Source: a bacterium
Lineage (GTDB): Bacteria > Patescibacteriota > Patescibacteriia > UBA9934 > GWF2-40-263
Direction: 5' to 3'
NCBI GenBank assembly: GCA_021789915.1
Contig: JAJYIV010000002.1
Coordinates: 613 to 64,612 of the forward strand
Length of the DNA stretch: 64,000 nucleotides
The notes under the pieces are model-generated. The model made no database searches and was not told the origin of the DNA. It saw only the letters and a program-made list of their open reading frames with translations. Shown piece by piece: positions 1 to 64,000 of this stretch; the first letter of the stretch is position 1; the number at the start of each line of letters is the position of its first letter. The translations under genes were made by a program, and so were the position numbers.

Positions 1-1502
1 GCACGGACGCCGCGCGCACGCAGGTGAAGGATCCGGCGAACTGCCCGGCCGGCTCGGCGGCGCAGACGAAGTACGTCTGCACGAACGGTCAGACGGTCGA
101 CGACCCGTCCGCGTGCGAGCACGTCTGCCGCGGCGGGTACGCGCTCGACGAATCGACCGGCGCGTGCGTGAAAGTCTGCCCCGAAGGGCAGACGCTGGAT
201 TACGCTGGCGACTGCGAACCGCTGCCGCCGAACGACTGCCATGCGGACGCGGACTGCAGCGCCGGCGAGCGCTGCAACGTGAATGGCCACTGCGTCGTCC
301 CGTGCCATCGGGACGCGGATTGTCATGATCCGTCGCTCTGGTGCAACGCGCCGACGATCGTCGGCGACGACACGATGGGAAGCTGCCAGCCCGCCCCGTC
401 GGAAACGACGGGGACGGGGAAGCTCACCGTCACGACGGACGGAACGTCGCCGAAGTCGTCCATCGTGCTCGGCGGCAGCACGAGCGTTCCCGCCGCCGTG
501 TACGCTTTGGAAGCGACGAACAAGAACGCGACGATCCGCGGTCTGACGCTGTTCAACTGCGTCGGCATGCAGCCGGAACCGAAAGACGACTGCAGCGGCG
601 CAAACGAAAGCCACGAGGACGACGCGGCCGTCGAGGCCGTGTATCTGCACTACTTCGGAGCGGACGGGAATTCCGTAACCAAAACGGGGTTCCTGCAGTT
701 CGGCAAGGTGACGTTCGTCGGGCTCGACATGCCGGCGAACGTCGACGTGCACACGCTGCTGACGGTGACGGTGGACGCCGGCCTTGTTTCGTCCGTGAAC
801 GGCGTGCCGTCCGGCACGAAGTTCCAGCTGAACCTCGTCGCGACGGACTTCGATGCCGTCGCAACGGACGACGGGACGCCGATCCAGGCGACGTTCACGG
901 CCGCCGGCGACGCACAAGCGGTCGCCAGTCCGATGACGTTGCGCAAGACCAAGCCGACCGTGACGCTCGCCTCGGGTTCCCCGAGCGGCGCCGGAGTGCC
1001 CGGGTTCTCCGAGGTGCTTCGGTACAACGTGTCGGCGGCGTCGACCGGCTTCGTCGGCCTCGACATGATCACGTTCAAGCTCACGTCGACGGACATGGCT
1101 GGCAGCGGCTGGAACACGGACGCCCGGCTTGAGGGCAAGTTCCAGTTGTACGACATGGCGGATCCGTCGGCAGCAATCGGCGCGGCCGTGTGGCTGCACA
1201 ACTCCACCGGTGCGGTGGCGGGGCCGAATGACGTTGTGACCTACGTCACGTTCGTCTTCGACCCGGGCGAAGTACAAGTCTCCGCCGGCATGACGTCCAC
1301 CTTCTCGCTGAAGATGGACACGACGGGCGCGAACTCCGCGGACAACGACATCATCCGCATCGACATCCCGGCCCAGAGCGAGCTCGACCAGCTCGCGACG
1401 CCGCAGACATCGATCCGGTGGGAAGATGATATCGAAGCGCAAAGCCTCGACGGGACGCTCGTCAACAATCTTCCGATGACGGGCGGAACGATCGTCTTCT
1501 AA
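1..1502 (+). CDS. Secreted/surface protein, 5'-partial: Cys-rich N-terminal region followed by beta-rich repeats
   Basis: The frame is open from base 3, upstream of the GTG at 24. There are many CxxxC-type Cys pairs followed by T/S/V-rich repeats. GC3 is high. No homolog recognised. Confidence 0.55.
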   Translation, partial: TDAARTQVKDPANCPAGSAAQTKYVCTNGQTVDDPSACEHVCRGGYALDESTGACVKVCPEGQTLDYAGDCEPLPPNDCHADADCSAGERCNVNGHCVVPCHRDADCHDPSLWCNAPTIVGDDTMGSCQPAPSETTGTGKLTVTTDGTSPKSSIVLGGSTSVPAAVYALEATNKNATIRGLTLFNCVGMQPEPKDDCSGANESHEDDAAVEAVYLHYFGADGNSVTKTGFLQFGKVTFVGLDMPANVDVHTLLTVTVDAGLVSSVNGVPSGTKFQLNLVATDFDAVATDDGTPIQATFTAAGDAQAVASPMTLRKTKPTVTLASGSPSGAGVPGFSEVLRYNVSAASTGFVGLDMITFKLTSTDMAGSGWNTDARLEGKFQLYDMADPSAAIGAAVWLHNSTGAVAGPNDVVTYVTFVFDPGEVQVSAGMTSTFSLKMDTTGANSADNDIIRIDIPAQSELDQLATPQTSIRWEDDIEAQSLDGTLVNNLPMTGGTIVF

Positions 1503-1510
1503 GGCGCGAA

Positions 1511-1565
1511 CCCCTCCGCCTGCCAAAAAGGAAGCCAGCAGGCATCCTCCCCTTGGCAGGGGAGG
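1511..1565. repeat. GC-rich double-hairpin repeat, intergenic copy
   Basis: CCCCTCCGCCTGCC..GCCAGCAGGC..CCTCCCCTTGGCAGGGGAGG. It is the reverse complement of the copies at 15583 and 63803. Confidence 0.85.
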
Positions 1566-1586
1566 TTCTGCCGCGGACACTCTCTG

Positions 1587-1632
1587 CCGGCTCACGTGCG
1601 TGCAACGCGCGCGTGGGCCGGTTTTTCTTTTT
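1587..1632 (+). terminator. Rho-independent terminator
   Basis: 14-bp stem CCGGCTCACGTGCG/CGCGCGTGGGCCGG (2 G.U pairs) followed by TTTTTCTTTTT. Confidence 0.7.
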
Positions 1633-1696
1633 GCCCACGTCAGTCTTGCCAATCGCCCTTTTTCCGGCTACATTTCCGTCCGTTCCCGCCTTGCGT

Positions 1697-1767
1697 TCGG
1701 GGGTCGTCTAACGGCAGGACAGCAGCCTTTGAAGCTGTGAATCGTGGTTCGATTCCACGCCCCCGAA
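1697..1767 (+). tRNA. tRNA-Gln (anticodon TTG)
   Basis: Hand-folded cloverleaf: acceptor TCGGGGG/CCCCCGA (U1:A72), anticodon loop CTTTGAA, T-loop TTCGATT. CCA is not encoded. Confidence 0.85.
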
Positions 1768-1782
1768 CGTAGAGCAGGAACG

Positions 1783-1812
1783 CATCCGACCGGACAACCG
1801 GCCGGATGTTTT
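1783..1812 (+). terminator. Terminator after tRNA-Gln
   Basis: Stem CATCCG..CCGG/CCGG..CGGATG with loop ACAA, followed by TTTT. Confidence 0.6.
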
Positions 1813-2040
1813 CGTCGCCTGTTGATATCTCGCGCCGACGGGAAAAATGCGGCTTGTGGATAAGGTCGCCGACCGTCCGTTTTTCAAGCATTGACGGCAC
1901 GTTGAGAGGTTGCACGCGCGGCGGTATCCTAAAGAGTGTTCGATGCGATGACGCCCCGTCGTCCGATGGCCGCTGCCGCTCATGCGTGTTTCCCGCCGAG
2001 GAACGCCGCGGAGCGTTGGCTTGAAATCGCCCAGGGAGGC

Positions 2041-2078
2041 ACCGCGAAGGTTCCCCTTGTTCCTCTGGCGGTTTTTTT
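2041..2078 (+). promoter_or_regulatory. Hairpin plus T7 run in the nrdD leader (possible attenuator)
   Basis: ACCGC..GCGGT stem followed by TTTTTTT, 40 nt upstream of the nrdD ATG, at the end of a ~300-nt leader. Confidence 0.3.
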
Positions 2079-2117
2079 GCGCCGCCGATTCCCCTTTTTT
2101 CCGCGTTTATTCATCGT

Positions 2118-3944
2118 ATGTCCACCCAGACCCTCGTCCATCAAGACCCCGTCGTCTGCTCCATCGACCCGATCTCGACCATTGACGAGTATATCCACCA
2201 GGCCGACTGGCGGGTCAACGCGAACGCCAACCAGGGGTATTCGCTGGGCGGCATGATCCTGAACACCGTCGGCAAGGTGGTGGCGAATTACTGGCTTAAC
2301 AAGATTTACACCAAGGACATACGCGACGCGCATGTCCAGGGGGATTTTTACATCCACGATTTGGACGTGTTCGCCGGCTACTGCGCGGGGTGGAGCCTGC
2401 GCCAGCTGCTGGAGGAGGGCTTCAACGGCGTGCCGGGCAAGGTGGAATCGCTGCCGCCCAAGCACTTGGAGACGGCCGTGGCGCAGATGGTGAACTTCTT
2501 CGGCACGCTGCAGAACGAATGGGCGGGCGCCCAGGCGTTCTCCTCGTTCGACACGTACCTGGCGCCCTTCGTGAAGAAAGACCAGATGACCTACGAGGGC
2601 GTGAAGCAGTGCATCCAGCAATTCGTCTTCAACCTCAACGTCCCGTCGCGCTGGGGCACGCAGACGCCGTTCACCAACATCACGCTGGACTGGGTGTGCC
2701 CGGAGGACATGCGCGAGCGCCATCCGCTGGTCGGCGGCGAAGAGCAGCCGTTCACGTACGGCGATTGCCAAAAGGAGATGGACGCCATCAACAAGGCCTT
2801 CATCGAAGTCATGATCGCAGGCGACGCCAAGGGCCGCATCTTCACCTTCCCCATCCCGACCTACAACATCACGCGCGATTTCGACTGGGAAAACCCGAAT
2901 GTCCAGGGCCTGTTTGAAATGACGGCCAAATACGGCACGCCGTACTTCCAGAACTTCATCAATTCCCCGCTCAATCCGAGCGATGTGCGCAGCATGTGCT
3001 GCCGCCTGCAGCTCGACCTGCGCCAGCTGCGGCAGCGCGGCGGCGGCCTCTTCGGCTCGGCGGAGATGACGGGCTCCGTCGGCGTCGTCACCATCAACAT
3101 GGCGCGCCTGGGCCACGTTTCCAAGTCGAAAGAGGAGTTCTTCACGCGGCTGGACCGGCTGATGAAGCTGGCGAAAGAATCGCTGGAGCTCAAGCGCGAG
3201 ACGGTGGAGGACAATGTCCGACGCGGCCTGCTGCCGTTCACGCGCCGCTACCTGCCGTCGCTGCACAATCATTTTTCGACGATCGGCTTGAACGGCGTAA
3301 ACGAGGCGTGCCGGAATTTCTTCGGCGGCGACACGGACATCGCTTCGCCGGAAGGCAAGCAGTTCGCCGCGGACATCCTGGACTTCATGCGCAAGCGCTT
3401 GGCCGATTTCCAGGAAGAGACGGGGCACTTCTACAATCTCGAGGCCACGCCGGCGGAGGGCACGACGTACCGCTTCGCCAAGGAGGACCAGAAGCGCTTC
3501 CCCGACATCATCCAGGCCGGCACGACGGAGAATCCGTACTACACCAATTCGACGCACCTGCCCGTGACGCACACGGACAATCCGCTGGAAGCGCTGGACC
3601 ACCAGGACAGCCTGCAGACGATGTACACCGGCGGCACCGTGCTGCACCTGTTCCTCGGCGAACGCGTGCAGGATTGGAAGACGTGCCGCGCATTCGTGAA
3701 GAGCGTCGCCTACGGCTACCGCCTGCCGTATTTCACGATCACGCCGACGTTCAGCGTCTGTCCGTCGCACGGCTACCAATCCGGCGAACACCAGTGCTGC
3801 CCCACCTGCGGAGCCACCTGCGAAATCTGGTCGCGCATCGTCGGCTATTTCCGCCCTGTCGACCAGTGGAACCGCGGCAAGAAAGGCGAGTATGCCGAAC
3901 GCAAGGAATACGCGGTGCCGAACGCGTGCGAGACCTGCGTATGA
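2118..3944 (+). CDS. nrdD: Anaerobic ribonucleoside-triphosphate reductase (class III)
   Basis: 608 aa. C-terminal Zn-Cys cluster CPSHG..CCPTCG and glycyl-radical motif SRIVGYFRPV. nrdG follows directly. Confidence 0.95.
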   Translation: MSTQTLVHQDPVVCSIDPISTIDEYIHQADWRVNANANQGYSLGGMILNTVGKVVANYWLNKIYTKDIRDAHVQGDFYIHDLDVFAGYCAGWSLRQLLEEGFNGVPGKVESLPPKHLETAVAQMVNFFGTLQNEWAGAQAFSSFDTYLAPFVKKDQMTYEGVKQCIQQFVFNLNVPSRWGTQTPFTNITLDWVCPEDMRERHPLVGGEEQPFTYGDCQKEMDAINKAFIEVMIAGDAKGRIFTFPIPTYNITRDFDWENPNVQGLFEMTAKYGTPYFQNFINSPLNPSDVRSMCCRLQLDLRQLRQRGGGLFGSAEMTGSVGVVTINMARLGHVSKSKEEFFTRLDRLMKLAKESLELKRETVEDNVRRGLLPFTRRYLPSLHNHFSTIGLNGVNEACRNFFGGDTDIASPEGKQFAADILDFMRKRLADFQEETGHFYNLEATPAEGTTYRFAKEDQKRFPDIIQAGTTENPYYTNSTHLPVTHTDNPLEALDHQDSLQTMYTGGTVLHLFLGERVQDWKTCRAFVKSVAYGYRLPYFTITPTFSVCPSHGYQSGEHQCCPTCGATCEIWSRIVGYFRPVDQWNRGKKGEYAERKEYAVPNACETCV

Positions 3945-4627
3945 GGATCGCTGGGTTCCAGCCGCTGTCCCTGCTCGATTTCCCCGAACGCCCCTGCGCC
4001 GTCGTCTTCACGCAAGGGTGCCCCTTGCGCTGCCCGTTCTGCCATAATCCGGGGCTCATCCCGAACGGCCCGGGGAAGATGCGCGCGGACGAGGTCCTTT
4101 CCGAGCTGGAACGCCACGCGAACACCGTCGCCGCCGTCTGCGTCACCGGCGGCGAGCCGACCGTGCAGCCGGACCTTCCGGCCTTTTTGCGCCTGCTCAA
4201 GCTGCGCGGCTTCGCCGTGAAGCTTGACACCAACGGCGTGCACCCGCGCATGGTCGCCCGCCTGCTCTCCGACCGTCTGGTCGACTACGTCGCCATGGAT
4301 TTCAAACACCGGTGGAGCGCCTACGCGGGGCTTACGAAGGCCGCGGCGCCGGCCGTCGAACACATCCGCCGGACGTTTTCCCTGCTGCAGCAAAGCGGCG
4401 TTCCGCACGAGTTCCGCACGACCGTCGTCCCCGCCTTCCACACGGCGGAAGACCTTGAACGCATGGCCGTGGAGCTTGCGCCGGGAACGTCGTGGGCCTG
4501 GCAGCCGGTGCGCTACGGCATCACGTACGATCCGAACCTCCCGAAGGGGGAAATGCCGCCGCTGGAAGAGATCCGCAGCCGCATCCTGGCGGCGCATCCC
4601 GATCTCTCGATTACGATTCGCCGCTGA
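3941..4627 (+). CDS. nrdG: Anaerobic RNR activating protein (radical SAM)
   Basis: ATGA overlap with the nrdD stop. Radical-SAM motif CPLRCPFCHN near the N-terminus. Confidence 0.9.
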   Translation: MRIAGFQPLSLLDFPERPCAVVFTQGCPLRCPFCHNPGLIPNGPGKMRADEVLSELERHANTVAAVCVTGGEPTVQPDLPAFLRLLKLRGFAVKLDTNGVHPRMVARLLSDRLVDYVAMDFKHRWSAYAGLTKAAAPAVEHIRRTFSLLQQSGVPHEFRTTVVPAFHTAEDLERMAVELAPGTSWAWQPVRYGITYDPNLPKGEMPPLEEIRSRILAAHPDLSITIRR

Positions 4628-4658
4628 CAAAAACGGATCCGCGCGCGGATCCGTTTTT
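4628..4658. terminator. Bidirectional terminator between convergent nrdG and ftsX
   Basis: Perfect palindrome AAAAACGGATCCGCGCGCGGATCCGTTTTT. Confidence 0.85.
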
Positions 4659-4666
4659 GTTGCCTT

Positions 4667-5584
4667 TCACACCCGCAGGTACCGCCGCATGGCAAGCGAC
4701 GTCGCGATCAGGTTCAGGATGGCGAGCGCGGCGAATTGCCCGCCGAAGATGAGCAGCCAGTTCTGCTGGAAATACGCGACGAGCCCCGTCTGGTAGCCGG
4801 CGCCGAGGAACACGTCGAGCTTCGGCTCCATCACGGCCACGGTCGGCAGCACGATGGCGACGACCACGAGCGTCGCGAGCAGGCTGTAGAACACGGCCTC
4901 GGCCAGGAACGGCCCCTTGACGAAGCGATCGGTGGCGCCTACCAGCTTCATGATGCCGATTTCCTCGCGGTGGATGAAAATGCCCATGCGCACCGTGTTG
5001 AACACGATGAGGACGGCGATCGCGAGGAACAACGCGGCGATGCCGATGCCCAGCGCGCGCGCCCGGTCCGTCAGGAAGCGGATGCGGTCGATGAGCTGGG
5101 AATAATTGCCGAAGTCCTTCTCGCGGATCTGGTCCTGGAATTGCGGATCCTGCAGCGCCTGGAGGATCACCGGAAAATCGTCCGCCGCGCGCGCCTTGAC
5201 GATGAGCGACGGCCCGAACGGATTGCCGCCCACTTCCGCGAGCGATTTCATGATGGCGTCCTCGCCGGCGTGCCGCGCCTTGAACTGGGCCAGGGCCTGA
5301 TCCGCCGTGACCGTCTCCACGTCCCGCACCTGCGGCAGGTTGCGCAGCTGCCCGGCGGCGGCCGTCAACTGGTCCGTCGTCACCTCCGGCTTGAAGTATA
5401 CGGACACTTCGACGCGGTCCTCGACCGCCTGGATGGCTTTCTGCGCCACGTGGTTCAGGACGACGAGGATGTTCACTGACAGAAGCGTCAGGGCAAGCAT
5501 GCTGACGGTGACGACGGACAGCCAGAAATTGCGCCAAAAGTTCTGGAACGCGAATTTCAGCACGCGCAGGAGGGGCGCCGTCAT
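4667..5584 (-). CDS. ftsX: Cell division permease FtsX
   Basis: 305 aa. N-terminal FQNFWRNFWLS motif and 4 TM segments. Overlaps the ftsE stop. Confidence 0.85.
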   Translation of the reverse strand: MTAPLLRVLKFAFQNFWRNFWLSVVTVSMLALTLLSVNILVVLNHVAQKAIQAVEDRVEVSVYFKPEVTTDQLTAAAGQLRNLPQVRDVETVTADQALAQFKARHAGEDAIMKSLAEVGGNPFGPSLIVKARAADDFPVILQALQDPQFQDQIREKDFGNYSQLIDRIRFLTDRARALGIGIAALFLAIAVLIVFNTVRMGIFIHREEIGIMKLVGATDRFVKGPFLAEAVFYSLLATLVVVAIVLPTVAVMEPKLDVFLGAGYQTGLVAYFQQNWLLIFGGQFAALAILNLIATSLAMRRYLRV

Positions 5585-6261
5585 AGTCGGTATTTTCCCT
5601 CTTCGACGTCCGAGACGATCCGGCCGCCGTCGAGGGCGATCACGCGCTTTTTGAGGCCGTTCACGACTTCGCGATTATGCGTCACCAGCACGACCGTGGT
5701 GCCGAACTCGTTGATCTTGCGCAGCAGCTCCATGATTTCGCGCGTGTTGATGGTGTCCAGGTTGCCGGTGGGCTCGTCGGCCAGCAGGATTTTGGGGCGG
5801 TGGACGAGCGCGCGGGCGATCGCGATGCGCTGCTGTTCGCCGCCGGACAGCTGCCTGGGGAAACGGTCGGCCTTGTCCTGAAGGTTCACGATGCGCAGGA
5901 CCTGCGGGACGATGTCGCGCACGCGCTCCAGCGGCAATCCGGAGACTTCCAGCGCGAACGCGATGTTCTCCGCCACCGTTTTGCGCTGGAGGAGCTTGAA
6001 ATCCTGGAACACGACGCCGATCTGCCGGCGCAGGAGCGGAACGTCGCGCTCGCGGATGCGGGTGATGTCCCAGCCGCCGACCACCACCTGACCTTCCGTC
6101 GGATGCTCCTCCGCGAACATGAGCTTGGCGAGCGTCGTCTTGCCCGTGCCGCTTTGGCCCACGATGGAAACGAATTCCCCGGCCTTGATATGCAACGAGA
6201 CGTCGCGCACGGCCGCGACGTTCGGATGGTAGATTTTGGTGACGTTCTTGAAGCGGATCAT
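5581..6261 (-). CDS. ftsE: Cell division ATP-binding protein FtsE
   Basis: Start set at MIRFKNVTKIY. Walker A GQSGTGKTT and LSGGEQQR signature. The longer ORF to 6348 would overlap tRNA-Gly. Confidence 0.9.
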   Translation of the reverse strand: MIRFKNVTKIYHPNVAAVRDVSLHIKAGEFVSIVGQSGTGKTTLAKLMFAEEHPTEGQVVVGGWDITRIRERDVPLLRRQIGVVFQDFKLLQRKTVAENIAFALEVSGLPLERVRDIVPQVLRIVNLQDKADRFPRQLSGGEQQRIAIARALVHRPKILLADEPTGNLDTINTREIMELLRKINEFGTTVVLVTHNREVVNGLKKRVIALDGGRIVSDVEEGKYRL

Positions 6262-6311
6262 GCCGTCTTGCGATTGGTCGGAACGTCGGCTATTATAGCG
6301 CACGCCATCGC

Positions 6312-6385
6312 GCAGGTATAGTTTAGTGGCAAAACGACTGCTTCCCAAGCAGTAGTCGCGGGTCCGATTCCCGCTACCTGCTCCA
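6312..6385 (+). tRNA. tRNA-Gly (anticodon CCC)
   Basis: Acceptor GCAGGTA/TACCTGC, anticodon loop TTCCCAA, discriminator U73, CCA encoded. Confidence 0.85.
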
Positions 6386-6413
6386 AAAATCCCCGACTTG
6401 GTCGGGGATTTTT
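6386..6413 (+). terminator. Terminator after tRNA-Gly
   Basis: AAAAATCCCCGAC-TTG-GTCGGGGATTTTT. Confidence 0.8.
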
Positions 6414-6510
6414 GCTTGTAAACGGGATGGGGGGCGCAAAAAACGCCGCCTGTTCCAAGAGGGGAACGGGCGGCAGCGTCAGTCGGCGGAGGGCGGCGGC
6501 CGCAGAAACG

Positions 6511-7686
6511 CTATGGTTCGCCGCGCGGGCGCAACAGCCACAGGACGGCGGCGACAGCCGCGAGCAGCGCGCCGCAAACCGTCCATGTCAATCGGATCGT
6601 GTCCGGCCCGTCGAGAAAGCGGCGGTCGGCAAGCCACAAGACAAGCGGCACGACGGTGAAACCGGCTTTCGCGGCGAATGAATGAAGCGATCCGGCGGTG
6701 GCGCGGTAGGCGCTTTCCACGCGACGGTGGATGAAGCGGTCCGTAAGCGGTTGGAAGGATCCGCGCGGCAGCTCGTGCAGCGCGAGCAGCGCCAGGAAGC
6801 CGACGCGGCCGCCGGAGAGCGGCAAGGCCAGCATTGCCAGCCCTGCGACGCCCATCGATACCGCCGTCGCGGCCGCGTCGTGCATGCCGGCGTCGGCCAA
6901 CCGCGGCATCAACAGGCCGCCGATGGAAGAGGCGAGGCACATTCCCGCAAAGACCAGGCCCAGGCGCGCGCGGCCGAACAGCCGTTCGGCATACGGCGCC
7001 CAAAAATAATTGATCCCGGCCACGAGGCCAAACGCGAACAGGCAGGCGGCGATCCATCGCAGCGCGCGCTGCGCGCGCAGGGCGCCGATCGCGCGTGCGA
7101 ACGCCTCCGTGCATGGCAGGCGATGCGCCGGATCGCCACGTCCGCGCATGCGCGTGCGCACGAACGCGACGAGTACGGGCGCGCACAAGAGTTCGGGAAC
7201 CCAGATCGCCCGTAGATGCCATGCGCCCAGCCAGCCGCCAAACGCGCCACCGGCCATCATGGCCAGGCCGCGCGCCGCGGACGCGCGGCCAAGAACGCCG
7301 CCGATATTTTCTCCATGGCCTTCGGCATGCAGCGTATCTACGAGCCATGCCTGCAGCGCGCCCGACTCGAACGCGAGACCGGCGCCTAGGACGATCTCCG
7401 CCGTCAGCGCCGAACCGAGCCCGCGCGCCAGCAGGTACGCGAGCGCGCCGGCGAACCGGATGACAGCACCCACGGCTAGCGTTCGCGCGCGCCCGAAACG
7501 ATCCGCCGCGAGACTCGTCGGAACGTCCATGGCAATCACGGCCGCACTGAAGAAACCGTTGATGAGCGCCACCTGGCCCAAGGTCAGGCCGATGGATCGC
7601 AGGAACGGCACGTAGTCCGCCATGGACATGGCAATGCCGAACGTGCTCAAGAATGCGAACGTCACGTACGTGCGCGCAGCGCGCAT
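6511..7686 (-). CDS. MFS transporter
   Basis: 391 aa with ~12 hydrophobic segments. DRFGRAR loop motif between TM2 and TM3. Confidence 0.7.
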   Translation of the reverse strand: MRAARTYVTFAFLSTFGIAMSMADYVPFLRSIGLTLGQVALINGFFSAAVIAMDVPTSLAADRFGRARTLAVGAVIRFAGALAYLLARGLGSALTAEIVLGAGLAFESGALQAWLVDTLHAEGHGENIGGVLGRASAARGLAMMAGGAFGGWLGAWHLRAIWVPELLCAPVLVAFVRTRMRGRGDPAHRLPCTEAFARAIGALRAQRALRWIAACLFAFGLVAGINYFWAPYAERLFGRARLGLVFAGMCLASSIGGLLMPRLADAGMHDAAATAVSMGVAGLAMLALPLSGGRVGFLALLALHELPRGSFQPLTDRFIHRRVESAYRATAGSLHSFAAKAGFTVVPLVLWLADRRFLDGPDTIRLTWTVCGALLAAVAAVLWLLRPRGEP

Positions 7687-7883
7687 GGTTCCTCCTTGGA
7701 AGGATCAAAAACGGCCGGGGGGTTTCCCGGCCGTTCGGGTCCTGATGCGCGTCACGCGCCCATCAGACCCCTGCCGCCGGGAAACGAAAAACACATAGAC
7801 GGGCGTCAAGAAGAATGGTCAGATCTCTCAAACGGCCCTTGTCCGACCGGACGTTTCTTGATATGGTGCCCGCGCTCAAGACG

Positions 7884-7905
7884 GGTCAGTATATACATAC
7901 TGACC
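7884..7905. promoter_or_regulatory. 22-bp palindrome with an AT-rich core upstream of tRNA-Lys
   Basis: GGTCAGTATATACATACTGACC, 60 nt upstream of the tRNA. It may be an operator or part of a promoter. Confidence 0.25.
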
Positions 7906-7965
7906 TCTCGTCGTTCGGGCACGACTAATGCGTTTAGAACGCATTGGTCGCACCGCTCACTCCTT

Positions 7966-8040
7966 GGGTCAGTAGCTCAGTGGTAGAGCCAGGGCCTTTT
8001 AAGCCCGCGGTCGTGGGTTCGATCCCCACCTGACCCACCA
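7966..8040 (+). tRNA. tRNA-Lys (anticodon TTT)
   Basis: GGGTCAG..CTGACCC acceptor, D-arm GCTCAGTGGTAGAGC, anticodon loop CTTTTAA, T-loop TTCGATC, CCA encoded. Confidence 0.92.
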
Positions 8041-8041
8041 G

Positions 8042-8165
8042 AAAACCGCCTAAAGCAGCGATCTATCGGCTCAGGCCTCGCGTGCTCGCTCACCGTACAT
8101 ATCAGTACGGCTCGCTGCGCCCGCTTCGGCCTTCACCGATATCTCATCTGCTTTAGGCGGTTTTT
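8042..8165. repeat. ~124-nt imperfect long hairpin directly 3' of tRNA-Lys
   Basis: Outer arms AAAACCGCCTAAAGCAG / CTGCTTTAGGCGGTTTT are perfect. Inner arms are imperfect around GTACATATCAGTAC. Confidence 0.8.
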
Positions 8166-8402
8166 AAGATGGGATCGAACCGGAAGCCGGAGAATGGTCG
8201 AGTCTTGCAACGGTCTCAGTGCAGAAGCTTGACGGAATCCTCATTCCTGGTATCTTTCGTCCTTGCTCTTTTTATGTTTTCAACGTTTGATTGAGCCATG
8301 AGGCAAGCGTTTTTCCGATCTTTTCGAAGGCCGGCAAGCCGCTTGTCTCATGGAAATGAGTCAGCCGCACCGGGAGTCCCCCGACTGCGAAACAAAAGGA
8401 GA

Positions 8403-9296
8403 ATGACGATGCCGGCCACGCCGATCACGTCACCTCAGAAGCGCAAGATCGCAGCCCTCGTCTCCGAAGCGACCGAGAAGGTCATCGAGGAGATGGGACT
8501 CGACAAGGAAGGCGCACAGTGGGTCATAGAGATGAACGGCGACGAATTCGCCGCCGCCGTGCGCGAGAAGGTTCGCGAGCTGCTCACCCGTCTCTCCGTC
8601 TCCGACCAGTTCGCCGACGAGGAAGTCGCCTCGAACTACGGCTATCTCTCCGGCTACAAGCAGCCGAAAGGGATCACCGAGCAGACCAACCGCCTGCGTG
8701 AGCTGATCCGAGGCGTCGGGTTCGCGGACGAGAAGTTGGCGGAGCTCCCTCTGCCGAAGCTCGCGGAAGGCTTCTTCGCCATCCCGAAGTGGGAGACGGT
8801 CGCCCCGACCTACGGCGAGGCCGTCCAGAAGGTGCAGGATCTCCTGAGGGCCCAGCGCGGCGGCAAGTTCTACAGCTACCGCGAAGGCCAGCTCGGACCC
8901 CTGCACCTCCGGCAGAGCGCCCGCTCCGTCGCGTTCTGGAAGCGGCTCGCCGACGCGCAGAAGGGCTACGACATCCTCGTCGTTCCCGCTCAGTTCGGCA
9001 AGCGCGACGGGATCTCTCGTTCCGTCCGCCGCTCTCGTGTGGTCTTCACGGCGCAGGAGTTCGGTCTCGGGGCGTTCGCTTCCGGGATCATGCTCCTCAC
9101 CCACCCGGAGCGTCTGCAGCACTACGACGATCTCTGGATCGACTGTGCCGGAGACGAGTACGCTCCGGGGGCTGACGACCAATTCGTCAACGCGCCGTAC
9201 TTCTACTTCGACGTTGACGGGCTCGAGTTCGACGCGTTCGGTGTCGGCAGCTACTACGACTTCTGCGGGTCTGCGTCGGCCTTCTCCCCGGAGTAG
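8403..9296 (+). CDS. Hypothetical protein
   Basis: Start MTMPAT, chosen for the AAGGAG RBS at 8394-8399. Balanced composition. No family recognised. Confidence 0.6.
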   Translation: MTMPATPITSPQKRKIAALVSEATEKVIEEMGLDKEGAQWVIEMNGDEFAAAVREKVRELLTRLSVSDQFADEEVASNYGYLSGYKQPKGITEQTNRLRELIRGVGFADEKLAELPLPKLAEGFFAIPKWETVAPTYGEAVQKVQDLLRAQRGGKFYSYREGQLGPLHLRQSARSVAFWKRLADAQKGYDILVVPAQFGKRDGISRSVRRSRVVFTAQEFGLGAFASGIMLLTHPERLQHYDDLWIDCAGDEYAPGADDQFVNAPYFYFDVDGLEFDAFGVGSYYDFCGSASAFSPE

Positions 9297-9362
9297 AGTC
9301 CTCGTCCCTCAGTTCCTTTGTTACTCTTTCCGTTCTTTCCGTCTTGTCCCTTTTCGGGACAC

Positions 9363-9401
9363 TACCGGCGTTCGTTTCAACAAACGCCGGTATTTCTTTT
9401 T
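9363..9401 (+). terminator. Rho-independent terminator
   Basis: TACCGGCGTT..AACGCCGGTA stem followed by TTTCTTTTT. Confidence 0.75.
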
Positions 9402-9439
9402 CTTCGGCGGGGATCGGAGAGTGTTGTAAATCTCCTTTT

Positions 9440-9553
9440 CTCGTCATTGCGAGGAGCTGGTCCCAGTCGTGGCGACGAAGCAATCCTGCAGTTTCCTTCG
9501 AGAACGGAAGGATTGCTTCGCTCCGGCCTCCGGCTTTCGCTCGCAATGACGAG
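9440..9553. repeat. Nested palindromic element (GTCATTGCGAG type)
   Basis: Perfect 14-bp terminal inverted repeat CTCGTCATTGCGAG / CTCGCAATGACGAG, plus an inner inverted repeat CGAAGCAATCC / GGATTGCTTCG. Confidence 0.85.
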
Positions 9554-9659
9554 TTTTGCAACGGTCTCTGATCGAACGCTTGACGCGGCGCTTGACGCTC
9601 CCTTCCCTCCCGTTCAACGTCCTTTATAATGAAGGGATACTCAATCATCCTTTCATCCT

Positions 9660-9797
9660 ATGAACGATTTCGGGACGTGCGAAAACTGCGGTGCGGAAGA
9701 TCAGGAGCTTGACGAGAACGGCCTGTGTCCGGACTGCAGCGCGCAGGGACACACGGAGCGCGGCCCCGACATGGGCGACGAAGAAGAGAGCGCCTAG
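9660..9797 (+). CDS. Candidate 45-aa zinc-ribbon microprotein (below the ORF-track cutoff)
   Basis: MNDFGTCENCGAEDQELDENGLCPDCSAQGHTERGPDMGDEEESA. CxxC-14-CxxC pattern, high GC3, TATAAT at 9625-9630. No SD sequence. Confidence 0.4.
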   Translation: MNDFGTCENCGAEDQELDENGLCPDCSAQGHTERGPDMGDEEESA

Positions 9798-10885
9798 CGT
9801 CCGGCCAGGGCGCGCACGCGTTCCGCCAGGCGTTCCGCGGCGCCTCCCGGGAACAGCGCCCCGATCCGTTCGGACAGGCGGCGCTGTTTTTCTTTGTCTC
9901 CGACAAGCGCCGCGACCTGCGCGACGAGCGCGGTCCCGCCGCGCGCCTGCTCCACGGCCACCGCCGCCCCGCGGCGCAGGACGGCGCGCGCGTTTTCCTC
10001 CTGCGGCGAGCGCGGCAGCGGCACGAGCACGCACGGCTTGCGCAGCGCCGAGAGCTCCGCAAGCGTGCCCATGCCGGCGCGCGCGACCACGACGTCGGCA
10101 GCCGCCAAGGCGTCGGCCAAATCGCGGCCAAGGAGCAGCTCCACGGCGGCGTAGCCGGGCCCGGCCGCGCGCAGGCCCTCGGTGACTTTCCCGCGGCCCG
10201 TCACGTGGATGACGTCGGCGACGGCGCGCATGCGCTCCATCCCCGCCTCAAACGCCCGGTTGATCCACGCCGATCCGCCCCCGCCGCCCAGCACGAGCGC
10301 CACCGGACGCGCGCCGGAAAAGCCGTAGCGCGCGCGGGCGGCCGACGCATCGCCGCGCAGGATCGACGGCCGCACGGGCTGGCCGACGACGAGCGTTTTG
10401 TCCTTCGGGAACGCCGCGGCCGTCTCGGGCCACGCGACGGTGATGAGCGACGCGGCGCCCGCACACAGGCGGTTGGACAAGACCGGCCGCACGTCGGGCT
10501 GATGGATCCACGACGGAATCTTGAACCGGCGAGCCAGCAGGACGAACGGCACGCCGGTGAAGCCGCCGGCCGAGGCGACGACGTCCGGCCGTTCGCGGCG
10601 GAGCAGGCGCCACGCGGCGAACAGCGCCGCGGCGGCTTTGAACGGGAACACCAGCCACTCGGCGGACGCGTAGCGCGTCAGGCGCGCCACGGGCACGGCG
10701 TGGAACGGAATGCCCGCCTGCTCCACCAGCGCGCGCTCCGGCCCGCGCGCCGTTCCCGCCCACGCGAACGACGCGTCCGGATCGGACGCGCCATGCCTGT
10801 CGGCAGGCAGGCGCAACGCTTCGGCGACGGCGAGCAGCGGCGTGACGGGACCAAGCGTTCCTCCGCCGGCAAAGAGGATTTTCAT
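9794..10885 (-). CDS. murG: UDP-N-acetylglucosamine--N-acetylmuramyl-(pentapeptide) pyrophosphoryl-undecaprenol GlcNAc transferase
   Basis: Start MKILFAGGGTLGPV, the typical MurG N-terminus. dcw context. Confidence 0.9.
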   Translation of the reverse strand: MKILFAGGGTLGPVTPLLAVAEALRLPADRHGASDPDASFAWAGTARGPERALVEQAGIPFHAVPVARLTRYASAEWLVFPFKAAAALFAAWRLLRRERPDVVASAGGFTGVPFVLLARRFKIPSWIHQPDVRPVLSNRLCAGAASLITVAWPETAAAFPKDKTLVVGQPVRPSILRGDASAARARYGFSGARPVALVLGGGGGSAWINRAFEAGMERMRAVADVIHVTGRGKVTEGLRAAGPGYAAVELLLGRDLADALAAADVVVARAGMGTLAELSALRKPCVLVPLPRSPQEENARAVLRRGAAVAVEQARGGTALVAQVAALVGDKEKQRRLSERIGALFPGGAAERLAERVRALAGR

Positions 10886-10892
10886 AGCGGTA

Positions 10893-10917
10893 AGCCAACA
10901 GCCGTCAGCCGTCAGGG
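10893..10917. repeat. Heptamer array (GCCGTCA units)
   Basis: AGCCAACAGCCGTCAGCCGTCAGGG. Inverted relative to the array at 11322-11353. Confidence 0.85.
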
Positions 10918-11280
10918 ATTGGCCTTCGGCCTCGAAGAACACAAGACGTTCAACATACGCAAAACTTCATGCAAGAGACAGTCGGCTCGATCGTAATCGA
11001 GTGAACCGGTTCTCGGAAGCCGCCGAGCGATCGAGAGTTGCGTCTGAAGCTCGGCCGCCGAACCGTAAGCGATCGAGAGGAACCTGGCAAACTCATTGTC
11101 GTAGCCGCGCATCTTCCCTTCCGCGATATTCGATGGAATGGAAACCGCTGCTCGTCTCATTTGGCTTGTTAAACCGAATCGTTCGTCCGTCGGGAAAGAG
11201 TCGGTCAAGAGGTAAATCTCAAGGGAAAGATCCATGGCTTTTTGCCAGACAATGAGATCTTCGTATGGTCCTGTCGACAT
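10912..11280 (-). CDS. Four-helix-bundle protein (23S rRNA intervening-sequence protein family)
   Basis: YEDLIVWQKAMDL...IPSNIAEG...FLSIAYGSAAELQTQL is the family signature. The start could also be at 11292. Confidence 0.8.
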   Translation of the reverse strand: MSTGPYEDLIVWQKAMDLSLEIYLLTDSFPTDERFGLTSQMRRAAVSIPSNIAEGKMRGYDNEFARFLSIAYGSAAELQTQLSIARRLPRTGSLDYDRADCLLHEVLRMLNVLCSSRPKANP

Positions 11281-11321
11281 ATTGGTTCGCATGGTTGGCG
11301 TCAAATACGCGAGACGCTCGT

Positions 11322-11353
11322 GCCTGATGGCTGATGGCTGACGGCTGACGGCC
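11322..11353. repeat. Heptamer array (GCTGAYG units)
   Basis: GCCTGATGGCTGATGGCTGACGGCTGACGGCC. TGA recurs every 7 nt. Confidence 0.9.
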
Positions 11354-11360
11354 CGCCCCA

Positions 11361-12479
11361 TCACGCTATCTTCCGATGCTTCGAAATGTTCAGCACGACG
11401 CCGATCGCCGAGAGCAGCACCGCCAGCGACGTGCCGCCGTAGGAGACGAACGGCAGCGTAATGCCCGTCATCGGCATGATGGCGAGCATGGAACCGACGT
11501 TCACGAAGGCCTGCACGATGATCCACGCGGCGATGCCGACCACAACGTATTTCGAAAACGCGTCCGGCGCGCGCTTCGCCACCGTCAGCAGGCGCTGGAA
11601 CAGCAGGAGGAACAGGCCGATCAGGACCGCGCAGCCGATCAGGCCGAGCTCCTCGCCGATGACGGCGAAGATCGAGTCGCTGACGGCTTCCGGCAGGTAC
11701 TGGAATTTCTGGCGCGAATGGCCGTAGCCGAGCCCGAAGACGCCTCCGGAACCGATGGCCAAGAGCGCCTGGTTGACGTGATAGCCGATGCCCTGCGGAT
11801 CGAGCTGCGGGTTCAGGAACGTCATCAGGCGCGCGGCGCGGTACGGCGCGATCTTTATGAGCAGCGCCAGGCCGGAGGCGCCGGAAACCACCAGCCCCGC
11901 GATATACGGCAGCGGCGCGCCGGCGACGAAATACACCGCCAGGGCCTGCACGACGACGACGGACATCGTCCCGATGGCCGGTTGCGCGATCAGCAGGAGA
12001 AGGACGGCGCCGAGCGCGACGAGGAAGGGGACGAGGCCCGTGGAAAAACGGCGCATGCCGTCGGCGCCGCGGCGCTCGAGCCAGGCGGCGAGATAAAACA
12101 GAAAGGTCAGCTTGACGATTTCCGACGGCTGGAAGGAAAACCACGGACCGATGGAAATCCAGCTGTGCGCGCCGTTGATGTTGCCGGAGGAAATACCCGG
12201 GACGAAGACGAGCACGAGGAGTCCGAGCGAAGCCGCGAAGATCTTCATGGCGTGCCGGCGCCAGAACGTGTACGGCACGCGGCTGCACGCATACAGGCCG
12301 ATCAGCCCCGGCAGCAGGCCGAACACGAACTGGTGCTTGACGTAATAGGACGCGTCGCCGAACTGGTCGAGCCCCATGCCCGTGCCCGCCGACGCGAGCA
12401 TCAGCAATCCGAAAAGAAGGAGCGCCGCGACCAGGGCGAGCAGGACATAATCGACGCGATGAGGATCTTTCAGCGGCAT
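11361..12479 (-). CDS. ftsW: Peptidoglycan glycosyltransferase FtsW (SEDS family)
   Basis: Multi-TM SEDS-like sequence between mraY and murG. Start set at MPLKDPHRVDY because the upstream 19 codons are encoded by a heptamer array. Confidence 0.85.
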   Translation of the reverse strand: MPLKDPHRVDYVLLALVAALLLFGLLMLASAGTGMGLDQFGDASYYVKHQFVFGLLPGLIGLYACSRVPYTFWRRHAMKIFAASLGLLVLVFVPGISSGNINGAHSWISIGPWFSFQPSEIVKLTFLFYLAAWLERRGADGMRRFSTGLVPFLVALGAVLLLLIAQPAIGTMSVVVVQALAVYFVAGAPLPYIAGLVVSGASGLALLIKIAPYRAARLMTFLNPQLDPQGIGYHVNQALLAIGSGGVFGLGYGHSRQKFQYLPEAVSDSIFAVIGEELGLIGCAVLIGLFLLLFQRLLTVAKRAPDAFSKYVVVGIAAWIIVQAFVNVGSMLAIMPMTGITLPFVSYGGTSLAVLLSAIGVVLNISKHRKIA

Positions 12480-12510
12480 GAGAACGGAAAGATGCTGAAC
12501 AGGCTCTTGG

Positions 12511-12534
12511 GCGTTGGCTAATGGCGAACGGCTC
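12511..12534. repeat. Degenerate heptamer array
   Basis: GCGTTGGCTAATGGCGAACGGCTC, between the mraY stop and the ftsW start. Confidence 0.6.
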
Positions 12535-12543
12535 ATGACTTTT

Positions 12544-13602
12544 TCAAATCAGCGCGTCCAGCAGGGCAAGGGCGACGCCCAGCGCCGCGGCGACATACGC
12601 GACGACCCACAGGCGCATGACGATTTGCGGCTCCGGCCAGCCGCGCGCTTCCAAATGATGGTGGAACGGCGCGGACAGGAAGAGCTTGCGCTTGAACAGG
12701 CGCCGCCAGGCAAGCTGGAGCAGCACGGACAGCGATTCCAGCACGAACACGAATCCGATCACCGGCAACAGCAGGGCGGCGTTCGTCAGCATGGCGATGA
12801 CGCCCAGCGTGATGCCGAGCGACATGGATCCCGTATCGCCCATGAAGAAACGCGCCGGGTGGATGTTGAACCACAGGAAGGCGAGCAGGCCGCCGATGAC
12901 GGCGGCGCAGAAGACGGCCAAATCGTATTTGCCCTGCGCGAACGCGATCAAGGCGTAGGCGGCATAGGCGGGAAACAGGACGCCGCCGGCCAGGCCGTCC
13001 AGGCCGTCCGTCTCATTGACGGAGAAGGCCGTCGCGATGAGGACGGCCATGAAGACCGGCACGTACCACCAGCCGATGTCGAAGGTGCCGAAGAACGGCA
13101 CGTGCAGGATGCGCCAATCGAGCTTGACCGTGAACCACCAGGCGCCGACGGCGGCGATGGCCGCGTAAATGAGCAGGCGGTGGCGGGCGCGCAATCCGCC
13201 GCCATGCGCGCCGATGCGGCGGATGTTGAAATAATCGTCCACCAGGCCGACCAGCGCCGAGGCGACGAGGGCGCCGAGCGGCAGCAGCGTCTGCGCGCGC
13301 GTCAGGAAAGACAGCCGCGCGAACGCCGAATCCGGCAGCAGCCAGCCGAGCAGCGCGCACAGGAGGATCACGGCGAGCACCGTTCCCCACACGAGCAGCC
13401 CGCCCATGGTGGGCGTGCCCGCCTTCCTGGCATGCAGCCTGGCATAGACCGGCGTCTCTTCCGCCAGACGGATCGATTTGCCCATCTTGTGCGATTCCAG
13501 CCAATGCAGCAGCGCCGGCGCCCACAGGAACGCCAGCAGGAACGTAAGCGAGGCGATGACCAGAAGGCGGATCAGCTGGAAAGACGCGAGAGGGAGAGTC
13601 AT
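12544..13602 (-). CDS. mraY: Phospho-N-acetylmuramoyl-pentapeptide transferase
   Basis: 352 aa. Conserved MraY motifs NxxNxTDGLDGL and HHHxE (APFHHHLE). Confidence 0.95.
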   Translation of the reverse strand: MTLPLASFQLIRLLVIASLTFLLAFLWAPALLHWLESHKMGKSIRLAEETPVYARLHARKAGTPTMGGLLVWGTVLAVILLCALLGWLLPDSAFARLSFLTRAQTLLPLGALVASALVGLVDDYFNIRRIGAHGGGLRARHRLLIYAAIAAVGAWWFTVKLDWRILHVPFFGTFDIGWWYVPVFMAVLIATAFSVNETDGLDGLAGGVLFPAYAAYALIAFAQGKYDLAVFCAAVIGGLLAFLWFNIHPARFFMGDTGSMSLGITLGVIAMLTNAALLLPVIGFVFVLESLSVLLQLAWRRLFKRKLFLSAPFHHHLEARGWPEPQIVMRLWVVAYVAAALGVALALLDALI

Positions 13603-13609
13603 ACACGCT

Positions 13610-13722
13610 GAGACCCCTGAAAAACCGATGGGTGTTCGTTGTCCGCCGGAGGCGGATCCGGCTCTGCCGGAAATGGACTGCGGAACCCGCGAGACGAACA
13701 GGCGCGATTTTGCAGAGGTCTC
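13610..13722. ncRNA. Candidate structured RNA or MITE-like nested-hairpin element, copy X
   Basis: It fills the whole gap between two minus-strand genes. Closing stem GAGACCCCTG/CAGAGGTCTC. Homologous to 24253-24411 with compensatory changes. Confidence 0.35.
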
Positions 13723-14116
13723 ACAGGTTAAGCAGCACCATGAAGGTGGACGCGATGAGCAAGACGGTTTCGACGAACACGGTCAGGCCGAGAAAAAACA
13801 AGGCGATGAGGCGCTCGCGGCGGAAGGCCCAGGCGCCCACGGCGACATTCACCGCAAGGACGGCCAAGCCGAAGGCGGCCGGCGTGAAGAGCCGCCACCA
13901 CGGCCCGAACTGGTCCACGCCGAAATAAACCGTGCCGTGCAGCGGCACGTACATGCCCGGCGTCGCGCGCGGAAAGACTTTCCAAAACGGCAGGAAGGCC
14001 GTGAGCGCGACAAGCAGGAGAGAGACGGCGGTCAACCACCGGTAGGCGCGCGAACGGGCGAACAGATCGCGGAGAGAGGCGGCAGCGGCCCCCGACGCGT
14101 GACGGAGCGCGCGCAT
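13721..14116 (-). CDS. Hypothetical membrane protein
   Basis: 131 aa with 4 hydrophobic segments. Packed 1 nt after the nifU-like stop. Confidence 0.5.
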   Translation of the reverse strand: MRALRHASGAAAASLRDLFARSRAYRWLTAVSLLLVALTAFLPFWKVFPRATPGMYVPLHGTVYFGVDQFGPWWRLFTPAAFGLAVLAVNVAVGAWAFRRERLIALFFLGLTVFVETVLLIASTFMVLLNL

Positions 14117-14117
14117 A

Positions 14118-14402
14118 CTACTCGGCCGCAGGGATTTTTCGCCCGGCAGGGCCCGGGATGCCGACGTCTTCCGCCGTGGCCGACGCCGTCACTTCCTTCA
14201 CCCACGGCAACGCTTCCTGCAGCGCCATCTCAACGCCCATCCTGAGCGTGATCGCCGACATCGGGCAGCCGTGGCAAGCGCCCTGCAGGCGGACGCGCAC
14301 GACGCCCGTGGATTCGTCGAAATCGACCAGTTCGATGTCGCCGCCGTCCATGCGGAGCGCCGGCCGCACCCGTTTCAAGATTTCCTCGATTCGTTCGCGC
14401 AT
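14118..14402 (-). CDS. NifU-like Fe-S cluster assembly domain protein
   Basis: Start MRERIEEIL. Motifs RPALRMDGGDIELV and GACHGCPMS. Confidence 0.8.
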   Translation of the reverse strand: MRERIEEILKRVRPALRMDGGDIELVDFDESTGVVRVRLQGACHGCPMSAITLRMGVEMALQEALPWVKEVTASATAEDVGIPGPAGRKIPAAE

Positions 14403-14444
14403 AGGCGTGCAGAGTATAGCCCGAGGCGGGTCTTTGGCGCAATC

Positions 14445-14481
14445 AAAACGCCCCGTCTGCATGCAGGCGGGGCGCGTTTTT
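14445..14481 (-). terminator. Terminator after rpmA
   Basis: CGCCCCGTCTGC-AT-GCAGGCGGGGCG, flanked by A and T runs. Confidence 0.7.
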
Positions 14482-14482
14482 C

Positions 14483-14761
14483 TTACTTCGTTTCGACGCG
14501 GGCGAAGGTGCGCGTCTGCAGCTTGCCGGCGAAATTCGGCATGCGCTTCTTGGCGAACTTCACGATGCCGTCGACGGCCGCATACAGCGTGTCGTCGCCG
14601 CCTTGGCGCATGTTGGCGCCGGGATGGATCTTGGTGCCGCGCTGGCGCACCACGATCTGGCCGGCCTTGGTGACCTGTCCGTCGGCAATCTTCACGCCCA
14701 GGCGCTGACCATGGGAATCGCGGCCAAGGGTTGTGGAACCTGTCGCTTTTTTGTGAGCCAT
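14483..14761 (-). CDS. rpmA: 50S ribosomal protein L27
   Basis: [24 protein letters not shown]... is the canonical L27 sequence. Confidence 0.96.
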
Positions 14762-14769
14762 AAAGGAAA

Positions 14770-14800
14770 GCTTTTAGCCATTAGCCTTTAGCCATGAGCC
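14770..14800. repeat. Heptamer array (TTAGCCA units)
   Basis: GCTTTTAGCCATTAGCCTTTAGCCATGAGCC. TAG at offsets 6, 13 and 20 on plus; TAA at 11, 18 and 25 on minus. Confidence 0.9.
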
Positions 14801-14885
14801 GGAAAAACCGACAGACTGGCAAGCGAATGCGGGCAGTGTAGAGGAAGGACGGCCGGACGTCAAGGCACAACCTTAGAGCACAACC

Positions 14886-16211
14886 TTAGAGCCTGTTCAT
14901 CCGGCAGACGAAGCTCTTCAAATACGCCGCCTCGGGGAAATACACGGACAACGGATGATCCGGGCTCTGACGCACGACCTCGAGCACCTGCAGGTCGACG
15001 CCCGCCTGCACCGACGCGCGGCGCAGCAGGAAGACCAAGTCCTCCTCCGGCAGGAAATGCGAACAGCTGGACGTGATGAAGATGCCGCCGTCCTTCACGA
15101 GCTTGAGCGCGGCGCGGTTCAGGAAATGATAGGCCTTCTTCCCTTCCTCGGCGTCCTTCATCGACTTGATGAGCGCCGGCGGATCCATAACGACGACGTC
15201 GAAAGCGCCGGCAACCCCCTCAGACTCCCCCTTGGCAAGGGGGAGATGGTGCGGGTTGGCGAGCCACTGGAAGACGTCCGCTTTCTCCGTCGCGCAGACC
15301 TCGTCGGACAAGCCGGCCGCCGCCGCCTGCGCGCGCAGCGATGCCAGCGCTTCCTCGGATCCGTCGACGTTCAGGACGGATTTCGCCCCGCCGGCGAAAG
15401 CGGCGAAGGACGTGGCACCGGTGTATGAAAAGAGATTCAGAACCGTCTTCCCTTGCGCGAGCGCGGCGACCCGGTCGCGCAGGTCCTTCTGGTCGAGGAA
15501 GAATCCCGTCTTTTGTCCGTGAAGAGGATCGGCGACGCAACGCCGGCCGTGCTCGAGAAATTCGACTTGACCCAATGCGCGTCCTCCCCTTTCCAAGGGG
15601 AGGCTGCCTGCTGGCCGCTTTTCAGCAGGCGGAGGTGTTGCCGGCGTGTGAATTCTGACGACCGCCTCCAGGTTCTCCTCGCGCCGGCTCGGCATGTCGC
15701 TGCGCTCGACGATCGCGCGCGGCTTGAACGTCTCTTCCAGCGCGGCGACGACGTCGTCACGCAGCGCGTCGAGACCGGCGGTTGCGATCTGGCATACGAG
15801 CACGTCGCCGTAGCGGTCGACGACCAAGCCCGGAATCCCGTCGGACTCGCCGAACACGCAGCGGTAGCCGGTCGTGAACTTCTCCCCCTTTTCAAGGGGG
15901 AGACTCTGCTCCAGAGGGGGTCGAGGGCCGTATCCCATCAAAACCCGTTTCTGGTGCGCATCCGCGATCTTGGCCGCCAGCCAGGCGCGGTCGATGACGG
16001 CCTCTTTGAACGCAAACACGCGCACGGCGATGGACGAGCTGGCGGAGTACGTCCCCGTGCCGATGATGCGCCCCTGGCGGTCCGCGACGTGCACGAGGGC
16101 GCCATGCTCGGGTTTCTTCTGACCGTCGGCCAGCGCGCGCGAAAAAATCCACGGATGGCGGAAGCCGACATTGGCCTCCTTCCCTTCTTTGAGCTTCAGG
16201 ACGGGGTACAT
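14886..16211 (-). CDS. Class I SAM-dependent rRNA methyltransferase (RlmI/RlmK-like, PUA plus MTase)
   Basis: Start MYPVLKLKEGKE..FRHPWIF. VLNLFSYTG and VVMDPP motifs. The long 706-aa ORF prefix is R-rich shadow sequence. Confidence 0.75.
   Translation of the reverse strand: MYPVLKLKEGKEANVGFRHPWIFSRALADGQKKPEHGALVHVADRQGRIIGTGTYSASSSIAVRVFAFKEAVIDRAWLAAKIADAHQKRVLMGYGPRPPLEQSLPLEKGEKFTTGYRCVFGESDGIPGLVVDRYGDVLVCQIATAGLDALRDDVVAALEETFKPRAIVERSDMPSRREENLEAVVRIHTPATPPPAEKRPAGSLPLERGGRALGQVEFLEHGRRCVADPLHGQKTGFFLDQKDLRDRVAALAQGKTVLNLFSYTGATSFAAFAGGAKSVLNVDGSEEALASLRAQAAAAGLSDEVCATEKADVFQWLANPHHLPLAKGESEGVAGAFDVVVMDPPALIKSMKDAEEGKKAYHFLNRAALKLVKDGGIFITSSCSHFLPEEDLVFLLRRASVQAGVDLQVLEVVRQSPDHPLSVYFPEAAYLKSFVCRMNRL
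15225..15245. repeat. GC-rich hairpin repeat, in-frame within a CDS
   Basis: CTCCCCCTTGGCAAGGGGGAG, translated as PLAKGE. Confidence 0.85.
15583..15636. repeat. GC-rich double-hairpin repeat, in-frame within a CDS
   Basis: CCTCCCCTTTCCAAGGGGAGGCTGCCTGCTGGCCGCTTTTCAGCAGGCGGAGG. About 50/55 identical to 63803-63857. Confidence 0.9.
15881..15925. repeat. GC-rich hairpin repeat, in-frame within a CDS
   Basis: TCTCCCCCTTTTCAAGGGGGAGA.., translated as SLPLEKGEKF. Confidence 0.85.
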
Positions 16212-16333
16212 AGGAAATTCGTGAAGATAGATGCGCGAGAAGAAAGCGAGTATGACAGAACGCCGCCGTCTTGTCGAGGAGAAGGCCGCGCCAAGAAAAA
16301 GCCCTCGTCCAGCGCTGGACGAGGGAGAGTCTT

Positions 16334-18100
16334 TCAAGTGGCGTTCCCGATGTTGTGCCGGCAGTGATCCGGCAGCATCGGCTGCAGCTTCCTGCGGAAG
16401 GCGGACGGCACGCGCTGCCACAGCAGGCGCGCCGCTTCGGGCTCGGCGGCGAGTCCCCAGAAGAGATCCTTCCATCCGTCGAGGCCGACGCCCTTCACGA
16501 AATCGTCCGGCTGGTCGCGGGTAAGGAACGCGAGCAGCCACGCCAGGAAGCGGAAGTCCCCGCCCCACCGGACGCCGAATCCCGGACCGACGGCCTGTAC
16601 AAGTCGGTGCGGCGTCAGAGATCCGTCGAACGCGCCGGACGCGAACAGCGCGAGGATGCCGTCGCGCAGCGGTTGTTCGCCGGCTTCCCACGCGTGCATC
16701 CAGAACCCGAGATCGAGGCGCTTGTTGTCGGGCCGCAGAATTTCCGGACCGAGATGACGCACCGCCACGTTGAGGCACGCGTGCACATCCGACGGCGGCA
16801 GATCGCTCGCGATGACCGCCGCCCACGGATACTCGTCTCGCATGCGCCGCTTCACGTCCGACGGCCATCGTTCGGCCCCGCCGAGGTATTGGCGCAGCAG
16901 CTTGGGCGGCAGTCGCAGCAGCACGTTCGCGTCCGCCGTCGCGACGACCAGGTCGGCGATCGTGCGCGACGCGCCGACGCCGTGGACGAAGATCCAGGCC
17001 GACCACGTGCGCAGCACTTCCTCTTCGCCCACGTCGATGTCGTCGCTCGCGAGAAACCGCGCCTTCACGGCGTCCACGAACGCGAGGAACGACTCCCTGG
17101 CGAACGCGACGAACGCGTCTTCGTCGCGCGAATCGTCCAACGGAACCTTGTCAAAGATGCGCTCCGGTTCCATGCACACGGTCGACAGCCGCAGCCATCG
17201 GCGCAGCGCGTCGACGGCCGCCGGCAATCGGCGCGCCACGGCCTGCGGCTCGAAGAACGTCCGCTCGACCAGATCCTTGAGCGCCAGCGGCTCGACCTGG
17301 AAGTTCAAATCCATGAAGCGGTCGAGGGACGTGCCGAGCCCGCCCGACACCGGGAGGAACAACGCATCCGGAAGCGTGAGCGCCCGGACGAAGTAGCTGC
17401 GGACGAACAGGTCCAGCAAGCCGCCGTGCGGGCACGGCGCGTCGACAGCCGGACGCCGGAACAGCCGGCGGACGTACACGTTGATGATGTCGTCGCCGCT
17501 GAACCAGCCTCGGATCGGGAACTGCTCCGCCGCCCGGCGCAGCAGCCGTTCGTTCTCGTCGCACGAAGCGACAGCGGCCAGGTACGCGGCGCGATCGGAC
17601 GGCGCGGACGCGCCGCGCGCGAGCGAGGCCAGCGCCTGCTCGCGCCCGACGCTCAGAAGCCCGAAGGCCGAGCCGCTGAGTACGACGACGTTCCGCCGCG
17701 ACAGGGACGCGGCGCGCACGGCGAGCTCCGAAAGGAGCGCGGCGCCGACACCGTACATCTCGAACAGCGACGCGGCACGCAGCATCACGACCGCGGCGTC
17801 CGCGTCGCCCTCCGCCGCTTCTTCGAGGCCGAGCGACAGGCACGCGCCGACGCGTTCCATGGCGGCGCGCCGGCCGTCCGGCTGCAGGAGATCGAGCTTC
17901 CGCTCGGCCGCCGCCTGAACAAGGCAGGCCTGCACGGCGTCCGCATCCGCGTCGCGCGCGGCGAGCTCCGCGTCCTGCCGGGCCCGCGCGTACGCGGCGC
18001 GGAAGAACGCGGAGGCGGTGCCCGGCTCTCGGCATTCGGCGCTCGGCGCGCGGAACGACCGCGCGAGCGCGCCTCCCGCTTGAACAATCGCCGTGTTCAC
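16334..18100 (-). CDS. Hypothetical protein (588 aa)
   Basis: GTG start at 18100 forms a GTGA overlap with the upstream stop. Balanced W/F/Y/D-containing composition. No family recognised. Confidence 0.6.
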   Translation of the reverse strand: MNTAIVQAGGALARSFRAPSAECREPGTASAFFRAAYARARQDAELAARDADADAVQACLVQAAAERKLDLLQPDGRRAAMERVGACLSLGLEEAAEGDADAAVVMLRAASLFEMYGVGAALLSELAVRAASLSRRNVVVLSGSAFGLLSVGREQALASLARGASAPSDRAAYLAAVASCDENERLLRRAAEQFPIRGWFSGDDIINVYVRRLFRRPAVDAPCPHGGLLDLFVRSYFVRALTLPDALFLPVSGGLGTSLDRFMDLNFQVEPLALKDLVERTFFEPQAVARRLPAAVDALRRWLRLSTVCMEPERIFDKVPLDDSRDEDAFVAFARESFLAFVDAVKARFLASDDIDVGEEEVLRTWSAWIFVHGVGASRTIADLVVATADANVLLRLPPKLLRQYLGGAERWPSDVKRRMRDEYPWAAVIASDLPPSDVHACLNVAVRHLGPEILRPDNKRLDLGFWMHAWEAGEQPLRDGILALFASGAFDGSLTPHRLVQAVGPGFGVRWGGDFRFLAWLLAFLTRDQPDDFVKGVGLDGWKDLFWGLAAEPEAARLLWQRVPSAFRRKLQPMLPDHCRHNIGNAT

Positions 18101-18939
18101 GGCCGCTCCTTCTCCGCGACGACCGCCTGCGCACGCAGCCGCTCGATGAGCGACTTCGCACTGACGGCGCTCGTGCGCGTCTTCGCTTCCTCCTGCGTCC
18201 GGCGCAGCAGCGCGGCGGCGCCCTCGGTCACCTCGACCGTCGCCGGGTGCGCGTCGAGCCAGTCGAACCGCTCTTCGAGCACGTGCAACGCGAGCGTCTG
18301 CCGATCGCCGGTGTTCATCCAGTAGACCACGGCGGAAGCGGCATTGAACGCCGCGGCGGCGATCTGCGTCACCCGCTCTTCCGCGTCTTCCGCGTCCAGC
18401 AAGGCGAGCGCCCAGTACTCGGCAGGCATCGCCTCGAGCGCCGCGCGCTTCCACGCGGCGTCGTTGCCGCTGTCCAGGACGGCGACGAGACGCTCGTACG
18501 CCTCGCTCGCGCGCACCTGGCACGGAAAGTTGCGGACGCCCCACAGCGTCACGGACGTCCCGACTGGATTGAAGTGGAGCGGGACGAGCCGGTTCCCCAG
18601 CGTCTTCACGAGCCCGCGCGCCTTGAGCGCCGCGTACTCCGCCGCCGACAGCTCGAAGTACCCGCCGTCCGCCAGCTCGTCGCCAAACCGGCCGAAGACC
18701 GGATCGAACACGTGCGCATCGCGCCGCAACACCTCTGGCACCTGCCCGGTCGCAAGCGCGGCGATGACGGCGCTGCGCGCGCTGCGCGTCGGCAGCGTCA
18801 GGAGCGCGGCGGCGACCTGCACGGCCGGCAGCGACGCGACGGCCGCCAAGCCTTGCGGCGTGTCGAGCCGAACGATCGAAACCGGCACGCCCGCCGGACG
18901 CGCGAGAGCTTCCGTCTGGTTTTGAAGGGTCTCACCCAT
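18097..18939 (-). CDS. Hypothetical protein (280 aa)
   Basis: Start MGETLQNQ, with a GGAGGA RBS 6 nt upstream. No family recognised. Confidence 0.6.
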   Translation of the reverse strand: MGETLQNQTEALARPAGVPVSIVRLDTPQGLAAVASLPAVQVAAALLTLPTRSARSAVIAALATGQVPEVLRRDAHVFDPVFGRFGDELADGGYFELSAAEYAALKARGLVKTLGNRLVPLHFNPVGTSVTLWGVRNFPCQVRASEAYERLVAVLDSGNDAAWKRAALEAMPAEYWALALLDAEDAEERVTQIAAAAFNAASAVVYWMNTGDRQTLALHVLEERFDWLDAHPATVEVTEGAAALLRRTQEEAKTRTSAVSAKSLIERLRAQAVVAEKERP

Positions 18940-19007
18940 CTGTCTTCCTCCGAGGAAGCCTGGGCACCCGGGAATCGGATGCGCAGGCGGCCGAAGGAAG
19001 ACGGCGG

Positions 19008-19036
19008 ACCATAACAATAAAACCGCCGCGTGTCAA
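19008..19036 (-). promoter_or_regulatory. Sigma70-like promoter
   Basis: On the minus strand: TTGACA-17 nt-TATGGT, about 70 nt upstream of the 18939 start. Confidence 0.45.
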
Positions 19037-19051
19037 TCAAAAGCCGTCCGC

Positions 19052-19477
19052 TTACGACGCCAGCCCGAGCTTTGCCTCGACGACCTGCAAACGCCCCTCG
19101 AAGCGATCCATCCGCAAGGTCGGCGCGACCAGCTCCTGCTCGATCGTCAGCTGCAGCCGCGCCACCTGGTCGCTCACGGCAAGGACTTCCTGACGAACGT
19201 CTTGAAGATCCTCCTTTGTCGCGAAACGGTCGAAATCGTCTTTCGTGGCAAAGTTCTGCAGATCGTCTTTCGTGGCAAAGTTCTGCAGATCGTCTTTCGT
19301 GGCAAAGTTCTGCAGATCGTCTTTCGTGGCAAAACGGTCGAAATCGGCCTTCATTGCCACATTCTCCTTTACGAAACCGATGAATTCGTGCATTTCCGAC
19401 GTTAAACCTTCGACCTTCCGTTCAAGGCCATCGAACTTCTGCGCCAGCTGATTTGTCGTCAGGTGTTCCTCACTCAT
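19052..19477 (-). CDS. Coiled-coil protein with tandem FATKDDLQN repeats (DUF1640-like pattern)
   Basis: 141 aa. Five 9-aa repeats flanked by heptad-like helices. Confidence 0.7.
   Translation of the reverse strand: MSEEHLTTNQLAQKFDGLERKVEGLTSEMHEFIGFVKENVAMKADFDRFATKDDLQNFATKDDLQNFATKDDLQNFATKDDFDRFATKEDLQDVRQEVLAVSDQVARLQLTIEQELVAPTLRMDRFEGRLQVVEAKLGLAS
19208..19345. repeat. 27-bp tandem repeat (3 perfect and 2 degenerate units) inside a CDS
   Basis: ATCGTCTTTCGTGGCAAAGTTCTGCAG x3 at 19235-19315, with diverged flanking units. Confidence 0.9.
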
Positions 19478-19489
19478 ATATCGCTTCGA

Positions 19490-19518
19490 AGTATACGTCC
19501 TGAATTAAATCGCTTCAA
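19490..19518 (-). promoter_or_regulatory. Sigma70-like promoter giving a near-leaderless mRNA
   Basis: On the minus strand: TTGAAG-17 nt-TATACT. The -10 ends 12 nt before the ATG at 19477. Confidence 0.5.
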
Positions 19519-19521
19519 ACG

Positions 19522-19559
19522 AAAAGATCCCGCGTCTGTTTCAGACAGGGGATCTTTTG
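19522..19559 (-). terminator. Terminator after the methyltransferase gene
   Basis: AAAAGATCCCGCGTCTG..CAGACAGGGGATCTTTT. Confidence 0.65.
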
Positions 19560-19595
19560 TCTCTGTGTGCATTTAAGCGGAAAAAACGGGTTTCG

Positions 19596-20252
19596 TCAAT
19601 CGTCGTGTGTGGATATCTTCCGCTCCTTCAACAAGATAAGCGCCCGTCCAGACAACGGATTCTTAAGAATGCCTTCGATCTTCCACGCCGCCTCCTTGAA
19701 ATGAATGCCTTCCCCTTCCAATTGCTTCTTCCATCGAGTGAGCGGCACCGCATGCAGTCCGCCGTCTAAAGCGGCGGCAGGCGCATCGATTTCTTCCAGG
19801 TCCATCACGTGAATGGCGATGCCGCCTTCCCGTAACGCATTCCATGAATTCATCAGGACGTCCCACTGCTTTTCCGTCTCGATGAACTTCAAGAAGACGT
19901 GCGCGTACGTGATGTCGTACGGCCCGCCGGGGAAAGGTTTTGTCGCGTCATGTCGAATGACGCCAGGCGCCCCAGCAAGATGCTCGATAGCAATGTCCGA
20001 GGTCGTGAGATCGACGTCTCGACCCAACAATGACGAAAAGATGCGACGATGGTGATCGATGAAGCGCCTGTCCCCGCATCCGACGACGAAGATGCGAACG
20101 TGTTCATGCGCAGGATGACAAGGAACAACCGAAAAGATAGTTTTCAATTCCCGTTCCTTGATGTCTGCTCGGCGTTGAATTTCCGCATCGGACAGCGCCG
20201 CATACTTTTTGTGATAGTCGGAGAGGGCCATATGAATTTTTCTATTGCGCAT
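19596..20252 (-). CDS. Class I SAM-dependent methyltransferase
   Basis: VVGCGDRR motif I. Visibly more AT-rich than the neighbouring genes. Alternative start at 20231. Confidence 0.6.
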   Translation of the reverse strand: MRNRKIHMALSDYHKKYAALSDAEIQRRADIKERELKTIFSVVPCHPAHEHVRIFVVGCGDRRFIDHHRRIFSSLLGRDVDLTTSDIAIEHLAGAPGVIRHDATKPFPGGPYDITYAHVFLKFIETEKQWDVLMNSWNALREGGIAIHVMDLEEIDAPAAALDGGLHAVPLTRWKKQLEGEGIHFKEAAWKIEGILKNPLSGRALILLKERKISTHDD

Positions 20253-20253
20253 T

Positions 20254-21864
20254 CTATTTCGCGACCGCCTTCAGGAACGCCCTGAACAGCGGATGCGGCT
20301 TCAGGGGCGAAGACTGGAACTCGGGATGGAATTGCACGCCGACGAAAAACGGATGATCCTTCAGCTCGATGATCTCCACGAGCTGACCGTCCGGAGACGT
20401 GCCGGCGACCACCAGCCCCGCCTTCGTCAGCGTCTCGCGGTACGCGTTGTTGAACTCGTAGCGGTGGCGGTGGCGTTCGCGGATCGCCGCCGTCCCGTAG
20501 GCGTGGCGGCTCACCGTCCCGGGCTTCAGCGCGCAGTCCCAGCTGCCCAGGCGCATCGTCGCGCCGTATTCGCGGTTCAACAGCTTTTTTTCCTGATCAG
20601 GCATGATGTGGACGACGGCGTGCGGCGCCTGCGGATCGATTTCCGTCGTATGCGCGCCCTTCAGTTCGCACGCGTCGCGGGCGAATTCGACGGCGGCCAG
20701 CTGCATGCCGTAGCAGAGGCCGAAGTACGGAACTTTTTTCTCCCGCGCGTAACGGATCGCCGCGATCACGCCTTCGATGCCGCGCGAACCGAAGCCGCCC
20801 GGCACCAGGACGCCGTCATAGCCCGCAAGGATTTTCTCCGCTCCGTGCTTTTCGATGTCCGCCGCGTCGATCCACGTGATCGCCGGCTTGCGGCTGATGG
20901 CCCACGCGGCGTGCTTCACCGCTTCGATGACGGAGATGTACACGTCGGAAAGCATGAAATCGCCGACGGCGAAATACTTGCCGACGATGGCGATCTTCAC
21001 GTCCCTCTTTGCGCGCCGGATCGCGTCGACGACGTCGCGCCACGGCTTCAAATCGGCGCGCTTCGGCTTGAGGCCGAGCCGCGCGAGCAGCCGCTGCGCG
21101 AAGCGCTGGTCTTCCAGGATGAGCGGCACCTCGTAGATCGATCCGCAATCCGGGTTGCTGATGACGTCCTCCTTGGCGACGTTGCAGAACAGCGCGATGC
21201 GCTCCTTGCGGCGGCCGTCCATCGCCTGCGACGAGCGGCCGACGACGAAATCCGGCTCGATGCCCATGCCGTTCAGCATGCGGACGCTCTGCTGCACCGG
21301 CTTCGTCTTCATCTCGCCCAGCGCGCCGGGAATCGGCAGGTACGCGACATGCACGTGCGCGACGTTCTTCGGCTCGCGGCGGCCGAGCAGGCGCGCCGCC
21401 TCGAAGAAGATGCCGTTCTGGTACTCGCCGACGGTGCCGCCCAGCTCGACGACGCAGATGTCGGCGCCCTGCCCGCCCAGCTTGAAGCGGCGGATGATCT
21501 CGTCGGTGACGTGCGGAATCGCCTCGACATCTTCGCCTTCGTAGGCAAACGCGCGCTCGCGGCGCAGCACTTCCGCGTACACCTGGCCCGTCGTCGCGTA
21601 CTGCGCGCGATGCAGCGGCCGGCCGATGAAGCGCTCGTAGTTGCCCAGGTCCTGGTCGGTTTCCAACCCGTCTTCCGTGACGAACACTTCCCCGTGTTCC
21701 GAAGGGCGTATGGTGCCGGCGTCCTGGTTCAGGTACATGTCCACCTTCATCGGCGCGACGCGGTAGCCGCGCGCTTCCAAGAGCGCCGACAACGACGCGG
21801 CGGTGATGCCTTTGCCGAGGCCGGAGATGACGCCGCCGGAGACGAACACGTACTTGGTGGGCAT
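20254..21864 (-). CDS. pyrG: CTP synthase
   Basis: MPTKYVFVSGGVISGLGKGI.., with a GATase domain containing GLCYGMQ. Confidence 0.97.
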   Translation of the reverse strand: MPTKYVFVSGGVISGLGKGITAASLSALLEARGYRVAPMKVDMYLNQDAGTIRPSEHGEVFVTEDGLETDQDLGNYERFIGRPLHRAQYATTGQVYAEVLRRERAFAYEGEDVEAIPHVTDEIIRRFKLGGQGADICVVELGGTVGEYQNGIFFEAARLLGRREPKNVAHVHVAYLPIPGALGEMKTKPVQQSVRMLNGMGIEPDFVVGRSSQAMDGRRKERIALFCNVAKEDVISNPDCGSIYEVPLILEDQRFAQRLLARLGLKPKRADLKPWRDVVDAIRRAKRDVKIAIVGKYFAVGDFMLSDVYISVIEAVKHAAWAISRKPAITWIDAADIEKHGAEKILAGYDGVLVPGGFGSRGIEGVIAAIRYAREKKVPYFGLCYGMQLAAVEFARDACELKGAHTTEIDPQAPHAVVHIMPDQEKKLLNREYGATMRLGSWDCALKPGTVSRHAYGTAAIRERHRHRYEFNNAYRETLTKAGLVVAGTSPDGQLVEIIELKDHPFFVGVQFHPEFQSSPLKPHPLFRAFLKAVAK

Positions 21865-21872
21865 AGGGGGAA

Positions 21873-21914
21873 GCGGTTAGCCATTAGCTGTTAGCCGTTA
21901 GCTTCTAACTGTTG
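21873..21914. repeat. Heptamer array (TTAGCYN units)
   Basis: GCGGTTAGCCATTAGCTGTTAGCCGTTAGCTTCTAACTGTTG, directly upstream of the pyrG start. Confidence 0.9.
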
Positions 21915-21950
21915 ACGAGAAACGGAAACACCTGCGGCGAGCGCAGGTGG
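21915..21950 (-). terminator. Terminator-like hairpin after rplI
   Basis: CACCTGCG-GCGA-GCGCAGGTG, followed on the minus strand by a T-rich tract. Confidence 0.5.
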
Positions 21951-22397
21951 TCAAGGAGACGGTTCGACAATGAGGGTGAATGAGGCTTCCGCCGTCGGGG
22001 CGAGGCGTGCGACGATCTTCGAGGTACCGGCGTTCTTCACGGGCTTGAACCCGGCGAGCGCGTGCTCGGGAACGGCGAACCCGGCTTTCGCGAGCGCCTC
22101 CGCGACCGTGCGCGGCGTGACGGCAGCGTAGAGATGTCCGGTTTCGGTGGCGGATTCCTTGAGGACGAGGCGGAACCCGTTCAGCCGCCGCGCCGTCTGC
22201 TGCACGGTCCCCGTCGCCTGCTTTGCCCGGCGGGCTTCGGCGTCCTTCTTTTCCTTGAGTCGGCGCCGCGCGTCCGCCGATGCCGGCACGGCCGCGCCCG
22301 AGGGGAGCAGCTGGTTGCGCGCCTGGCCGTCGGAGACCGTCACCATGTCCCCGGCCCGACCCAATCCTTTGACGGCCTTCACGAGAATGACATCCAT
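21951..22397 (-). CDS. rplI: 50S ribosomal protein L9
   Basis: MDVILVKAVKGLGRAGDMVTVSDGQARN.. is an L9 N-terminal domain. Confidence 0.9.
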   Translation of the reverse strand: MDVILVKAVKGLGRAGDMVTVSDGQARNQLLPSGAAVPASADARRRLKEKKDAEARRAKQATGTVQQTARRLNGFRLVLKESATETGHLYAAVTPRTVAEALAKAGFAVPEHALAGFKPVKNAGTSKIVARLAPTAEASFTLIVEPSP

Positions 22398-22484
22398 AGC
22401 ACGGCGGCAGTATACGCCCGCGCGGCGTCAGCGGGAAATCGCGGGCGGTGGATAACGCGGACGGGGACAGTTCTATTTCCGTTT

Positions 22485-22652
22485 GACATCTGCGTGTTCG
22501 CCGGTCTTCCCGCCTTCTGTACATCCGAGAAGGACGGCATGGTCGTCACCCTCCCCTACCCGTTAGCGAACGGTCGGGAGAATTCTGTCAGCTTCCGACT
22601 CCGCGGGAAGACAACGGTCCTCGCCGCGCCGCACATCGTCTACGTCCACTGA
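22485..22652 (+). pseudogene. 3' fragment of a paralog of the 24824..25207 gene
   Basis: DICVFAGLPAFCTSEKDG..APHIVYVH aligns with KACVFGGLPAICETSKRG..APHIIYVP. No N-terminal part or start is present. Confidence 0.45.
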
Positions 22653-22706
22653 CGCACGCGCGTCCGCGCGGTTCGTGAGCCCGACGCTCACGGCCGCCGC
22701 GGGCGC
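22626..22706 (+). repeat. 81-bp direct repeat, copy A
   Basis: 78/81 identical to 25181-25261. Covers the last 8 codons, the stop and hairpins. Confidence 0.9.
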
Positions 22707-22749
22707 GATCTTTTTTGTAAACCAAACCCCGCCAGGTTTCTTTTTTGCC

Positions 22750-23205
22750 TCATGTCACTTCGTCGCGAACCGCCGCCAGCAAATCTTCCAACCGCGCGAA
22801 CAGCGGCAACCGGAACCGGTCGCAAACCATCTCGACGTTTCCCTTGCGCCAGAATCCGTCCGGGCAGCACACCAGGACGTGCTTGTCCTTCACCAAGCCG
22901 AGCTCGAGCAGGCTGATCGGACTCTTGGTCGCCGGATCGAAATAAAACGCGACGACGTCCGCCCGGTCGAGTCCGTCCATCTCCCACGTGACCTGCCGGT
23001 TGAACTCGGGGTTCGCCATGGATTGCTTCCAGGAGGCGTCCCATGCGGCACGCCGCGGATTCAGCACGGTCGCGTCGGTGTCCGCGAGCGCGGCGACCGC
23101 TTTCGCCTGCCAGGGTTCGGCGGCCCCCATCTCGATGCTGCCGGCGAGGAAGACGACGGGGGACGCGGCGTCGGCGAAGGAATCGGGCGGCTGGATGTGG
23201 CGCAT
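22750..23205 (-). CDS. Nucleoside 2-deoxyribosyltransferase-like protein
   Basis: 151 aa. VFLAGSIEMG..NPRR..VTWE..ADVV..SPISLLELGL..GFWRKGNV pattern, recalled from the Nuc_deoxyri_tr2-type family. Confidence 0.6.
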   Translation of the reverse strand: MRHIQPPDSFADAASPVVFLAGSIEMGAAEPWQAKAVAALADTDATVLNPRRAAWDASWKQSMANPEFNRQVTWEMDGLDRADVVAFYFDPATKSPISLLELGLVKDKHVLVCCPDGFWRKGNVEMVCDRFRLPLFARLEDLLAAVRDEVT

Positions 23206-23343
23206 AGGAAGGAGACGGCCGTCTTTGTACCACGGCGCCCCGATCGGCGCGAGCCGCGGATGGCAGGCGGCGATTGACAAGGTGCGAAAAAAGACCGAAG
23301 GTACCCGCGGTTCATCGCGGCCGCAAGCCGCACGGAGGGAACC

Positions 23344-24144
23344 ATGATTTCCGAGACGAAGATCGAGATCGTCACGCACGTAACGATAGAGGAACAGCCC
23401 GGCCGGAACGTCTGCGCGAACGACTATCGCAGCATTCTGCCACGACCCAACGACGACGGCATCCTGCTCGACCGGGAGACGGTCGAGCGCTTGTTCGCCG
23501 CGACGGATCTCGATGCGTTCCTCTCGTCCCTGCCGGGAATCTCGACGGATACGTGGCACCGTCACGCCGTCCTCGCGAACGTCATCAAGTTCTCGGAACC
23601 GACGGACGGAAACGCGTTCGGCATCGTCCTCGCCTGGACGACGAAGCGCCACCCCGCCTTCGGCGGCGATCCGACGAGCATGATGGATTACGCCATCGGC
23701 GTGCTCCCCGTGCCGACCGAAACGGCGGCGGTGGCCGCGAAGCTCTTCGCGCGCCGCTCGCTCCTGGCGGACTTGAAACTCGACGACCGCGGCCAGCGCG
23801 AACGGCAGGAGGAAATCCTGAAGGCCATCGGATGGGACGACGGAGCCGAGACCGCGCAGGCGCTGCGCGCGCTGCGCGAGGAGATGATGAGACGCTTGGA
23901 CGAGCTCACAAAAGCGCTCGAGGCGCGCGAGCGGGCGCGGGTGCAGGCCGTCCTCGGCTTGGCCGGCGTGTCGAGCGCTCAGCTCGACGCGCGCGTCGCG
24001 GACGTCGATGGTCAGCTCGACGCGGCGTTCAATGCGATGGCGACGGATCCGAAGCGGCTCGAACCTACGGCGCTCGCGAAGTGCGAGCTCGACATCTACG
24101 GCGCCGTTCCGCCCATCCTGCACGCAAGACTCACGGCCCAATAG
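23344..24144 (+). CDS. Hypothetical protein (266 aa)
   Basis: GGAGGGA RBS 5 nt upstream of the ATG. Balanced composition with a coiled-coil C-terminal half. Confidence 0.65.
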   Translation: MISETKIEIVTHVTIEEQPGRNVCANDYRSILPRPNDDGILLDRETVERLFAATDLDAFLSSLPGISTDTWHRHAVLANVIKFSEPTDGNAFGIVLAWTTKRHPAFGGDPTSMMDYAIGVLPVPTETAAVAAKLFARRSLLADLKLDDRGQRERQEEILKAIGWDDGAETAQALRALREEMMRRLDELTKALEARERARVQAVLGLAGVSSAQLDARVADVDGQLDAAFNAMATDPKRLEPTALAKCELDIYGAVPPILHARLTAQ

Positions 24145-24153
24145 CCGTTCTCG

Positions 24154-24180
24154 ACGCCTCTCCGCGAGGCGTTTTTCTTT
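24154..24180 (+). terminator. Rho-independent terminator
   Basis: ACGCCTC-TCCGC-GAGGCGT followed by TTTTCTTTT. Confidence 0.7.
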
Positions 24181-24252
24181 TCGGGTTCGAAAAAGCTCCA
24201 ACGGGATCGCCACCGCGGCGGGTATCGCTTTCTTTGGAGCTAAAGAAAGATT

Positions 24253-24411
24253 GAGACCTCTGAAAAACTGATGGATTTTCGTTGTCAGCCAAAGGCTGAT
24301 CAGCCTCTGGCTGAAATGGGCTGCCGAGCCCCGCGAACCCTACTGAAACGTAGGGAGAGCGGGGTCGGCGGGCGCCCATGAAACGAAAAGACGCCGTTTT
24401 GCAGAGGTCTC
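24253..24411. ncRNA. Candidate structured RNA or MITE-like nested-hairpin element, copy Y
   Basis: Perfect closing stem GAGACCTCTG/CAGAGGTCTC. Same hairpin order as copy X, with an extra ~45-nt insertion. Confidence 0.35.
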
Positions 24412-24420
24412 GATTCTTTG

Positions 24421-24452
24421 CAAACCAAACCCCGCCTGGCCTGCAGGCGGGG
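24421..24452 (-). terminator. Terminator of the tRNA-like RNA
   Basis: On the minus strand: CCCCGCCTGCAGGCCAGGCGGGG followed by TTTGGTTTG. Confidence 0.65.
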
Positions 24453-24469
24453 CGGTTGGTCCCGGGTCG

Positions 24470-24545
24470 TGGTGGACCTGATGGGAGTCGAACCCACATC
24501 TTATGGTGCTAACTCAGGCGAGGTTACCGTTTCCTCCACAGGCCC
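24470..24545 (-). ncRNA. tRNA-like RNA (tRNA-Ala-like, degenerate anticodon stem)
   Basis: GGGCCTG-TG-GAGG-AAACGGTAA-CCTC..GTGGG-TTCGACT-CCCAT-CAGGTCC-ACCA. G3:U70 is present. The anticodon arm CCTGA/GTTAGCA/CCATA does not pair. Confidence 0.5.
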
Positions 24546-24654
24546 CTATCCCTTCCCCGGGTCATTGGATAACGAAAAATCCCTCAGGCCCTTTCGGACC
24601 ATGGGGGATTCTTCTAGCACCAGGAGCAAGCCGTATGCTCACCTGAGTGACTCA

Positions 24655-24683
24655 AGTAAAACAGATATTTCCGTATTTGTCAA
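24655..24683 (-). promoter_or_regulatory. Sigma70-like promoter of the tRNA-like RNA
   Basis: On the minus strand: TTGACA-17 nt-TTTACT, about 105 nt upstream of the tRNA-like 5' end. Confidence 0.5.
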
Positions 24684-24823
24684 TCGTCGCGTGTGGACAA
24701 AATGGCGGGCGGAGGTTGACAAATGACTGGGAAGGGGCCATGTTTATGCGTCCCACGCTCGGCGTTCGGGACGAACAAGCCACCTTCCGGCCCTGCGGGG
24801 GCCTCACACAGAAGGAGAAAGCC

Positions 24824-25207
24824 GTGATCCACAGAATCGTGATTGGAACAGTCGTCGCCGTCGGTGTTCTCTACCTCGCAAAGCCCATCGTCGGGTACTT
24901 CCACGAACAGGACGTGAAGGTACGCGCCGAGACCGACGTCGTGTGCGCGCACGTGACCCCGGCCAACTGGGGCGGCGAGGACAGCGCAACCTGCCGTAAG
25001 CTCGTGGCCAAGTTCATCAACATCGACCTCAAGCCGAAGGCCTGCGTCTTCGGCGGACTCCCGGCCATTTGCGAGACGTCGAAGAGGGGCACCGATGTCG
25101 CCGTGTTCCTCAAACGAAAAGACGGGCCGCTCCAGTACAGCCTGCTGCCCATCATGACCAAGGAACAGCTGGCGAACTCGGCGCCGCACATCATCTACGT
25201 CCCCTGA
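24824..25207 (+). CDS. Small membrane-anchored or secreted protein (127 aa)
   Basis: GTG start 7 nt after AAGGAG. N-terminal TM segment IVIGTVVAVGVLYL. Four Cys residues. Confidence 0.6.
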   Translation: MIHRIVIGTVVAVGVLYLAKPIVGYFHEQDVKVRAETDVVCAHVTPANWGGEDSATCRKLVAKFINIDLKPKACVFGGLPAICETSKRGTDVAVFLKRKDGPLQYSLLPIMTKEQLANSAPHIIYVP

Positions 25208-25261
25208 CGCACGCGCGTCCGCGCGGTTCGTGAGCCCAACGCTCACGGCCGCCGCGGGCGC
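25181..25261 (+). repeat. 81-bp direct repeat, copy B
   Basis: 78/81 identical to 22626-22706. Confidence 0.9.
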
Positions 25262-25604
25262 TTCTTTATTTTGAATCGAGAGATCCCTTCGGCGCCATGC
25301 TCCGTCCGCCGTATCATTCAGTCCCGCGGCACCATTGCCCCGCGGACGGAACGGGCCCGGCACAAGCGAGCCGTTCAGAGCCGCATCGGCCCGGCTCGCG
25401 ATGACGGAGACCGTCCGGCCAAGCGGGGCCTGGTGCCAAGATCTTTCTTTCTCCGGTTTCTTGGGATCGGCCAAGAAACCGGACCGCCGGAGGCTTCCGG
25501 CTTAAGAGGGTCTCGTGATCCCTCGCCCCGCCTGCATGCAGGCGGGGTCGGGACGACACAAGAAGGATGGCGCGCGTCGCCGGAGGCCTCCGGCGAAAAA
25601 AGAT

Positions 25605-26861
25605 TTATTCATACCGCAGCGCCTCGACGGGATCCAGGCGCGCGGCGTTGCGCGCGGGCAGGACGCCGAACACGATGCCGATGGCGGCGGAGACGCCGAC
25701 GCCGAGCAGGATGGCGGAAGGCGGGACGGCGAAGGTCCATGCCAACTGGTTGGCGCGCGCCACGGCGGCCACGATCCACCCGAGCAGGGCGCCCCAGGCG
25801 ATGCCCAAAGAGCCGCCGAGCACGGTCAGCAGCACGGCTTCCAGCAGGAACTCGCGCAGGATGGCGCCGCGCGTGGCACCGACGGCCTTCTTGAGGCCGA
25901 TCTCCGCCGTCCGTTCCGTCACGACGACGTACATGATGTTCATGATGCCCACCCCGCCCACCAGCAGCGAGATGGCGGCGATCGCGATCAGCAGGGCCGT
26001 GATGCCACTGAAGATCACGTTGAACGTATCAAGCGCCTGCGTCTGCGTCTGCACCTCGAAATCGTCCTTCGCCGGATCCGTGATCCGGTGATTGCGCTCC
26101 AGCGTGCTCCGGATTTCCGCCGCCGTCGCGTCGCCGAGCGACGTGTCGCGCATCTGCACGATGCCGACCGAGAGATAGTCGATGCCGAGCATCTTCTTCT
26201 GCGCCGTGGCGAGCGGGATGTAGGCGGAGCTGTCCGCCGTTCCGCCGAACGCCAGCCCGCCCTGCGGGGCGTACACGCCGATCACCTGGAAATTCAGCGT
26301 GCCCAGACGCACCAGCCGGCCGACCGGCTCGTTCTGGCCGAAGAGATCCTTGGCCAGGTCGCTGCCGAGGATGATGACCTGCGCCGCGCCCGCATCCTCC
26401 GCGGGCGTGTAGAAACGCCCTTCCTGCAGCGTGTGCTGGTCGATGCGGAAGCGCTCGGCCCCGGCGCCGTAGTAGATGACGCTTTTCTGATGGTTGCCCT
26501 CGCTGGCCTCCGCCTGGCCCGTCACCATGCCGTAGGCGTCCACGACATTCGGCAAACGGCGGATATCGTCCAAATCGCGCGTCTTGAACGTGTTGATGAC
26601 GATGCCCGTCACGCCGCCGCCCACGCCGGCCGAGAACTTCTGCGCGCGGCTCTTCGTCGTCGGCGGCACGCGCGTGCTGACGAACAGCGTGTTGCTGCCC
26701 AGGGCGTTCACCTGCGACGTGACGAGGCTGCGGAAGCCCGCGCCCGCGGACAGCACCAAGATCACCGTCGAAATGCCGATGACGATGCCGAGGGTCGTCA
26801 AGACCGTCCGGACGGGATTGGACGCGAGGCCGCGGAGGGATTGGCGAAAGGCGGGGAACAT
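25605..26861 (-). CDS. ABC transporter permease (MacB/FtsX-like)
   Basis: 418 aa. N-terminal TM segment, a large extracytoplasmic domain and a C-terminal FtsX-type 3-TM bundle. Confidence 0.85.
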   Translation of the reverse strand: MFPAFRQSLRGLASNPVRTVLTTLGIVIGISTVILVLSAGAGFRSLVTSQVNALGSNTLFVSTRVPPTTKSRAQKFSAGVGGGVTGIVINTFKTRDLDDIRRLPNVVDAYGMVTGQAEASEGNHQKSVIYYGAGAERFRIDQHTLQEGRFYTPAEDAGAAQVIILGSDLAKDLFGQNEPVGRLVRLGTLNFQVIGVYAPQGGLAFGGTADSSAYIPLATAQKKMLGIDYLSVGIVQMRDTSLGDATAAEIRSTLERNHRITDPAKDDFEVQTQTQALDTFNVIFSGITALLIAIAAISLLVGGVGIMNIMYVVVTERTAEIGLKKAVGATRGAILREFLLEAVLLTVLGGSLGIAWGALLGWIVAAVARANQLAWTFAVPPSAILLGVGVSAAIGIVFGVLPARNAARLDPVEALRYE

Positions 26862-26865
26862 AGAT

Positions 26866-26896
26866 GGCTGTAGGCTTTTAGCTTTTAGCTGTTAGC
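26866..26896. repeat. Heptamer array, left arm of an imperfect inverted pair
   Basis: GGCTGTAGGCTTTTAGCTTTTAGCTGTTAGC. Confidence 0.85.
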
Positions 26897-26913
26897 CGAA
26901 ATAGTTCCCATCC

Positions 26914-26945
26914 GGCCAGTAGCCAATGGCTAATGGCCAAAAGCC
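26914..26945. repeat. Heptamer array, right arm of an imperfect inverted pair
   Basis: GGCCAGTAGCCAATGGCTAATGGCCAAAAGCC. Confidence 0.85.
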
Positions 26946-26949
26946 TCGA

Positions 26950-28212
26950 TCATTCATATCTCAGCGCCTCGATCGGATCCAGCCGCGCGGCCTTGAGCGC
27001 CGGATACAATCCGAAGCCGACGCCGGTCAGGACGGAGATGACCAGCGCCAGGACGACGGAAAACGGCGAGACGACATACGCCCACTCATAGCCCAGCGCG
27101 TGCATGACGAGAGCGGCTGCGAGCGCGATCGCGGCCCCGAGCGCGACGCCGACGAGCCCGCCTGCGCCCGTGAGCGCCGCGGCCTCCAGCAGGAATTGCC
27201 GTGCGATGGCGCCGTTGGTGGCGCCGACGGCCTTGCGCAGCCCGATCTCGCGCGTGCGCTCGGCCACCGTCACCAGCATGATGTTCAGGATGCCGACGCC
27301 GCCGACCACCAGCGAGATGGCCGCCATCGCGGCAAGGAACAGGCTGAGAGCCGACGTGATGGATGACAGGATGTTCATGATGTCGGCCTGGCTGCGCACC
27401 GTGAAATCCTCCTGGTCCTGCGTCCGCACGTGATGGCGTTCGTCCATCACCCGCGTGACGTCCGCGATGGCCTGCGGCACGTGCGCGGCGGCGTCGACCT
27501 TCAGGTCGATGAGCTGCAGATGGCGGATGCCGAGCAGCTGCTGCTGGCCGATCGGCAGCGGGAGGAAGACCTGGTCGTCCATGTTCACCACGGCGATGTT
27601 GCCGCGCGGATTGATCACGCCGACGACGCGCAGCGGCACGCCGCCGGCTTGCGCCTGCGCCGCGTTGCGCACCTTGATGACCTGCCCCACCGGATCCACG
27701 CCGCGGCTGCCGAACAATTCGTCGGCCACGGTGGAGCCGAGCACGGCGACGTTGGCGCCTGCGTCCGCCTGGGCGACGCTGAAATACGTCCCTTCGCGCA
27801 TGGTGAACGTCAGCACGTCCGGATGATAGCCGTCCGTGCCGAAAAAGTTGGTGTCGATGCTCTGATTGCCCCACGTCACCGTGGCCGTCCCGAGCACCAT
27901 CGCATCCGCCGCCTTGATGTGAGGCACGCGGCGCAAGGCGTCCGCGTCCGCGTTCGTCAGCGTCGTGACGACGATGCCGAAGAGCTGGACGGGCGGGCCC
28001 TTCTCGTTGCTCTTGCCCGGCTGCACGCTGAGCAAGTCGCTCCCAAGCTTGGTCACCTGCCCCAGGATGAGAGACTGCGCGCCGGCGCCCAATGCCAAAA
28101 TCACGATGACGCCGGAGACGCCGATCACGATGCCGAGCATGGTCAGCAAGGACCGCCCCTTGCGCGCCAACAGGGTGCGGGAGACGAGGCCGAACGTGTC
28201 GCGGACGTTCAT
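26950..28212 (-). CDS. ABC transporter permease (MacB/FtsX-like), second copy
   Basis: 420 aa with the same architecture as 25605..26861. Confidence 0.85.
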   Translation of the reverse strand: MNVRDTFGLVSRTLLARKGRSLLTMLGIVIGVSGVIVILALGAGAQSLILGQVTKLGSDLLSVQPGKSNEKGPPVQLFGIVVTTLTNADADALRRVPHIKAADAMVLGTATVTWGNQSIDTNFFGTDGYHPDVLTFTMREGTYFSVAQADAGANVAVLGSTVADELFGSRGVDPVGQVIKVRNAAQAQAGGVPLRVVGVINPRGNIAVVNMDDQVFLPLPIGQQQLLGIRHLQLIDLKVDAAAHVPQAIADVTRVMDERHHVRTQDQEDFTVRSQADIMNILSSITSALSLFLAAMAAISLVVGGVGILNIMLVTVAERTREIGLRKAVGATNGAIARQFLLEAAALTGAGGLVGVALGAAIALAAALVMHALGYEWAYVVSPFSVVLALVISVLTGVGFGLYPALKAARLDPIEALRYE

Positions 28213-28225
28213 AGACAGGAGTCAA

Positions 28226-28939
28226 CTATTTTCCCAACTCCCCTCGGTCCCCTGCCCGCGTGCGCTTTTTCACGACGACGTCCGAAACGACGAGGCCGTC
28301 CTTGAGGCGGATGATGCGCTTGGCGTGGTTGGCGGTGTCCGTCTCGTGCGTCACCAGGATGATCGTGCGTCCCTGGTCGTTCAGCGTCTGCAGGATGTCC
28401 ATCACGACGTTGCCGGATTTGGAGTCCAGATTGCCCGTCGGCTCGTCGGCGAAGATCACGGCCGGATCGCCCACGAGCGCGCGGGCGATCGCCACGCGCT
28501 GCTTCTCGCCGCCGGAGAGCTGGTTGGAGAGATGGCCCAGCCGATGCGTCAGCCCGACCGCCTCCAGCGCCCGGCGCGCCAGCGCGTCTTGGTTCCTCTT
28601 CGTCCCGTACAGCAGCGGCAGGCGCACGTTGTCGAGCACGGTCGTGCGCGGCAGCAGGTTGAACGCCTGGAACACGAAACCGACCCGCTCGTTGCGCAAG
28701 CGGGCCAGCTCGGCGTCCGTGAACGTGCGCGTGTCGCGGCCTTCGAAGAAATACGCGCCCGCCGTCGGGCGGTCCAGGAACCCGAGGATGTGCATCAGCG
28801 TGGATTTTCCAGAACCGGACGGTCCCATGACGGCGAGAAATTCGCCCGGCTCCACGGTGAAGCTGACGCCGTGGAGCACGGGCGTCACGACGTCCCCGTT
28901 GACGTAGTCCTTGCGCAGGTTTTCGACGCGGATGAGCAT
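28226..28939 (-). CDS. ABC transporter ATP-binding protein (MacB/LolD type)
   Basis: Walker A GPSGSGKST, LSGGEKQR signature, Walker B IIFADEPTGNLD. Confidence 0.93.
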   Translation of the reverse strand: MLIRVENLRKDYVNGDVVTPVLHGVSFTVEPGEFLAVMGPSGSGKSTLMHILGFLDRPTAGAYFFEGRDTRTFTDAELARLRNERVGFVFQAFNLLPRTTVLDNVRLPLLYGTKRNQDALARRALEAVGLTHRLGHLSNQLSGGEKQRVAIARALVGDPAVIFADEPTGNLDSKSGNVVMDILQTLNDQGRTIILVTHETDTANHAKRIIRLKDGLVVSDVVVKKRTRAGDRGELGK

Positions 28940-28947
28940 GGGGGGAG

Positions 28948-30501
28948 TCAGTCAATCGCCACCACGACCGTCTGCCCTTCCGACAGGCCGCGGACAATCT
29001 CGTCCAGACCGTCGTCGGCCATCAAGCCGACCGTCACCGGCACCTCGTGGTAGGCGCCGCGCGCGGCATCGTCCACGACGCGCACGACCTGGGAGCCGTT
29101 GCGGTCGATCACCGCCGCCGACGGCACGGCCAGAACCTGCGAACGCTCGGCCGTGAGCACCGTCAGGTTGGCGGTCATGCCCGGCTTGATGTCCGGCGCA
29201 CCCTCGATGGACGCCTTCACCTTGTAGTCCACCACGCCCGCGATCACGGTCGAAGCGGGATTGATGGACGTGACGACGCCGGAGAAGTGCCGGTCCGGGC
29301 CGAGCGCGTCGAACGTGTCGTCGACGCTCTGGCCGACCGCAAGCGACGCGATGTCGGCCTCGCTGACCTGCGCTTCGGCGTACAGGTCGCCCACGTCCTG
29401 CAGCACCATCGCCTCCTGCAGCGCCGTCGCCTGCTCGCCCGCCTTCACGCTGACCGACGTGATCGTGCCGTCCGCCGGCGAGGCCAGCACCGTGTTGTCG
29501 AGCGCGGATTGCGCCGTCTCCACCTGGCCCTGGGCCGACAGCACGGCGGCGGCGGCCGCGGCGAGATCCGCCTGCGTCGGCGCCGCCTGCGCCTGCGCGA
29601 GCGACGCCTGCGCCTGCGCGCGCGACGCCTGGGCGGCGTTCACGCTCGCCTGCGCCGCGGCGACCTGCGTGTCGCGCGTCTTCTGCGCCGCGTCATACGC
29701 GTTCCTGTTCGTCACGTACGAGGCGTCCGTCGTGTTCGGCACGGCGATGGTCCAGGTATCGTTCGAGGAAGGCGACGACGTGCTGAATTTGATGAACAGC
29801 CCGTGCGTGCCGAGCGCCACCGGCTGCGTGCTGACGAATCCGTTGGCCGTCTCGAGGCCGGTCGCGTTGAATTGGATGCCGTTGCCGGTCTGGTACAGGA
29901 CGACGTCGTACGTCCCCTGCGCGGTACCGGCGTACGTGCCGCTCACGGTGATGGCCGCGCCGTCCGCATTGGCCGTGCCCGGCACGGCGGTGAACGTCGT
30001 GTTCATCAGCGCGGCTTGCGCGTTGGCGACGGCCGTGTCCTGCTGCGCCTGGACGGCCGCCAGATTGTCCTGCGCGTTTTGCAGCGTCACGTTGGCCGCA
30101 TCGACGGCTTTCTGCGCCACGGCGATCTGCTCGCTCGTACTGCCTTGCCGCACCTTCTCTTCGTTCGCCTGGGCCTGGGCGAGCGCGCCTTGCGCCGTGG
30201 TCAGCGCCGCGTGCGCGGACGCCTGGTCGATCACGGCGAGCGTCTGTCCCTTTTTCACGCGGTCGCCTTCGGCCACGTCGACCTCCCGCACCAGGCCGCT
30301 CGTCTGAAACGCCAGCGACAAATCAACCGTGCTCGTCACCTGTCCGGTGGCGAGAACCGTCGCGCGCAAATCCTGCCGCGTCACGGCGGCCGTCTGCAGC
30401 TTCGGCGCCTTTCCGCGGCGCGCCCAAGCGGCGATGCCGCCGCCGGCGACAAGGACGACGAGCATCCAAAACCACCAACGCTTGAGGAAGGAGAACTTCA
30501 T
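28948..30501 (-). CDS. HlyD/MacA-family periplasmic adaptor with a long Ala/Gln coiled coil and an inserted beta-rich segment
   Basis: N-terminal TM segment, biotinyl-lipoyl-like VREVDVAEGDRVKKGQTLAVID, and C-terminal barrel motifs. The start could be at 30516. Confidence 0.75.
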   Translation of the reverse strand: MKFSFLKRWWFWMLVVLVAGGGIAAWARRGKAPKLQTAAVTRQDLRATVLATGQVTSTVDLSLAFQTSGLVREVDVAEGDRVKKGQTLAVIDQASAHAALTTAQGALAQAQANEEKVRQGSTSEQIAVAQKAVDAANVTLQNAQDNLAAVQAQQDTAVANAQAALMNTTFTAVPGTANADGAAITVSGTYAGTAQGTYDVVLYQTGNGIQFNATGLETANGFVSTQPVALGTHGLFIKFSTSSPSSNDTWTIAVPNTTDASYVTNRNAYDAAQKTRDTQVAAAQASVNAAQASRAQAQASLAQAQAAPTQADLAAAAAAVLSAQGQVETAQSALDNTVLASPADGTITSVSVKAGEQATALQEAMVLQDVGDLYAEAQVSEADIASLAVGQSVDDTFDALGPDRHFSGVVTSINPASTVIAGVVDYKVKASIEGAPDIKPGMTANLTVLTAERSQVLAVPSAAVIDRNGSQVVRVVDDAARGAYHEVPVTVGLMADDGLDEIVRGLSEGQTVVVAID

Positions 30502-30596
30502 AATGAATGCGCCCATTCTAGGCCGGCGGGCGGCCAAAAACAAGACGCCGGATCGCTCCGGCGCCTTGGGAATCCGTTCTTCTTCGTCCTGCGCGC

Positions 30597-33353
30597 TCAC
30601 GGCCTGACATTGCGGCTTTCCAACGCCTGCGAAAGCGTACGGATGTTCCGTTCGTTCATGTCCACCAGGTTTTGCCAGTCGGCCTTCAGGGTGAATGGAG
30701 CGGATGCCAGGGATCGTTGCGCTTGAGCCAATTGCTGATGGGCCGTCTCCAATGCCTGTTGGAGATGCGGCACCGTCCATGCGGAGATGTCTTCGCCGGT
30801 GCGCTGAGTGATGTCGGTAACCCCCATGGCCTGTTCCGCACCGCTTGACGTCTGCGTCTCGACGACCTTGTCGCCTGACACGCGTGACACAGCCGTTGGG
30901 CGTTCGAAGAATGAAGAGCTGGCGGCATGTCCAGCTGCTGTGTGCGCGGCCGCGGTTTCGGCGACAGGATGCGCGGCGGCAACCGTCTCCGCGGCGGTCT
31001 GCGCGCGCGCCGCGACCGCGGCGGCCGCCTGTTCGTGGAACGGCGCGACGGCGGGAATGCGCGCCAGCCTGTCCTGCCATCCTTGCGGAAGCAGACGGCC
31101 GAACGGCCCATGTTGCAGCGCGAGGACTTGCTGCGTCAAGGCATCGACCAACGGTTCCCTTTGACCAGGCGCGGCGGCAGTGGCCTGCTCCAGCGTTTCG
31201 CGGACCTCCATGAGCTGTTTTCCGAAGGCGGCCTGATCCGCGGCGGACAGATGCTCGAACGCGTTCTTCCCCAGCATCGCCTCGCCCGCGGCATGCTCGT
31301 GCGCGGCGACCTGCGCCAGCACTTCCGCGTGGTGCTGCGCGAGCTGCGCGGCTTCCGCAGCCTGGTCAATGGCCGCGTGCGGCACGGGCGCCGCCGTCTC
31401 TACGGCTGCATGCGTGGCCGTTGCTGTTTTCGCCGCCGTCTCCACGGCTGCCTGCGCGTGCGTTCCGACGGCCGCCGCCGCTTCGGCCGCGTGGCCTTGG
31501 AGTTCCGCCAGGGTCTTCCCCGGCGCCAGGAATCCTTCCTTGACCGCTTCGGCGACGCTCATGCGGACGCCCTTGGCCGATTCCAGCACCAGCTTGCCGC
31601 CGACTTCGCCGACTTGGAAATTGCCGATCGCCTTGCTCGTGAGAAACAGGTCCGGCACGCCGCCTTTGCCCCACGCGCCGGCCGCTTCGACGACGTCGTG
31701 CGCGTGCTGCGCCGCGTCGATGTCCGTCGGATGCAGGCGCTCGATGATGCCGCTCAAGCTGTCGCCCTTGTGCACCATGACGAAGCCCTGGGCGCCCGCC
31801 TCGACATGCGCGCCCGCCGCGGCCGCGCCGGCCTCCGCGGCATGATGCGCCGGCGCACCGGCCGCCGCACCCGCCTCGCGGGTGTGACCCAGCAGACGAT
31901 GAAGCGTGTCGCCCAAAACGCCGCCGCCGACGAAGAGGCCCATCATGGTGCCGAAGAGCTTGGCGCGGCGTTCGTTGACGTTGTTCTTTTCACGCAAATC
32001 CGCCATCTGCCCGTCGGTTCTGTTCATCGCCTCGGTCATCTGTCTTTCGGTGCCCTGGAATGTTTTTTCCGCGAGCGCTTGTTCGAGTTTCCTGTACTGG
32101 GCGCGGAAATGTTCCTGGGTTGCATCGACTTTGCCTTCAAGGCCTTCTTTTGGTTCCCCAAGACTTACACCGTCGAAAACCGCGCGCTCGTTCATCCGCG
32201 TGAGCCGCGTCATGATGTCCTCGGCGCTCATCTTTGAGATATCCGCATCGGTAAACTTCTCGGCGTCGCGATTTTCGCCCGCTCTGCGGACGGCGTCCAT
32301 GCTGCCGTAGCCCATGCCGAGCCCGGAAGCGGCGCGGTTCATGGCCATGATGCCTCCCGTTACCGCAAGTCCGGCGCCGCTCACGGCAGCAGCGCCCATG
32401 AGTCCGTAGGTAATTGCCGTGCGCGCGTTCAAGGCCTTCTCACTGATTTTCGTGATGCCGTATCGAAGCGCTTGCGCGTACATGAGCGGATTGAACCAGC
32501 TCTTTTCCCTGATATCCGCCCGCACGTTCCGCATGCTCTCCTCGTACAGTTCCTTCTGTCTCTTTCCAAACAAATTCGAAATATTGAACGCACCGAGCTT
32601 GCGATAGCCCTCGTAGAATTTGCGGCCGAATCCTTTGTCCTTGCTCAATTTCCCGGCACGGACATCCGCGAGTTCGCGCAGTTCTTCGGTAAACTTTTTG
32701 GCATCGGCGCCAATCGCTTCCGAGCGCATGCCGAGATATTCCTGGCGCGCCGCCTCGAGCTCCGCTTGCGCCTGAACGTATCCCTTTTTCGTCTCTGAGA
32801 AAATGCCTCGGCGCACGCCGCCGGTTACGCCGCCGTATGTCTTTTCCATCTGGGCAAGCAACGTCGCATAGCGGTCGCGAGCGTTGGAAAGACTTTCACG
32901 CGACGGCTTGGGGGGTTCTCCCTCAATGACGTCCACATATCCAGGCGGATGCGGATCGCGCCCACCTCCAGGGGTCGTCTCTCCACCTCCGCCTTGCGGC
33001 TCGACAATGGTTGGCGGCTCTGTCTCTCCGCCTCCGCCTGGCGGCGTAGGTTCATCTTGTTTCAACGCCGACTTTTCCCGCGCCGTGGCAATCTCATCAT
33101 CGATTTTGGCAAGCGCAATTTCATAGCTCAGCACGTCCTTGAACAGTTCCGTGTGTCCGTAGATCTCCTGTCGCCGCTTGTTCAATGCATCCATTTTCGC
33201 CTTGATGGCGTCTGTCGAATCCTTCGGCCTTTCCGCTTCGTCCGCCTTAAGATCCGGCGCTTCCACGCCGTTCAACTCCCGCGGATCCCCGAATTTCCTT
33301 CCGGGCTCCAAATCCGGGGCCATCCCCATGTTCGGTCCCTCGTACCCTGCCAT
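30597..33353 (-). CDS. Large hypothetical protein (918 aa): coiled coil, two hydrophobic segments, a LysM-like motif and a His/Ala-rich C-terminal half
   Basis: Long ORF with coding-like composition. GGGGET repeats. VMVHKGDSLSGIIERL resembles LysM. Confidence 0.6.
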   Translation of the reverse strand: MAGYEGPNMGMAPDLEPGRKFGDPRELNGVEAPDLKADEAERPKDSTDAIKAKMDALNKRRQEIYGHTELFKDVLSYEIALAKIDDEIATAREKSALKQDEPTPPGGGGETEPPTIVEPQGGGGETTPGGGRDPHPPGYVDVIEGEPPKPSRESLSNARDRYATLLAQMEKTYGGVTGGVRRGIFSETKKGYVQAQAELEAARQEYLGMRSEAIGADAKKFTEELRELADVRAGKLSKDKGFGRKFYEGYRKLGAFNISNLFGKRQKELYEESMRNVRADIREKSWFNPLMYAQALRYGITKISEKALNARTAITYGLMGAAAVSGAGLAVTGGIMAMNRAASGLGMGYGSMDAVRRAGENRDAEKFTDADISKMSAEDIMTRLTRMNERAVFDGVSLGEPKEGLEGKVDATQEHFRAQYRKLEQALAEKTFQGTERQMTEAMNRTDGQMADLREKNNVNERRAKLFGTMMGLFVGGGVLGDTLHRLLGHTREAGAAAGAPAHHAAEAGAAAAGAHVEAGAQGFVMVHKGDSLSGIIERLHPTDIDAAQHAHDVVEAAGAWGKGGVPDLFLTSKAIGNFQVGEVGGKLVLESAKGVRMSVAEAVKEGFLAPGKTLAELQGHAAEAAAAVGTHAQAAVETAAKTATATHAAVETAAPVPHAAIDQAAEAAQLAQHHAEVLAQVAAHEHAAGEAMLGKNAFEHLSAADQAAFGKQLMEVRETLEQATAAAPGQREPLVDALTQQVLALQHGPFGRLLPQGWQDRLARIPAVAPFHEQAAAAVAARAQTAAETVAAAHPVAETAAAHTAAGHAASSSFFERPTAVSRVSGDKVVETQTSSGAEQAMGVTDITQRTGEDISAWTVPHLQQALETAHQQLAQAQRSLASAPFTLKADWQNLVDMNERNIRTLSQALESRNVRP

Positions 33354-33385
33354 AGGACAAGAACATTAAAAAGTAAGGTCTGCTC

Positions 33386-33721
33386 TCAGACGGCCGGATG
33401 ATGTTCGGCGTTTTCCACCAGTTCGGCCTTGACCTTTTCGGTTTCTTCGGACAGGAGTCTTGGCATGTCGAACCTTTCGCTTAAAAATGCCATGAGCTTA
33501 TCCGAATCATCCGACAGATCCTCGGCTTTTTTGGCGTCCGCCCCATCGAGCTGGGTCATGACGTCCAGCATCACCCGCTTAAGGACGAGATCGGCCATCT
33601 GATCCAAAAGAGCGACTTTCTTCTCATCTGGCAAGGCCTCAATTCCGAGCAAAGCAATGATGTTTTGGTTTTCCGTGCTCGTTTGTTCGGTCATAAAATG
33701 AGAGAGTGAATAAGTTTCCAT
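33386..33721 (-). CDS. Small acidic hypothetical protein
   Basis: LLGIEALPDEKKVALLDQMADLVLKRVMLDV pattern. The start is at 33721 or 33694. Confidence 0.5.
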   Translation of the reverse strand: METYSLSHFMTEQTSTENQNIIALLGIEALPDEKKVALLDQMADLVLKRVMLDVMTQLDGADAKKAEDLSDDSDKLMAFLSERFDMPRLLSEETEKVKAELVENAEHHPAV

Positions 33722-33833
33722 TAAGATTAAACTGGCACATTGTCGGGAAACGTTAAGAATGCCCGTATGGTAAAACAGCCGCGCGGACTTCGCAATGGAA
33801 AAGACGCAAACGGCGGCGCACGGCGGTCTTCCG

Positions 33834-34736
33834 TCACGCCTTGGTCGCGTGCCCGCCGAATTGGCCGCGCAGCGCGGAGAGCAGCCGGCCGGCATAGCTC
33901 GGCGCGGCGGCGGAATCCTTGCGGAATTGCAGGGCGTCCGCAATGACGGGCACGGGCACGCCAAGATGCCTTGCCGCCTCGACCGTCCATGCGCCTTCGC
34001 CCGTGTGCGCGACGGAGCCCGTGACGCCTTCCATGTCCGGTCCGTAGGTTTCAAAAGCGGACTTCATCCAGCCAACGAGGCGCGACTCGACGACGCTGCG
34101 GTGCTGGTACACGTCGGCGACGCGGGCCAAGTCGAGCTGGAACGGCGCGGCTTTCATGACGGCGAAGCCTTCGGCGATGGCCTGCATCATGCCGTACTCG
34201 ATGCCGTTGTGGACCATCTTCACGAAATGCCCGGCGCCGGCCCCGCCGAAGAATCGATAGCCGTCCGGCACGGCCGCGTCCTTGAACAACGGTTCGAGTT
34301 CCGCGAACGCCGCGCGGTCGCCGCCGATCATGAGACAGGCGCCGGCGCGCGCGCCGCCGGGGCCGCCCGACGTGCCGCAATCCAGAAAGCGTATGCCTTC
34401 GGCCGCAAGCGCCGCGGCATGGCCCGCGTCATCGGCGTAATGCGTGTTGCCGCCGTCGACCACCGTGTCGCCGGGCGCGAGCAGCTCCGCCAGTTCCGCG
34501 ACCGCCTCGTCCGTCGGGGCGCCCGCGGGCAGCATGAGCCAGACGGTGCGCGGCGCTCCCAGAGCGGCGACGAGATCCTGCGGCGTACGCGCGGGGACGA
34601 GCCCTTCCGCCGCCATGCCTTCGGCGACCGTGAACGTGCGGTTCCATCCGATAACGCGCCAGCCCCGTTCCATCCAATGCCGCGCGAGGTTCGCTCCCAT
34701 CTTTCCGAGGCCGATGATGCCAAGTTCTTTGCGCAT
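33834..34736 (-). CDS. gnd: 6-phosphogluconate dehydrogenase (decarboxylating, short form)
   Basis: Start MRKELGIIGLGKMGANLA, a Rossmann fold. HFVKMVHNGIEYGMMQ motif. Confidence 0.85.
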   Translation of the reverse strand: MRKELGIIGLGKMGANLARHWMERGWRVIGWNRTFTVAEGMAAEGLVPARTPQDLVAALGAPRTVWLMLPAGAPTDEAVAELAELLAPGDTVVDGGNTHYADDAGHAAALAAEGIRFLDCGTSGGPGGARAGACLMIGGDRAAFAELEPLFKDAAVPDGYRFFGGAGAGHFVKMVHNGIEYGMMQAIAEGFAVMKAAPFQLDLARVADVYQHRSVVESRLVGWMKSAFETYGPDMEGVTGSVAHTGEGAWTVEAARHLGVPVPVIADALQFRKDSAAAPSYAGRLLSALRGQFGGHATKA

Positions 34737-34779
34737 AGGTTCTGACAGGACCTGTCGGTCCAAGAGGTTTACGTCTCTC

Positions 34780-36015
34780 TCACACCGGTTCCGTTCCGGG
34801 CGCATACGTCCCCAGCGGCGTTTCGTTATTCCTCCACGCGCGCTCGATCGGATCCGTCCATGCCCACAATGCGTCGATTTCCTCCACGCTCAGGAACGGC
34901 GTCTGGTCGCCCGCGAAGGCGGCGAGGAACAGGGATTCGTACTCAACGACGTATTGCGCCCGCGCCTGCCTGGAATAGTCGAAGTCGAAGGTCTTGGACG
35001 AGCCGTCCTTGAAGGTGACGACGACGTCCTTTCTGGTCTCCGGCATGCGCTTGCCGGCTTCCAGGATGATCTCGACGCCCTGCCAGCGGCGCGGCGACAG
35101 CCAGGTCTTCGCGCGGAAATACGTTTCCGTGTCCGAGGCCGGGTCGACGCCGACGATGGCGCGGTAGCCTTCGTACTGCGCGCGGAACGTCTCGGCCGGC
35201 TGCGGCGGGACGAGGCCGCGCAGCAGTTCCACGCGCCGCGCGCGGACGGGGGCCGCGTCGAAGGACGCGGGCTTTTCCATCGTCGCGTACGCCAGCATTT
35301 CCAGCAGATGGTTCTGGCCGACGTCGCGCAGCGCGCCGAGGCGGTCGTAGAAGGCGCCGCGCTTCTCCACGCCGAGCGTCTCCCACAGGCGCACGCGGAT
35401 GCGCGCGACGCGCTCCGCATTCCAGCGCGGCTCGCCAGGGCCGTCCGCGAAACGGAAGCCGGCGAGCGCGCGCAGGGCGTCCTTGGCCAGATAGTGGTCG
35501 ACGCGGTAAATCTGCTCCTCCGCGAAGCAGCCGGCGAGCGCGGCGTCGAGGGCGCGGGCGCTCTCGCCGTCCCAGCCGATCGGCTTCTCCAGCATGACGC
35601 GCGTCCATGCGCCCGGCCGCCGCCCGATGCACAAGCGGGAGAACTGGGACAGGATCGGCGGCACGGACGCCGTCGGGACGGACAGGTACAGCAGCGCGTT
35701 CTGCCCCTGGATGTCCCGCCGCAGGCGGTCATATCCCTCCGGCGCTTCAAAATGCCCGCGGACATACGCGCACCGCCCCAGGAACGCATCGACGCTTTCC
35801 GCATCCGCCCGGGGCGCATGGCCGCGGAGGATGCCGCGCACGTGGACGCGGAAATCCTCGTCCGACCAGTCGCGGCGGGCGAAACCGATCAGCCGGAAAT
35901 CCGCCGGCAGGCGATGTTCCGCGTGGAGCTGGAACAAGGCGGGGGCGATTTTTCTGGCCATGAGGTCGCCGGTGGCGCCGAATACGACGAAAGCGGTGGG
36001 CAAAGAGGCAGACAT
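34780..36015 (-). CDS. zwf: Glucose-6-phosphate 1-dehydrogenase
   Basis: FVVFGATGDLMARK, EKPIG and RVDHYLAK (RIDHYLGK-type) motifs. Confidence 0.9.
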   Translation of the reverse strand: MSASLPTAFVVFGATGDLMARKIAPALFQLHAEHRLPADFRLIGFARRDWSDEDFRVHVRGILRGHAPRADAESVDAFLGRCAYVRGHFEAPEGYDRLRRDIQGQNALLYLSVPTASVPPILSQFSRLCIGRRPGAWTRVMLEKPIGWDGESARALDAALAGCFAEEQIYRVDHYLAKDALRALAGFRFADGPGEPRWNAERVARIRVRLWETLGVEKRGAFYDRLGALRDVGQNHLLEMLAYATMEKPASFDAAPVRARRVELLRGLVPPQPAETFRAQYEGYRAIVGVDPASDTETYFRAKTWLSPRRWQGVEIILEAGKRMPETRKDVVVTFKDGSSKTFDFDYSRQARAQYVVEYESLFLAAFAGDQTPFLSVEEIDALWAWTDPIERAWRNNETPLGTYAPGTEPV

Positions 36016-36598
36016 AGGCGAGAAGATGATGGGAACATCGAACCGAAACGGCATGAACGCCGGATGAAGCGGCGGAACCATTCTACCTTGCGATACGGCG
36101 GCGTCGAGGGATGAAAAACGCCCGGAAAAACCAGGCGAGACGTCCGTCGAGATACGGCGCGGCCAAGATCAGACCGGCGAGCGCATCCGCCTGGACACAG
36201 ATGAACAAAGCGTCCGGCAGGCCGGCGACGCCTCGCAAGCAGCCGCGGACGTATCGTGCAGGACGTCCACCGGCTTTTCCGGAGCGTTCGTCGATCCTCC
36301 TTGCTCCGCACGATGACGAAGCGCCCCGACCCTATGCCGTGCGCCGGGAAAAGAAAAAGCGCCGGGAACCCTTGCGGGAACCCGACGCAAGAAGCGTCGC
36401 GGCGTGAAGCGCCTAGAACTTCGGACCGCGCGGCGGGACGCCCTCCTCGCCGAAGGCGTCGCGGCGCGAACGGCCAACGGACGGCCTCGGCGGCGCGCCG
36501 GTTCCGACGAGCGCCGCCCACGGGATGGTCGCGCCGACCTGGCGCACGCCGATGACGGCAGGAAGGCCCGCTTCTTCTTCGTCGCCGAGGAAGGCCAC

Positions 36599-37354
36599 AT
36601 GGTGTGGTTCGACCTCAACCCGAATGCCGATGGTCCCCACGAGGTGGCCGCGCTTGTCTCGGCCCGGGGCGTCAACGCTCTCACGGGCCAGCGCCTGACC
36701 CCGCCGCCGCGATTGGAGCAGTACGCGCACCAGTGTCCCGTGCACGCCGTGCCGTTCACGCGCGTGGGGACGGAAACGAAGTTCTGCCCGACCTGCAACT
36801 TCGGCTGGGCGCCCCAGAACTACTTCTCGACCACGTCGGTCGGCCGCGGCCTCTTCTGGCGCGACGGCTTTCGCGGCCCCGACGGGAACACGCGCGAATT
36901 CGTCTTCACCGCGGAGCGGAATCGCGGCGTCGCGCGCGCCGTGATCGGCGACGACGCCGTGGACGCGTTCGGCGTCGCGCTGTTTCGCTCCGCGAAGTCC
37001 AAGGCGCCGCCCGTCGCATACCGCACGCCGTACGCGTTCAAGGGTTCGCCCTTTTCATTCGGAGGCGAATTCGGCGGCGTCCGACTCGAATCGTCCGCCA
37101 GTCACCGTCGGCACCTCGGGATTGCCGAACGGAACGAAGCGCTCGAGGTAGCCGCCGGCGCCGTCGTCGATCAGGGTGTCAGGCCGGACGAACACCGGCT
37201 CGACTTTTGGAGGGAAGCGCCCGACGCCTGCCTCATCCTGTACTACGTCGGACCGCATGCCTTCCGCGACATCGCCGGTTTCGACGGCACGGAAAATCCC
37301 GCCGACGAAGGCTGGCTCGGCAAAGCCGGCGTGCCGGTGGGCAACGACGCGTAG
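36599..37354 (+). CDS. Hypothetical protein (251 aa) with a CPxH..CPTC motif
   Basis: Start MVWFDLNP, with a GAGGAAGG RBS. W/F/Y-rich composition. Confidence 0.6.
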   Translation: MVWFDLNPNADGPHEVAALVSARGVNALTGQRLTPPPRLEQYAHQCPVHAVPFTRVGTETKFCPTCNFGWAPQNYFSTTSVGRGLFWRDGFRGPDGNTREFVFTAERNRGVARAVIGDDAVDAFGVALFRSAKSKAPPVAYRTPYAFKGSPFSFGGEFGGVRLESSASHRRHLGIAERNEALEVAAGAVVDQGVRPDEHRLDFWREAPDACLILYYVGPHAFRDIAGFDGTENPADEGWLGKAGVPVGNDA

Positions 37355-37371
37355 AGCCTGTTCTCCCTTCC

Positions 37372-37398
37372 GCCCGTGCCATGTGCACGGGCTTTTTT
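37372..37398 (+). terminator. Rho-independent terminator
   Basis: GCCCGTGC-CATGT-GCACGGGC followed by TTTTTT. Confidence 0.8.
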
Positions 37399-37703
37399 AG
37401 AGCCTGTCCAGCATCTTTCTTCCAGGGACATTCGGATGACGTTTTGTGCGAAACATGTGATGGCTGACGAAGCGTAGCCAACGCTACGGTGAGGAGGCCA
37501 GCGCATGTTGCAGCCAAAACGGCGCCAAATGGAGCCGGGAGAGGAGATGTTGAACAGGCTCTTACGGACGCGCAAGACCGAAGGCTTGCCCTATGCGCGC
37601 CGATGCGCCGGCCCGCGAAGCTGCCATGGGCCGTACGGGATCGACCCGCCGCCCTTCTCTTCTCTTCCGCCGCCTCTTCCGGACCGGCGGTTTTCAGATA
37701 ACG

Positions 37704-37735
37704 AAAGGCACCCTCTCGCACGAGAGGGTGCCTTT
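37704..37735. terminator. Bidirectional terminator
   Basis: AAAGGCACCCTCTCG-CA-CGAGAGGGTGCCTTT. Confidence 0.8.
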
Positions 37736-37741
37736 GACAGG

Positions 37742-38857
37742 CTAGGATCGTGGCGCGGCCGCGGCTTTCACGGCGGCGTCGCGCGTCGAGCGCGCGGAGG
37801 CGAGGGCGGCTTGCTCATCGCCGTATGCCTTGGCCAAGGCCTGGCGATACGACGCCTGCGCCGACCTCACGGCGGCGAGATAGGCCTGGAGGGCGGCCTT
37901 CCGGGAAGCGGCGTCCTTCGCGGATGCGCGCGCGGCGGCCAGGGCCGTGCGGGCGGATGCGAAGGCCTGCTGTCGGGCCGAAAGAGCGGAGGCGTCGGCG
38001 CTGCGACGAGCGCTCACGGCCGCGGCGACCGCCTTTTCGAAGGCGCCGTGCGCCGCCTGAAGCGCGGCTTTGCGAGCTTGGACGGCGGCGGCAGCGGCCG
38101 TCTTTGCGGAAGCCACGGCCGCCTGCAGCGCCTGCTTCGCGGAAGCGACGGCGGCGTCATAGGCGTCCTGCGCGGCCTTCAGCGCGGCGCCGCGGGCCGT
38201 ACGGGCGGAGGCGAGCGCGGCCTGCTCGTCGCTTTGGGCTTTGGCGACGGCCTGTTGGAAAGCCGTCTGCGCCGCCTTCACCGCGGCGAGATAGGCCTGG
38301 CGCGCCGTCGTTTGAGCGGACGCGTCCGTTCCGGCGCAGGCGCTCTGCCAGGCGGCGAGCGCGGCGTCCACGGCATCTCGGCGGGCCTTCAAAGCCGCAT
38401 CCACGGCATCTCGGCGGGCGCTGACCGCGGCGTCCTGCGCCGCGCGGAACGCGTCGACGGCCGTCTTCACGGCTGCCTCGCGCGTCTGCGCCGCCGACTG
38501 GACGGCCGCCTGAAAGGCGGACACGGCCTCTCCGACGGAGGCCGGCGCCTTCGACGTCTCCCGTTTCTGCCACGCCGCCGTCAGGCGTTGCGCCAGCTTC
38601 GCGGGCGCATCCGCCGAACGCGCGTCCGCGGCTTCACGCGCCGACGCGATCCTCGCGTCGATGTCCGCGCGCCGCGACGCGAGCTTGGCGTCGGCGTCCG
38701 CGCGGGCGGCGTCAAGCGCATGTTCGCGATTCATCAGAGCCGACGGACAGGCGGCCGGAACCCTGGATGGCGCGCGCCCGGGCGGGGCCGCAAAGGCGGG
38801 AACGGCGAGCGACAGCACGGACGAAACCGTCACGATGGAAGCAAGGAGCTTCTTCAT
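37742..38857 (-). CDS. Secreted alanine-rich repetitive coiled-coil protein
   Basis: Signal peptide MKKLLASIVTVSSVLSLAVPAFA. Long internal repeats (..AYLAAV(K/R)(A/S)AQ..DEQAALASAR..). Confidence 0.7.
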   Translation of the reverse strand: MKKLLASIVTVSSVLSLAVPAFAAPPGRAPSRVPAACPSALMNREHALDAARADADAKLASRRADIDARIASAREAADARSADAPAKLAQRLTAAWQKRETSKAPASVGEAVSAFQAAVQSAAQTREAAVKTAVDAFRAAQDAAVSARRDAVDAALKARRDAVDAALAAWQSACAGTDASAQTTARQAYLAAVKAAQTAFQQAVAKAQSDEQAALASARTARGAALKAAQDAYDAAVASAKQALQAAVASAKTAAAAAVQARKAALQAAHGAFEKAVAAAVSARRSADASALSARQQAFASARTALAAARASAKDAASRKAALQAYLAAVRSAQASYRQALAKAYGDEQAALASARSTRDAAVKAAAAPRS

Positions 38858-38932
38858 AGAAAGATGGAAACGGCCCGAAACGGGCGTATGCCATATGATA
38901 CCCGTCCCGCCGCCAAAACGTTACTGAGACCT

Positions 38933-39523
38933 CTACCGTCGGTTCCGATCTTTCGGAACGGAGGAACTTTTCAACAGCGTGGCGTCGGGCCGAGGCCCGC
39001 GATCCGGCTTCTCAAGACGGCGCCGGATGCGCACTTCGAGATCGGCCGTCGCCGGGTCGTCCCGGTCAAGCTTCGCGGAAACCGTGCGCAATCGCGTCTT
39101 GAGGGATTTGATCTCGGCTTCCGTCATGCGCGTCGATTTATGTTCGATCCGTTCCACGACGGCCTCCGATTCGCGCTTCCGTATCGTCTTCAAATAGAAT
39201 TCCGCCTTGGCATTCGGCGTGCGCTGCAGACGCTCCTCGACGGTTTCGATCTGGCGTTTGACCGGATACAGGATGGAATCGGGCCCGACCGTCGGACTGG
39301 CATAGGCGTATGCGCCCGTGGCAAAGCTCGCGCAGACGGCCAGCGAGGAAAACGAGGATATGGCCAGGCGGAAGCCGCGCGTGCGGTACCAGACGGACGA
39401 CGGCACGCGCCGCGCCTGCAGGGTCGCCGAAAGACGCCCCCACAGACGGCGGCGGAACGGGCGGGACGGGACGGCGCGGCGGCGGGCGAGCCGGAGGCGC
39501 GCGCGGAACAGCCAGGAGTTCAT
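38933..39523 (-). CDS. Putative anti-sigma factor or membrane protein (DUF5667-like)
   Basis: ATGA overlap with the sigma gene stop. One TM segment. PDSILYPVKRQIE motif. Confidence 0.5.
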   Translation of the reverse strand: MNSWLFRARLRLARRRAVPSRPFRRRLWGRLSATLQARRVPSSVWYRTRGFRLAISSFSSLAVCASFATGAYAYASPTVGPDSILYPVKRQIETVEERLQRTPNAKAEFYLKTIRKRESEAVVERIEHKSTRMTEAEIKSLKTRLRTVSAKLDRDDPATADLEVRIRRRLEKPDRGPRPDATLLKSSSVPKDRNRR

Positions 39524-40035
39524 ACGGAAGACCGAAGGCGCTTCAAGGCGCGGTGGACGGCGACTTTGACGGCCGTCTCCGTCATGCCGACGGCGGCGGC
39601 GACGTCCTTGTATCCATACCCGTCCAGATAGTGCATCGTTACAAGTTCGCGGTCTTTCGCGGGCAGGAGGCCCAGCAGCCAGGCGAGTTCGCGGACGGCC
39701 ACGTCGCGGGACTGGTGCAGCAGGCTGCGGGCCAGCAAAAGCCGGTCGGCCTCCAGGATCGCCTCTTCCCCGTCCGTCTTTTCCTCAACCAGGGACAAGG
39801 TCTCCTTGCGCGCGCGCCAAAAATTGATGAGATGGTTGCGCGCGATCGTCATGATCCAGGCGCTGCGGCTGATGGACGGATCATAGGCGTCGAAATGATC
39901 CAGGGCCTTCAAGAAAACGTCGGAGGTCAAATCCTCGGCTATGGCCCGGTCCTGCCCGCAGCGGAAAAACAGGAACCGATACACGCGGTCCATGTGGCGG
40001 CGATAAAACGCTTCGAACTCGCGGGCGTCGCGCAT
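39520..40035 (-). CDS. ECF-type RNA polymerase sigma factor
   Basis: Region 2 (YRFLFFRCG..AEDLTSDVFLKA) and region 4 HTH (YKDVAAAVGMTETAVKVAVHRA). Confidence 0.85.
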   Translation of the reverse strand: MRDAREFEAFYRRHMDRVYRFLFFRCGQDRAIAEDLTSDVFLKALDHFDAYDPSISRSAWIMTIARNHLINFWRARKETLSLVEEKTDGEEAILEADRLLLARSLLHQSRDVAVRELAWLLGLLPAKDRELVTMHYLDGYGYKDVAAAVGMTETAVKVAVHRALKRLRSSV

Positions 40036-40080
40036 GCCGACGCATGGTCGAGGAAACATCCGGATCCGTCAAGGACGGAC

Positions 40081-40106
40081 CAAAACCCCGCCGTCTCCGG
40101 CGGGGT
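40081..40106 (-). terminator. Terminator after rpmB
   Basis: CCCCGCCG-TCTC-CGGCGGGG, with a T-run on the minus strand. Confidence 0.75.
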
Positions 40107-40114
40107 CGGCGGCC

Positions 40115-40348
40115 TCAAGCCTTGGCCATCTTTGCCAGGTCGTATGTCTTTCCCTCCGCGTCCCACTTTTTGAGCGTGCGCAATCCGCGGGACGTAATGA
40201 ACACGCGGACCATCCGGCCGGTGGCCGGATTGCGCAATCTCCGCTGCTGCAAATTCGGATACAAGCGGCGCTTTGTGTGGCGGTTGCTATGGCTCACGTT
40301 GAAGCCCGTGGTGACTTTCTTGCCGGTGACGACGCAGGATTTGGTCAT
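40115..40348 (-). CDS. rpmB: 50S ribosomal protein L28
   Basis: MTKSCVVTGKKVTTGFNVSHSNRHTKRR is the canonical L28 sequence. Only the last 77 codons of the 617-aa ORF are L28. Confidence 0.93.
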   Translation of the reverse strand: MTKSCVVTGKKVTTGFNVSHSNRHTKRRLYPNLQQRRLRNPATGRMVRVFITSRGLRTLKKWDAEGKTYDLAKMAKA

Positions 40349-40470
40349 AAACGTGGAACGTAGAGCGTAGAACGGCGGGACGGGGAACGGGGATGTTCGC
40401 GAATGAGATGGCGGAAGGATAACAAGAAGGAAAAAACTTGGCAAGGGGAGCAGAGATGTGAGACAGGCTC

Positions 40471-41595
40471 TCAGGAGACGAGGGGACGCGCGATCGCGGC
40501 GGCGAGCGCTTCCATCCCCTGCCCCGTCGCCGCGGACACCGGCGCCACGGCCGCGAAGGCCCCCGCGTCGAACGCCGGGCCAAGGCGTCGCCGCCAATCG
40601 GCGCCGGCGGCGTCGATCTTGTTCACCGCGAGCACGCGCGGCGTTTCCGCGGCGCCCAAGCGCTTCAGGATCTCGTCCACCACGCGCAGATGGTCCGCCG
40701 CATGCGCGTCGGCGGCATCCACGACCTGCACGAGCACGTCGGCGTCCGCCGCCTCCGAGAGCGTCGATGCGAACGCGTTCAAGAGCTCGGGCGGCAGATT
40801 TTGGATGAAGCCGATCGTGTCGGAGACGAGCACCTGGCGCGGCGGCTCGTTCTCTTTCCTTGCGACGTACAGCGAGCCAACGCGCGTGTCGAGCGTGGCG
40901 AAGAGCTCGTCGGCCGCATACTCGCGCCGGCGCGTGAGCCGGTTCAGCAGCGACGTCTTGCCGGCGTTCGTGTAGCCGACGAGCGCCGCCGTGGGCAGGC
41001 CCTGCCGCCGACGCCGTTCCTGGCGCGCGCGACGCATCGTCTGATACCGCGCGAGCTTCTCCCCGACCGCTTCGGCGCGCTCGCGCAGGTGCCGGCGCAT
41101 GATCTCCGTGTTCGTCTCGCCCTTGCCGCGCGTACCGGTGCCGCCGCCCTGGCGCGACAATTCCAGGCCCATGCCGTAGATGCGCGGGCCCATGTGCCGG
41201 ATGCCGGCCAACTCGATCTCCAGCCGCGCCTCCGTCGTGCGCGCGTGCTTGGCGAAGATCTTCAAGATGAGATCGAGGCGGTCCCACACCTGGAGGCCGG
41301 CCGGGCGCAGCGCTTCCGAGAGAAGATAGACTTGCCGCGGCTTGAGCCGGTCGTTGATGACCACGAGCGCCGCCCCGAGCCGCTTCCCTTCCTCGGCCAG
41401 CTGCTCGATCTTTCCCGTACCGAGGAATGTCGCCGGATGCGGCGCCGCGCGGCGCTGATGCGTCTTCACGACGACGATGCCGCCGTACGTGCGCACGAGT
41501 TCTTCCAATTCCTGCAGCCGATCCAAACTCTCCGCCTTCGTGAGCCGCGGCGGGATCAGATCGACGAGAATGGTTTTGAGGAGACGGTCGGCCAT
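40471..41595 (-). CDS. hflX: GTPase HflX
   Basis: HflX N-domain followed by G1 GYTNAGKTSL and G3 DTIGF. Confidence 0.9.
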   Translation of the reverse strand: MADRLLKTILVDLIPPRLTKAESLDRLQELEELVRTYGGIVVVKTHQRRAAPHPATFLGTGKIEQLAEEGKRLGAALVVINDRLKPRQVYLLSEALRPAGLQVWDRLDLILKIFAKHARTTEARLEIELAGIRHMGPRIYGMGLELSRQGGGTGTRGKGETNTEIMRRHLRERAEAVGEKLARYQTMRRARQERRRRQGLPTAALVGYTNAGKTSLLNRLTRRREYAADELFATLDTRVGSLYVARKENEPPRQVLVSDTIGFIQNLPPELLNAFASTLSEAADADVLVQVVDAADAHAADHLRVVDEILKRLGAAETPRVLAVNKIDAAGADWRRRLGPAFDAGAFAAVAPVSAATGQGMEALAAAIARPLVS

Positions 41596-41634
41596 GCGGA
41601 GACAGCGTTTCAAAAAGATTGACGGGCGTCAAAC

Positions 41635-41668
41635 GAAAAAAGCCCGGCGGTTCGCTCAACCGCCGGGG
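41635..41668 (-). terminator. Rho-independent terminator
   Basis: CCCGGCGG..CCGCCGGG, with TTTTTT on the minus strand. Confidence 0.7.
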
Positions 41669-41694
41669 CGTGGACGTCGTCGCGGCGGTTTGCG

Positions 41695-42027
41695 TCATCT
41701 GCCGAACGCTCGACGCCGTTCCCGTGCCTGCGCGTTCAAAAGCGCCGTCAGCTCTTCGGCCATCGTACGATCGTCCTCGGCCACGACGGGGACTGACGCC
41801 GACGGCAGGTCCGGATGCCCCAAGTAATCGAGGAAGTGGGTTACGCCTCCGTCTCGCCGACGGACGACGGTTTCCCGCGGGACGAAAAACGTCTGCTTCG
41901 TCTTGCCCGTGCTTCGCCTCCTTTCTAGACGCGGATACGTGCCTGCACAAAGGTACCCGACGCAGCATGTTCCGACAAACTCGCGTCCGCGCCCATCAAA
42001 AATCCCCGCGCGAGCAGTGCCAAACAA
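41695..42027 (-). CDS. Possible small hypothetical protein (start uncertain)
   Basis: GC3 is ~75% in the C-terminal 65 codons and the ORF is followed by a terminator. Only a TTG start is available. Confidence 0.3.
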   Translation of the reverse strand: MFGTARAGIFDGRGREFVGTCCVGYLCAGTYPRLERRRSTGKTKQTFFVPRETVVRRRDGGVTHFLDYLGHPDLPSASVPVVAEDDRTMAEELTALLNAQARERRRAFGR

Positions 42028-42029
42028 AA

Positions 42030-42072
42030 AACGCTCCGTCCTTGTCCGGTGAGAGACGAGAACGGAGCCGTC
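42030..42072 (-). terminator. Rho-independent terminator
   Basis: On the minus strand: CGGCTCCGT..ACGGAGCG followed by TTTTTT. Confidence 0.65.
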
Positions 42073-42074
42073 GT

Positions 42075-42731
42075 TTAATCAGCCATGAAGACGCGGACTG
42101 TCTCGGCCAGAGACCGGCAGTCGTCCATGTCGGCGAGCCCGTACAACCGATGCCCAGTCCGCAAAACAATCAGGCAGTGGGCGTACACGTTCCCGCGCGG
42201 GCCTTGGAAACCGGGAGCGAAGTAATCACAGCTCCGATCGACCGGTTCGAGTCCCCTCGGGAACATCTCGCTCTCGAACAGCGCCCGCAGGACGTTGGAA
42301 GGCAGGCAGCGCGGCGAGCGCAGCGCCTTCACGAAGACGTCCAAGTCGAACCGACGGAGTCCCTTCGCATCGTCGAAGGGGTTGCGGGGCCAATACGCCT
42401 TGCCGTCGATGCTCACGCCAGTTTTGCCTGGCCCGATGGATTGAACGGCGACCCAGTGCGGCTCTTTCACTGGCTCATCCGGCGGATGCGGCGAACCGAC
42501 GACGGTTTCGTCGAACCACTGCGGACAATTCAGATCGACTTCCACCGTCTCCGCATCCGCGAGCCGCCACCTGGGAAAGAACTCGCGCTGAAGCGCGGCG
42601 AGCGCGCGTTCCACGCCATTCCTCCGGCGGATCTCACGGCCAAGCGCGGCCGTGAAACGGAAGTCGTGCACGAGCTGCACAACCGTTTCGAGCCCTTCGC
42701 CGAAGGGCCTGTCGAGCAGGCGTGCCGTCAT
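42075..42731 (-). CDS. Hypothetical protein (218 aa)
   Basis: Start MTARLLDRPF, with an AAGGAAGAGAGG RBS. No family recognised. Confidence 0.55.
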   Translation of the reverse strand: MTARLLDRPFGEGLETVVQLVHDFRFTAALGREIRRRNGVERALAALQREFFPRWRLADAETVEVDLNCPQWFDETVVGSPHPPDEPVKEPHWVAVQSIGPGKTGVSIDGKAYWPRNPFDDAKGLRRFDLDVFVKALRSPRCLPSNVLRALFESEMFPRGLEPVDRSCDYFAPGFQGPRGNVYAHCLIVLRTGHRLYGLADMDDCRSLAETVRVFMAD

Positions 42732-42871
42732 GGCGTACCTCTCTTCCTTTGCGCATGCCGTCGGCGTACCACGGACGAGACGCATTCCCGTCGAGGTGGC
42801 GTACCCGTTTGTTGAATACGGCACCAACGTCGTATCACGACCGTGAACCTGCGTCAAGAATCGCGTCCATC

Positions 42872-42899
42872 AAAAATCCCCGCATGCGCGGGGATTTTT
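42872..42899. terminator. Bidirectional terminator
   Basis: AAAAATCCCCGC-ATGC-GCGGGGATTTTT. Confidence 0.85.
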
Positions 42900-42909
42900 C
42901 TGTCGACGT

Positions 42910-43191
42910 TTACAGCAGCGCGTCCTTGGCGGCCTTCGCGACGCGGAACTTCACCACCGTCTTGGCCGGGATCTGGATCGTGGCGCCCGTGGCCGGGTTG
43001 CGGCCCTGGCGCGCGGCGCGATGGACCTTCACCAGCTTGCCAATGCCAGGCAGGGCGAACTCGCCGGAAGACTTCACTTCCTTGTACGCCAGGTTGACGA
43101 GCTTCTCCATGAACATCGCCACGTCTTTTTTCGACATGCCGGACGCGTCCGCGAGAGCGCTCATCACCTGACTCTTCGTCATCTTGGCCAT
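42910..43191 (-). CDS. hup: DNA-binding protein HU
   Basis: MAKMTKSQVMSALA..FALPGIGKL..RNPATGATIQIPA is the HU/IHF signature. Confidence 0.93.
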   Translation of the reverse strand: MAKMTKSQVMSALADASGMSKKDVAMFMEKLVNLAYKEVKSSGEFALPGIGKLVKVHRAARQGRNPATGATIQIPAKTVVKFRVAKAAKDALL

Positions 43192-43262
43192 AAAGGCTGT
43201 GGATAAGATTAATTTTACGCAAATAGTATAGCAAGGCCTCTGAAAACGGGCCAGAAACGCCG

Positions 43263-43844
43263 TCAAGAGGATCTCGAGGGAACGGCCTTCCGATGCCCGA
43301 AGACGTATTCCATGCCCTTGCGCAGGATCGGGATCATGTCCGAATAACTGGAGGCCTGCAGAACCCGCTTGGCATTGACCCATCGCGCTTCGTACGCATG
43401 CTGGGTCGGATCCGGATGCAAGGCCGCCTGTTCCGGAGCCTCGAACAGATAATAATGAATGTCCTTGTGGACAAGGGCGCCGTGCTTCTCGAAGCGATCC
43501 CTGAACCAGATGTCAATCTTGCCCAGGTATTCCAGCAGGCGTATCTGCTCGAGGCCGAGCTCTTCCAAGGTCTCGCGCGCCGCGGCCTCCTCCAGCGTCT
43601 CCCCGTTTTCCACGCGGCCCTTCGGGAAGGCCCACTTGCCGTAGGAGTCGAGCATCACGGCGAAAAACACGCCGCGGGAAGTGCGCTTGAAGACGACGCC
43701 GCCTGCCGACACTTCCTGCACCGCCCGCTCGCCCGCCTGCCGGCCGCCGGACGGGCGGCCGGACAAGGAACGATCAACGCTTCCCGGCAAGGGCGGCCTG
43801 GATGATCGCAACGGCTTTTTCCTTTTGTACATCCCGCTTGTCAT
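43263..43844 (-). CDS. NUDIX hydrolase
   Basis: Nudix box GKWAFPKGRVENGETLEEAARETLEELG. The start may instead be the GTG at 43721, which avoids a 70-nt overlap. Confidence 0.8.
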   Translation of the reverse strand: MTSGMYKRKKPLRSSRPPLPGSVDRSLSGRPSGGRQAGERAVQEVSAGGVVFKRTSRGVFFAVMLDSYGKWAFPKGRVENGETLEEAAARETLEELGLEQIRLLEYLGKIDIWFRDRFEKHGALVHKDIHYYLFEAPEQAALHPDPTQHAYEARWVNAKRVLQASSYSDMIPILRKGMEYVFGHRKAVPSRSS

Positions 43845-45042
43845 GAATGTCCTTGTCCGTGAGGGCGACGACGACGTCCGGCGTGATGCCCGTGCCGTTG
43901 ATGCTGCGGTCTTTCGGCGTGTGCCACGCGGCGATGGTGACTTTCACCGCCGAGCCGTCGGAAAGGTCGATGAGATCCTGCACGGAGCCCTTGCCGAAGG
44001 TCTGCGTGCCCACCAGGGTCGCGAAGCCGTCATCCTGCAGGGCGCCGGCGACGATTTCGGACGCGGATGCGGATCCGCCGTCCACCAGGACGACGGTCGG
44101 CAACCCTGCCAGGCGCGCCGGCCCGTGGCCGTCGTATGTCTGGTCGTCGTTCGGCCCCTTCTCGCGCACGACGGTCCGGTCGCCCACCCAAGCGGACGCC
44201 ACGTCGATGGCGTCCGTGAGCAAGCCACCCGGATTGCCGCGCACGTCGAGGATGACGCCCTTCGCTCCCTGGGCCAGGGCGTCGGTCACCGCTTTGGAAA
44301 ACAGCGATGGCGTATCCGGCCCGAAGATGGAAATGGTGATGGTGGCGATCCCGTGATCCACGTTCGACGTCACGCTGTCCACCGTGATCGTGGCGCGGGT
44401 GATCGCGACGTCCTTCGGCGCCTCCTTGCCATGGCGCACCGTCAGGGTCACCTGCGTCCCGGCCTGGCCGCGGATCTTGCTCACCGCCTCGTCGACGGAC
44501 ATGCCCTGCGTGGACGCCTTGTCGATGGCCAGGATGGCGTCCCCGGCCGCCAGGCCGGCGCGCATCGCCGGCGTGTCCGGCAGCGGGGCGATGATCTGCA
44601 GCTGGCCGTTCTTGACGCCGATCTCGGCGCCGATGCCGTCGAAGGCGCCGTCCAGATCGTCCGTGAACTGCTTCGCTTCGTCCGGCGTCATGAACAGCGT
44701 GTAGGGGTCGCCGGCGCCTGCCACCAGCCCCTTGACGGCGCTGTCGTACAGGTTCTTGTCATCGAGCGGTTTGTAGAACCGCTGTTTCAGGATGCCCCAC
44801 ACCTCCCAAAACTGGTTGAAATCGACGTCTTTGCCGAGATGCAGGGAGGCCGGAGCCGATGCGCCCTGATTCGCGACGTCCGACGGGCGGGCGGAGGCGG
44901 GGGGCGCTTCCCCGCGGCCGACGACCATGCCGCTTGCGAATGAAAGCCCGACGGCAAAAAGGACGATCAGGGCGAGGAGCGCGCGCGGGAACGGCGGGCG
45001 CGGGCGTGGAAGGAAGGCGGAGTCGGGCATGGGCCACAGCAT
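43774..45042 (-). CDS. Carboxyl-terminal processing protease (S41)
   Basis: N-terminal TM segment, PDZ domain (GIGAEIG..AGLAAGDAILAID), and GNPGGLL with a catalytic Ser region. Confidence 0.9.
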   Translation of the reverse strand: MLWPMPDSAFLPRPRPPFPRALLALIVLFAVGLSFASGMVVGRGEAPPASARPSDVANQGASAPASLHLGKDVDFNQFWEVWGILKQRFYKPLDDKNLYDSAVKGLVAGAGDPYTLFMTPDEAKQFTDDLDGAFDGIGAEIGVKNGQLQIIAPLPDTPAMRAGLAAGDAILAIDKASTQGMSVDEAVSKIRGQAGTQVTLTVRHGKEAPKDVAITRATITVDSVTSNVDHGIATITISIFGPDTPSLFSKAVTDALAQGAKGVILDVRGNPGGLLTDAIDVASAWVGDRTVVREKGPNDDQTYDGHGPARLAGLPTVVLVDGGSASASEIVAGALQDDGFATLVGTQTFGKGSVQDLIDLSDGSAVKVTIAAWHTPKDRSINGTGITPDVVVALTDKDIHDKRDVQKEKAVAIIQAALAGKR

Positions 45043-45108
45043 ACCGGAACGGACGCGCTTCCGTCAAAAACTTCTCTTCTTCCCGCCGGCGCGTTACACT
45101 GCCTCGGT

Positions 45109-46440
45109 ATGTCCACGGGGATGCGCCGCGGCCTGGCTTGGGCGTTTGTCATCCTGTTCCTCATCAGCGCCCCGGTTGTCGTCCTGTACACGGCCGGGTA
45201 CCGGCTCAACCTCCCGTCCGGCCGCCTCGTGCAGACCGGCATCCTTTCCATCAGCAGCGTCCCGTCCGGCGCGCGGGTGCTGGTGGACGGCGTTTTGTCC
45301 GGCACGACGTCGGCGCTCGTCAAGAATCTGCTGCCGGGATCCCACCGCGTCGAGCTGCGCAAGGACGGCTATCTGCCGTGGAGCAAGACGCTGCCGATCG
45401 AAAGCCAGCGGACGACGTTCGTGCAGAACGCCGTCCTGAACGCGGACAAGCCGGCCGTGCTGCAACGCGCGGCTTCGGCCGGCGCGGGCGCGTTCGCCCG
45501 CGCGACGGGAAACGCCGCGTACGTGCGGCAGGGCAAGGTCTGGAATGAGATCTGGTCCTATCAGCCGCAGGACGGCGGCGACCGTTTGGTCGCGCGGCGG
45601 CCGTCTTCCGACGGCATGCCGGCGCTCGCCTGGTCGCCGGACGGCACCACGCTGGCGATTTCAACGGGTTCCGGCCCGTCGCGTTCCGTCTCGCTGGTCA
45701 ACGTGGACGACGGACGGCGCTTCGACCTTCCCGCCAAATCGGGAACGCCCGCCGGCTGGGATGCGGGCACGGGCGCGGCGTATCTTCTTTCGGCGAAGGA
45801 CGGGATCTCGAGCGCGGACGTGGACGGCGACGTGGTTTCCATCGCGCCGTCGCCCGCCCTGGCGCTCGAAACGTCCGCGGACGGCTCCTATGCCATCGTG
45901 GCGGCGGAAGGCGAGCGCCTTGCCGTCGTCCATCGGCAGGCGAACGGCGTTTCGCTGGTCGGCTATGTCCCGATGGGGAATTACCGGTTCGCGCCGGCGC
46001 CGGACGGCTGGCTTGCGCTGGACGACGCCGACCGCCAATCGCTCATCGTCCTGGACGGAAACGGATCGGGGGCCGCCGTGCTGACGGCGAATGCGTCGCA
46101 ATGGCAGTGGGAGCCGAAGGGACGCCGCCTGCTGTACACCGACGGACATGAGTTGCACCTGTTCGATCCGCTCGGCGGCGGAGACGAGACCTTGACCCGC
46201 GTCTCGGATCCCATCACCGGCATCGCCTGGCGCGTCGGGCTTGACGCCGCCTTGTACGCGCAAGGGGCGCAGCTCGTTTCGATCGAGTTCGACCGGCGCG
46301 ACGGGCGCGAAACGGCGACGCTGGCGCAAGGCAACGGCTTCCAAAGCCTGTGGACGGACCCGTCGGGAAAGACGGCATTCACGTTCGGAAGCTTGGACGG
46401 CGGAAAGACGAGCGGGCTGATCAGCCGGGGGCTGGAGTGA
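45109..46440 (+). CDS. PEGA-domain protein with a beta-propeller-like C-terminal region
   Basis: TM segment followed by a PEGA-like motif (SVPSGARVLVDG..GSHRVELRKDGYLPW). Confidence 0.65.
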   Translation: MSTGMRRGLAWAFVILFLISAPVVVLYTAGYRLNLPSGRLVQTGILSISSVPSGARVLVDGVLSGTTSALVKNLLPGSHRVELRKDGYLPWSKTLPIESQRTTFVQNAVLNADKPAVLQRAASAGAGAFARATGNAAYVRQGKVWNEIWSYQPQDGGDRLVARRPSSDGMPALAWSPDGTTLAISTGSGPSRSVSLVNVDDGRRFDLPAKSGTPAGWDAGTGAAYLLSAKDGISSADVDGDVVSIAPSPALALETSADGSYAIVAAEGERLAVVHRQANGVSLVGYVPMGNYRFAPAPDGWLALDDADRQSLIVLDGNGSGAAVLTANASQWQWEPKGRRLLYTDGHELHLFDPLGGGDETLTRVSDPITGIAWRVGLDAALYAQGAQLVSIEFDRRDGRETATLAQGNGFQSLWTDPSGKTAFTFGSLDGGKTSGLISRGLE

Positions 46441-46590
46441 TGGAGTCAGAAGTCAGAAGTCAGAAGTCAGGGCGGAGGAGTAGCCAGGAGCATGTAGTTC
46501 GTAGTCAGGGCGAGACACGCGGGCTAAAGCCTAACACCTGCCGAATGCCGAATGCCGCCGGCTGAAACCTAGAACCTGAAACCTAAAGCC
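46441..46590. repeat. Mosaic of 7-nt-periodic repeats
   Basis: AAGTCAG x4, CTAAAGC/CTAACAC, CCGAATG x2, then TGAAACC-TAGAACC-TGAAACC-TAAAGCC. Confidence 0.85.
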
Positions 46591-46601
46591 CAACGCCTCA
46601 C

Positions 46602-46643
46602 AAAAAATCGCCCCGCCTCCTCGTCGTGAGGAAGCGGGGCTTT
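46602..46643. terminator. Terminator hairpin between convergent genes
   Basis: GCCCCGCCTCCTC..GAGGAAGCGGGGC, flanked by A6 and TTT. Confidence 0.6.
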
Positions 46644-46659
46644 GCGTTGGAGCGCCGGT

Positions 46660-47520
46660 CTAGACGAGCGGCGGGAACACGTCGGGCTGCCGCGCGACGG
46701 CGCGCGTGTAGCGGTGCAGAGCCGCGAGCGTGAAGCCGTCGTAGAACGCGCCGCGCTCCTCGAGTTCGTCCGCCTGCGCCTGCGTGAAGTACTGCACACG
46801 CAGGATGGCCTCGTTGGGGTCGGTCATGTCCGGCGGCAGCGTGCGGGACGGATCGACGACGGCCGCCATCAAGTCCACGAGGTGGACCGACTGGCCGGTG
46901 TTGTCGCAGACCTGGCCGAGCGAACCGACGACGCGCACGGCCGTCCCCATCTCCTCCTGCGCCTCGCGGACGGCCGCGTCCGTACCGGCCTCGCCCGCCT
47001 TGGCGTAGCCGCGCGGGATTTCCCAGACCTCGCGGCCGAGCACGTCGCCGACGAACAGGCCGTCGAACGCCCGTCGAAACGCGCCGGCGGCGTACGCTCC
47101 GTTCTGCGAATCCGCAGCGAACGCCTTGGCGAAGGAGGAAAACCCTCCGGCCATCGCGAAATCGGCCAGCTCGCGCTTGAAACGCGCCCAAGCCGCGCGC
47201 ACGTCTTCCTCGCGCTCGGGCTTGATCTGGTAGCGCACGCGCTTCTGCAGGCCGAGCAGGCCGCCCGCTCGCACGTCGGCCTGGTCGATGAGTTTGACGA
47301 CGAGGGTCGCGCCGCCGCCGGCCTCGAGCCGCATGAGGTGCCTGTACTTGTGGCGCTCCACGCCGTCGGCACCGACGTCCACGAAGTCCAAACCGAGATA
47401 CCCCACCGGCACGGCGGGCTTCAGCAGGAGCAGAGCGGAGTCCACCCCCTCAGGACACAGCACCCACTCAGGCTTGTCGAAGAACGCATTGCCGCGAACT
47501 GCCTTGATTGCTTCCGTCAT
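46660..47520 (-). CDS. NUDIX-domain protein with an N-terminal extension
   Basis: Start MTEAIKAV, with a GGGAGGA RBS. Nudix-like box GYAKAGEAGTDAAVREAQEEMG. Confidence 0.6.
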   Translation of the reverse strand: MTEAIKAVRGNAFFDKPEWVLCPEGVDSALLLLKPAVPVGYLGLDFVDVGADGVERHKYRHLMRLEAGGGATLVVKLIDQADVRAGGLLGLQKRVRYQIKPEREEDVRAAWARFKRELADFAMAGGFSSFAKAFAADSQNGAYAAGAFRRAFDGLFVGDVLGREVWEIPRGYAKAGEAGTDAAVREAQEEMGTAVRVVGSLGQVCDNTGQSVHLVDLMAAVVDPSRTLPPDMTDPNEAILRVQYFTQAQADELEERGAFYDGFTLAALHRYTRAVARQPDVFPPLV

Positions 47521-47655
47521 CGTTCCTCCCGTTCCATCCGGACCCCATGTCAGGACTCGGCCTGCCACTCAGGGCAAAACCGAGGCGGTACTTTAGCAAG
47601 CACGCCGAATCCGTCAATGGACAGGATGCGAGAGCATTGTTAGCATGGCCGGGCT

Positions 47656-48579
47656 ATGCGCATCATCCTTCTCGGCGCCGACGGGCGGCTCGGCACGGCG
47701 CTGCGGCGCGTGCTGCCGCAGTATGCGTGGATCGCGCCGACACGCGAGGCGCTCGACGTCCTCGACCGCGCGGCGGTCGACGCGTATCTTGCGGCGCATC
47801 CCGCGGACGTGCTCGTGAACGCGATCGCGGACAACCGCGTGGACGATGCGGAGACGGATCCGGCGCCGGCGCAGCGGCTCAACGCCGACCTTCCCGGCCT
47901 GCTCGCGGAAGCCGCGGCCGCGCACGACATGCCGTTCGTCCACTTCTCGACGGACTACGAGTTCGACGGGACGAAGCGCGACGGCTATGTCGAGAGTGAC
48001 GAACCGCATCCGCTCAGCGTCTACGGCCGCACGAAAGCGGAAGGGACGAAACGCGCGCTCGGAAAAAATCCGCGCGCGTACGTCGTCCGCCTCTCGCGTC
48101 TCTACGGCGAGCCTGGGACGTTCCCGGGCGCGAAGCGCAGCTTCGTGGAAATCATCCTGGACCAGGCCTCGCGCGAAGCGCGCTTCGAGGTGAACGACGC
48201 GGAAGTTTCCGCGCCGACGTGGGTGGATGACGTCGCGCGGCATTTGGACCAGTACATCCTGCAGCCCTCGTCCCTTCTACCCACTACCCACGACCCAAGA
48301 CCCCTTTCCCCCGGCCTCTACCACATGGCCAATCAAGGCGGCGCCACATGGTACGAGTGGGCCAAGGCGATCATCGAGCTGAAGGGGTTGCCCAACGAGA
48401 TCGTGCCGCGCGCGCCGACGGCGCGGCCGGCCAAGCGTCCGGCGTTTTCCGCGCTGCGCTCGACGAAGATTCCGCCCATGCGTCCGTGGCGCGAAGCGCT
48501 TGAGGAGTATCTTTGTTGTCATCCCGAGGGAGCACAGCGACCGAGGGATCCGCTAGATTCTTCGCTTTGCTCAGAATGA
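47656..48579 (+). CDS. rfbD: dTDP-4-dehydrorhamnose reductase
   Basis: MRIILLGADGRLG.., STDYEFDG and YGRTKAEG motifs. The last ~20 codons and the stop are supplied by a palindromic repeat. Confidence 0.85.
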   Translation: MRIILLGADGRLGTALRRVLPQYAWIAPTREALDVLDRAAVDAYLAAHPADVLVNAIADNRVDDAETDPAPAQRLNADLPGLLAEAAAAHDMPFVHFSTDYEFDGTKRDGYVESDEPHPLSVYGRTKAEGTKRALGKNPRAYVVRLSRLYGEPGTFPGAKRSFVEIILDQASREARFEVNDAEVSAPTWVDDVARHLDQYILQPSSLLPTTHDPRPLSPGLYHMANQGGATWYEWAKAIIELKGLPNEIVPRAPTARPAKRPAFSALRSTKIPPMRPWREALEEYLCCHPEGAQRPRDPLDSSLCSE

Positions 48580-48580
48580 C
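48518..48580. repeat. Palindromic element (GTCATCCCGAG..CTCAGAATGAC type)
   Basis: Terminal inverted repeat GTCATCCCGAGG / GCTCAGAATGAC. Contains the rfbD stop codon. Confidence 0.8.
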
Positions 48581-48588
48581 AAAGGATT

Positions 48589-49152
48589 ATGCCCATTCTT
48601 CCTCCCATCGAACTCGGCATCGCCGGCTGCCGGCTGGAACCCCAGCCGCTGTTCGGCGACGCGACCGGCGGCGTGCAGCACATTCTTTCCGGCGGCGAGA
48701 AAAACCCGCAATGGTTCGGCGGACCGATTCTCGACGTCTACGCCTGCTTCAGCACGCCCGGTACGTCGCGCGGCGGGCATTATCATCCCGTCCTAAACGA
48801 GCTGTTTGAAACGGTGTCCGGCACGTCGTTGTGGATCGTTTCCGATTTCCGAGACGATTCCCCGACCAAGGGGAAGACCGCCGCGTGCATCATAGGATGG
48901 AAGAAGCCGGCGGACGCGCACGGGCTTCCCTGCCACACGTTCGAAGGCGAAGGATCGCTCGCGCGCCTGCGCATCCCCGCCGGCGTGTATCACGCCGTCT
49001 TCGCGCTCGGCACCGGGCCTTCCTTGTCCGTGGCGCTCGGCACCACCGGCTTTGACGCGAACGATTACCGCTACCCCGCTCCCGAGGACGTCCCCGGCAT
49101 GAAAGAAATCCTGGACCGTTTCGGCCTGAAGATGCCGGCGAAGAAAACATAA
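48589..49152 (+). CDS. Cupin-fold sugar epimerase/isomerase (RmlC/FdtA-like)
   Basis: AAAGGA RBS. RGGHYHP..ELF..SG cupin motif. Adjacent to rfbD. Confidence 0.55.
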   Translation: MPILPPIELGIAGCRLEPQPLFGDATGGVQHILSGGEKNPQWFGGPILDVYACFSTPGTSRGGHYHPVLNELFETVSGTSLWIVSDFRDDSPTKGKTAACIIGWKKPADAHGLPCHTFEGEGSLARLRIPAGVYHAVFALGTGPSLSVALGTTGFDANDYRYPAPEDVPGMKEILDRFGLKMPAKKT

Positions 49153-49181
49153 AAACCGCGTCTCTGACGATTGAGACGCGG
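49151..49181 (-). terminator. Terminator for the minus-strand gene 49199..50092
   Basis: CCGCGTCTC..GAGACGCGG, with TTTTT on the minus strand. Confidence 0.65.
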
Positions 49182-49198
49182 GGAGGTTCATCGACGAG

Positions 49199-50092
49199 TC
49201 AGCCGGCGATTTTTTCGTCCGCGGACCGAACCTCGAGACGCTGCACCTCGAACAGTTCCGCTGTACGGGGACAGCGCTTCCACAGATCACTGATCAATGC
49301 GCACACATCCTCACCCTCACGGAAGAGGAGGTACGGCGGAGCGCCGTAGCGCCAGCGGCAGGCGATGATACCCGTCGTATGCCCGTGAACCGGCTGATGA
49401 CGCCGCCAACTCGTGTAACAGTAACTGTCCCAGTGTGCCTTCCGTCCATCATGCTCCGAGAGCTGTTCGACCGTCTTCTCCGGATCGCCGTCGTCGGCGC
49501 CCTGTTCCGGCAGATCGACGGCTTCGACATGCAGTTCCTCCGACGTCGGGTGCTCCACGGGCGGCGGGACGTTCAGGCTGCACACCGCGAACAGCTTGGC
49601 CGTGCGGGGGCAAAGCCTCCACAGCTTTTCGTACACTTCGTCGGGACTTTCGCCGAAAAGGAGAAACGGCGGGGCCCCGTAACGCCACCGACAGGCGAAC
49701 CATCCTTCCGCGTGTCCGTTGATCGGCCGTTGATCTCGCCACGACGCGTACTCCCTGCTGAGGTAAAGCACGCGCGTGCCGTCCTCCAAGAGCTGCTCGG
49801 TCGTCCTCTGCGGATCGCCCCTGTCGCCGCCCATGTCTGGAAGATCGACGGCTTCGACATCCATGGCATGAGCATCGTTCACGTTCACCGGCAGGCTTAC
49901 CTCGTCGCACTCGAGCCTTTCGCCCGTTCTGTGCGCCGTAAGGAAGACGCGCCAGCGCAGAACATCGACGGCGCTGTCGAGGTTTCCTTCCCTTCGCCAC
50001 ACCTCCATCATGGCCGTAACGAGGCTCTTGGTGAACCTCTTCTCGAAGAAGAGCGCCCAGAAAATCCTGACCTTCCAAAAGAACGCTCGCAT
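49199..50092 (-). CDS. Hypothetical protein with an internal ~100-aa tandem duplication
   Basis: Two copies of VEAVDLP..GDP..EQL..SWR..GH..ACRWRYGAPP.LLF..LW..CPRTA.LF. Confidence 0.6.
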   Translation of the reverse strand: MRAFFWKVRIFWALFFEKRFTKSLVTAMMEVWRREGNLDSAVDVLRWRVFLTAHRTGERLECDEVSLPVNVNDAHAMDVEAVDLPDMGGDRGDPQRTTEQLLEDGTRVLYLSREYASWRDQRPINGHAEGWFACRWRYGAPPFLLFGESPDEVYEKLWRLCPRTAKLFAVCSLNVPPPVEHPTSEELHVEAVDLPEQGADDGDPEKTVEQLSEHDGRKAHWDSYCYTSWRRHQPVHGHTTGIIACRWRYGAPPYLLFREGEDVCALISDLWKRCPRTAELFEVQRLEVRSADEKIAG

Positions 50093-50235
50093 GACGGCCT
50101 CCAGACCGCCGGATGGCGGTCGAATCCTTCGGCTGTCGGACGACGCGCCGACCGCCTGGCCATACCGTAGAAAAAGGCGGCGGCCCTGTCAATCCGCGTC
50201 GCTTCGGTGTCGCTTCGGCCTGCCGCTGCCGGTGT

Positions 50236-51348
50236 TCACCACCTTACGATCGCCAGCACCAGCGCCTTGAAGGCCGCCAGCAGCGGATCGACCAGCGCGC
50301 GCTTCCAGGCGGGCGACACTTGCGCGGATTCCACCGTCGACGCCATCAGGCGCAGGAGATCGCGGTCAGGCACGGTGCGGATCTGCGCGGCCAGCGCCCG
50401 ACGCTCGGCGATCCACGCCCACGTACTCGGCTTCCAAAAGAACGCCCACGCCCGCAGTTTCTTGCCCGCCCAGCCGGAACGCAGCGCGAAGAGAAACGTC
50501 ACGGCGTCCGCCGCGAGCATCGGCAGCAGCAGCACGGCGAGCGTCTTCGCCTTGAGATTGGACAGCGCGCACACCCAGCGGTTGCGCTCCATCCAATAGA
50601 ACTTCTTCATGCTGCGGTTGAACTCGTAGTGATGGGACACGACCGACCGGTCCGCATAGCCGATGCCGAGCCCCGCAAGCCGCGCGCGCCACGAGAGGTC
50701 CGTGTCCTCGTGGTACATGTAGTAGCGCGCGTCGAAAATCCCGCCGATCTTTTCGAGCGCGGACATCCGCACCAGCACCGCGGCGCCGGACGCGTAGAAT
50801 ACGGGCGCCTGCCTGCCGGCAGGCAGGTCTTTGATCTTCGCCGCCGCCTCGGGCGTCAGGTTTTCGCCAAGCGCATAGCCGTAGCCCAGGATCTGCAGCG
50901 CGTTGCCGATCGAGTTGAGCTTCTCCGGATCCTGCAGCAGCATGAGACGCGACTGGATGACGGCGTCCTGGGGATGCATTTCCGCGTACGCGACAGCCTC
51001 GCGCAGAAACCCAGGATCCACCGCCGTATCCTGGTTGAGCAGATAGACGTACTCGGCGCCCCAGGCACGCGCGTGCTCCACGCCGACGACGTTCGCGCCG
51101 GCGTAGCCGAGGTCGCGCACGTTCGGATGCAGCTCCATCTCCGGCAACGTCTTCCCTGCTTTGGGCAGCCAGTCGCTCGTGAGGAATGGGATGGACGCCC
51201 CGTGCGGCGACGGATTCTCCACGTCGATGATGCGCCAACATTCCTTTGGGTAATCGACATGCTCGAGCGACGCCAAACATCGCCCGATTTCCTCCGGCGA
51301 GCTCGGCGTGTAGTACGAAAGGTAGATGACGGCGACCTTGGGAGGCAT
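50236..51348 (-). CDS. Glycosyltransferase family 2
   Basis: Start MPPKVAVIYLSYY. DxD-type YLLNQDT and YMYHEDTDLSWR motifs. Confidence 0.85.
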   Translation of the reverse strand: MPPKVAVIYLSYYTPSSPEEIGRCLASLEHVDYPKECWRIIDVENPSPHGASIPFLTSDWLPKAGKTLPEMELHPNVRDLGYAGANVVGVEHARAWGAEYVYLLNQDTAVDPGFLREAVAYAEMHPQDAVIQSRLMLLQDPEKLNSIGNALQILGYGYALGENLTPEAAAKIKDLPAGRQAPVFYASGAAVLVRMSALEKIGGIFDARYYMYHEDTDLSWRARLAGLGIGYADRSVVSHHYEFNRSMKKFYWMERNRWVCALSNLKAKTLAVLLLPMLAADAVTFLFALRSGWAGKKLRAWAFFWKPSTWAWIAERRALAAQIRTVPDRDLLRLMASTVESAQVSPAWKRALVDPLLAAFKALVLAIVRW

Positions 51349-51349
51349 A

Positions 51350-53398
51350 TCACCGCACGCGCGTCCGGAACAGCTCGTCCGGCCACTTGGCGAAATACTT
51401 GAGGAAGCTGATCGAGTGCGCGCGGGCCATCCGGTTGACGAGCAGCGTGCGCAGCAGGCTGCCCTGGCGCACCGATCCCTTGCCGTAGGCATGCTGCAGC
51501 GCCGCATCGGCCACATAGTACACCGGCCGGTGCATCGCCCACGAGCGGCGGCACAGATCCACGTCCTCGAAGTACATCCAGAAGCGCTCGTCGAAGCCGC
51601 CCAGCGCGCGCCAGTGCTCCATCGGCAGGAACAGCGCGGAGCCCTGCGCCCAATCCACCATGCGCGTTTCGCCTGGCGGCGTGTCGCGCATCAGGAAACG
51701 ATGGAGGTAGCGGCGGCCGAAGGCCGTGCCGCCGAGCGTCGTGCGCTGGACGAGCGGCAGCGGCCACGACGGGAAGCGGCGCACGGTTTCCTGCGCCTGT
51801 CCGTCGGGATAGACGATCTTGGGCGCGGCGATGCCGGCGCGCGGATGCGCGCGCATGAACGCGACGAGCTTGGCGAAGAGCCGATCGTCGACGAGTTCCG
51901 TATCCGGGTTCAGCACGAAGAGGAACTCGGCGTCGAGCTCGGCGGCGCCGCGGTTCACGGAGCTGCCGTAGCCGGCGTCCCAGTTGCGCTGGACGACCAC
52001 GCCGTCGGGAATCGCGTCCCACAGCACGGCCGCGGCATCGTACGCCGTCGACGCGTTGTCCACGACGACGACGCCGACGCGCAGGCCGGACGCCTTGCGC
52101 GCGCGATCGAGCGAACGCAGACACGCGGCGCTCAAATCGTCGTGCGAGACGATGACGACGGCGATGTCGAGGTAAGTAGCTGGCGGCTGGGGGCTGGCGG
52201 CTGGGGGAGAAAACGGGAGCGGGGCCTGCGCGCGCGCCGCGTCCGCGGGCGACGGCACGGCGCGAACCGCGCCGAACCGCGCGGCGTACGCGCGCCGCTT
52301 CGTGATCAGCTCATGCCGATGCTCCCACGTTTCCCGCCACGCCTCGGTGCACACGCGCGGCCGCATGACGAGCCAATATGCCGCCTTCGCCGCCTCATAC
52401 GGAAGCACGGCCCATGCGCGCGCCGGCGCCGAACGGAACTCCCCCTGGCTCCCTCTTGAAAAGAGGGGGAAGTGCATCGCCAGCGTCCAAAGATGGTTGC
52501 GGTACGAGTGGAACACCGGCCGCCAGGTTTGCGCGGTGCGGCCGATTCCCCCCCTGCCTGCCTCGCATACCCCCCGCCTGCCAAAATGCGGCCAGCAGGC
52601 AGCCCCCCTTGGCAGGGGGGCAATCCTGGCCGTGCCGAAGCTGCGGCGATGGTACGCGACGGCGTCGGACACGACGCCGGAGGCGAAGCCCGCGCGGCGC
52701 AATCTCCACGCAAGCTCGACGTCTTCCTTGTACGAGACGAACGACGGGTCAAACAAATTCCCGTCCAACGACGCCGCCTCTACCGCCGCACGGCGATACA
52801 TCGGCAGGCAGCCCGACACCCCGAACGCCTCGTGCACGCCCTCATGCAGCTGCGCCGTCGAAACACGCTCCCCTGCTCCGATGTCGCGCACGGCGCCCGT
52901 TGCCGACATCGCCAAGCCGAAACTGTCGATCACGTCCGTGCGCCCGCCGGACCCCTCTGCCCAGCTGAGCTGGGCCGTCCCCCCTTGGCAGGGGGGGACG
53001 ACACACGCCGCCCGATCGAAATCCCATCGATACACGCGCCCGGCGACGGACCCGAGCCGCGCGTCCGCGTCCAGCGCGGCGACGAGCCGCTCGAGATACG
53101 CCGGTTCCAGGATCGCATCGTCGTTGTGCAGCATCACGTACGCCGCCTGATGCTTGGAGAACAGCAGGTTATGCGCGCCGGCAAAGTCGACGTTGCGCGG
53201 CCCGACGTCCACGTACACGGCGCGGTCGCCGAGTTCCCGCGCGAACGCGCGCACCGCCTCGGCCTGCACGGGATCCGACGCATTGTCCGTCACGTACAGC
53301 GTCCAATCGCGGAACGTCTGCGCGCGCAGGGACGCCAAAATATGCGGCAGGTACCGCGCGCCGTCGTAGCAGGAAAGTTGGATGGCGAGTTTGGACAT
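51350..53398 (-). CDS. Fused double GT2 glycosyltransferase (682 aa)
   Basis: Two GT2 modules (LSCYDGARYL..HNDDA and VIVSHDD..LNPDT..YFEDVDLC). Carries two repeat inserts. Confidence 0.8.
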   Translation of the reverse strand: MSKLAIQLSCYDGARYLPHILASLRAQTFRDWTLYVTDNASDPVQAEAVRAFARELGDRAVYVDVGPRNVDFAGAHNLLFSKHQAAYVMLHNDDAILEPAYLERLVAALDADARLGSVAGRVYRWDFDRAACVVPPCQGGTAQLSWAEGSGGRTDVIDSFGLAMSATGAVRDIGAGERVSTAQLHEGVHEAFGVSGCLPMYRRAAVEAASLDGNLFDPSFVSYKEDVELAWRLRRAGFASGVVSDAVAYHRRSFGTARIAPLPRGAACWPHFGRRGVCEAGRGGIGRTAQTWRPVFHSYRNHLWTLAMHFPLFSRGSQGEFRSAPARAWAVLPYEAAKAAYWLVMRPRVCTEAWRETWEHRHELITKRRAYAARFGAVRAVPSPADAARAQAPLPFSPPAASPQPPATYLDIAVVIVSHDDLSAACLRSLDRARKASGLRVGVVVVDNASTAYDAAAVLWDAIPDGVVVQRNWDAGYGSSVNRGAAELDAEFLFVLNPDTELVDDRLFAKLVAFMRAHPRAGIAAPKIVYPDGQAQETVRRFPSWPLPLVQRTTLGGTAFGRRYLHRFLMRDTPPGETRMVDWAQGSALFLPMEHWRALGGFDERFWMYFEDVDLCRRSWAMHRPVYYVADAALQHAYGKGSVRQGSLLRTLLVNRMARAHSISFLKYFAKWPDELFRTRVR
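52548..52621. repeat. GC-rich double-hairpin repeat (G6 subfamily), in-frame within a CDS
   Basis: ..CCCCCCGCCTGCCAAAATGCGGCCAGCAGGCAGCCCCCCTTGGCAGGGGGG. Reverse complement of the 60812 copy. Confidence 0.9.
52959..52999. repeat. GC-rich hairpins, in-frame within a CDS
   Basis: GCCCAGCTGAGCTGGGC plus GTCCCCCCTTGGCAGGGGGGGAC, translated as PPCQGGTAQLSWA. Confidence 0.85.
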
Positions 53399-53411
53399 AG
53401 ATCGCTGGCAA

Positions 53412-53530
53412 CCCCTCCGCCTGCCGATGGTCGGCCAGCAGGCAGCCTCCCCTTGGGGGGGCGCGTTTTTCCGCGTCCCCTCTTTTCCAAGAGCCTGTCC
53501 TGAGCGAGCGGAGCGAGTCGAAGGAAGGGG
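53412..53530. repeat. Composite repeat filling an intergenic gap
   Basis: Double-hairpin copy (53412-53461) plus a CCTGTCCTGAGCGAGCGGAGCGAGTCGAAGGAAGGGG module. Confidence 0.85.
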
Positions 53531-53551
53531 TCAAGGGGTGGTTGCCGCATT

Positions 53552-54418
53552 TTACGCTCTCGCCTTTCCCTTCAGGCCGAGCTCGTCCACGACGCAGGCG
53601 CCCAAGATCATCGGCCATCGCAGCGCGGCGAAGACGGCCGCCTGCCACCACGGATGCCACTTCGCAAAGTAGTGGACCATGCTGGCGGTGAAGATCGCCT
53701 GGGTTTCCGCGCGCGGCATCTTGGACGTGCCGCGGCCGACCAAGTCGTGGCAGGACACGTCCGCCAGATAACGGACGCGCAGCCCCGCTTCCTTCGCGCG
53801 CCGGCAATAGTCCACTTCCTCGAACCAAATGAAGTAGCCTTGGTCGAGATAGCCGACGCGGTTCAGCATCTCGCGCCGGAAGGCGAAGAACGAGCCGCGC
53901 ACCGCGTCGACGTCCTGCGATTTCGCGTAGTCGAAATCCGCCGGGATGTAGCGATCCAGCGCGTGCGGAAACAGATGCGGGATCTTGAGCAGCGTGACGA
54001 GCTGGTCGGCGAAGCCGGGAAAACGGCGGACCGACTTCAGCGGCTTGCCTTCCGCGTCGTTGAGCCGCACGCCGAGCACGCCGATGTCGCGCGCGGCCGT
54101 CAGCGTCTCGTACGCCGCATCCACGGCGCCGTCGCCCACGATCATGTCGGGGTTCAGCAGGATGACGACCTCGCCTTGAGCCAACCGCAACGCCTGGTTG
54201 TTCGCGTGCGAAAATCCGCTCCCCCAATCGTTTTGGACGTACTTTACCTGCGGAAATTCCTCGCGCACCATCTTCCCCGTCCCGTCGGCGGACGCGTTGT
54301 CCACCACGAAAACCTCAAAGGAATGCCGCGGCGGGTGCGCAAACAACCGGGCCAGGTTTTCGCGCAAATGCTCCCGGACGTTCCAGCTCACGATGACGAT
54401 CGAAATGTCCTTGACCAC
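53552..54418 (-). CDS. Glycosyltransferase family 2
   Basis: ISIVIVSWNVREHL, VVDNASADGT and LLNPDMIV motifs. Confidence 0.87.
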   Translation of the reverse strand: MVKDISIVIVSWNVREHLRENLARLFAHPPRHSFEVFVVDNASADGTGKMVREEFPQVKYVQNDWGSGFSHANNQALRLAQGEVVILLNPDMIVGDGAVDAAYETLTAARDIGVLGVRLNDAEGKPLKSVRRFPGFADQLVTLLKIPHLFPHALDRYIPADFDYAKSQDVDAVRGSFFAFRREMLNRVGYLDQGYFIWFEEVDYCRRAKEAGLRVRYLADVSCHDLVGRGTSKMPRAETQAIFTASMVHYFAKWHPWWQAAVFAALRWPMILGACVVDELGLKGKARA

Positions 54419-54463
54419 AAAGGTGTTTGGCGTCTAGGATAAGCCTGTTATCGTCCGAATCCT

Positions 54464-55273
54464 ATGGAAACAGCCGCCGTCCGTCAACCCGTGCCCGTCG
54501 TCATTTTCTGCGGCGGCAAAGGCTCGCGCCTGAAGGAAGAAACCGATTTCCGCCCGAAGCCGATGGTCACGATCGGCGGCCGGCCCGTCCTCTGGCACAT
54601 CATGAAGGGCTTCGCCCGCCACGGGCACAACCGGTTCATCCTGGCGCTCGGGTACAAGGGCCAGATGATCAAGGAATATTTCCTGAACCACCGGCTGCTG
54701 GCGTCGGATTTTCACCTGGAAACCGGCAACGGCTTCGTGACGCTGCCGCACGGGTCGGCGCGGGATGATTTCCAGATCACCTTCGCCGACACCGGCGAGG
54801 AGACGCTGACCGGCGAGCGCCTGCTCAAGGTGATGAAATACATCCCGGGCGACCGCTTCATGGCGACGTACGGCGACGGCGTGACGGACTTGGACATCAA
54901 TGTCCTGCTCGCGCACCACGAGGCGCAGCGCACGACATACGGCACCGTCGGCATCGTCACGGGCGTGCATCCGCGCTCCAAGTACGGCCTGGTGCAGACG
55001 GACGAGCGCGGCGTCATCCGCGAGTTCCGCCAATATCCGGTGATGAAGGAATACACCAACGGCGGCTTCATGGTGTTCGAGAAGGCGGGCATCCTGCCGT
55101 ACCTCAAGGAGGGCGAGATGGTCGAGGACGCGCTGATGCGCATGGCGGCGGACGGCAAGCTCGCCCTGTACAACCATGACGGCTATTGGCACTGCATGGA
55201 CACGTACCAGGACATGAAGGAGCTCAACGCGCAGTGGGAAAGCGGGCCGAAGTGGAAAACGTGGACGGAGTAA
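54464..55273 (+). CDS. rfbF: Glucose-1-phosphate cytidylyltransferase
   Basis: VVIFCGGKGSRLKEET..PKPMV.IGGRP.LWHIMK is the RfbF signature. Confidence 0.9.
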   Translation: METAAVRQPVPVVIFCGGKGSRLKEETDFRPKPMVTIGGRPVLWHIMKGFARHGHNRFILALGYKGQMIKEYFLNHRLLASDFHLETGNGFVTLPHGSARDDFQITFADTGEETLTGERLLKVMKYIPGDRFMATYGDGVTDLDINVLLAHHEAQRTTYGTVGIVTGVHPRSKYGLVQTDERGVIREFRQYPVMKEYTNGGFMVFEKAGILPYLKEGEMVEDALMRMAADGKLALYNHDGYWHCMDTYQDMKELNAQWESGPKWKTWTE

Positions 55274-55319
55274 AACAACACCGCCTCTCTTCCGTGTCAC
55301 AGGGAGAGGCGGTGTTTTG
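55274..55319. terminator. Bidirectional terminator
   Basis: AACACCGCCTCTC..GAGAGGCGGTGTT, flanked by A and T runs. Confidence 0.8.
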
Positions 55320-55757
55320 TCATTCCAGCGGCCAGGTTTCCAGCGGCAGGTTCACGCTTTCGTCCGGCTCCCAGGCGACGGTCGCCCCGTTGCAGACGAT
55401 CGCGGCGCCTTCGCCGGCGCAGCGCCACGCATAGGCCACGCCCGGCGGGATCGTCAGCAGGAAGGACTTCCCTTCCGCCGGCGCCAGCTCGTACGTCTCC
55501 GCCGCGCCCCTGGCCGGCGAACCGTCGCGCTCGTCGCGGATCCAGAAGCGCATCGCGCCGGAGACGACCGCCATGTTGGACGTGGAACGGGCGTGCCGTT
55601 TCCATCCTTTCGTCACGCCCGGGTTCACGGTCGAAAAATACACCTCGCCGAAGCGCGTGAACGGCGCGCGCCCCTCGCGCAGGAAATGCATCACGCTTCC
55701 CCGCTCGTCGCGGACGATCTTGAGGGGCGTCAGCAGGACGCCGGGAATGGAGGACAT
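55320..55757 (-). CDS. Sugar-nucleotide 3,5-epimerase-like cupin (RmlC family)
   Basis: 145 aa. DERGSVMHFLRE..GEVYFSTVNPG..KGWKRH pattern. Confidence 0.7.
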   Translation of the reverse strand: MSSIPGVLLTPLKIVRDERGSVMHFLREGRAPFTRFGEVYFSTVNPGVTKGWKRHARSTSNMAVVSGAMRFWIRDERDGSPARGAAETYELAPAEGKSFLLTIPPGVAYAWRCAGEGAAIVCNGATVAWEPDESVNLPLETWPLE

Positions 55758-55761
55758 AGAA

Positions 55762-55788
55762 GTTCGCCGTTAGCCGTTAGCCGTTAGG
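55762..55788. repeat. Heptamer array (GCCGTTA units)
   Basis: GTTCGCCGTTAGCCGTTAGCCGTTAGG. Confidence 0.9.
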
Positions 55789-55810
55789 AAAAAGGACGCG
55801 CAGCCCCCCA

Positions 55811-55835
55811 AAGCCAAAGGCTAATGGCTAATGGC
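55811..55835. repeat. Heptamer array (GGCTAAT units), inverted partner
   Basis: AAGCCAAAGGCTAATGGCTAATGGC. Confidence 0.9.
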
Positions 55836-55840
55836 TTTTT

Positions 55841-56884
55841 CTACGACATCAGCGCGTCCGGGCTCGCGACCGCCGCGTGGTCCTGCGCGCGGAAATAATT
55901 CTTGTACCACTCGACCGTCTCGGCCAATCCTTCCTCCAGCGTATACGACGGCTTCCAACCGAGCAGCCGGCCGGCCTTCTCGCTGGAGAGCGTCTGGTCG
56001 TGGATTTCCGCCTTGGCCTGGTTCAGGATGACGGGCTGCAAGTCCGAACGGCCGACGGCGCGCAGGACGGCGCCGACGATCTCCGTCACCTTCATCCCGT
56101 TGCCCGTGGACAAATTGAACGCCTGGCCGGCGATTTCCGGACGATCCATGTTCTCGGCGATCGTGAGATAGCCGAGCGCCGCGTCGCGCATGAAGAAATA
56201 GTCGCGCACGAAGGTGCCGTCGGAACGAATGACCGGCGCCTCGCCGGCGAGCGCGTGCTTGATCGTCTCGGGCACCACGCGGCTGAAATTCAGGTCGCCA
56301 GGGCCGTAAAGATTGCCGCAGCGCGTGACGCACACGGGCAGCTTGTAAGTTTTGACGTACGCCTGCGCCAACAGATCGGCGCAGGACTTGGAGACGTCGT
56401 ACGGATGCCGCCCCTGCAGCGGCGCGTCCTCCGTGTACGGCAGCACCGGCTGGTCGCCGTAGGCCTTGTCGGAGGAAGCGACGAGCACGCGCTTCACCGT
56501 CGGCGCCAGGCGCGCGGCTTCCAGTACGTGGGCCGTGCCCAGGATGTTCGTGCGCAGCGTCGGCAGCGGCGCGCGGTTGGCGATCGGGGCGATGGCCTGC
56601 GCGCCCACGTGGAAGACCGTCTCGATCTCGTAGTCCGCGAGCGTGCGCAGGACGAGATCGAAATCCTCGAAGTCGCCGCGCACGACGGCGACCTCGCCGT
56701 GCGCGCCCGTCTCGAACAGGCGGCTGGTCGGGACGTGGTCGCGCTGCAGCACGACGACGGCGGCGCCGCACTCGACGAGGAACTCCGTGATGGTGGAGCC
56801 CAGCAGCCCGAAGGCGCCGGTCACGAACGCGCGCCGGCCGTTCCAGAACGCCATCCGCTCCTTGGTTTTGAACGCGGGTTTCAT
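55841..56884 (-). CDS. rfbG: CDP-glucose 4,6-dehydratase-like NAD-dependent dehydratase
   Basis: FW.GRRAFVTGAFGLLGS Rossmann fold and YDVSK catalytic motif. rfbF is nearby. The start could be at 56890 or 56932. Confidence 0.8.
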   Translation of the reverse strand: MKPAFKTKERMAFWNGRRAFVTGAFGLLGSTITEFLVECGAAVVVLQRDHVPTSRLFETGAHGEVAVVRGDFEDFDLVLRTLADYEIETVFHVGAQAIAPIANRAPLPTLRTNILGTAHVLEAARLAPTVKRVLVASSDKAYGDQPVLPYTEDAPLQGRHPYDVSKSCADLLAQAYVKTYKLPVCVTRCGNLYGPGDLNFSRVVPETIKHALAGEAPVIRSDGTFVRDYFFMRDAALGYLTIAENMDRPEIAGQAFNLSTGNGMKVTEIVGAVLRAVGRSDLQPVILNQAKAEIHDQTLSSEKAGRLLGWKPSYTLEEGLAETVEWYKNYFRAQDHAAVASPDALMS

Positions 56885-56971
56885 GGGCATAGGAAGAAAG
56901 GAGAGTCCAACCTTAAACCAGCGGGCCGGCATCCGTCAAAAAAACGCCGCCCATCCAGAGGGAACGAGCGG

Positions 56972-57382
56972 CTAGGGATCGAAGAGCACCAGGCGCACGG
57001 CAAACTCCCACCGCTTCGGCGCTGGATCCGCGCCGGATTCCGGCGGCGGCGCGGGCGGCGTGGCATCGGCGAGCTTGAGGCGGCCGTACAGGACGGCGGC
57101 GGCGAGCCGCACGGCCGCGTCGCCGACGAGCCAGGCGAGATGGAACTCCTGGTGCGCGTCGAACGTCACGCCGGGCGGAAAGACGAAGTCGGTGTTTTCC
57201 CTCAGCACGTGGTCGAGCGCCACGTCATTGCCGCCCCCGTCCACGCGTTTCTGGACCTGCGCGTCCAGCCGCGCAAGAAAGGAGCTGAGAACGGCGAAGC
57301 GATGCCGCGCGTTTTCGATGCGTTCCTTGGCCGTGCTCCCGTACGGCGTCCCCGGGACGGGCGTGCCTTTCGTCGCGATCAT
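56972..57382 (-). CDS. Hypothetical protein (136 aa), paralog A
   Basis: GGAGGAAG RBS. Starts MIAT and ends VRLVLFDP. Paralogous to 57474..57857. Confidence 0.6.
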   Translation of the reverse strand: MIATKGTPVPGTPYGSTAKERIENARHRFAVLSSFLARLDAQVQKRVDGGGNDVALDHVLRENTDFVFPPGVTFDAHQEFHLAWLVGDAAVRLAAAVLYGRLKLADATPPAPPPESGADPAPKRWEFAVRLVLFDP

Positions 57383-57473
57383 GTCTTCCTCCTTCCGGAT
57401 CGTCTGGAAACCGGCGGACGGCATCGTGCCGCAGACGTAAAAAGACGTCAAGAAAAAACCGCCCGAAGGACGG

Positions 57474-57857
57474 TCAAGGCTCCTGGTAGAAGACGATGCG
57501 GACGGTGAAACAGCGTCCGATCGGCGTCGCTCCTTCGTCGACGAACTCCACGGCCCCGAAGAGCTGCGCCGCCGCGAGCCGAATGCGGGCAGCGGCGTCG
57601 AAGATCCACGACGGGTCGAACGCATCCTCGTCGTCGATCAGCGTCCCGTCCGGGAATCGGAAATCGACGGTCTCGATGAGGCGGAACACGTCGGCATGCG
57701 CGCGGCCTTCCTGTTGGGCGCTCTCGACGGCCCGACCAAACGTCTGGGCCGCATGGAGAGCCGTCAAGCGGCGGCGGCGCGCCTCGGCTTTGCGCTCGTC
57801 GAGCGTGGCGTCGCGCGGCAGGTCTCTCCCTCCCGGCAGAACGTGCGTGGCGATCAT
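57474..57857 (-). CDS. Hypothetical protein (127 aa), paralog B
   Basis: GAGGGA RBS. Starts MIAT and ends VRIVFYQEP. Confidence 0.6.
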   Translation of the reverse strand: MIATHVLPGGRDLPRDATLDERKAEARRRRLTALHAAQTFGRAVESAQQEGRAHADVFRLIETVDFRFPDGTLIDDEDAFDPSWIFDAAARIRLAAAQLFGAVEFVDEGATPIGRCFTVRIVFYQEP

Positions 57858-57943
57858 GGCGTCCCTCGTTTGCCGACAGCCGGCCGTCATGGCGGGCTGA
57901 TCGGAACACCCTAGAGAAAAATCCGGCCGCCGTCAATCGGCGT

Positions 57944-58354
57944 TCACGCGAGCGCGGCGCGGATCTTCGCGGCGACGTCGGATAAATGATGATCCCCTTC
58001 CGGCCCGTGCCACATCTTGTATCCGTCGGCGGCGAAACGCGGCATGAAATGGAAATGCGTGTGGAAGACGAGCTGCCCCGCCGCGCGGCCGTTGTTGGCC
58101 GTGAAGTTGAACGCATCGGCGCCGACGGCCTTCAGAATGGCCGGCGAGAGCGTCTGCGCCGCGCGCATCACCGCCGCCACGTCCTCCGGCGGCGTCACGG
58201 CGAAGGAATCGCTGTGGCGTTTCGGGATGATCAGCGTGTGGCCGGGATTGATCGGATGAATGTCGAGAAAGGCCAGCGTGCCGTCATCCTCGTATACGAT
58301 TTCGGCTGGAATTTCCCTGGCGATGATTTTGCAGAAGAGACAATCAGAGGGCAT
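57944..58354 (-). CDS. HIT-family (histidine triad) protein
   Basis: CLFCKII N-terminal motif and HIT motif HTHFHFMPR. Confidence 0.9.
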   Translation of the reverse strand: MPSDCLFCKIIAREIPAEIVYEDDGTLAFLDIHPINPGHTLIIPKRHSDSFAVTPPEDVAAVMRAAQTLSPAILKAVGADAFNFTANNGRAAGQLVFHTHFHFMPRFAADGYKMWHGPEGDHHLSDVAAKIRAALA

Positions 58355-58370
58355 AGGTTTCCTATATCGC

Positions 58371-58419
58371 GTGATCCTTCGACTTCGCTCGCCTTCGGCT
58401 CGCTGCGCTCAGGATGACA
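58371..58419. repeat. Palindromic element (GTCATCCTGAGCG type, reverse orientation)
   Basis: GTGATCCTTCGACTTCGCTCGCCTTCGGCTCGCTGCGCTCAGGATGAC. Supplies the stop of the 58409..58624 ORF. Confidence 0.8.
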
Positions 58420-58624
58420 CAGGGACGGGCTCTTCGTGAAGAGCCCCCCACCACGAGGCAAAGACGATCGCGGCGAGCAAAAACCAATGCACGGAAAAAT
58501 AATCCGAGACGAAGCCGGCGCGGATCGCGTCGCAGGCCCAGAAGACCGCGTATGAAACGATCGACGCGTAAAACCCGGTGCGGGCGACGGCTTGCTGGGC
58601 AGGGCTATCAAGGTGCAAGGTCAT
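58409..58624 (-). CDS. Small membrane protein (71 aa)
   Basis: ATGA overlap with the upstream stop. Two hydrophobic segments. Confidence 0.5.
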   Translation of the reverse strand: MTLHLDSPAQQAVARTGFYASIVSYAVFWACDAIRAGFVSDYFSVHWFLLAAIVFASWWGALHEEPVPVSS

Positions 58625-59460
58625 ACGTGCAGGAGCGTTTTCAGCGTGTCGGCAAGATTCGGCCGCGTCATCGTCACGTCCATGCGGTGGATGACGAAGG
58701 AAATTGGGGGCAGGGGGGGATTCGCCACGCCGGGCACCGACAGGACGATCTTCCATGCGCCGTTCTGCCGCAGGGCCGTCTTCGGGTTCACGGTGAACGT
58801 CGCAACCGTCCAGCCGTCCACCGTCCGCGGCGTCGCGTAGCGCGCGATCACGAAATCGATTCCCGCCGCGTCCAGATCCAAGCTCGGCAGCAGGCGCGAC
58901 GCGCCGGCGGGCAGCAAGCCGTCGTAGCGGTACTGCGCCATGCGGCTCCCCGCCGGCGGATGCGCGAGGAAATCCGCGATCGACGCGTACGTCGGCGTGC
59001 GCTGCAGCAGCACGAGGCCGTCCGCATCCAGCCGATGCCACGGCGAATCGTCGATCAGGGTGTTTTCCAGCGGTTGCAAATCATACTGCTCGTCCGGTCC
59101 TGGCTTCGTCAATGCGCCCGCCTCGACGATCGGCACGCCGGCATCCTTGAACCACACGTTGACCGTGACCGCGTCGAAGCGGCGCAGCGGATGCACGAAC
59201 GTGTATACCGGATCGCCGACGACGGCCTGCGCCGCAAGATTTCCCCCCTGCCAAGGGGGGAACGCCCGGCCCGGCTGGGCAAGGGGGGTCGGTGCCTGAA
59301 CGCGCTGGTCCGGCCGCAGCGGATCGACGAAGGCGCTGCGTTCTCCCGGCTCCCAGGAGACGCGGAACGTTCCCGTCGGCACGAGGAATTGCCAGCCCAA
59401 CCAGCCGAAGATCGCGATCGGCACGGCGATGATCAGGATTTGGAACGGACGTGGGGACAT
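58621..59460 (-). CDS. Hypothetical membrane-anchored protein (279 aa)
   Basis: N-terminal TM segment ILIIAVPIAIFGWLGW. Carries a repeat insert, FPPWQGGN. Confidence 0.6.
   Translation of the reverse strand: MSPRPFQILIIAVPIAIFGWLGWQFLVPTGTFRVSWEPGERSAFVDPLRPDQRVQAPTPLAQPGRAFPPWQGGNLAAQAVVGDPVYTFVHPLRRFDAVTVNVWFKDAGVPIVEAGALTKPGPDEQYDLQPLENTLIDDSPWHRLDADGLVLLQRTPTYASIADFLAHPPAGSRMAQYRYDGLLPAGASRLLPSLDLDAAGIDFVIARYATPRTVDGWTVATFTVNPKTALRQNGAWKIVLSVPGVANPPLPPISFVIHRMDVTMTRPNLADTLKTLLHV
59241..59262. repeat. GC-rich hairpin repeat, in-frame within a CDS
   Basis: TTCCCCCCTGCCAAGGGGGGAA. Confidence 0.85.
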
Positions 59461-59465
59461 GGGAA

Positions 59466-59495
59466 GCGTTTAGCCATTAGCCGTTAGCCTTTAGC
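59466..59495. repeat. Heptamer array (TTAGCCN units)
   Basis: GCGTTTAGCCATTAGCCGTTAGCCTTTAGC. Confidence 0.9.
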
Positions 59496-59506
59496 ATGTG
59501 TCTCTC

Positions 59507-59530
59507 GCCTGACGGCTGACGGCTAATGGC
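59507..59530. repeat. Heptamer array (GGCTGAC/GGCTAAT), inverted partner
   Basis: GCCTGACGGCTGACGGCTAATGGC. Contains the stop codon of the 59523..61409 ORF. Confidence 0.9.
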
Positions 59531-61409
59531 TTGCAATGACATACAGCGTCTCGATCCCGAACGTCTGCACCGGCACGAACGTAAGGCCGTCGGCCTTCAG
59601 TTTGTCCGTGTTGAGATAGTTCAGATCTTGCGCCGGCAGCGTGATGCCGAAGTAGTACGTCGGCGCGTGCGCGACGAGCGCGGGCAGCAGCGCATAGGTC
59701 CGCGGATCGCGCAGCGGATAGCGCACGGCGCGATCCGGAAAGAAGATTTTGTCGTCGCGGTCAACGACGATGACGGCGTCCGCCGGCGTCAGGCGCATCA
59801 CGGCGTCATGCACGGCGCGCTCTTGCGCCAACACCTGCGCCTCAGCGAACAAGCCGTCCTCCGGGGTCAGGAACGCCGTGCGGAACCCGAGCGCCGCCCA
59901 GGCGACCCAGCCGACGACGAGCACGACGGAGCCGAGGCGCTTCGCACGCGCGGCAAGCTCGTCGAGCGCCACGGCCGCGAGCGGCACCCAGGCGACGAAG
60001 ATCGGCAGCCAGTACCGCACGTGCGAATTGCCGACGGTGATCTGCGTCGGATCCGGATTGTCCGTGAACGTCCAGCTGCCGTACATCAGCACGAGCCAGA
60101 CCGTCACGACGAGGGCGACGAGGAGATAGGGCCAAAAGCAGCTGGCAGCTGGCAGCTGGCAGCTGGGGGAAGAACCGCGACGGCGCTTCGACAAGACGCG
60201 GACGGCCAACAAGATGATGCCGAGCGCCGCCAGGACGAACTCCCACCAGAACATCCTCAAGCCATAGGCGACGAACTGCCGCCAGGCCAGGCGCGGATGG
60301 ATGCCGAAGGGAAAGACGAAGGAGAGCGCTCGCTCCATGGCGCGCCGCCACGCGGGCATGGAGGCTCCGGGGGCGAGCGCTGCCGCAGACGTGGATGATT
60401 CCCCCCCTGCCAAGCCTGTCCTGAGCGAAGTCGAAGGAGGGGGGCTGCCGGCTGACTCCATGACGGCCGGCGGGGGGGTATGCGCCACGGCTATGGCCGG
60501 CACGGAGACGAGATCGCCGCCGGACGCGTCCGCCGCCGCCTGGTAGCCCGTCGTCCACGGCGAACCGTACAGACGCTGGTTCAAAAACGGCATGGGCGAG
60601 AGGACGACGAGGAACCCAAGCACGCCGGCGGCGACGAAGCGGCGATCCAGCTGCCGCCATTGCCAGGCGAAGGCGGCCGCCGCGGGAACGACCAACCACA
60701 CGGCTTCCGACGCGCGGATGAAGAGCGCGAGCCCCAGCAGCGCGCCCGCGGCGAAACCGTCGAGCGCATGGTGCCAGCGCCCCGCGGATGCACGGGAAGC
60801 GCCCGCGAGGATTGCCCCCCTGCCAAGGGGGGCTGCCTGCTGGCCGTCATGCGGCAGGCGGGGGGTATGCGAGGTGGACGTGGTGGAAGCGTTTTGAAAC
60901 GGCCGCGCGAGGAAAAACCAGAAGGCGAAGCCCACGCATGCGAGGAACGGCACATTGGGCATGAGCGAGCGGGCCGTGTAGAACCACCACGCCGGCTGCA
61001 GCGCGAGCAGCGCGCCCGCGATCCATCCCGCGCGCCGGCCGAACAGGCGCCCGAAGACGGCCGCCCACGCGAGCACGCCGAGCGCGGAGAGCAGGATCGG
61101 CACGTACGGGATCGCCCGGGCGCCGAACGCCTTCGCCGCGACGCCGAGCGCGAGCGGCAAGCCGAGGAAGCTCGCGGGAACGAGCGCGCCGCGCGTCGCA
61201 AGCACGCTGCGCGGATGCAGCGCGTCGCCGAGCGCGGCGGCGAGCGGCTCGGGCGCGGACAGCGTCGACGTCGCCGCGTACGCCCCGGCGAAGAACGACA
61301 CGGCCGTTTCGTCCGGCGACACGAAGATGGCTCCCGACGCGCGCAGCGCGAGGGAACCGAGGACGAGCAGCAGGCAGGAAGAGGCGAGCAGCCAGCGGAC
61401 GGGGTTCAT
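59523..61409 (-). CDS. Polytopic membrane protein, probable ArnT/PMT-like glycosyltransferase
   Basis: 628 aa with more than 10 TM segments and a soluble C-terminal domain. Sits in a glycosylation cluster. Two repeat inserts. Confidence 0.5.
   Translation of the reverse strand: MNPVRWLLASSCLLLVLGSLALRASGAIFVSPDETAVSFFAGAYAATSTLSAPEPLAAALGDALHPRSVLATRGALVPASFLGLPLALGVAAKAFGARAIPYVPILLSALGVLAWAAVFGRLFGRRAGWIAGALLALQPAWWFYTARSLMPNVPFLACVGFAFWFFLARPFQNASTTSTSHTPRLPHDGQQAAPLGRGAILAGASRASAGRWHHALDGFAAGALLGLALFIRASEAVWLVVPAAAAFAWQWRQLDRRFVAAGVLGFLVVLSPMPFLNQRLYGSPWTTGYQAAADASGGDLVSVPAIAVAHTPPPAVMESAGSPPPSTSLRTGLAGGESSTSAAALAPGASMPAWRRAMERALSFVFPFGIHPRLAWRQFVAYGLRMFWWEFVLAALGIILLAVRVLSKRRRGSSPSCQLPAASCFWPYLLVALVVTVWLVLMYGSWTFTDNPDPTQITVGNSHVRYWLPIFVAWVPLAAVALDELAARAKRLGSVVLVVGWVAWAALGFRTAFLTPEDGLFAEAQVLAQERAVHDAVMRLTPADAVIVVDRDDKIFFPDRAVRYPLRDPRTYALLPALVAHAPTYYFGITLPAQDLNYLNTDKLKADGLTFVPVQTFGIETLYVIASH
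60399..60485. repeat. Composite GC-rich repeat, in-frame within a CDS
   Basis: TTCCCCCCCTGCCAAG plus CCTGTCCTGAGCGAAGTCGAAGGAGGGGGG plus CTGCCGGC..GCCGGCGGGGGGGTATGCG. Confidence 0.85.
60812..60874. repeat. GC-rich double-hairpin repeat (G6 subfamily), in-frame within a CDS
   Basis: TTGCCCCCCTGCCAAGGGGGGCTGCCTGCTGGCCGTCATGCGGCAGGCGGGGGGTATGCGAGG. Confidence 0.9.
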
Positions 61410-61430
61410 ACCATCACTCCACCACTTTTC

Positions 61431-62012
61431 TCACAACCCATACGTGAACAAGCTGATCACGGCCAGCATGAGGGCGATCACGAGGATGGCGACGGACCAG
61501 GCGAACAGCATGGCGTTGCCCGCCCACACGGACACCAGCAGCAAACTGACGCCGAGCGCCTGCGCGAACATCTTGGCCTTGCCGAAGACGTTCGCGCGCA
61601 TGTGGCGGCCGTGCCGTTTGCCCCAATAGCCGCCCAGCGCGATCAGCACGTCCACGCCGAGGATGGACAGCGCGAAGCGCATGCCGACATAACGGGCCAC
61701 GATGAGCAGGATGACGGAGCCGATGAGAAGCTTGTCGGCGACGGGATCGTAAAACGACCCCCAGTCCGTGATCTGGCGGCGGACGCGCGCGAGGGAACCG
61801 TCCAGCGCATCCGTCAATGCCGCAAAGACGAAGAGCGGCACGCCCCAAGCCCATCGTCCGGCGACAAGCAGCGCCAGGACGATCGGCGTCAGCGCGAAAC
61901 GCAGCCCCGTGACCATGTTCGGCGTCACCGAGTCCGGAATGAACGGCAAGATCGTGCGCGCCAGCACCCGGTCGTGCGGATACAGGGCGCGCGGGTCTCG
62001 TTGCAATGGCAT
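61431..62012 (-). CDS. CDP-alcohol phosphatidyltransferase family protein
   Basis: Start MPLQRDP. Motif DALDGSLAR-x8-G-x3-DPVADK. Confidence 0.85.
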   Translation of the reverse strand: MPLQRDPRALYPHDRVLARTILPFIPDSVTPNMVTGLRFALTPIVLALLVAGRWAWGVPLFVFAALTDALDGSLARVRRQITDWGSFYDPVADKLLIGSVILLIVARYVGMRFALSILGVDVLIALGGYWGKRHGRHMRANVFGKAKMFAQALGVSLLLVSVWAGNAMLFAWSVAILVIALMLAVISLFTYGL

Positions 62013-62040
62013 ACGACGGACGTGATACACTCTTTGCGCT

Positions 62041-64000
62041 ATGCCTCGCGGACGGTTTGTCGTTAAATCTACCACCATTTGGACGATTTTTCCATTCGTT
62101 TTTGCCGTGAACGCGCTTTGGGTGAAAAACGCGGCCCTGGGCCTCGTACTGCTTGCGGCGTTTTTGGCGCTGCTCGGCTCGGCCGTCGGGCGCGCGGCGG
62201 CGCCCGAGGAGGGACGCGCGGTGCGCTGGTGGCTGGGCGTCTGGCAGCTGCTGTCCGCCCTCATCATTGTCGCCGCAGCGATGTATTATGCCATGCCGTT
62301 TTCGCCGGCGGCGGCCGATGTGCTCGTCATCCTCGCCCTCGCCGCTGCCTGGACGATCCGCGGGCGCGCGAAGACGCCGCCGCCTCGCCGGGCGGACGCT
62401 CCGGCGCAGCGCGGATGGCCTTTGGCCGCCGGGCTCGCCGCGCTCGCGGGTTTCGCCTCCACGCTGTTCCTGCTGCGCGCCTCCGCGACCGTCCGCGCGG
62501 TCGCGTCGCCGTGGGACGTCGTGTCCCCGTGGACATTCGTCGCGTTCGGCGCGGGTGTCTTGGCGCTGTCCGCTCTCTGGTTCCAGGGCCGCGGACGCGC
62601 GTCCGTTCCTCCGCCGGGATCGCCCCCCTGCCAAGGGGGGCTGCCTGCTGGCCTTGCCCCCCTGCCAAGGCCTGTCCTGAGCGAAGTCGAAGGAGGGGCT
62701 GCCCGCTGTCCGCACGGCGCCGGGCGGGGGGTTCCGTCGGCAGGCGTGGGGTTCATCGTCCCGCTCACGATTCTGGCGCTGTTCGTCTTTCTCAGCGTGA
62801 ACCTCGCCGTCTTCCCGCTGGGCGCCGGCTTCGACGCCTTCATCCATCGCGCGACGGAAGCGCACATCGCCGCGACCGGCAGCATCACGCCCAAGCCGCT
62901 TTACTACGCCGGCCAGTACGCGCTCGTCGTCCTCCTGCACCACGCCTTCGCGCTGCCCGTGGACGCCGTCGATCTCTGGCTGCTGCCGCTGCTCGCCGCG
63001 TTCCTGCTCCCGTCGGCGTGGACGGATGCGGCCGACCGTCTTCTTCCCGAGCGCCGCTGGGCGCCGTTCACGCTCGCGCTCCTGTTCCTGCTGCCGCTCG
63101 GCGCGTTCGCCACGACGACGCCGCAAGGTCTGGCGGATCTTTGGATTCTGCTGCTCGTGCTGGCAAGCGTGCCGCTGCTGGCGGCGTCTCCGCTTGACGG
63201 CCCGGCGCGGCGGCGGCGCCTGTGGCTGCTCGCGCTCTCCGCGCTGGCGACCGCGGCCATTCATCCGCTCGCCGGACTGCCCGCGCTTGCCTTCGTCGCG
63301 TATCTTGCCGCCGCGCGCACGCGATGGTTGCGCCGCGCGATCATCGCCGTCGGCGCGCTGCTGCTGCCCGTCAGCTTCCTCGTGGAGAACCGCGGCCTGG
63401 GCGGACGCGGGCTGGATCTTGCCGGGCTCTGGACGAAGCTCGCCGCGCTGTTCCCCGCCCCGCCCGCGCTGGGCGCGCCGTACCATCCGGCGCTGGATTT
63501 CGCCGCGGCGCTCGGCTGGGCGGCGGGATGGATCGTCCTGCTGCTGGCCATCCTCGGCTGGCGGCGCGCGCCGAACCGCCTGCGCTGGGCGGCGGCGGCG
63601 ATGGCGGGCCTGTTGCTGGCGGATTACGTGTTACTCGGCACCATCGTGGATTTTTCGTACCTGATCGACTATGAACGCGCGAGCTATGCCGCGCGCCTGC
63701 TGCCGCTCGCGCTGTTCTTTCTCGCGCCGCTCGCCATGGTCGGGTTGGGACGGATCCGGCAGCGGCTGGATGGATTCCCCCGCGCACGGGAGTCTGCCTC
63801 GTCCTCCCCTTTCCAAGGGGAGGCTGCCTGCTGGCCGCTTTCTGGCAGGCGGAGGGGTTGCCGGCGCAGCGAACAGGAAGGAAGGAAAGCGCCGCGCGCG
63901 GTGCGCTGGTTCGCCGTCGCGCTCGCCGCGGGAGCCGTGCTCGGCGCGTGGTATGCCGCCTATCCGCGCGACGACGCCTATCTCAAAGGCCACGGCTACA
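62041..64000 (+). CDS. Large polytopic membrane protein, 3'-partial (absent from the ORF track)
   Basis: I read all 653 codons from the ATG at 62041 to the window end and found no stop. There is an in-frame TGA at 62023. Many L/A/W-rich TM segments. Confidence 0.7.
   Translation, partial: MPRGRFVVKSTTIWTIFPFVFAVNALWVKNAALGLVLLAAFLALLGSAVGRAAAPEEGRAVRWWLGVWQLLSALIIVAAAMYYAMPFSPAAADVLVILALAAAWTIRGRAKTPPPRRADAPAQRGWPLAAGLAALAGFASTLFLLRASATVRAVASPWDVVSPWTFVAFGAGVLALSALWFQGRGRASVPPPGSPPCQGGLPAGLAPLPRPVLSEVEGGAARCPHGAGRGVPSAGVGFIVPLTILALFVFLSVNLAVFPLGAGFDAFIHRATEAHIAATGSITPKPLYYAGQYALVVLLHHAFALPVDAVDLWLLPLLAAFLLPSAWTDAADRLLPERRWAPFTLALLFLLPLGAFATTTPQGLADLWILLLVLASVPLLAASPLDGPARRRRLWLLALSALATAAIHPLAGLPALAFVAYLAAARTRWLRRAIIAVGALLLPVSFLVENRGLGGRGLDLAGLWTKLAALFPAPPALGAPYHPALDFAAALGWAAGWIVLLLAILGWRRAPNRLRWAAAAMAGLLLADYVLLGTIVDFSYLIDYERASYAARLLPLALFFLAPLAMVGLGRIRQRLDGFPRARESASSSPFQGEAACWPLSGRRRGCRRSEQEGRKAPRAVRWFAVALAAGAVLGAWYAAYPRDDAYLKGHGY
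62621..62740. repeat. Composite GC-rich repeat, in-frame within a CDS
   Basis: CCCCCCTGCCAAGGGGGGCTGCCTGCTGGCC plus CCCCCCTGCCAAGG plus CCTGTCCTGAGCGAAGTCGAAGGAGGGG.., translated as PPCQGGLPAGLAPLPRPVLSEVEGG. Confidence 0.9.
63803..63857. repeat. GC-rich double-hairpin repeat, in-frame within a CDS
   Basis: CCTCCCCTTTCCAAGGGGAGGCTGCCTGCTGGCCGCTTTCTGGCAGGCGGAGGGG, translated as SSPFQGEAACWPLSGRRRG. Confidence 0.9.

Follow-up and report, generated by a model that had tools for sequence, protein, structure and literature searches.

The region between pyrG and an rlmI-like gene in a relative of Candidatus Uhrbacteria appears to hold two unrelated things. One is a self-contained operon of two genes, B and C, whose products would form a heteromeric, non-enzymatic scaffold of helical repeats. 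The other is a separate accessory unit, gene A; its product is a coiled-coil protein, small and acidic, in which a 9-residue repeat can expand. We give this explanation, taken as a whole, a probability of about 0.55. The window, that is, the whole stretch of 64,000 nucleotides that was analysed, comes from contig JAJYIV010000002.1, and all the features described below lie on its minus strand. A previous, sequence-only reading had placed the open reading frames, promoters, ribosome-binding site and gene overlap of this region, and every one of them is present where it had put them.

Anatomy of the B-C operon

B and C constitute an autonomous two-gene operon, with its own promoter, a leader hairpin, a GTGA overlap and an intrinsic terminator. 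The promoter, TTGACA-17-TATGGT (19008..19036), has a TG preceding the -10 hexamer. It was found by a consensus scan, which detected 4 sites over 8 kb where shuffled sequences yielded 0.7 +/- 1.0. Of 10 lineages examined, most have an equivalent TTGACA-type -35 element with a 17-nt spacer upstream of B (a scripted score accepted 7 of the 10, and the remainder were read by eye). Gene B (18097..18939) encodes a soluble protein of 280 aa, starting at an ATG at 18939, with the ribosome-binding site GGAGGA at 18951-18946, 6 nt before the ATG. Gene C (16334..18100) encodes a soluble, mostly helical protein of 588 aa; its GTG start overlaps the TGA of B as GTGA (18097-18100), with AAGGAG lying 5 nt upstream. 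Both the GGAGGA and the stop/start overlap had been described earlier just as they are found, and the starts of B and C are backed by alignment with their orthologues. Beginning 8 nt past the C stop codon, an intrinsic terminator (16302..16325) has a 10-bp stem with 7 GC pairs, followed by CTTTTTCTTG. A B-C transcript would be made from the operon's own sigma-70-type promoter and would end at this terminator, and C would be produced by translational coupling, through the GTGA overlap and the internal AAGGAG. No 19-residue window in A, B or C has a Kyte-Doolittle mean above 2.0, in agreement with the earlier view that the three proteins lack transmembrane segments.

The leader of B is structured. 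Its 61 nt (18942..19002) fold into a single long hairpin, in which the 5' arm, GUCUUCCUUCGG, pairs with CCGAGGAAGAC, the latter being the Shine-Dalgarno region of B, which is therefore buried in the stem. The predicted fold has an energy of -44.3 kcal/mol (z = -5.7), and the orthologous leader folds alike (z = -9.05). The consensus fold of these two sequences has 21 pairs, 3 of them with compensatory changes and 0 broken. A search of positions 16000-20000 against Rfam, on both strands and with E up to 1, gave no match. Since a long hairpin with the ribosome-binding site hidden in its stem is found only in the source organism and one close relative, it is not a general property of the operon; in the source lineage, it would be expected to damp the translation of B.

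Pairing and distribution of B and C

In 12 of the 12 lineages read, which range from 44 to 66% GC, the gene immediately preceding C, and on its strand, is a homologue of B. The two genes overlap by 4 bp in 4 of these 12 and are separated by 2-21 nt in 4 more. The tight coupling of the 280-aa and 588-aa genes, proposed earlier from the source sequence, is supported well beyond it. B-C is confined to a few lineages of Patescibacteria (CPR), where it is always inherited as a pair. Relatives of C are rare: among 1.84 billion representative proteins, no more than 27 were detected by a profile search. Word-indexed searches found 2 homologues of C and 1 of B, and a 14-sequence profile again found 2. 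The C profile had no match in the genome collection and, in metagenomes, matched only an already known contig; C-type proteins had no match in plasmids by tblastn, and none of 80 Patescibacteria pyrG loci contains B-C.

The proteins encoded upstream of C form a family of their own, with lengths of 254-285 aa. The nearest B orthologue is 43% identical (E 5e-56), and six B sequences align end to end. The distant partners were linked to B by hhalign (93% and 97%), by hmmsearch (3.6e-46, 2e-16 and 2.8e-8) and by a transitive link (5e-54). What lies upstream of the other B-C pairs varies: tRNAs with a type IIG restriction enzyme, ComM, or a Cys/His-rich 91-aa protein, and further an ABC ATPase, a zinc-ribbon protein or ClpB. 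Since Patescibacteria genomes are tiny, and yet this 2.6-kb pair has been kept intact across such different base compositions, B-C is probably useful to its hosts.

Relationship of C to DUF6178

It had been thought that none of the three proteins belongs to a recognised family. This does not hold for C, which matches the Pfam family DUF6178 (PF19676) with 30.5 bits (E 1.8e-7), above the gathering cut-off of 25.5 bits. Residues 75-162 of C correspond to positions 304-391 of the 561 positions of the model. DUF6178 is matched by all 14 full-length family members (C and 13 relatives; best E 6e-11), but never along most of the model, the widest span in any relative being positions 251-455. For the B family, neither Pfam nor NCBIfam nor any other library searched contains a model. 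Our search of the literature found no paper on DUF6178, PF19676 or IPR046176, and nothing useful on INT_rpt. Paralogy of B and C was considered separately and rejected (hhalign probability 0.4%).

The N-terminal part of the model that is missing from C raises the question of a split gene, in which B would correspond to the ~255 N-terminal DUF6178 positions lacking in C. This reading is compatible with the main explanation. In the C-type proteins scanned, the best DUF6178 match starts at model position ~251-310, within the first 10-100 residues of the protein; the partners, with their 254-285 aa, are close to the missing length, and none of the 27 C relatives carries a B-sized N-terminal extension. 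However, the eight B homologues scanned (the six aligned sequences and the partners from loci L013 and L014) have no DUF6178 match at E up to 10, and in artificial B+C fusions the DUF6178 match was not extended into the B part. Moreover, about 400 residues follow the shared core in C, against ~140 in the model, which argues that the architectures differ beyond a simple split. We consider it unlikely that the pair arose in this way.

Structure and proposed role of the two proteins

AlphaFold predicted B and C with confidence as single chains, and both models consist mostly of helices. That of B starts with an array of helical hairpins, continues with a small alpha/beta section and ends in a helical bundle. 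Among solved and viral structures, no relative of either model was found above noise, and a sequence search of solved structures gave nothing below E 0.27. The conserved columns are mainly aromatic and aliphatic, with a few Arg, Asp and Glu; on reading them, no nucleotide-binding or metal-binding motif was recognised. Failure to detect a catalytic motif does not prove that enzymatic activity is absent. From gene order, it may fairly be inferred that B and C form a stoichiometric complex, as the sequence-only reading had suggested. As the operon would yield two soluble, mostly helical, repeat-like proteins, we favour a heteromeric scaffold or adaptor that would be non-enzymatic.

MgtE_N (PF03448) was matched weakly, below its cut-off of 25.9 bits, by one B homologue at its N-terminus and by one C homologue at its C-terminus (17.2 and 13.8 bits), over 50-146 residues. 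A bolder model would be a Patescibacteria-specific alpha-solenoid machine of two proteins, in which MgtE-N/FliG-like hairpins at the N-terminus of B and the C-terminus of C might stack head-to-tail into rings or filaments, with the RNA leader gating production in the source lineage. Such an assembly could be a novel scaffold, either cytoskeletal or close to the membrane, or else the sensor core of a conflict system that has yet to be described. We regard this model as improbable.

Setting of the locus: cargo or housekeeping

The neighbours of the region are a Methyltransf_11 protein and PyrG on one side and a PUA + Methyltrans_SAM (RlmI-like) protein on the other, as had been read from the sequence. 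In the four Uhrbacteria genomes nearest to it, RlmI comes right after PyrG, at a distance of 156-465 bp, whereas here the two are separated by 4 kb that contain the methyltransferase, A, B and C. A stretch missing from the nearest relatives would fit an accessory role no less well than that of a core scaffold. Instead of a housekeeping scaffold, B-C could be cargo of a variable genome island, for instance a hitherto undescribed system of anti-phage defence or conflict. The 4-kb block between PyrG and RlmI and the very patchy distribution of the pair speak in this direction, and so do some neighbours elsewhere: a type IIG restriction enzyme and an AAA_15 ATPase in one lineage (L001), an SMC/AAA_23 protein and an ABC/Zeta-toxin-like ATPase in another (L009), and a PIF1-WYL helicase in a third (L011). 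However, when the proteins were compared with PADLOC-DB v2, the check that the sequence-only reading had proposed, no defence-system model matched credibly: A and C had no match at all, and the one match of B, to Cas8a (E 0.005, 14 bits), was not repeated in 7 other B homologues. Nuclease, NTPase, TIR/SIR2 and membrane effector domains were not found, nor was a viral structural relative. Neither flanking repeats around the 4-kb block nor mobility genes were found. The codon usage of B-C is native in the source genome: the GC3 of B and C (0.88-0.90) resembles that of pyrG and mraY. In addition, the gene order TGT, a 125-aa gene, ClpB, B, C, MraY is shared by two loci (L013 and L097), and this conserved order makes vertical inheritance among housekeeping genes look likely. 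Island cargo seems to us distinctly unlikely, rather less so than the bolder ring or filament model but more so than the split gene.

The same two loci, where ClpB is directly upstream and MraY directly downstream of the pair, together with the presence of MraY 2.7 kb downstream of C in the window, could be taken to mean that B-C is a lineage-specific housekeeping factor for protein quality control or cell-envelope synthesis. Yet no more than two or three lineages out of 12 show such an association, the neighbours elsewhere being unrelated, and the pair is missing from most Patescibacteria, including the nearest relatives, so that a housekeeping function of this kind appears more doubtful still than either the cargo or the ring-forming machine.

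Gene A, probably a separate unit

Gene A (19052..19477) encodes a 141-aa acidic protein (pI 4.6), with heptad-patterned ends and central 9-residue units (FATKDDLQN and similar). Its transcription unit is bounded upstream by a terminator-like hairpin that ends the methyltransferase gene (19522..19558; an inverted repeat with 17-nt arms, 88% complementary, followed by TTTTCGTTT), which a simple terminator scan had missed. The consensus scan placed a sigma-70-type promoter for A, TTGAAG-17-TATACT, at 19490..19518. Since the ATG comes just 12 nt after the -10 hexamer, and no Shine-Dalgarno sequence is found, the earlier description of the A mRNA as near-leaderless is reasonable and can be kept. 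At the other end, a weak terminator-like hairpin overlaps the A stop codon (19043..19058; a 5-bp stem plus TTTTGATT).

Within the gene, an in-frame 27-bp unit is repeated in 3.7 copies that are 100% identical (19235..19333), and this perfect repeat is nested in a degenerate register of five 27-nt units at 19196-19365. A second assembly of the source organism has exactly two 27-bp units fewer in ~700 bp of otherwise identical sequence. This gives some support to the proposal that the repeat number varies, assembly collapse being an alternative. No family was found above threshold for A in the libraries searched; the match to the CCDC90-like / DUF1640 family (PF07798) has 14.6 bits (E 0.03), below the cut-off of 33.5 bits. 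The repeat region matches PHROG families of unknown function (5e-9 and 5e-8). By tblastn, A had no match in viral contigs and one marginal match in phage genomes (E 9e-4). Each of A, B and C occurs only once in the window.

A, B and C had been proposed to form one functional unit, and they are indeed adjacent on one strand, with an A-B terminator whose 5-bp stem is so weak that read-through into B is possible; but A is served by a promoter of its own, the composition of the gene (~54% GC, like the adjacent methyltransferase; GC 0.545, GC3 0.70) is unlike the 71% GC of B and C, the 11 B-C pairs of other lineages all lack an A-like gene upstream, and the only weakly A-like protein found elsewhere, in another Patescibacteria genome (L082), has neither B nor C nearby, so that a three-gene module is very improbable and, of the expected co-occurrence outside the source genome, what stands is that of B with C, A being with the pair nowhere else.

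Significance

For anyone planning expression or interaction experiments, it matters that the module comprises two genes rather than the three first proposed. The data presented above also provide the first firm contextual clue for the DUF6178 superfamily, in the form of a divergent branch with an obligatory, previously unmodelled partner. The family of this partner, B, is now defined, together with a candidate translational control element. B-C is one more uncharacterised gene pair and not a new kind of system, and it opens no long-standing question.

Comparison with known systems

For the proposed scaffold, alpha-solenoids of the HEAT, TOG and CID types are among the closest known systems. 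ARM-like hairpin motifs of the MgtE_N/FliG kind mediate domain stacking in FliG rings. Unlike MgtE, B and C have neither CBS nor transmembrane domains, and, unlike the context of FliG, the loci read contain no flagellar gene.

Hairpins at the 5' end of mRNAs that bury a ribosome-binding site are known as RNA thermometers (ROSE, fourU) and as stabiliser stem-loops (the Bacillus subtilis aprE leader). Like these, the leader of B is a 5'-terminal stem with the Shine-Dalgarno sequence in its 3' arm, and compensatory changes preserve the stem in the orthologue. Its predicted stability of -44 kcal/mol far exceeds that of known thermometers. The hairpin is seen in two sequences only, and the leader in the window matches no Rfam family.

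Protein A resembles the coiled-coil proteins with an 'ATK-x-DL' motif (CCDC90-like/DUF1640) in its heptad-patterned helices and its repeated [FL]ATK[DE]DL units, and differs from them by a recent perfect triplication of 27 bp, specific to the source organism.

Finally, C and DUF6178 have in common a helical core of ~90-200 residues, located near the N-terminus of C. C has no counterpart of the N-terminal 250 positions of the model, and it possesses a C-terminal region of its own, of ~400 residues. What sets this branch of DUF6178 apart is that its members are always paired with a separate protein of the B type.

Gene organization and signals

Genes A (19052-19477, 141 aa), B (18097-18939, 280 aa) and C (16334-18100, 588 aa) all lie on the minus strand, with the sizes and positions that an earlier, sequence-only reading had given them. 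Both promoters named in that reading, TTGAAG-17-TATACT (19518-19490, minus) and TTGACA-17-TATGGT (19036-19008, minus), were recovered by a consensus scan, which returned 4 sites across an 8-kb stretch, against 0.7 ± 1.0 in shuffles. The ribosome-binding site and the coupling that it described are likewise present: GGAGGA precedes the ATG of B at a distance of 6 nt, and the GTG start of C overlaps the TGA stop of B as GTGA, with AAGGAG 5 nt upstream. Near-leaderless is a reasonable description of gene A, its ATG lying 12 nt past the -10 hexamer with no Shine-Dalgarno sequence. Two minus-strand elements are additions to that reading: a good intrinsic terminator directly after C (16325-16302) and a hairpin and T-run marking the end of the methyltransferase gene upstream (19558-19522). 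The flanking genes encode a Methyltransf_11 protein, PyrG, ribosomal protein L9, a PUA/Methyltrans_SAM (RlmI-like) protein, L27, NifU and MraY. Elsewhere in the window, ARAGORN made two unusual calls, a tRNA-Ala with anticodon AGC (24470-24545) and a 94-nt tRNA-Ala(GGC) (40523-40616) inside long ORFs on both strands.

B and C as an obligate pair

We surveyed contigs of 12 lineages encoding a C-type protein, with GC contents of 44 to 66%. Directly upstream of C, on the same strand, all 12 carry a gene of 254-285 aa without a Pfam match. The two genes overlap by 4 bp in the window and in three other loci (L001, L009, L011), are 2-21 nt apart in four lineages and 69-200 nt apart in the four most distant ones. 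B is 43% identical to its nearest orthologue, in L001 (E 5e-56), and six homologues align from end to end. The more distant partners are linked to B by hhalign (L013 and L014, 93% and 97% probability), by hmmsearch (L095, L014 and L013, at 3.6e-46, 2e-16 and 2.8e-8) and, for L098, transitively through the L013 partner (5e-54). B and C are thus strictly co-inherited, B being the obligatory partner of C and belonging to no family model. In L095 the distant C homologue (6001-10698, P0016) is a 1565-aa protein whose C-like part is followed by seven Pfam INT_rpt (PF14882) repeats, and a 275-aa B homologue is kept 2 nt upstream.

The three-gene module originally proposed shrinks to B and C, since no A-like gene was found beside any other B-C pair; co-occurrence holds for B with C and fails for A. 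The small ORFs upstream of the pair in L007 and L011 encode Cys/His-rich and zinc-ribbon proteins unrelated to A. Most of the 10 lineages inspected have, upstream of B, a -35 hexamer of the TTGACA type and a 17-nt spacer (a scripted score accepted 7, the others being judged by eye), and from these sequences B-C therefore looks like a transcription unit of its own.

The 61-nt leader of B (18942-19002, minus), which begins at about the predicted transcript start, forms a single, very stable hairpin of -44.3 kcal/mol (z = -5.7) whose 5' arm pairs with the Shine-Dalgarno region. The orthologous leader of L001 (8062-8129) adopts the same fold (z = -9.05), and the two-sequence consensus has 21 pairs, with 3 compensatory changes, 4 one-sided compatible changes and none broken. 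The leader has no match in Rfam, and the long hairpin is missing from more distant lineages. As a candidate element for translational control or mRNA stabilization, the hairpin would be expected to reduce or gate the translation of B and then, via coupling, of C, and it might also stabilize the mRNA.

Gene A, a separate unit

Base composition sets A apart. The GC content of A is 0.545 and that of the adjacent Methyltransf_11 gene 0.533, with GC3 of 0.70 and 0.63 (19052-20252), against 0.71 and 0.88-0.90 in B and C, which resemble pyrG and mraY; the genome's other genes have GC3 of 0.81-0.90, in a genome of 65% GC. For this reason A is probably a separate, younger acquisition, and together with the Methyltransf_11 gene it looks to have arrived more recently than B and C. 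The only A-like match elsewhere, a weak one in a locus with neither B nor C nearby, is a 118-aa protein (L082, 8786-9157, minus) with the FATK-x-DL motif and a similar N-terminus; it is encoded about 1.2 kb from pyrG, on the opposite strand, in another Patescibacteria genome. Small proteins with this motif may be common in the group.

The A protein is acidic (pI 4.6), with regular 3-4 hydrophobic spacing at both ends. Its central part consists of six 9-residue units, of which three have the same DNA sequence; this repeat region is matched by two PHROG families that have no assigned function (5e-9 and 5e-8). Tandem Repeats Finder reports 3.7 copies, 100% identical, of a 27-bp unit (19235-19333), inside a degenerate five-unit register. 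Another assembly of this organism (L004, 1678-2049) is 100% identical over about 700 bp save for exactly two fewer units, giving an A of 123 aa, and a third contig (L005, 1-213) ends within the repeat. Either the copy number truly varies or the repeat was collapsed during assembly.

Genomic setting

PyrG shares 72-74% identity with its counterparts in Candidatus Uhrbacteria genomes, the better matches all being Patescibacteria; the window has a GC content of about 65%. The four nearest Uhrbacteria genomes share the order L9, PyrG, RlmI, followed in three of them by L27, NifU, a 131-aa ORF and MraY. Their PyrG-RlmI distance is 156-465 bp; in the window it is 4.0 kb, filled by the methyltransferase gene, A, B and C. 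No flanking repeats or mobility genes were found bounding this block, and neither B nor C occurs at any of 80 Patescibacteria pyrG loci. In the same four genomes (L015, L016, L018, L019) the PyrG-RlmI and RlmI-L27 gaps differ in the small or unknown genes that they hold; in L015 (7602-8067 and 9281-12221) these include ORFs of 120 aa and 457 aa. Such gaps, bounded by conserved housekeeping genes, look like slots of variable content.

In two distant lineages (L013, 637-9203; L097, 1-8791) the B and C homologues have the same surroundings, with TGT, a 125-aa gene and ClpB, in that order, before the pair and MraY after it; in the window MraY lies 2.7 kb downstream of C. Otherwise the B-C neighbourhoods have nothing in common. 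In L001 (3224-7748) a 1054-aa type IIG restriction-modification enzyme and an AAA_15/AAA_21 ATPase lie on the opposite strand, upstream of two tRNA genes and B-C.

Protein families and possible function

The statement that none of the three proteins matches a recognized family stands for A and B, which have no above-threshold match in Pfam, NCBIfam or PADLOC, and falls for C, which scores 30.5 bits with DUF6178 (PF19676; cut-off 25.5 bits). Word-indexed homologue searches yielded next to nothing; when 1.84 billion cluster representatives were searched exhaustively with a profile, 27 proteins were found, 14 of them full-length relatives (579-604 aa, E below 1e-50) and the remainder more distant (607-682 aa, plus three longer). 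All 14 match DUF6178. The match on C covers residues 75-162, model positions 304-391 of 561, and in all relatives scanned it starts in the vicinity of the protein's own N-terminus, at about model position 251-310 onward. C is therefore, on these alignments, a divergent branch with only the DUF6178 core in common, its C-terminal ~400 residues being its own.

That B stands in for the 255 N-terminal DUF6178 positions absent from C is attractive because its length agrees with the missing stretch, but sequence comparison gave this no support. Comparison of B with C rules them out as paralogues.

The C model (14-sequence alignment, mean pLDDT 84.6, pTM 0.60) is made up almost entirely of helices, apart from a few short strand pairs. 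That of B (8 sequences, mean pLDDT 76.8, pTM 0.71) has N-terminal helical hairpins, a small alpha/beta middle and a C-terminal helical bundle. Neither has a structural relative among viral structures or a sequence relative among solved ones, and no catalytic or nucleotide-binding motif was recognized when their conserved columns were read by eye. A defence system is a circumstantial reading, in which patchy distribution and restriction-enzyme or ATPase neighbours at some loci stand against the lack of a PADLOC match, a Cas8a match in only one of eight B homologues, native codon usage and mostly housekeeping neighbours. The predicted fold class, helical-repeat in both proteins, suggests a scaffold: from an operon with its own promoter, leader, two translationally coupled genes and terminator, B and C would, at roughly even odds, assemble into a heteromeric scaffold or adaptor without enzymatic activity. 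Set against known families, such an assembly would join a divergent protein with the core of DUF6178, a known but uncharacterized family on which the literature searched yielded nothing, to a partner that no existing model describes.

Follow-up and report, generated by a model that had tools for sequence, protein, structure and literature searches.

The window, by which we mean the whole stretch of DNA analysed (64,000 nt), carries a 159-nt nested hairpin, element Y, in the spacer between a 266-aa gene and a tRNA-like gene (Table 1). In agreement with the earlier note on this DNA, Y was found between two terminator-like sites, 24153-24173 on the plus strand and 24453-24429 on the minus strand, and outside any gene: the ORFs that overlap it are mechanical only, with neither a coding signature nor a third-position GC signal. 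The terminator scan flagged both flanking terminators and not Y itself, whose 3' arm is followed by GATTCTTTGC, and no promoter-like site was detected at Y between its two terminators. The tRNA-like gene that had been described beside Y was recovered with the Rfam tRNA model; it has an Ala-type acceptor with G3·U70, an encoded CCA and well-formed D and T arms, and its anticodon stem is disrupted, being non-canonical in three of five pairs. For the 266-aa neighbour no homologue beyond itself was found, and the 186-aa and 127-aa ORF versions of Y's neighbour gave no record on look-up. The repeat-bounded segment around Y is likewise real: an approximately 91-nt direct repeat with 96% identity (22620-22716 and 25177-25270) encloses it, together with a 26-nt repeat (22711-22736 and 24414-24439) whose right copy starts at Y's right GATT (24412-24415).

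Table 1. Coordinates of element Y, its parts, its neighbours and the related elements in the window.
Feature	Position	Strand	Description and basis
Y, complete 159-nt element, very probably a MITE	24253..24411	+	reads 5'-GAGACCTCTGAAAAAC... on the plus strand; sequence, fold, covariance model R1, nhmmer
Left terminal inverted repeat of Y, GAGACCTCTGAAAAAC	24253..24268	+	near-invariant columns 1-16 of the family alignment; IS5-type terminus pattern
Right terminal inverted repeat of Y, GTTTTGCAGAGGTCTC	24396..24411	+	inverted-repeat search, alignment, terminus pattern
Left target-site duplication copy GATT	24249..24252	.	sequence and family statistic
Right target-site duplication copy GATT	24412..24415	.	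sequence and family statistic
31-nt insert in Y, two mini-hairpins	24285..24315	+	gap columns in 21/23 family members
Canonical family core hairpin of Y	24316..24379	+	aligns to all 129-nt members; includes the 24324-24368 branch
Terminator-like hairpin and T-run of the 266-aa ORFan gene	24153..24181	+	terminator scan (hairpin 24153-24173); context
Terminator-like hairpin 3' of the tRNA-like gene	24429..24453	-	terminator scan; context
tRNA-like gene	24470..24545	-	Rfam tRNA 39.8 bits; neighbour of Y
X, older 113-nt copy, core reduced by a 46-nt deletion	13610..13722	+	alignment with Y; orthologous junctions
V, second MITE-like nested hairpin	9414..9568	+	155 nt; IS5-type right terminus TTTTGCAACGGTCTC, left terminus degenerate
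Right-end remnant of a V-type element (…TTGCAACGGTCTC)	8166..8217	+	terminus match 8205-8217
Z, 123-nt nested hairpin, core homologous to that of Y	8042..8164	-	R1 70 bits, E 2.8e-13, full length
W, 171-nt long hairpin	37400..37570	+	inner part 37418-37542, weak R1 match (26.3 bits, E about 1e-3, filters off)

Fold and ends of element Y

The ends of Y, GAGACCTCTG and CAGAGGTCTC, pair as a perfect 10-bp closing stem located at the exact ends of the element, as had been claimed. The predicted fold reached -93.8 kcal/mol (z -11.65), a value equalled by none of 200 shuffles; the reverse strand folded nearly as well (-92.7 kcal/mol), and the stems are entirely Watson-Crick. The internal architecture turned out to differ from the initial description, in which an extra branch was said to form a three-way junction. 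That branch (24324-24368) folds as a simple hairpin interrupted by internal loops, and the three-way junction of Y is created by the pair of mini-hairpins in the 31-nt insert. Nor is the branch an addition in Y, being part of the canonical family core that was deleted from X. The 31-nt insert is lineage-specific, being common to X and Y only, and the differences between X and Y within it are compensatory changes. A search of Y against Rfam 15 gave no match at the gathering threshold, nor at E up to 10. The termini of Y are 16-nt inverted repeats (GAGACCTCTG[A/C]AAAAC) with one mismatch, and a perfect 4-bp direct repeat, GATT, stands on both sides of the element.

A dispersed family with IS5-type termini

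Species-representative genomes were scanned with GAGACCNCTGAAAAACNGATGG and metagenomes with the 3' end CGCNNTTTTGCAGNGGTCTC. Among the MAGs with relatives in the first scan, three are Candidatus Uhrbacteria, one is Candidatus Parcubacteria and two are TPA records labelled 'uncultured Gammaproteobacteria'; the second scan gave many further copies. After removal of duplicates, 23 non-redundant copies were retained, with a typical length of approximately 129 nt and a range of 113-159 nt; Y, at 159 nt, contains no transposase ORF. Y matched the covariance model R1 with 132.9 bits and the family profile with an nhmmer E of 7e-35. Membership of Y in a conserved, covarying, multi-copy family was borne out, and R1 gave two more matches in the window, Z and W. 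Single genomes can harbour more than one copy: the window has X and Y, MAG CAZPPQ01 has copies on four contigs, and L009 contains at least three. The copies occupy unrelated loci in the Candidatus Uhrbacteria and Parcubacteria MAGs and in metagenomes. No family members were found in an IMG/VR scan for phage carriage, and the canonical member L008 gave only sub-threshold miRNA and snoRNA noise against Rfam.

Copy X, announced in the earlier note, exists in the same orientation as Y and aligns with it over both ends, lacking 46 nt of the middle, so that the 31-nt insert is kept and the core is lost. X is flanked by a 131-aa gene and mraY, and the TGA stop of the upstream gene takes in the final two bases of X. 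The gap between these two genes is 118 nt in the window and is filled by X; relatives with a 131-aa protein at 76% or 53% identity to that of the window show a gap of 4 nt (L120) or 12 nt (L121 and L122), and these are empty sites for X. The empty site of Y, predicted to read …GCTAAAGAAAGATTCTTTGCAAACC…, was not found, because the 266-aa gene beside it lacks homologues, and contigs that approach from the opposite side likewise stop within the element. Y is where three contigs of this organism, taken from two independent assemblies, come to an end, which is typical behaviour of a repeat.

Identical 4-mers abut both ends in 10 of the 23 non-redundant copies. When left flanks were paired with right flanks at random across the copies, the mean was 0.56 matches and none of 20000 shuffles reached 10; shifting the boundaries by 1-3 nt left 0-2 matching 4-mers. 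The duplicated 4-mers are GATT (Y), TTCA, TATC (twice), AAGA, AATA, AAGT, ACAA, TATT and CTAA, among which no conservation of a target tetranucleotide was seen. The remaining 13 copies, X included, lack a clean target-site duplication (TSD).

The suggestion that GGTCTC/GAGACC ends are common to several local repeats was upheld in part. The GGTCTC hexamer is not enriched in the window (25 observed versus 35.9 expected) and was rejected as a signal. The extended terminus GAGACCNYTGCAA gave 6 matches versus 0.57 expected, a number reached in none of 100 shuffles; four of the six are both ends of X and both ends of Y, and the others lie at 8205-8217 and 9556-9568, where the suggestion holds. The true GGTCTC sites are 8212-8217, 9563-9568, 25509-25514 and 38926-38931, so that 9563-9568 had been placed correctly and the other three slightly off; at 25509-25514 and 38926-38931 the match stops short of the terminus motif, and these two are chance occurrences.

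The same 12-15-nt termini are present at the ends of six elements of 1.15-1.18 kb (L032, L033, L068, L075, L113 and L115), each with an inverted copy of the motif at its opposite end and each encoding a protein of approximately 320 aa in which DUF772 and DDE_Tnp_1 domains were recognised and which shares 43% identity with plasmid genes annotated 'IS5 family transposase'. Fifteen nucleotides of the right end of Y are the ends of these six IS5-family elements, which as full-length examples come from high-GC contigs and not demonstrably from Y-family host organisms. The termini also recur on short elements with unrelated interiors (119-121, 140, 172 and 219-220 nt), many of them with 4-5-bp duplications. 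The occurrence of one terminus on many unrelated cores would follow from one transposase family mobilising many MITE families. Published IS5-family terminal inverted repeats (TIRs) include those of ISNme1 (GAGACCTTTGCAAAA/TTTTGCAAAGGTCTC), ISPg1 (GAGACCATTGCA) and MITE464 (TGCAACGGTCTC) (PMC4596501 Table 2), as well as that of ISPg4 (PMC4596501), and the Y terminus differs from the published ISNme1 TIR by one base (PMC4596501 Table 2). A tblastn search with the IS5-family transposase in the 64-kb window and all loci collected (about 8 kb per related locus) matched only the six non-CPR IS copies, and none in the window or the CPR loci; other pattern matches considered as an autonomous partner (L087, L108, L060 and others) were chance matches in coding DNA or solo ends. 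A 4-bp target duplication is typical of the IS5 group as ISfinder describes it, and the short duplication at Y fits that group.

Four other elements in the window are related to Y by their ends or by their core. V and the V-type remnant share the terminus, and the right TIR of V is identical to the TIR of P. gingivalis MITE464 (PMC4596501 Table 2). Z and W share the core. Z begins 1 nt past the 3' end of a tRNA-Lys gene (7966-8040), has a 17-bp closing stem wholly unlike that of Y (AAAACCGCCTAAAGCAG…) and no TSD, and terminates in a T-run on both strands; with the family consensus it shares 27 of 29 nt of the tip region and the GAUG…/…CGC internal-loop motifs. Its fold is -80.8 kcal/mol versus -62.8 on the other strand, and that of W is -88.9 versus -72.3 kcal/mol. 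Elsewhere, similar TIR-less relatives flank tRNA-Ile in L044 (L044a) and tRNA-Met in L006 (L006a). In Z, W, L044a and L006a alike, the core is kept, the closing stems are entirely different and there is no TSD; the persistence of a core under different closing stems is not predicted by the simple picture of a MITE, in which the TIR defines the family.

Covariation, strand asymmetry and orientation

In the alignment of the 23 copies, 96% of cells form standard pairs, and compensatory double changes occur in 20 of 48 pairs; none of 500 shuffles, and no control with partners slid by 1-3 columns, came close. The changes are unevenly distributed. Of the 26 pairs in outer helix 1, 11 are invariant and no more than 5 have compensatory changes; each of its 15 outermost pairs, which make up the TIR (columns 1-16), is invariant or departs in at most 4 of 23 copies. 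In the inner helices 3-5, 15 of 21 pairs have changed in a compensatory way. The near-invariance of the outermost pairs thus points to constraint on sequence, as expected of a transposase site, and the covariation of helices 3-5 to constraint on structure.

Fold energies of the 23 copies span -50 to -94 kcal/mol, and the strand written 5'-GAGACCTCTGAAAAAC (or 5'-GAGACCUCUGAAAAAC) is the more stable by a mean of 12.9 kcal/mol in 22 of them (Wilcoxon P = 7e-7), X being the sole exception. G·U combinations fill 58 cells over 20 pairs, versus 8 cells over 7 pairs for A·C. On the better-folding strand the loops are rich in purines and the GC skew is +0.19, with flanks near 0. Local mutational skew was rejected as the cause of the asymmetry in view of this difference between flanks and element, and transcription- or replication-linked C-to-T bias would give the opposite asymmetry.

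Orientation relative to genes was counted from ORF-based calls and tRNA predictions, which are crude and make the following figures suggestive only: the right end (…GCAGAGGTCTC) faces the 3' end of an opposite-strand gene in about 15 reliable cases versus 2, and between co-directional genes one orientation prevails by about 8:1 (two-sided binomial about 0.04), the mRNA carrying the weaker-folding strand. At the left end, gene starts and gene ends both occur. Copies adjoin tRNA 3' ends in the same orientation at Y (the tRNA-like gene), L031 (tRNA-Leu) and L056 (tRNA-Arg). The proposed link with tRNA-like genes gained support, relatives being found beside tRNA 3' ends with a frequency higher than might be guessed. 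Together, the strand asymmetry and the orientation bias imply extra selection on some property of a single strand (RNA or ssDNA), beyond what cut-and-paste transposition alone explains.

Origin of Y and its relation to known elements

Y displays the features by which bacterial MITEs are defined (PMC3184786, PMC4596501): it is small, has no transposase ORF, carries TIRs and a TSD, has dispersed copies and forms a long stem-loop when single-stranded. We consider it very probable that Y is a recent insertion of such a non-autonomous, IS5-type transposon; its TIRs are intact, its TSD is perfect and its stems are all Watson-Crick, which argues that the insertion is recent. In the mechanism we propose, the two 16-nt ends of Y would be bound and cleaved by an IS5-family DDE transposase provided in trans, which would move Y by cut-and-paste; both the identity of this enzyme and its present activity are what we infer from the element. 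The target would be cut with a 4-bp stagger, and its repair would leave the GATT duplication flanking Y, which would have landed in a harmless, neutral spacer between two convergent terminators. The nested hairpin would arise as the ends pair with each other around a palindromic core. For the selection on a single strand, two reasons seem most likely: insertions placing the very stable strand in an operon mRNA, where the hairpin may be too stable, would be purged, which is the simplest idea, or the folded strand might aid the persistence or the movement of the element.

The first description of Y leaned towards an RNA-like structured element. Y has no counterpart among known RNA families. The IS5-type TIRs and the 4-bp duplications point instead to mobile DNA and not to a fixed RNA gene. 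A functional structured RNA (a cis-acting 3'-end, terminator or stability element, or a small RNA), with the likeness to transposon ends being secondary, would agree with the extensive pairing and its compensatory double changes (96% of cells; 20/48 pairs, 0/500 shuffles), with the 12.9 kcal/mol advantage of one strand in 22 of 23 copies and its excess of G·U over A·C (58 versus 8), with the purine-rich loops and skew of that strand (+0.19, flanks near 0), with the core kept in Z, W, L044a and L006a under fully covaried closing stems, and with the recurrent location at gene and tRNA 3' ends. We nevertheless regard this explanation as very improbable: most copies have their better-folding strand antisense to the operon around them, Y itself stands between two terminators with no promoter-like site, the TSDs, the IS5-type termini and the empty site of X record insertion events, and the family has neither a consistent gene association nor an Rfam match. 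Movement as ssDNA by a tyrosine HUH transposase (RAYT or IS200/IS605 TnpA), as in REP/PATE-type elements, would naturally produce a strand-asymmetric hairpin stability, and the orientation bias (about 8 co-directional sites one way versus 1) is in keeping with it. Those families, however, have no TIRs or target duplication and insert beside a fixed tetra- or pentanucleotide, whereas TIRs and varied 4-bp TSDs in 10 of 23 copies are present here; the termini equal those of IS5-family DDE elements, and no Y1 (RAYT/TnpA) transposase gene was found near any copy examined, which makes an origin of this kind extremely improbable.

A third explanation, in which Y is the boundary or attachment structure of a 1.7-2.5-kb repeat-bounded segment with ORFan genes next to the tRNA-like gene (an integrative islet), draws on the local arrangement: Y is the right-most feature between the copies of the 26-nt repeat, which starts exactly at Y's right TSD, and the whole unit, with its 266-aa ORFan, is bounded by the approximately 91-nt direct repeats. 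The same element is found, however, at more than 20 unrelated loci that have no such repeats, the segment contains no integrase and Y has a TSD of its own, so that we judge it very improbable. All three explanations are left with little weight by the TIRs, the TSDs and the large number of unrelated sites at which insertion has occurred. Two further resemblances were considered and dropped. A likeness of CUGAUG…GAAA to a hammerhead did not hold on inspection, A9 and A14 being absent, and Rfam lent it no support; the integron attC reading was set aside by inspection, the AAAAC…GTTTT likeness being superficial, with no integrase and with TSDs present.

The probable origin of Y as an IS5-type MITE leaves room for a separate proposal about its interior. 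The core of approximately 65 nt, with its tip hairpin GCGAG-CCGTAC-TGAAAT-GTACGG-TGAGC and GA-rich internal loops, is found both in the IS5-type MITEs and in the TIR-less hairpins Z, W, L044a and L006a, which abut tRNA or gene 3' ends. It is conceivable, although we think it rather unlikely, that this core is a functional single-strand module of Patescibacteria that was captured by the MITE or is ancestral to it. Such a module could serve as a signal for RNA 3'-end processing, protection or termination, or as a cofactor of transposition acting as ssDNA or RNA. If so, a host-relevant RNA structure would have been spread by transposition. Strand-specific covariation, orientation bias and tRNA-adjacent TIR-less relatives make the family a tractable case for selection at the RNA or ssDNA level on the cores of bacterial MITEs.

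The closest known systems are the IS5-derived MITEs with GAGACC…GGTCTC ends, namely the Neisseria ATR, with ISNme1 as its proposed parent, and BrickBuilt / MITE464 of Porphyromonas gingivalis (PMC4596501). Their TIRs are nearly identical to those of Y (ISNme1 GAGACCTTTGCAAAA versus the right end of Y, GAGACCTCTGCAAAA), and TGCAACGGTCTC of MITE464 equals the end of window element V; they too are short, ORF-less and multi-copy, with short TSDs and with TIRs matching full-length IS5-family elements. By contrast, the Y family resides in Candidatus Uhrbacteria and Parcubacteria MAGs, its core sequence is unrelated, no parent IS was found in the same genomes at the loci searched, and its nested-hairpin core of approximately 129 nt shows far tighter conservation together with compensatory changes and an asymmetry between strands. 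The IS5-family insertion sequences themselves (IS5 group; DUF772 and DDE_Tnp_1, approximately 1.2 kb) have the same terminal 12-15 nt as Y, which differs from them in its length of 159 nt and in having no transposase gene. ERIC and the Correia-type MITEs of proteobacteria resemble the Y family as intergenic, imperfect palindromes of approximately 100-160 nt with TIRs, a TSD and long stem-loops, often at gene 3' ends and co-transcribed (PMC3184786). Unlike the Y family with its varied 4-mers, they have TA-type target duplications, and there is no sequence similarity between them. Orientation-dependent effects on mRNA have been reported for ERIC (PMC3184786) and would fit the orientation bias of the Y family.

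MITEs as such are well known, and a full-text literature search found no description of them in CPR/Patescibacteria; the Y family is a previously undescribed MITE family spread through CPR bacteria. The nested-hairpin repeats of the window are explained as mobile DNA, which cautions against annotating them as RNA genes and also accounts for the breaks at Y in metagenome assemblies of this organism. An active or recently active MITE family with a missing transposase is useful for the study of genome plasticity and horizontal exchange in uncultured CPR lineages. Further MITE families with related ends (GGGATCTCTGCAAAAG; TSD ACAA) were observed in L006 and L011.

Repeat structure and assembly breaks at Y

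Y, a 159-nt MITE copy with IS5-type terminal inverted repeats (TIRs), lies within a 2.55-kb unit bounded by a direct repeat of ~91 nt, which also contains a nucleoside deoxyribosyltransferase-like gene, a 266-aa ORFan, a tRNA-like gene, and a 155-aa ORF. The ~91-nt repeat comprises the 3' end of the 155-aa ORF together with a hairpin, and its left copy forms part of a 37-aa remnant ORF. A second, shorter repeat begins at the right target-site duplication of Y. The arrangement of these repeats suggests a history of duplication or insertion linked to the MITE site. In independent metagenome assemblies of the same organism (ENA ERZ27233565 and Logan SRR13170411), contigs L001, L002, and L118 all end within Y, with break points 77 and 30 nt from its left end and 55 nt from its right end. 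Breakage of all the assemblies in Y implies the presence of further near-identical copies, or population heterogeneity.

Coordinates of features in the window and of related elements in other contigs
Feature	Sequence	Position	Strand	Description
Element Z	window	8042–8164	-	123-nt nested hairpin, starting 1 nt past the tRNA-Lys 3' end
V-type remnant	window	8166–8217		~50 nt, adjoins Z
V	window	9414–9568		second MITE-like nested hairpin
~91-nt direct repeat	window	22620–22716 / 25177–25270		bounds the 2.55-kb unit
Second repeat	window	22711–22736 / 24414–24439		26 nt
tRNA-like gene	window	24470–24545	-	G3·U70 alanine-type acceptor, encoded CCA
W	window	37400–37570		171-nt long hairpin, -88.9 kcal/mol, intergenic spacer
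'tRNA-Ala(ggc)'	window	40523–40616	-	ARAGORN call, 94 nt
Y-family copies	L009	472–599, 3132–3257, 6402–6465, 6473–6600
Long-hairpin relatives	L044	791–912 / 1075–1200	+ / -
Long-hairpin relatives	L006	87–207 / 298–458	+ / -

The tRNA-like gene and a tRNA-Ala call

In the tRNA-like gene the D and T arms are intact and the anticodon stem is disrupted. The gene could represent either a tRNA-Ala in decay or a tRNA-like RNA. The ends of the tmRNA model match it at 29.8 bits, below threshold. It possesses its own terminator, and a TTGACA-type -35 box upstream was recognized by eye, the promoter scan calling no promoter-like site. Elsewhere in the window, the tRNA-Ala(ggc) predicted by ARAGORN is probably a false positive, because it falls inside an ORF (40471–41613, minus strand) and has no Rfam tRNA match.

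Hairpin elements beside tRNA genes

The core of element Z is homologous to that of Y, with 27 of 29 nt identical in the tip region, and Z scores 70 bits with R1, the covariance model built from the Y family. Its closing stem is A/T-tailed and wholly unlike that of Y. Z has no target duplication, and it looks like a bidirectional terminator. At its right end V carries TTTTGCAACGGTCTC, which matches the published TIR of the Porphyromonas gingivalis element MITE464 (PMC4596501), and at its left end a degenerate terminus. A V-type remnant adjoins Z, and the region downstream of tRNA-Lys is thus a nest of insertions. In other MAG and metagenome contigs, tRNA-Ile and tRNA-Met genes are flanked on both sides by long-hairpin relatives at distances of 1–84 nt, and elements immediately 3' of the tRNA always have the orientation of Y relative to the tRNA-like gene.

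Further relatives and IS5-type insertions

The inner part of hairpin W matches the family covariance model weakly (26 bits). A single Parcubacteria contig, L009, carries three full family copies and one partial tandem copy in 6.2 kb, a local insertion cluster. In high-GC metagenome contigs (L074, L039, L109, L032, L033, L075, L113, and L115), IS5-type ISs and MITEs sit inside short palindromes, with flanks such as tccc…ggga, and seem to target REP-like hairpins.

Follow-up and report, generated by a model that had tools for sequence, protein, structure and literature searches.

The described RNAs that come closest to the sequence reported here are bacterial tRNA-Ala (Rfam RF00005), tRNA pseudogenes and relics at integration hot spots, the tRNA-like domain of tmRNA (RF00023), and the YrlA or Y RNA-like RNAs (RF02553), which are likewise bacterial RNAs with a tRNA-mimicking module. 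Our sequence is a 76-nt tRNA-like element on the minus strand of a 64,000-nt stretch of DNA (hereafter the window) from a GC-rich genome (about 65% GC) that its protein homologs assign to the Patescibacteria (CPR). The coordinates of the element and of the features around it are collected in Table 1.

Comparison with known families

The element has an acceptor stem identical to that of tRNA-Ala of the Patescibacteria type, which is distinguished by a short AAACGGUA D-loop, and it shares with these tRNAs the type of T-arm, the encoded CCA end, a similar D-loop and a 4-nt variable loop of the AGAU type. However, its anticodon stem is unpaired, its anticodon loop is shifted by 1 nt, and it presents AGC or UAG instead of the U/G/C-GC of tRNA-Ala. 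Compared with the genuine tRNAs encoded in the window, it scores 20–30 bits lower in the tRNA model and has a long leader and a weak putative promoter.

Like tRNA pseudogenes and relics at integration hot spots, the element is lineage-specific and non-decoding, and it lies in a repeat-bounded insert together with ORFans and a phage-type gene. In contrast to such relics, it spans the full length of a tRNA, with three of its arms perfect, and is not a 3′ fragment, and we found neither a duplicated tRNA 3′ end in the window nor an integrase among the proteins scanned. With the tRNA-like domain of tmRNA it has in common an alanine acceptor stem with G3:U70, a T-arm and an ACCA end, and neither RNA has a working anticodon arm. 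However, the element is only 76 nt long, lacks an mRNA-like reading frame and pseudoknots, and has a true 4-bp D-arm. The tmRNA models accordingly gave scores of 29.8 bits (RF00023) and 13.9 bits (the permuted form, RF04321) against a gathering score of 47 in each case, with the ends alone being aligned, and ARAGORN predicted no tmRNA. The architecture of the element is not permuted as in YrlA, the YrlA model (RF02553) gave no match at E ≤ 10, and no Ro or RtcB protein was found among the window proteins scanned. The element is best filed as a tRNA-Ala-derived pseudogene or a tRNA-like relic.

As an observation on the YrlA family itself, two YrlA genes in other genomes (L084, 2632-2767, and L102, 2721-2856) have a T-arm followed by CAGGUCCACCA, the same as in the tRNA-like element. 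Their tRNA-like module thus copies the 3′ strand of an alanine-type acceptor.

Table 1 Features at the tRNA-like locus (window coordinates).
Feature	Position	Strand	Description	Evidence
tRNA-Ala-like gene	24470..24545	-		ARAGORN tRNA-Ala(agc); Rfam RF00005, 39.8 bits; tmRNA model matches the tRNA-like ends only
Putative promoter	24655..24683	-	TTGACA-17-TTTACT	Sequence; not called by the consensus scan
Leader segment	24623..24648	-	20 of 26 positions complementary to tRNA-like positions 9-34	Local alignment to the reverse complement
Leader hairpin	24574..24614	-	GAAGAAUCCCCCAUGGUCC-GAAA-GGGCCUGAGGGAUUUUUC; terminator-like shape	MFE and centroid folds
Intrinsic terminator	24429..24453	-	10-bp stem with 8 GC pairs, then UUUGGUUUG; directly after the CCA end	Terminator scan
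8-nt direct repeat GACCCGGG, upstream copy	24556..24563	-		Shuffles
8-nt direct repeat GACCCGGG, downstream copy	24461..24468	-	1 nt past the CCA end	
26-nt direct repeat, copy 1	24414..24439	-	Covers the 3′ half of the terminator and the U-tract	
26-nt direct repeat, copy 2	22711..22736	-	Just past the stop codon of the Nuc_deoxyri_tr2 gene	

Intact parts of the tRNA-like sequence

Written as RNA, the first part of the element reads GGGCCUG-UG-GAGG-AAACGGUAA-CCUC-G-CCUGA-GUUAGCA-CCAUA, and the rest reads AGAU-GUGGG-UUCGACU-CCCAU-CAGGUCC-A-CCA. All seven pairs of the acceptor stem (GGGCCUG/CAGGUCC) can form, including G3:U70, and the discriminator base is A73. The stem of the D-arm (GAGG-AAACGGUAA-CCUC) has four of four pairs and that of the T-arm (GUGGG-UUCGACU-CCCAU) five of five, with the CCA end encoded downstream. 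The sequence and its alignment to the Rfam model also contain the nucleotides expected for tertiary contacts, namely U8, A14, G18, G19, A21, the T-loop UUCGA and A15:U48 (R15:Y48). As read from the primary sequence, the identity set of alanyl-tRNA synthetase (AlaRS) is complete (G3:U70, A73, G1:C72 and G2:C71). The initial annotation of this DNA had described a tRNA-like sequence of 76 nt that has an acceptor stem of 7 bp with G3:U70, U8, a D-arm with GG, a canonical T-arm and an encoded ACCA end, and every one of these features was recovered. In its acceptor stem, its D- and T-arms and its CCA end, the sequence is that of a genuine tRNA-Ala.

Both ARAGORN and Rfam recognise the element as a tRNA. 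Its score against the Rfam tRNA model is above the gathering score of 29, with E = 6.5e-5 over the whole window, and a likeness of this size is more than chance. The genuine tRNAs of the window (Gln, Gly and Lys) score 60.4–69.1 bits with the same model and have zero or one non-standard pair. A contig of a separate assembly (L129) is identical over the tRNA-like stretch; the broken arm described below is therefore not an assembly artefact. A further ARAGORN prediction in the window, a 94-nt tRNA-Ala(ggc) at 40523-40616 (-), falls in an ORF for an HflX-type GTPase (40471-41613), has no Rfam support and was discarded as a false positive.

Anticodon arm and predicted fold

The anticodon arm (CCUGA-GUUAGCA-CCAUA) forms two of its five pairs in the Rfam register. 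The Rfam alignment contains three non-pairs, all of them in the anticodon stem, and the 16 pairs of the other stems are intact. If three broken pairs were distributed randomly among the 21 stem pairs, the probability that all would fall in the 5-pair anticodon stem is 0.0075. ARAGORN uses a register shifted by 1 nt, in which the loop is UUAGCAC, the anticodon AGC and the stem has three pairs, and it places this anticodon at the unusual position 36. In the standard register the loop GUUAGCA reads UAG, and AGC appears only after the shift of 1 nt; the U/G/C-G-C anticodon by which tRNA-Ala decodes was thus not found. Nor does the sequence form a four-stem cloverleaf with a 5-bp anticodon stem, having two of five such pairs according to Rfam or three interrupted pairs according to ARAGORN. 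In bacteria, A34 is normally limited to tRNA-Arg(ACG).

The initial annotation had already stated that the anticodon arm cannot pair as such and that a shift of 1 nt gives the loop TTAGCAC with anticodon AGC and three of five stem pairs, and the two programs agree with it on both points. It had also allowed that tRNA finders might call a normal tRNA once the hand-drawn fold was corrected. The element passes as a tRNA, above threshold and without a pseudogene flag, but its anticodon stem stays broken in both registers. Because no anticodon stem can form, the RNA would be unable to act as an adaptor. ViennaRNA predicted for the 76-mer alone a rod-like fold of −27.8 kcal/mol against −20.4 kcal/mol for the cloverleaf, the rod being favoured by about 7 kcal/mol, whereas the three real tRNAs of the window were predicted to fold as cloverleaves or nearly so.

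Promoter, leader and terminator

The putative promoter upstream of the element is weak, since its -10 hexamer (TTTACT) has no A at position 2. It had been described as a good sigma70-type promoter, a view that its missing key A and its absence from the consensus scan do not support. The called promoters of the real tRNA-Gln and tRNA-Gly genes of the window end 15–22 nt upstream of the gene, whereas the leader of the tRNA-like gene would be about 103 nt long. The terminator noticed earlier behind the tRNA-like part was found again by the terminator scan, with its stem and U-tract.

The leader contains the GNRA hairpin that had been reported there. This hairpin includes GGGCCUG, which was previously read as part of a second copy of the tRNA 5′ half. 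However, the shared sequence amounts to GGGCCTG.GG only. When the leader was aligned directly to the tRNA, the top local score was 16, which is no better than noise (14.5 ± 2.1 for shuffled sequences) and was matched by 128 of 500 shuffles. The hairpin was also considered as a permuted or YrlA-like module and rejected, since the 5′ strand of a T-arm is missing from it and none of the models matched.

The previously noted complementarity between GGTGCTA in the leader and TAGCACC in the tRNA-like part is present in the sequence. A longer segment of the leader is complementary to window positions 24537-24512, which comprise the D-arm and the 5′ strand of the anticodon arm. The score of this alignment (22) was reached by 6 of 500 shuffles, so that the complementarity is marginally non-random. 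In the predicted MFE fold of the whole 226-nt transcript (z = −3.2), the leader is paired in this way.

Genomic context

The tRNA-like gene lies in a non-coding stretch of about 600 nt between two genes of unknown function. One encodes a 266-aa ORFan, for which a protein search of 5.8 billion sequences returned only itself, and the other a membrane-anchored ORFan of 155 aa (24740-25207, +). Both genes belong to an insert of about 3.7 kb that separates FtsX (25605) from PyrG (21864) in the window and that contains, besides the two ORFans and the tRNA-like gene, a structured repeat element, a Nuc_deoxyri_tr2 gene, a decayed paralogue fragment of the 155-aa gene, and ribosomal protein L9. In the two closest relatives, whose PyrG proteins are 82% and 79% identical to that of the window, FtsX is followed by PyrG with a gap of 50 nt in one and two small ORFs in the other, and the FtsX-PyrG locus of neither contains a tRNA or tRNA-like sequence. 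The regions downstream of FtsX homologs at about 70% identity are not syntenic. The Nuc_deoxyri_tr2 gene is of phage type (phrog_30579, E = 2e-47) and its family is common in viral contigs; 76 viral loci with 46–57% identity were found, none of them with a linked Ala-like tRNA.

Two sets of direct repeats surround the element. The 26-nt repeat, CC[A/T]GGCGGGGTTTGGTTT[G/A]CAAA[G/A]AA, is identical at 23 of 26 positions between its copies, which bracket 1.7 kb comprising the structured repeat element, the 266-aa ORFan and the Nuc_deoxyri_tr2 gene. This pair, beside the terminator of the tRNA-like gene, resembles what an insertion or a duplication would leave behind. The copies of the 8-nt repeat GACCCGGG bracket the tRNA-like sequence together with 10 nt of the leader, and a repeat of this length occurred in 20 of 5000 shuffles. 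As GACCCGGG contains the palindrome CCCGGG, its copies can also pair with each other, and they form a helix between leader and trailer in the centroid fold. The pair could thus be either a scar resembling a target site duplication or a leader-trailer helix.

On the other side of the insert, positions 22491-22646 (+) hold the decayed C-terminal paralogue fragment of the 155-aa ORFan (36% identity over 53 aa), which adds to the signs that this region has undergone duplication and rearrangement. The structured repeat element is present in two intergenic copies (24253-24411 and 13610-13722) that have inverted repeats GAGACCYCTGMAAAA at their termini. Folding of the long copy gave z = −8.9. In the short copy one inner branch is missing, and by eye some of the changes in the inner hairpin from one copy to the other seem compensatory. 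The element had no match in Rfam. Other assemblies of the same organism break inside the long copy, one contig ending at 24330 (L001) and another starting at 24357 (L129). The repeat may be a MITE/REP-like element or an undescribed small RNA.

The housekeeping genes of the window include NrdD, FtsEX, MurG, FtsW, MraY, PyrG, ribosomal protein L9 and a MacB-type ABC transporter, along with 6PGD/G6PD, a sigma factor, HflX and sugar-nucleotide enzymes. Searches of the three proteins neighbouring the element against Pfam, PADLOC and PHROGs revealed no tRNA-related or defence function, with only Nuc_deoxyri_tr2 being phage-like, and 30 further window proteins searched against Pfam were ordinary CPR housekeeping proteins. 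No Fem/MprF-type transferase, AlaRS, Ro (Rsr) or RtcB was found among 39 Pfam-scanned window proteins or in the precomputed annotations, and no integrase among the window proteins scanned, which are a subset of the ORFs.

Search for relatives

The scans of genome, metagenome and viral collections used exact patterns, by which diverged homologs may have been missed. The acceptor stem and T-arm of the element are generic: among the matches listed for the T-arm and acceptor 3′ end in the genome scan were canonical tRNA-Ala genes of many phyla, including Patescibacteria (L004, L024, L060, L061 and L091), as well as the 3′ ends of tmRNA and YrlA genes and att-type 3′ fragments. A pattern anchored in the D-arm gave only tRNA-Leu genes among the matches listed from metagenome and viral contigs. 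With the 3′ end as the pattern, the matches listed from viral contigs were for the most part 3′ ends of the tmRNA type, and none was a tRNA-like sequence in which an arm is broken. BLAST against phages and plasmids gave either generic matches of the T-arm and 3′ end to Microbacterium phages or nothing. No homolog was found among the matches listed in the genome, metagenome and viral scans or at the syntenic loci of the relatives, and no described counterpart was found in the literature. The tRNA-Ala of a Woesebacteria genome (L004) has the same AAACGGUA type of D-loop and a variable loop of the AGAU type, and by this resemblance the element looks derived from a CPR-type tRNA-Ala.

A separate oddity came from the Patescibacteria MAG H52-bin047_1 (L069, 1675-1764, +). 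It encodes a 90-nt tRNA with the same Ala-type acceptor stem (G3:U70, A73) and T-stem as the element, a long variable arm and the anticodon UCU (Arg), which scores 44 bits with the Rfam tRNA model and is called tRNA-Arg(tct) by ARAGORN. Judging from these features, it could be a tRNA with a mismatch between identity and anticodon that inserts alanine at AGA codons, or another aberrant alanine acceptor.

Origin of the element

With a probability of about 0.5, we are dealing with a copy of a CPR-type tRNA-Ala gene that was disabled and that lies in a recombination-scarred insert. We arrive at this reading because the element is not conserved, because its setting is inserted and bounded by repeats, and because the region upstream appears to have been replaced and has no close-in promoter. 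The confinement of the damage to one arm argues against slow and even decay, and suggests that either one local event took place or selection acted on the top half. A single local event may have destroyed the 17-nt anticodon arm. Candidates are recombination or the replacement of a patch: two tRNA-Ala genes with shared acceptor stems and different anticodon stems might, for instance, have crossed over in the anticodon loop, or a 3′ half borne by a mobile element may have been acquired. The same history of rearrangement could have exchanged the normal close-in promoter for an unrelated upstream region of about 100 nt. If the locus is transcribed, by read-through or from the weak TTGACA/TTTACT promoter, the top half with G3:U70 and A73 would allow processing by RNase P and perhaps charging by AlaRS, and the product would be inert in decoding. 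The retention of a strong dedicated terminator does not fit well with a disabled copy, and the intactness of the other 16 stem pairs and of the conserved positions is what selection on a top-half mimic would predict as well. Neither a donor sequence, nor a displaced 3′ half, nor a reciprocal product of the proposed event was found.

It is possible, though unlikely, that the element is instead a functional, non-decoding mimic of a tRNA, whose intact acceptor/T minihelix and D-arm elbow would be processed by RNase P and charged by AlaRS (for which G3:U70 and A73 would suffice), and which would be used away from the ribosome in alanylated or uncharged form. Such an RNA could supply alanine when the cell wall or lipids are aminoacylated, serve as a decoy that draws off tRNA-targeting enzymes, or be a regulator or sensor. 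It might belong to a wider, so far unrecognised set of aberrant alanine-acceptor tRNAs in Patescibacteria, which could include the likewise aberrant L069 tRNA, whose acceptor stem and T-stem are the same. The possibility is kept alive by the striking confinement of the damage to the anticodon arm (p ~0.0075), with the tertiary nucleotides spared; the alanine identity set, the strong terminator of its own and the good alignment of its tRNA-like ends to the tmRNA model also agree with it. However, no conservation was seen among the matches listed in any scan, the nearest relatives lack the element at the syntenic site, the promoter is weak, and the predicted fold prefers a non-cloverleaf rod. 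The proteins scanned in the window also include no partner of the expected kinds (Fem/MprF-type transferase, AlaRS, Ro/RtcB), and the neighbours have no defence match in PADLOC. A relic of an attachment site, which is unlikely too and slightly less probable than the mimic, would be a hybrid formed when an integrative element brought the 3′ part of a foreign tRNA-Ala, starting in the anticodon loop, into the tRNA-Ala gene of the host. This would explain why the sole broken stem is the one that spans both halves. Other genomes, among them L025, L030 and L088, commonly contain tRNA-Ala 3′ fragments whose first part is the anticodon loop, Microbacterium phages carry the same tRNA-Ala 3′ end in unannotated stretches that lie close to one end of their genome records, as would be consistent with attachment sites, and a phage-type gene lies 3′ of the element within the segment bounded by the 26-nt repeats. 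However, the longest match to a displaced tRNA 3′ half in the 64-kb window is 11 nt, the scanned proteins include no integrase, the 26-nt repeat lies over the terminator and not over the tRNA, and the 8-nt repeat is in the flanks. Moreover, a simple crossover leaves A34 and the shifted loop unexplained.

It is improbable that the element is part of a larger structured small RNA, in which the leader of about 100 nt would pair with the D-arm and the 5′ strand of the anticodon arm to form a rod and the likeness to tRNA would reflect ancestry only. The complementarity of the leader (20/26; 6/500 shuffles), its use in the predicted fold of the transcript, and the match of GGUGCUA in the leader to UAGCACC in the tRNA-like part are all in line with such a rod. 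However, significance is only marginal once several looks at the data are allowed for, pairing of both complementary segments would create a crossing pseudoknot, the hairpin of the leader with its U-run may end transcription before the tRNA-like part is reached, and the RNA is known from one sequence alone. Least probable is a functioning tRNA-Ala(AGC) of the ordinary kind in which an irregular anticodon stem is tolerated. The ARAGORN call without a pseudogene flag, a canonical 7-nt loop (UUAGCAC) with U33 and A37, and the Rfam score above the gathering threshold speak for it. Its three stem pairs, however, are interrupted by an A-A mismatch and require a 3-nt junction and a shortened variable loop, A34 would be atypical for bacteria, the score falls 20–30 bits short of those of the genuine tRNAs in the window, and the promoter geometry is atypical.

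The initial annotation had offered a decayed tRNA-Ala, a tRNA-mimic regulatory or decoy RNA, and a recombination (att) relic as explanations. Of these, the derivation from tRNA-Ala and the inability to decode hold, and the genomic context favours a decayed gene or relic; the mimic gained no positive evidence. The att relic is not supported in its classical form, for which a tRNA 3′ duplicate longer than 11 nt in the 64 kb or an integrase among the scanned proteins was looked for and not found.

Significance of the element

The tRNA-like observation is real but most probably ordinary. If the element is a relic, it matters mainly for annotation. As ARAGORN calls it tRNA-Ala(agc) and its Rfam score is above threshold, annotation pipelines would list, among the alanine tRNAs of a CPR genome, a gene that does not function and whose anticodon has a eukaryote-like A34. 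A relic would also point to a hot spot of recombination in a genome of very small size. What residual interest there is lies in the clean contrast between the top and bottom halves of the molecule and in its possible charging by AlaRS. Should the RNA prove to be expressed and charged, AlaRS would have in it a natural substrate of a rare kind, uncoupled from decoding, and the case would bear on the origin of tmRNA-like and other tRNA mimics from tRNA-Ala.
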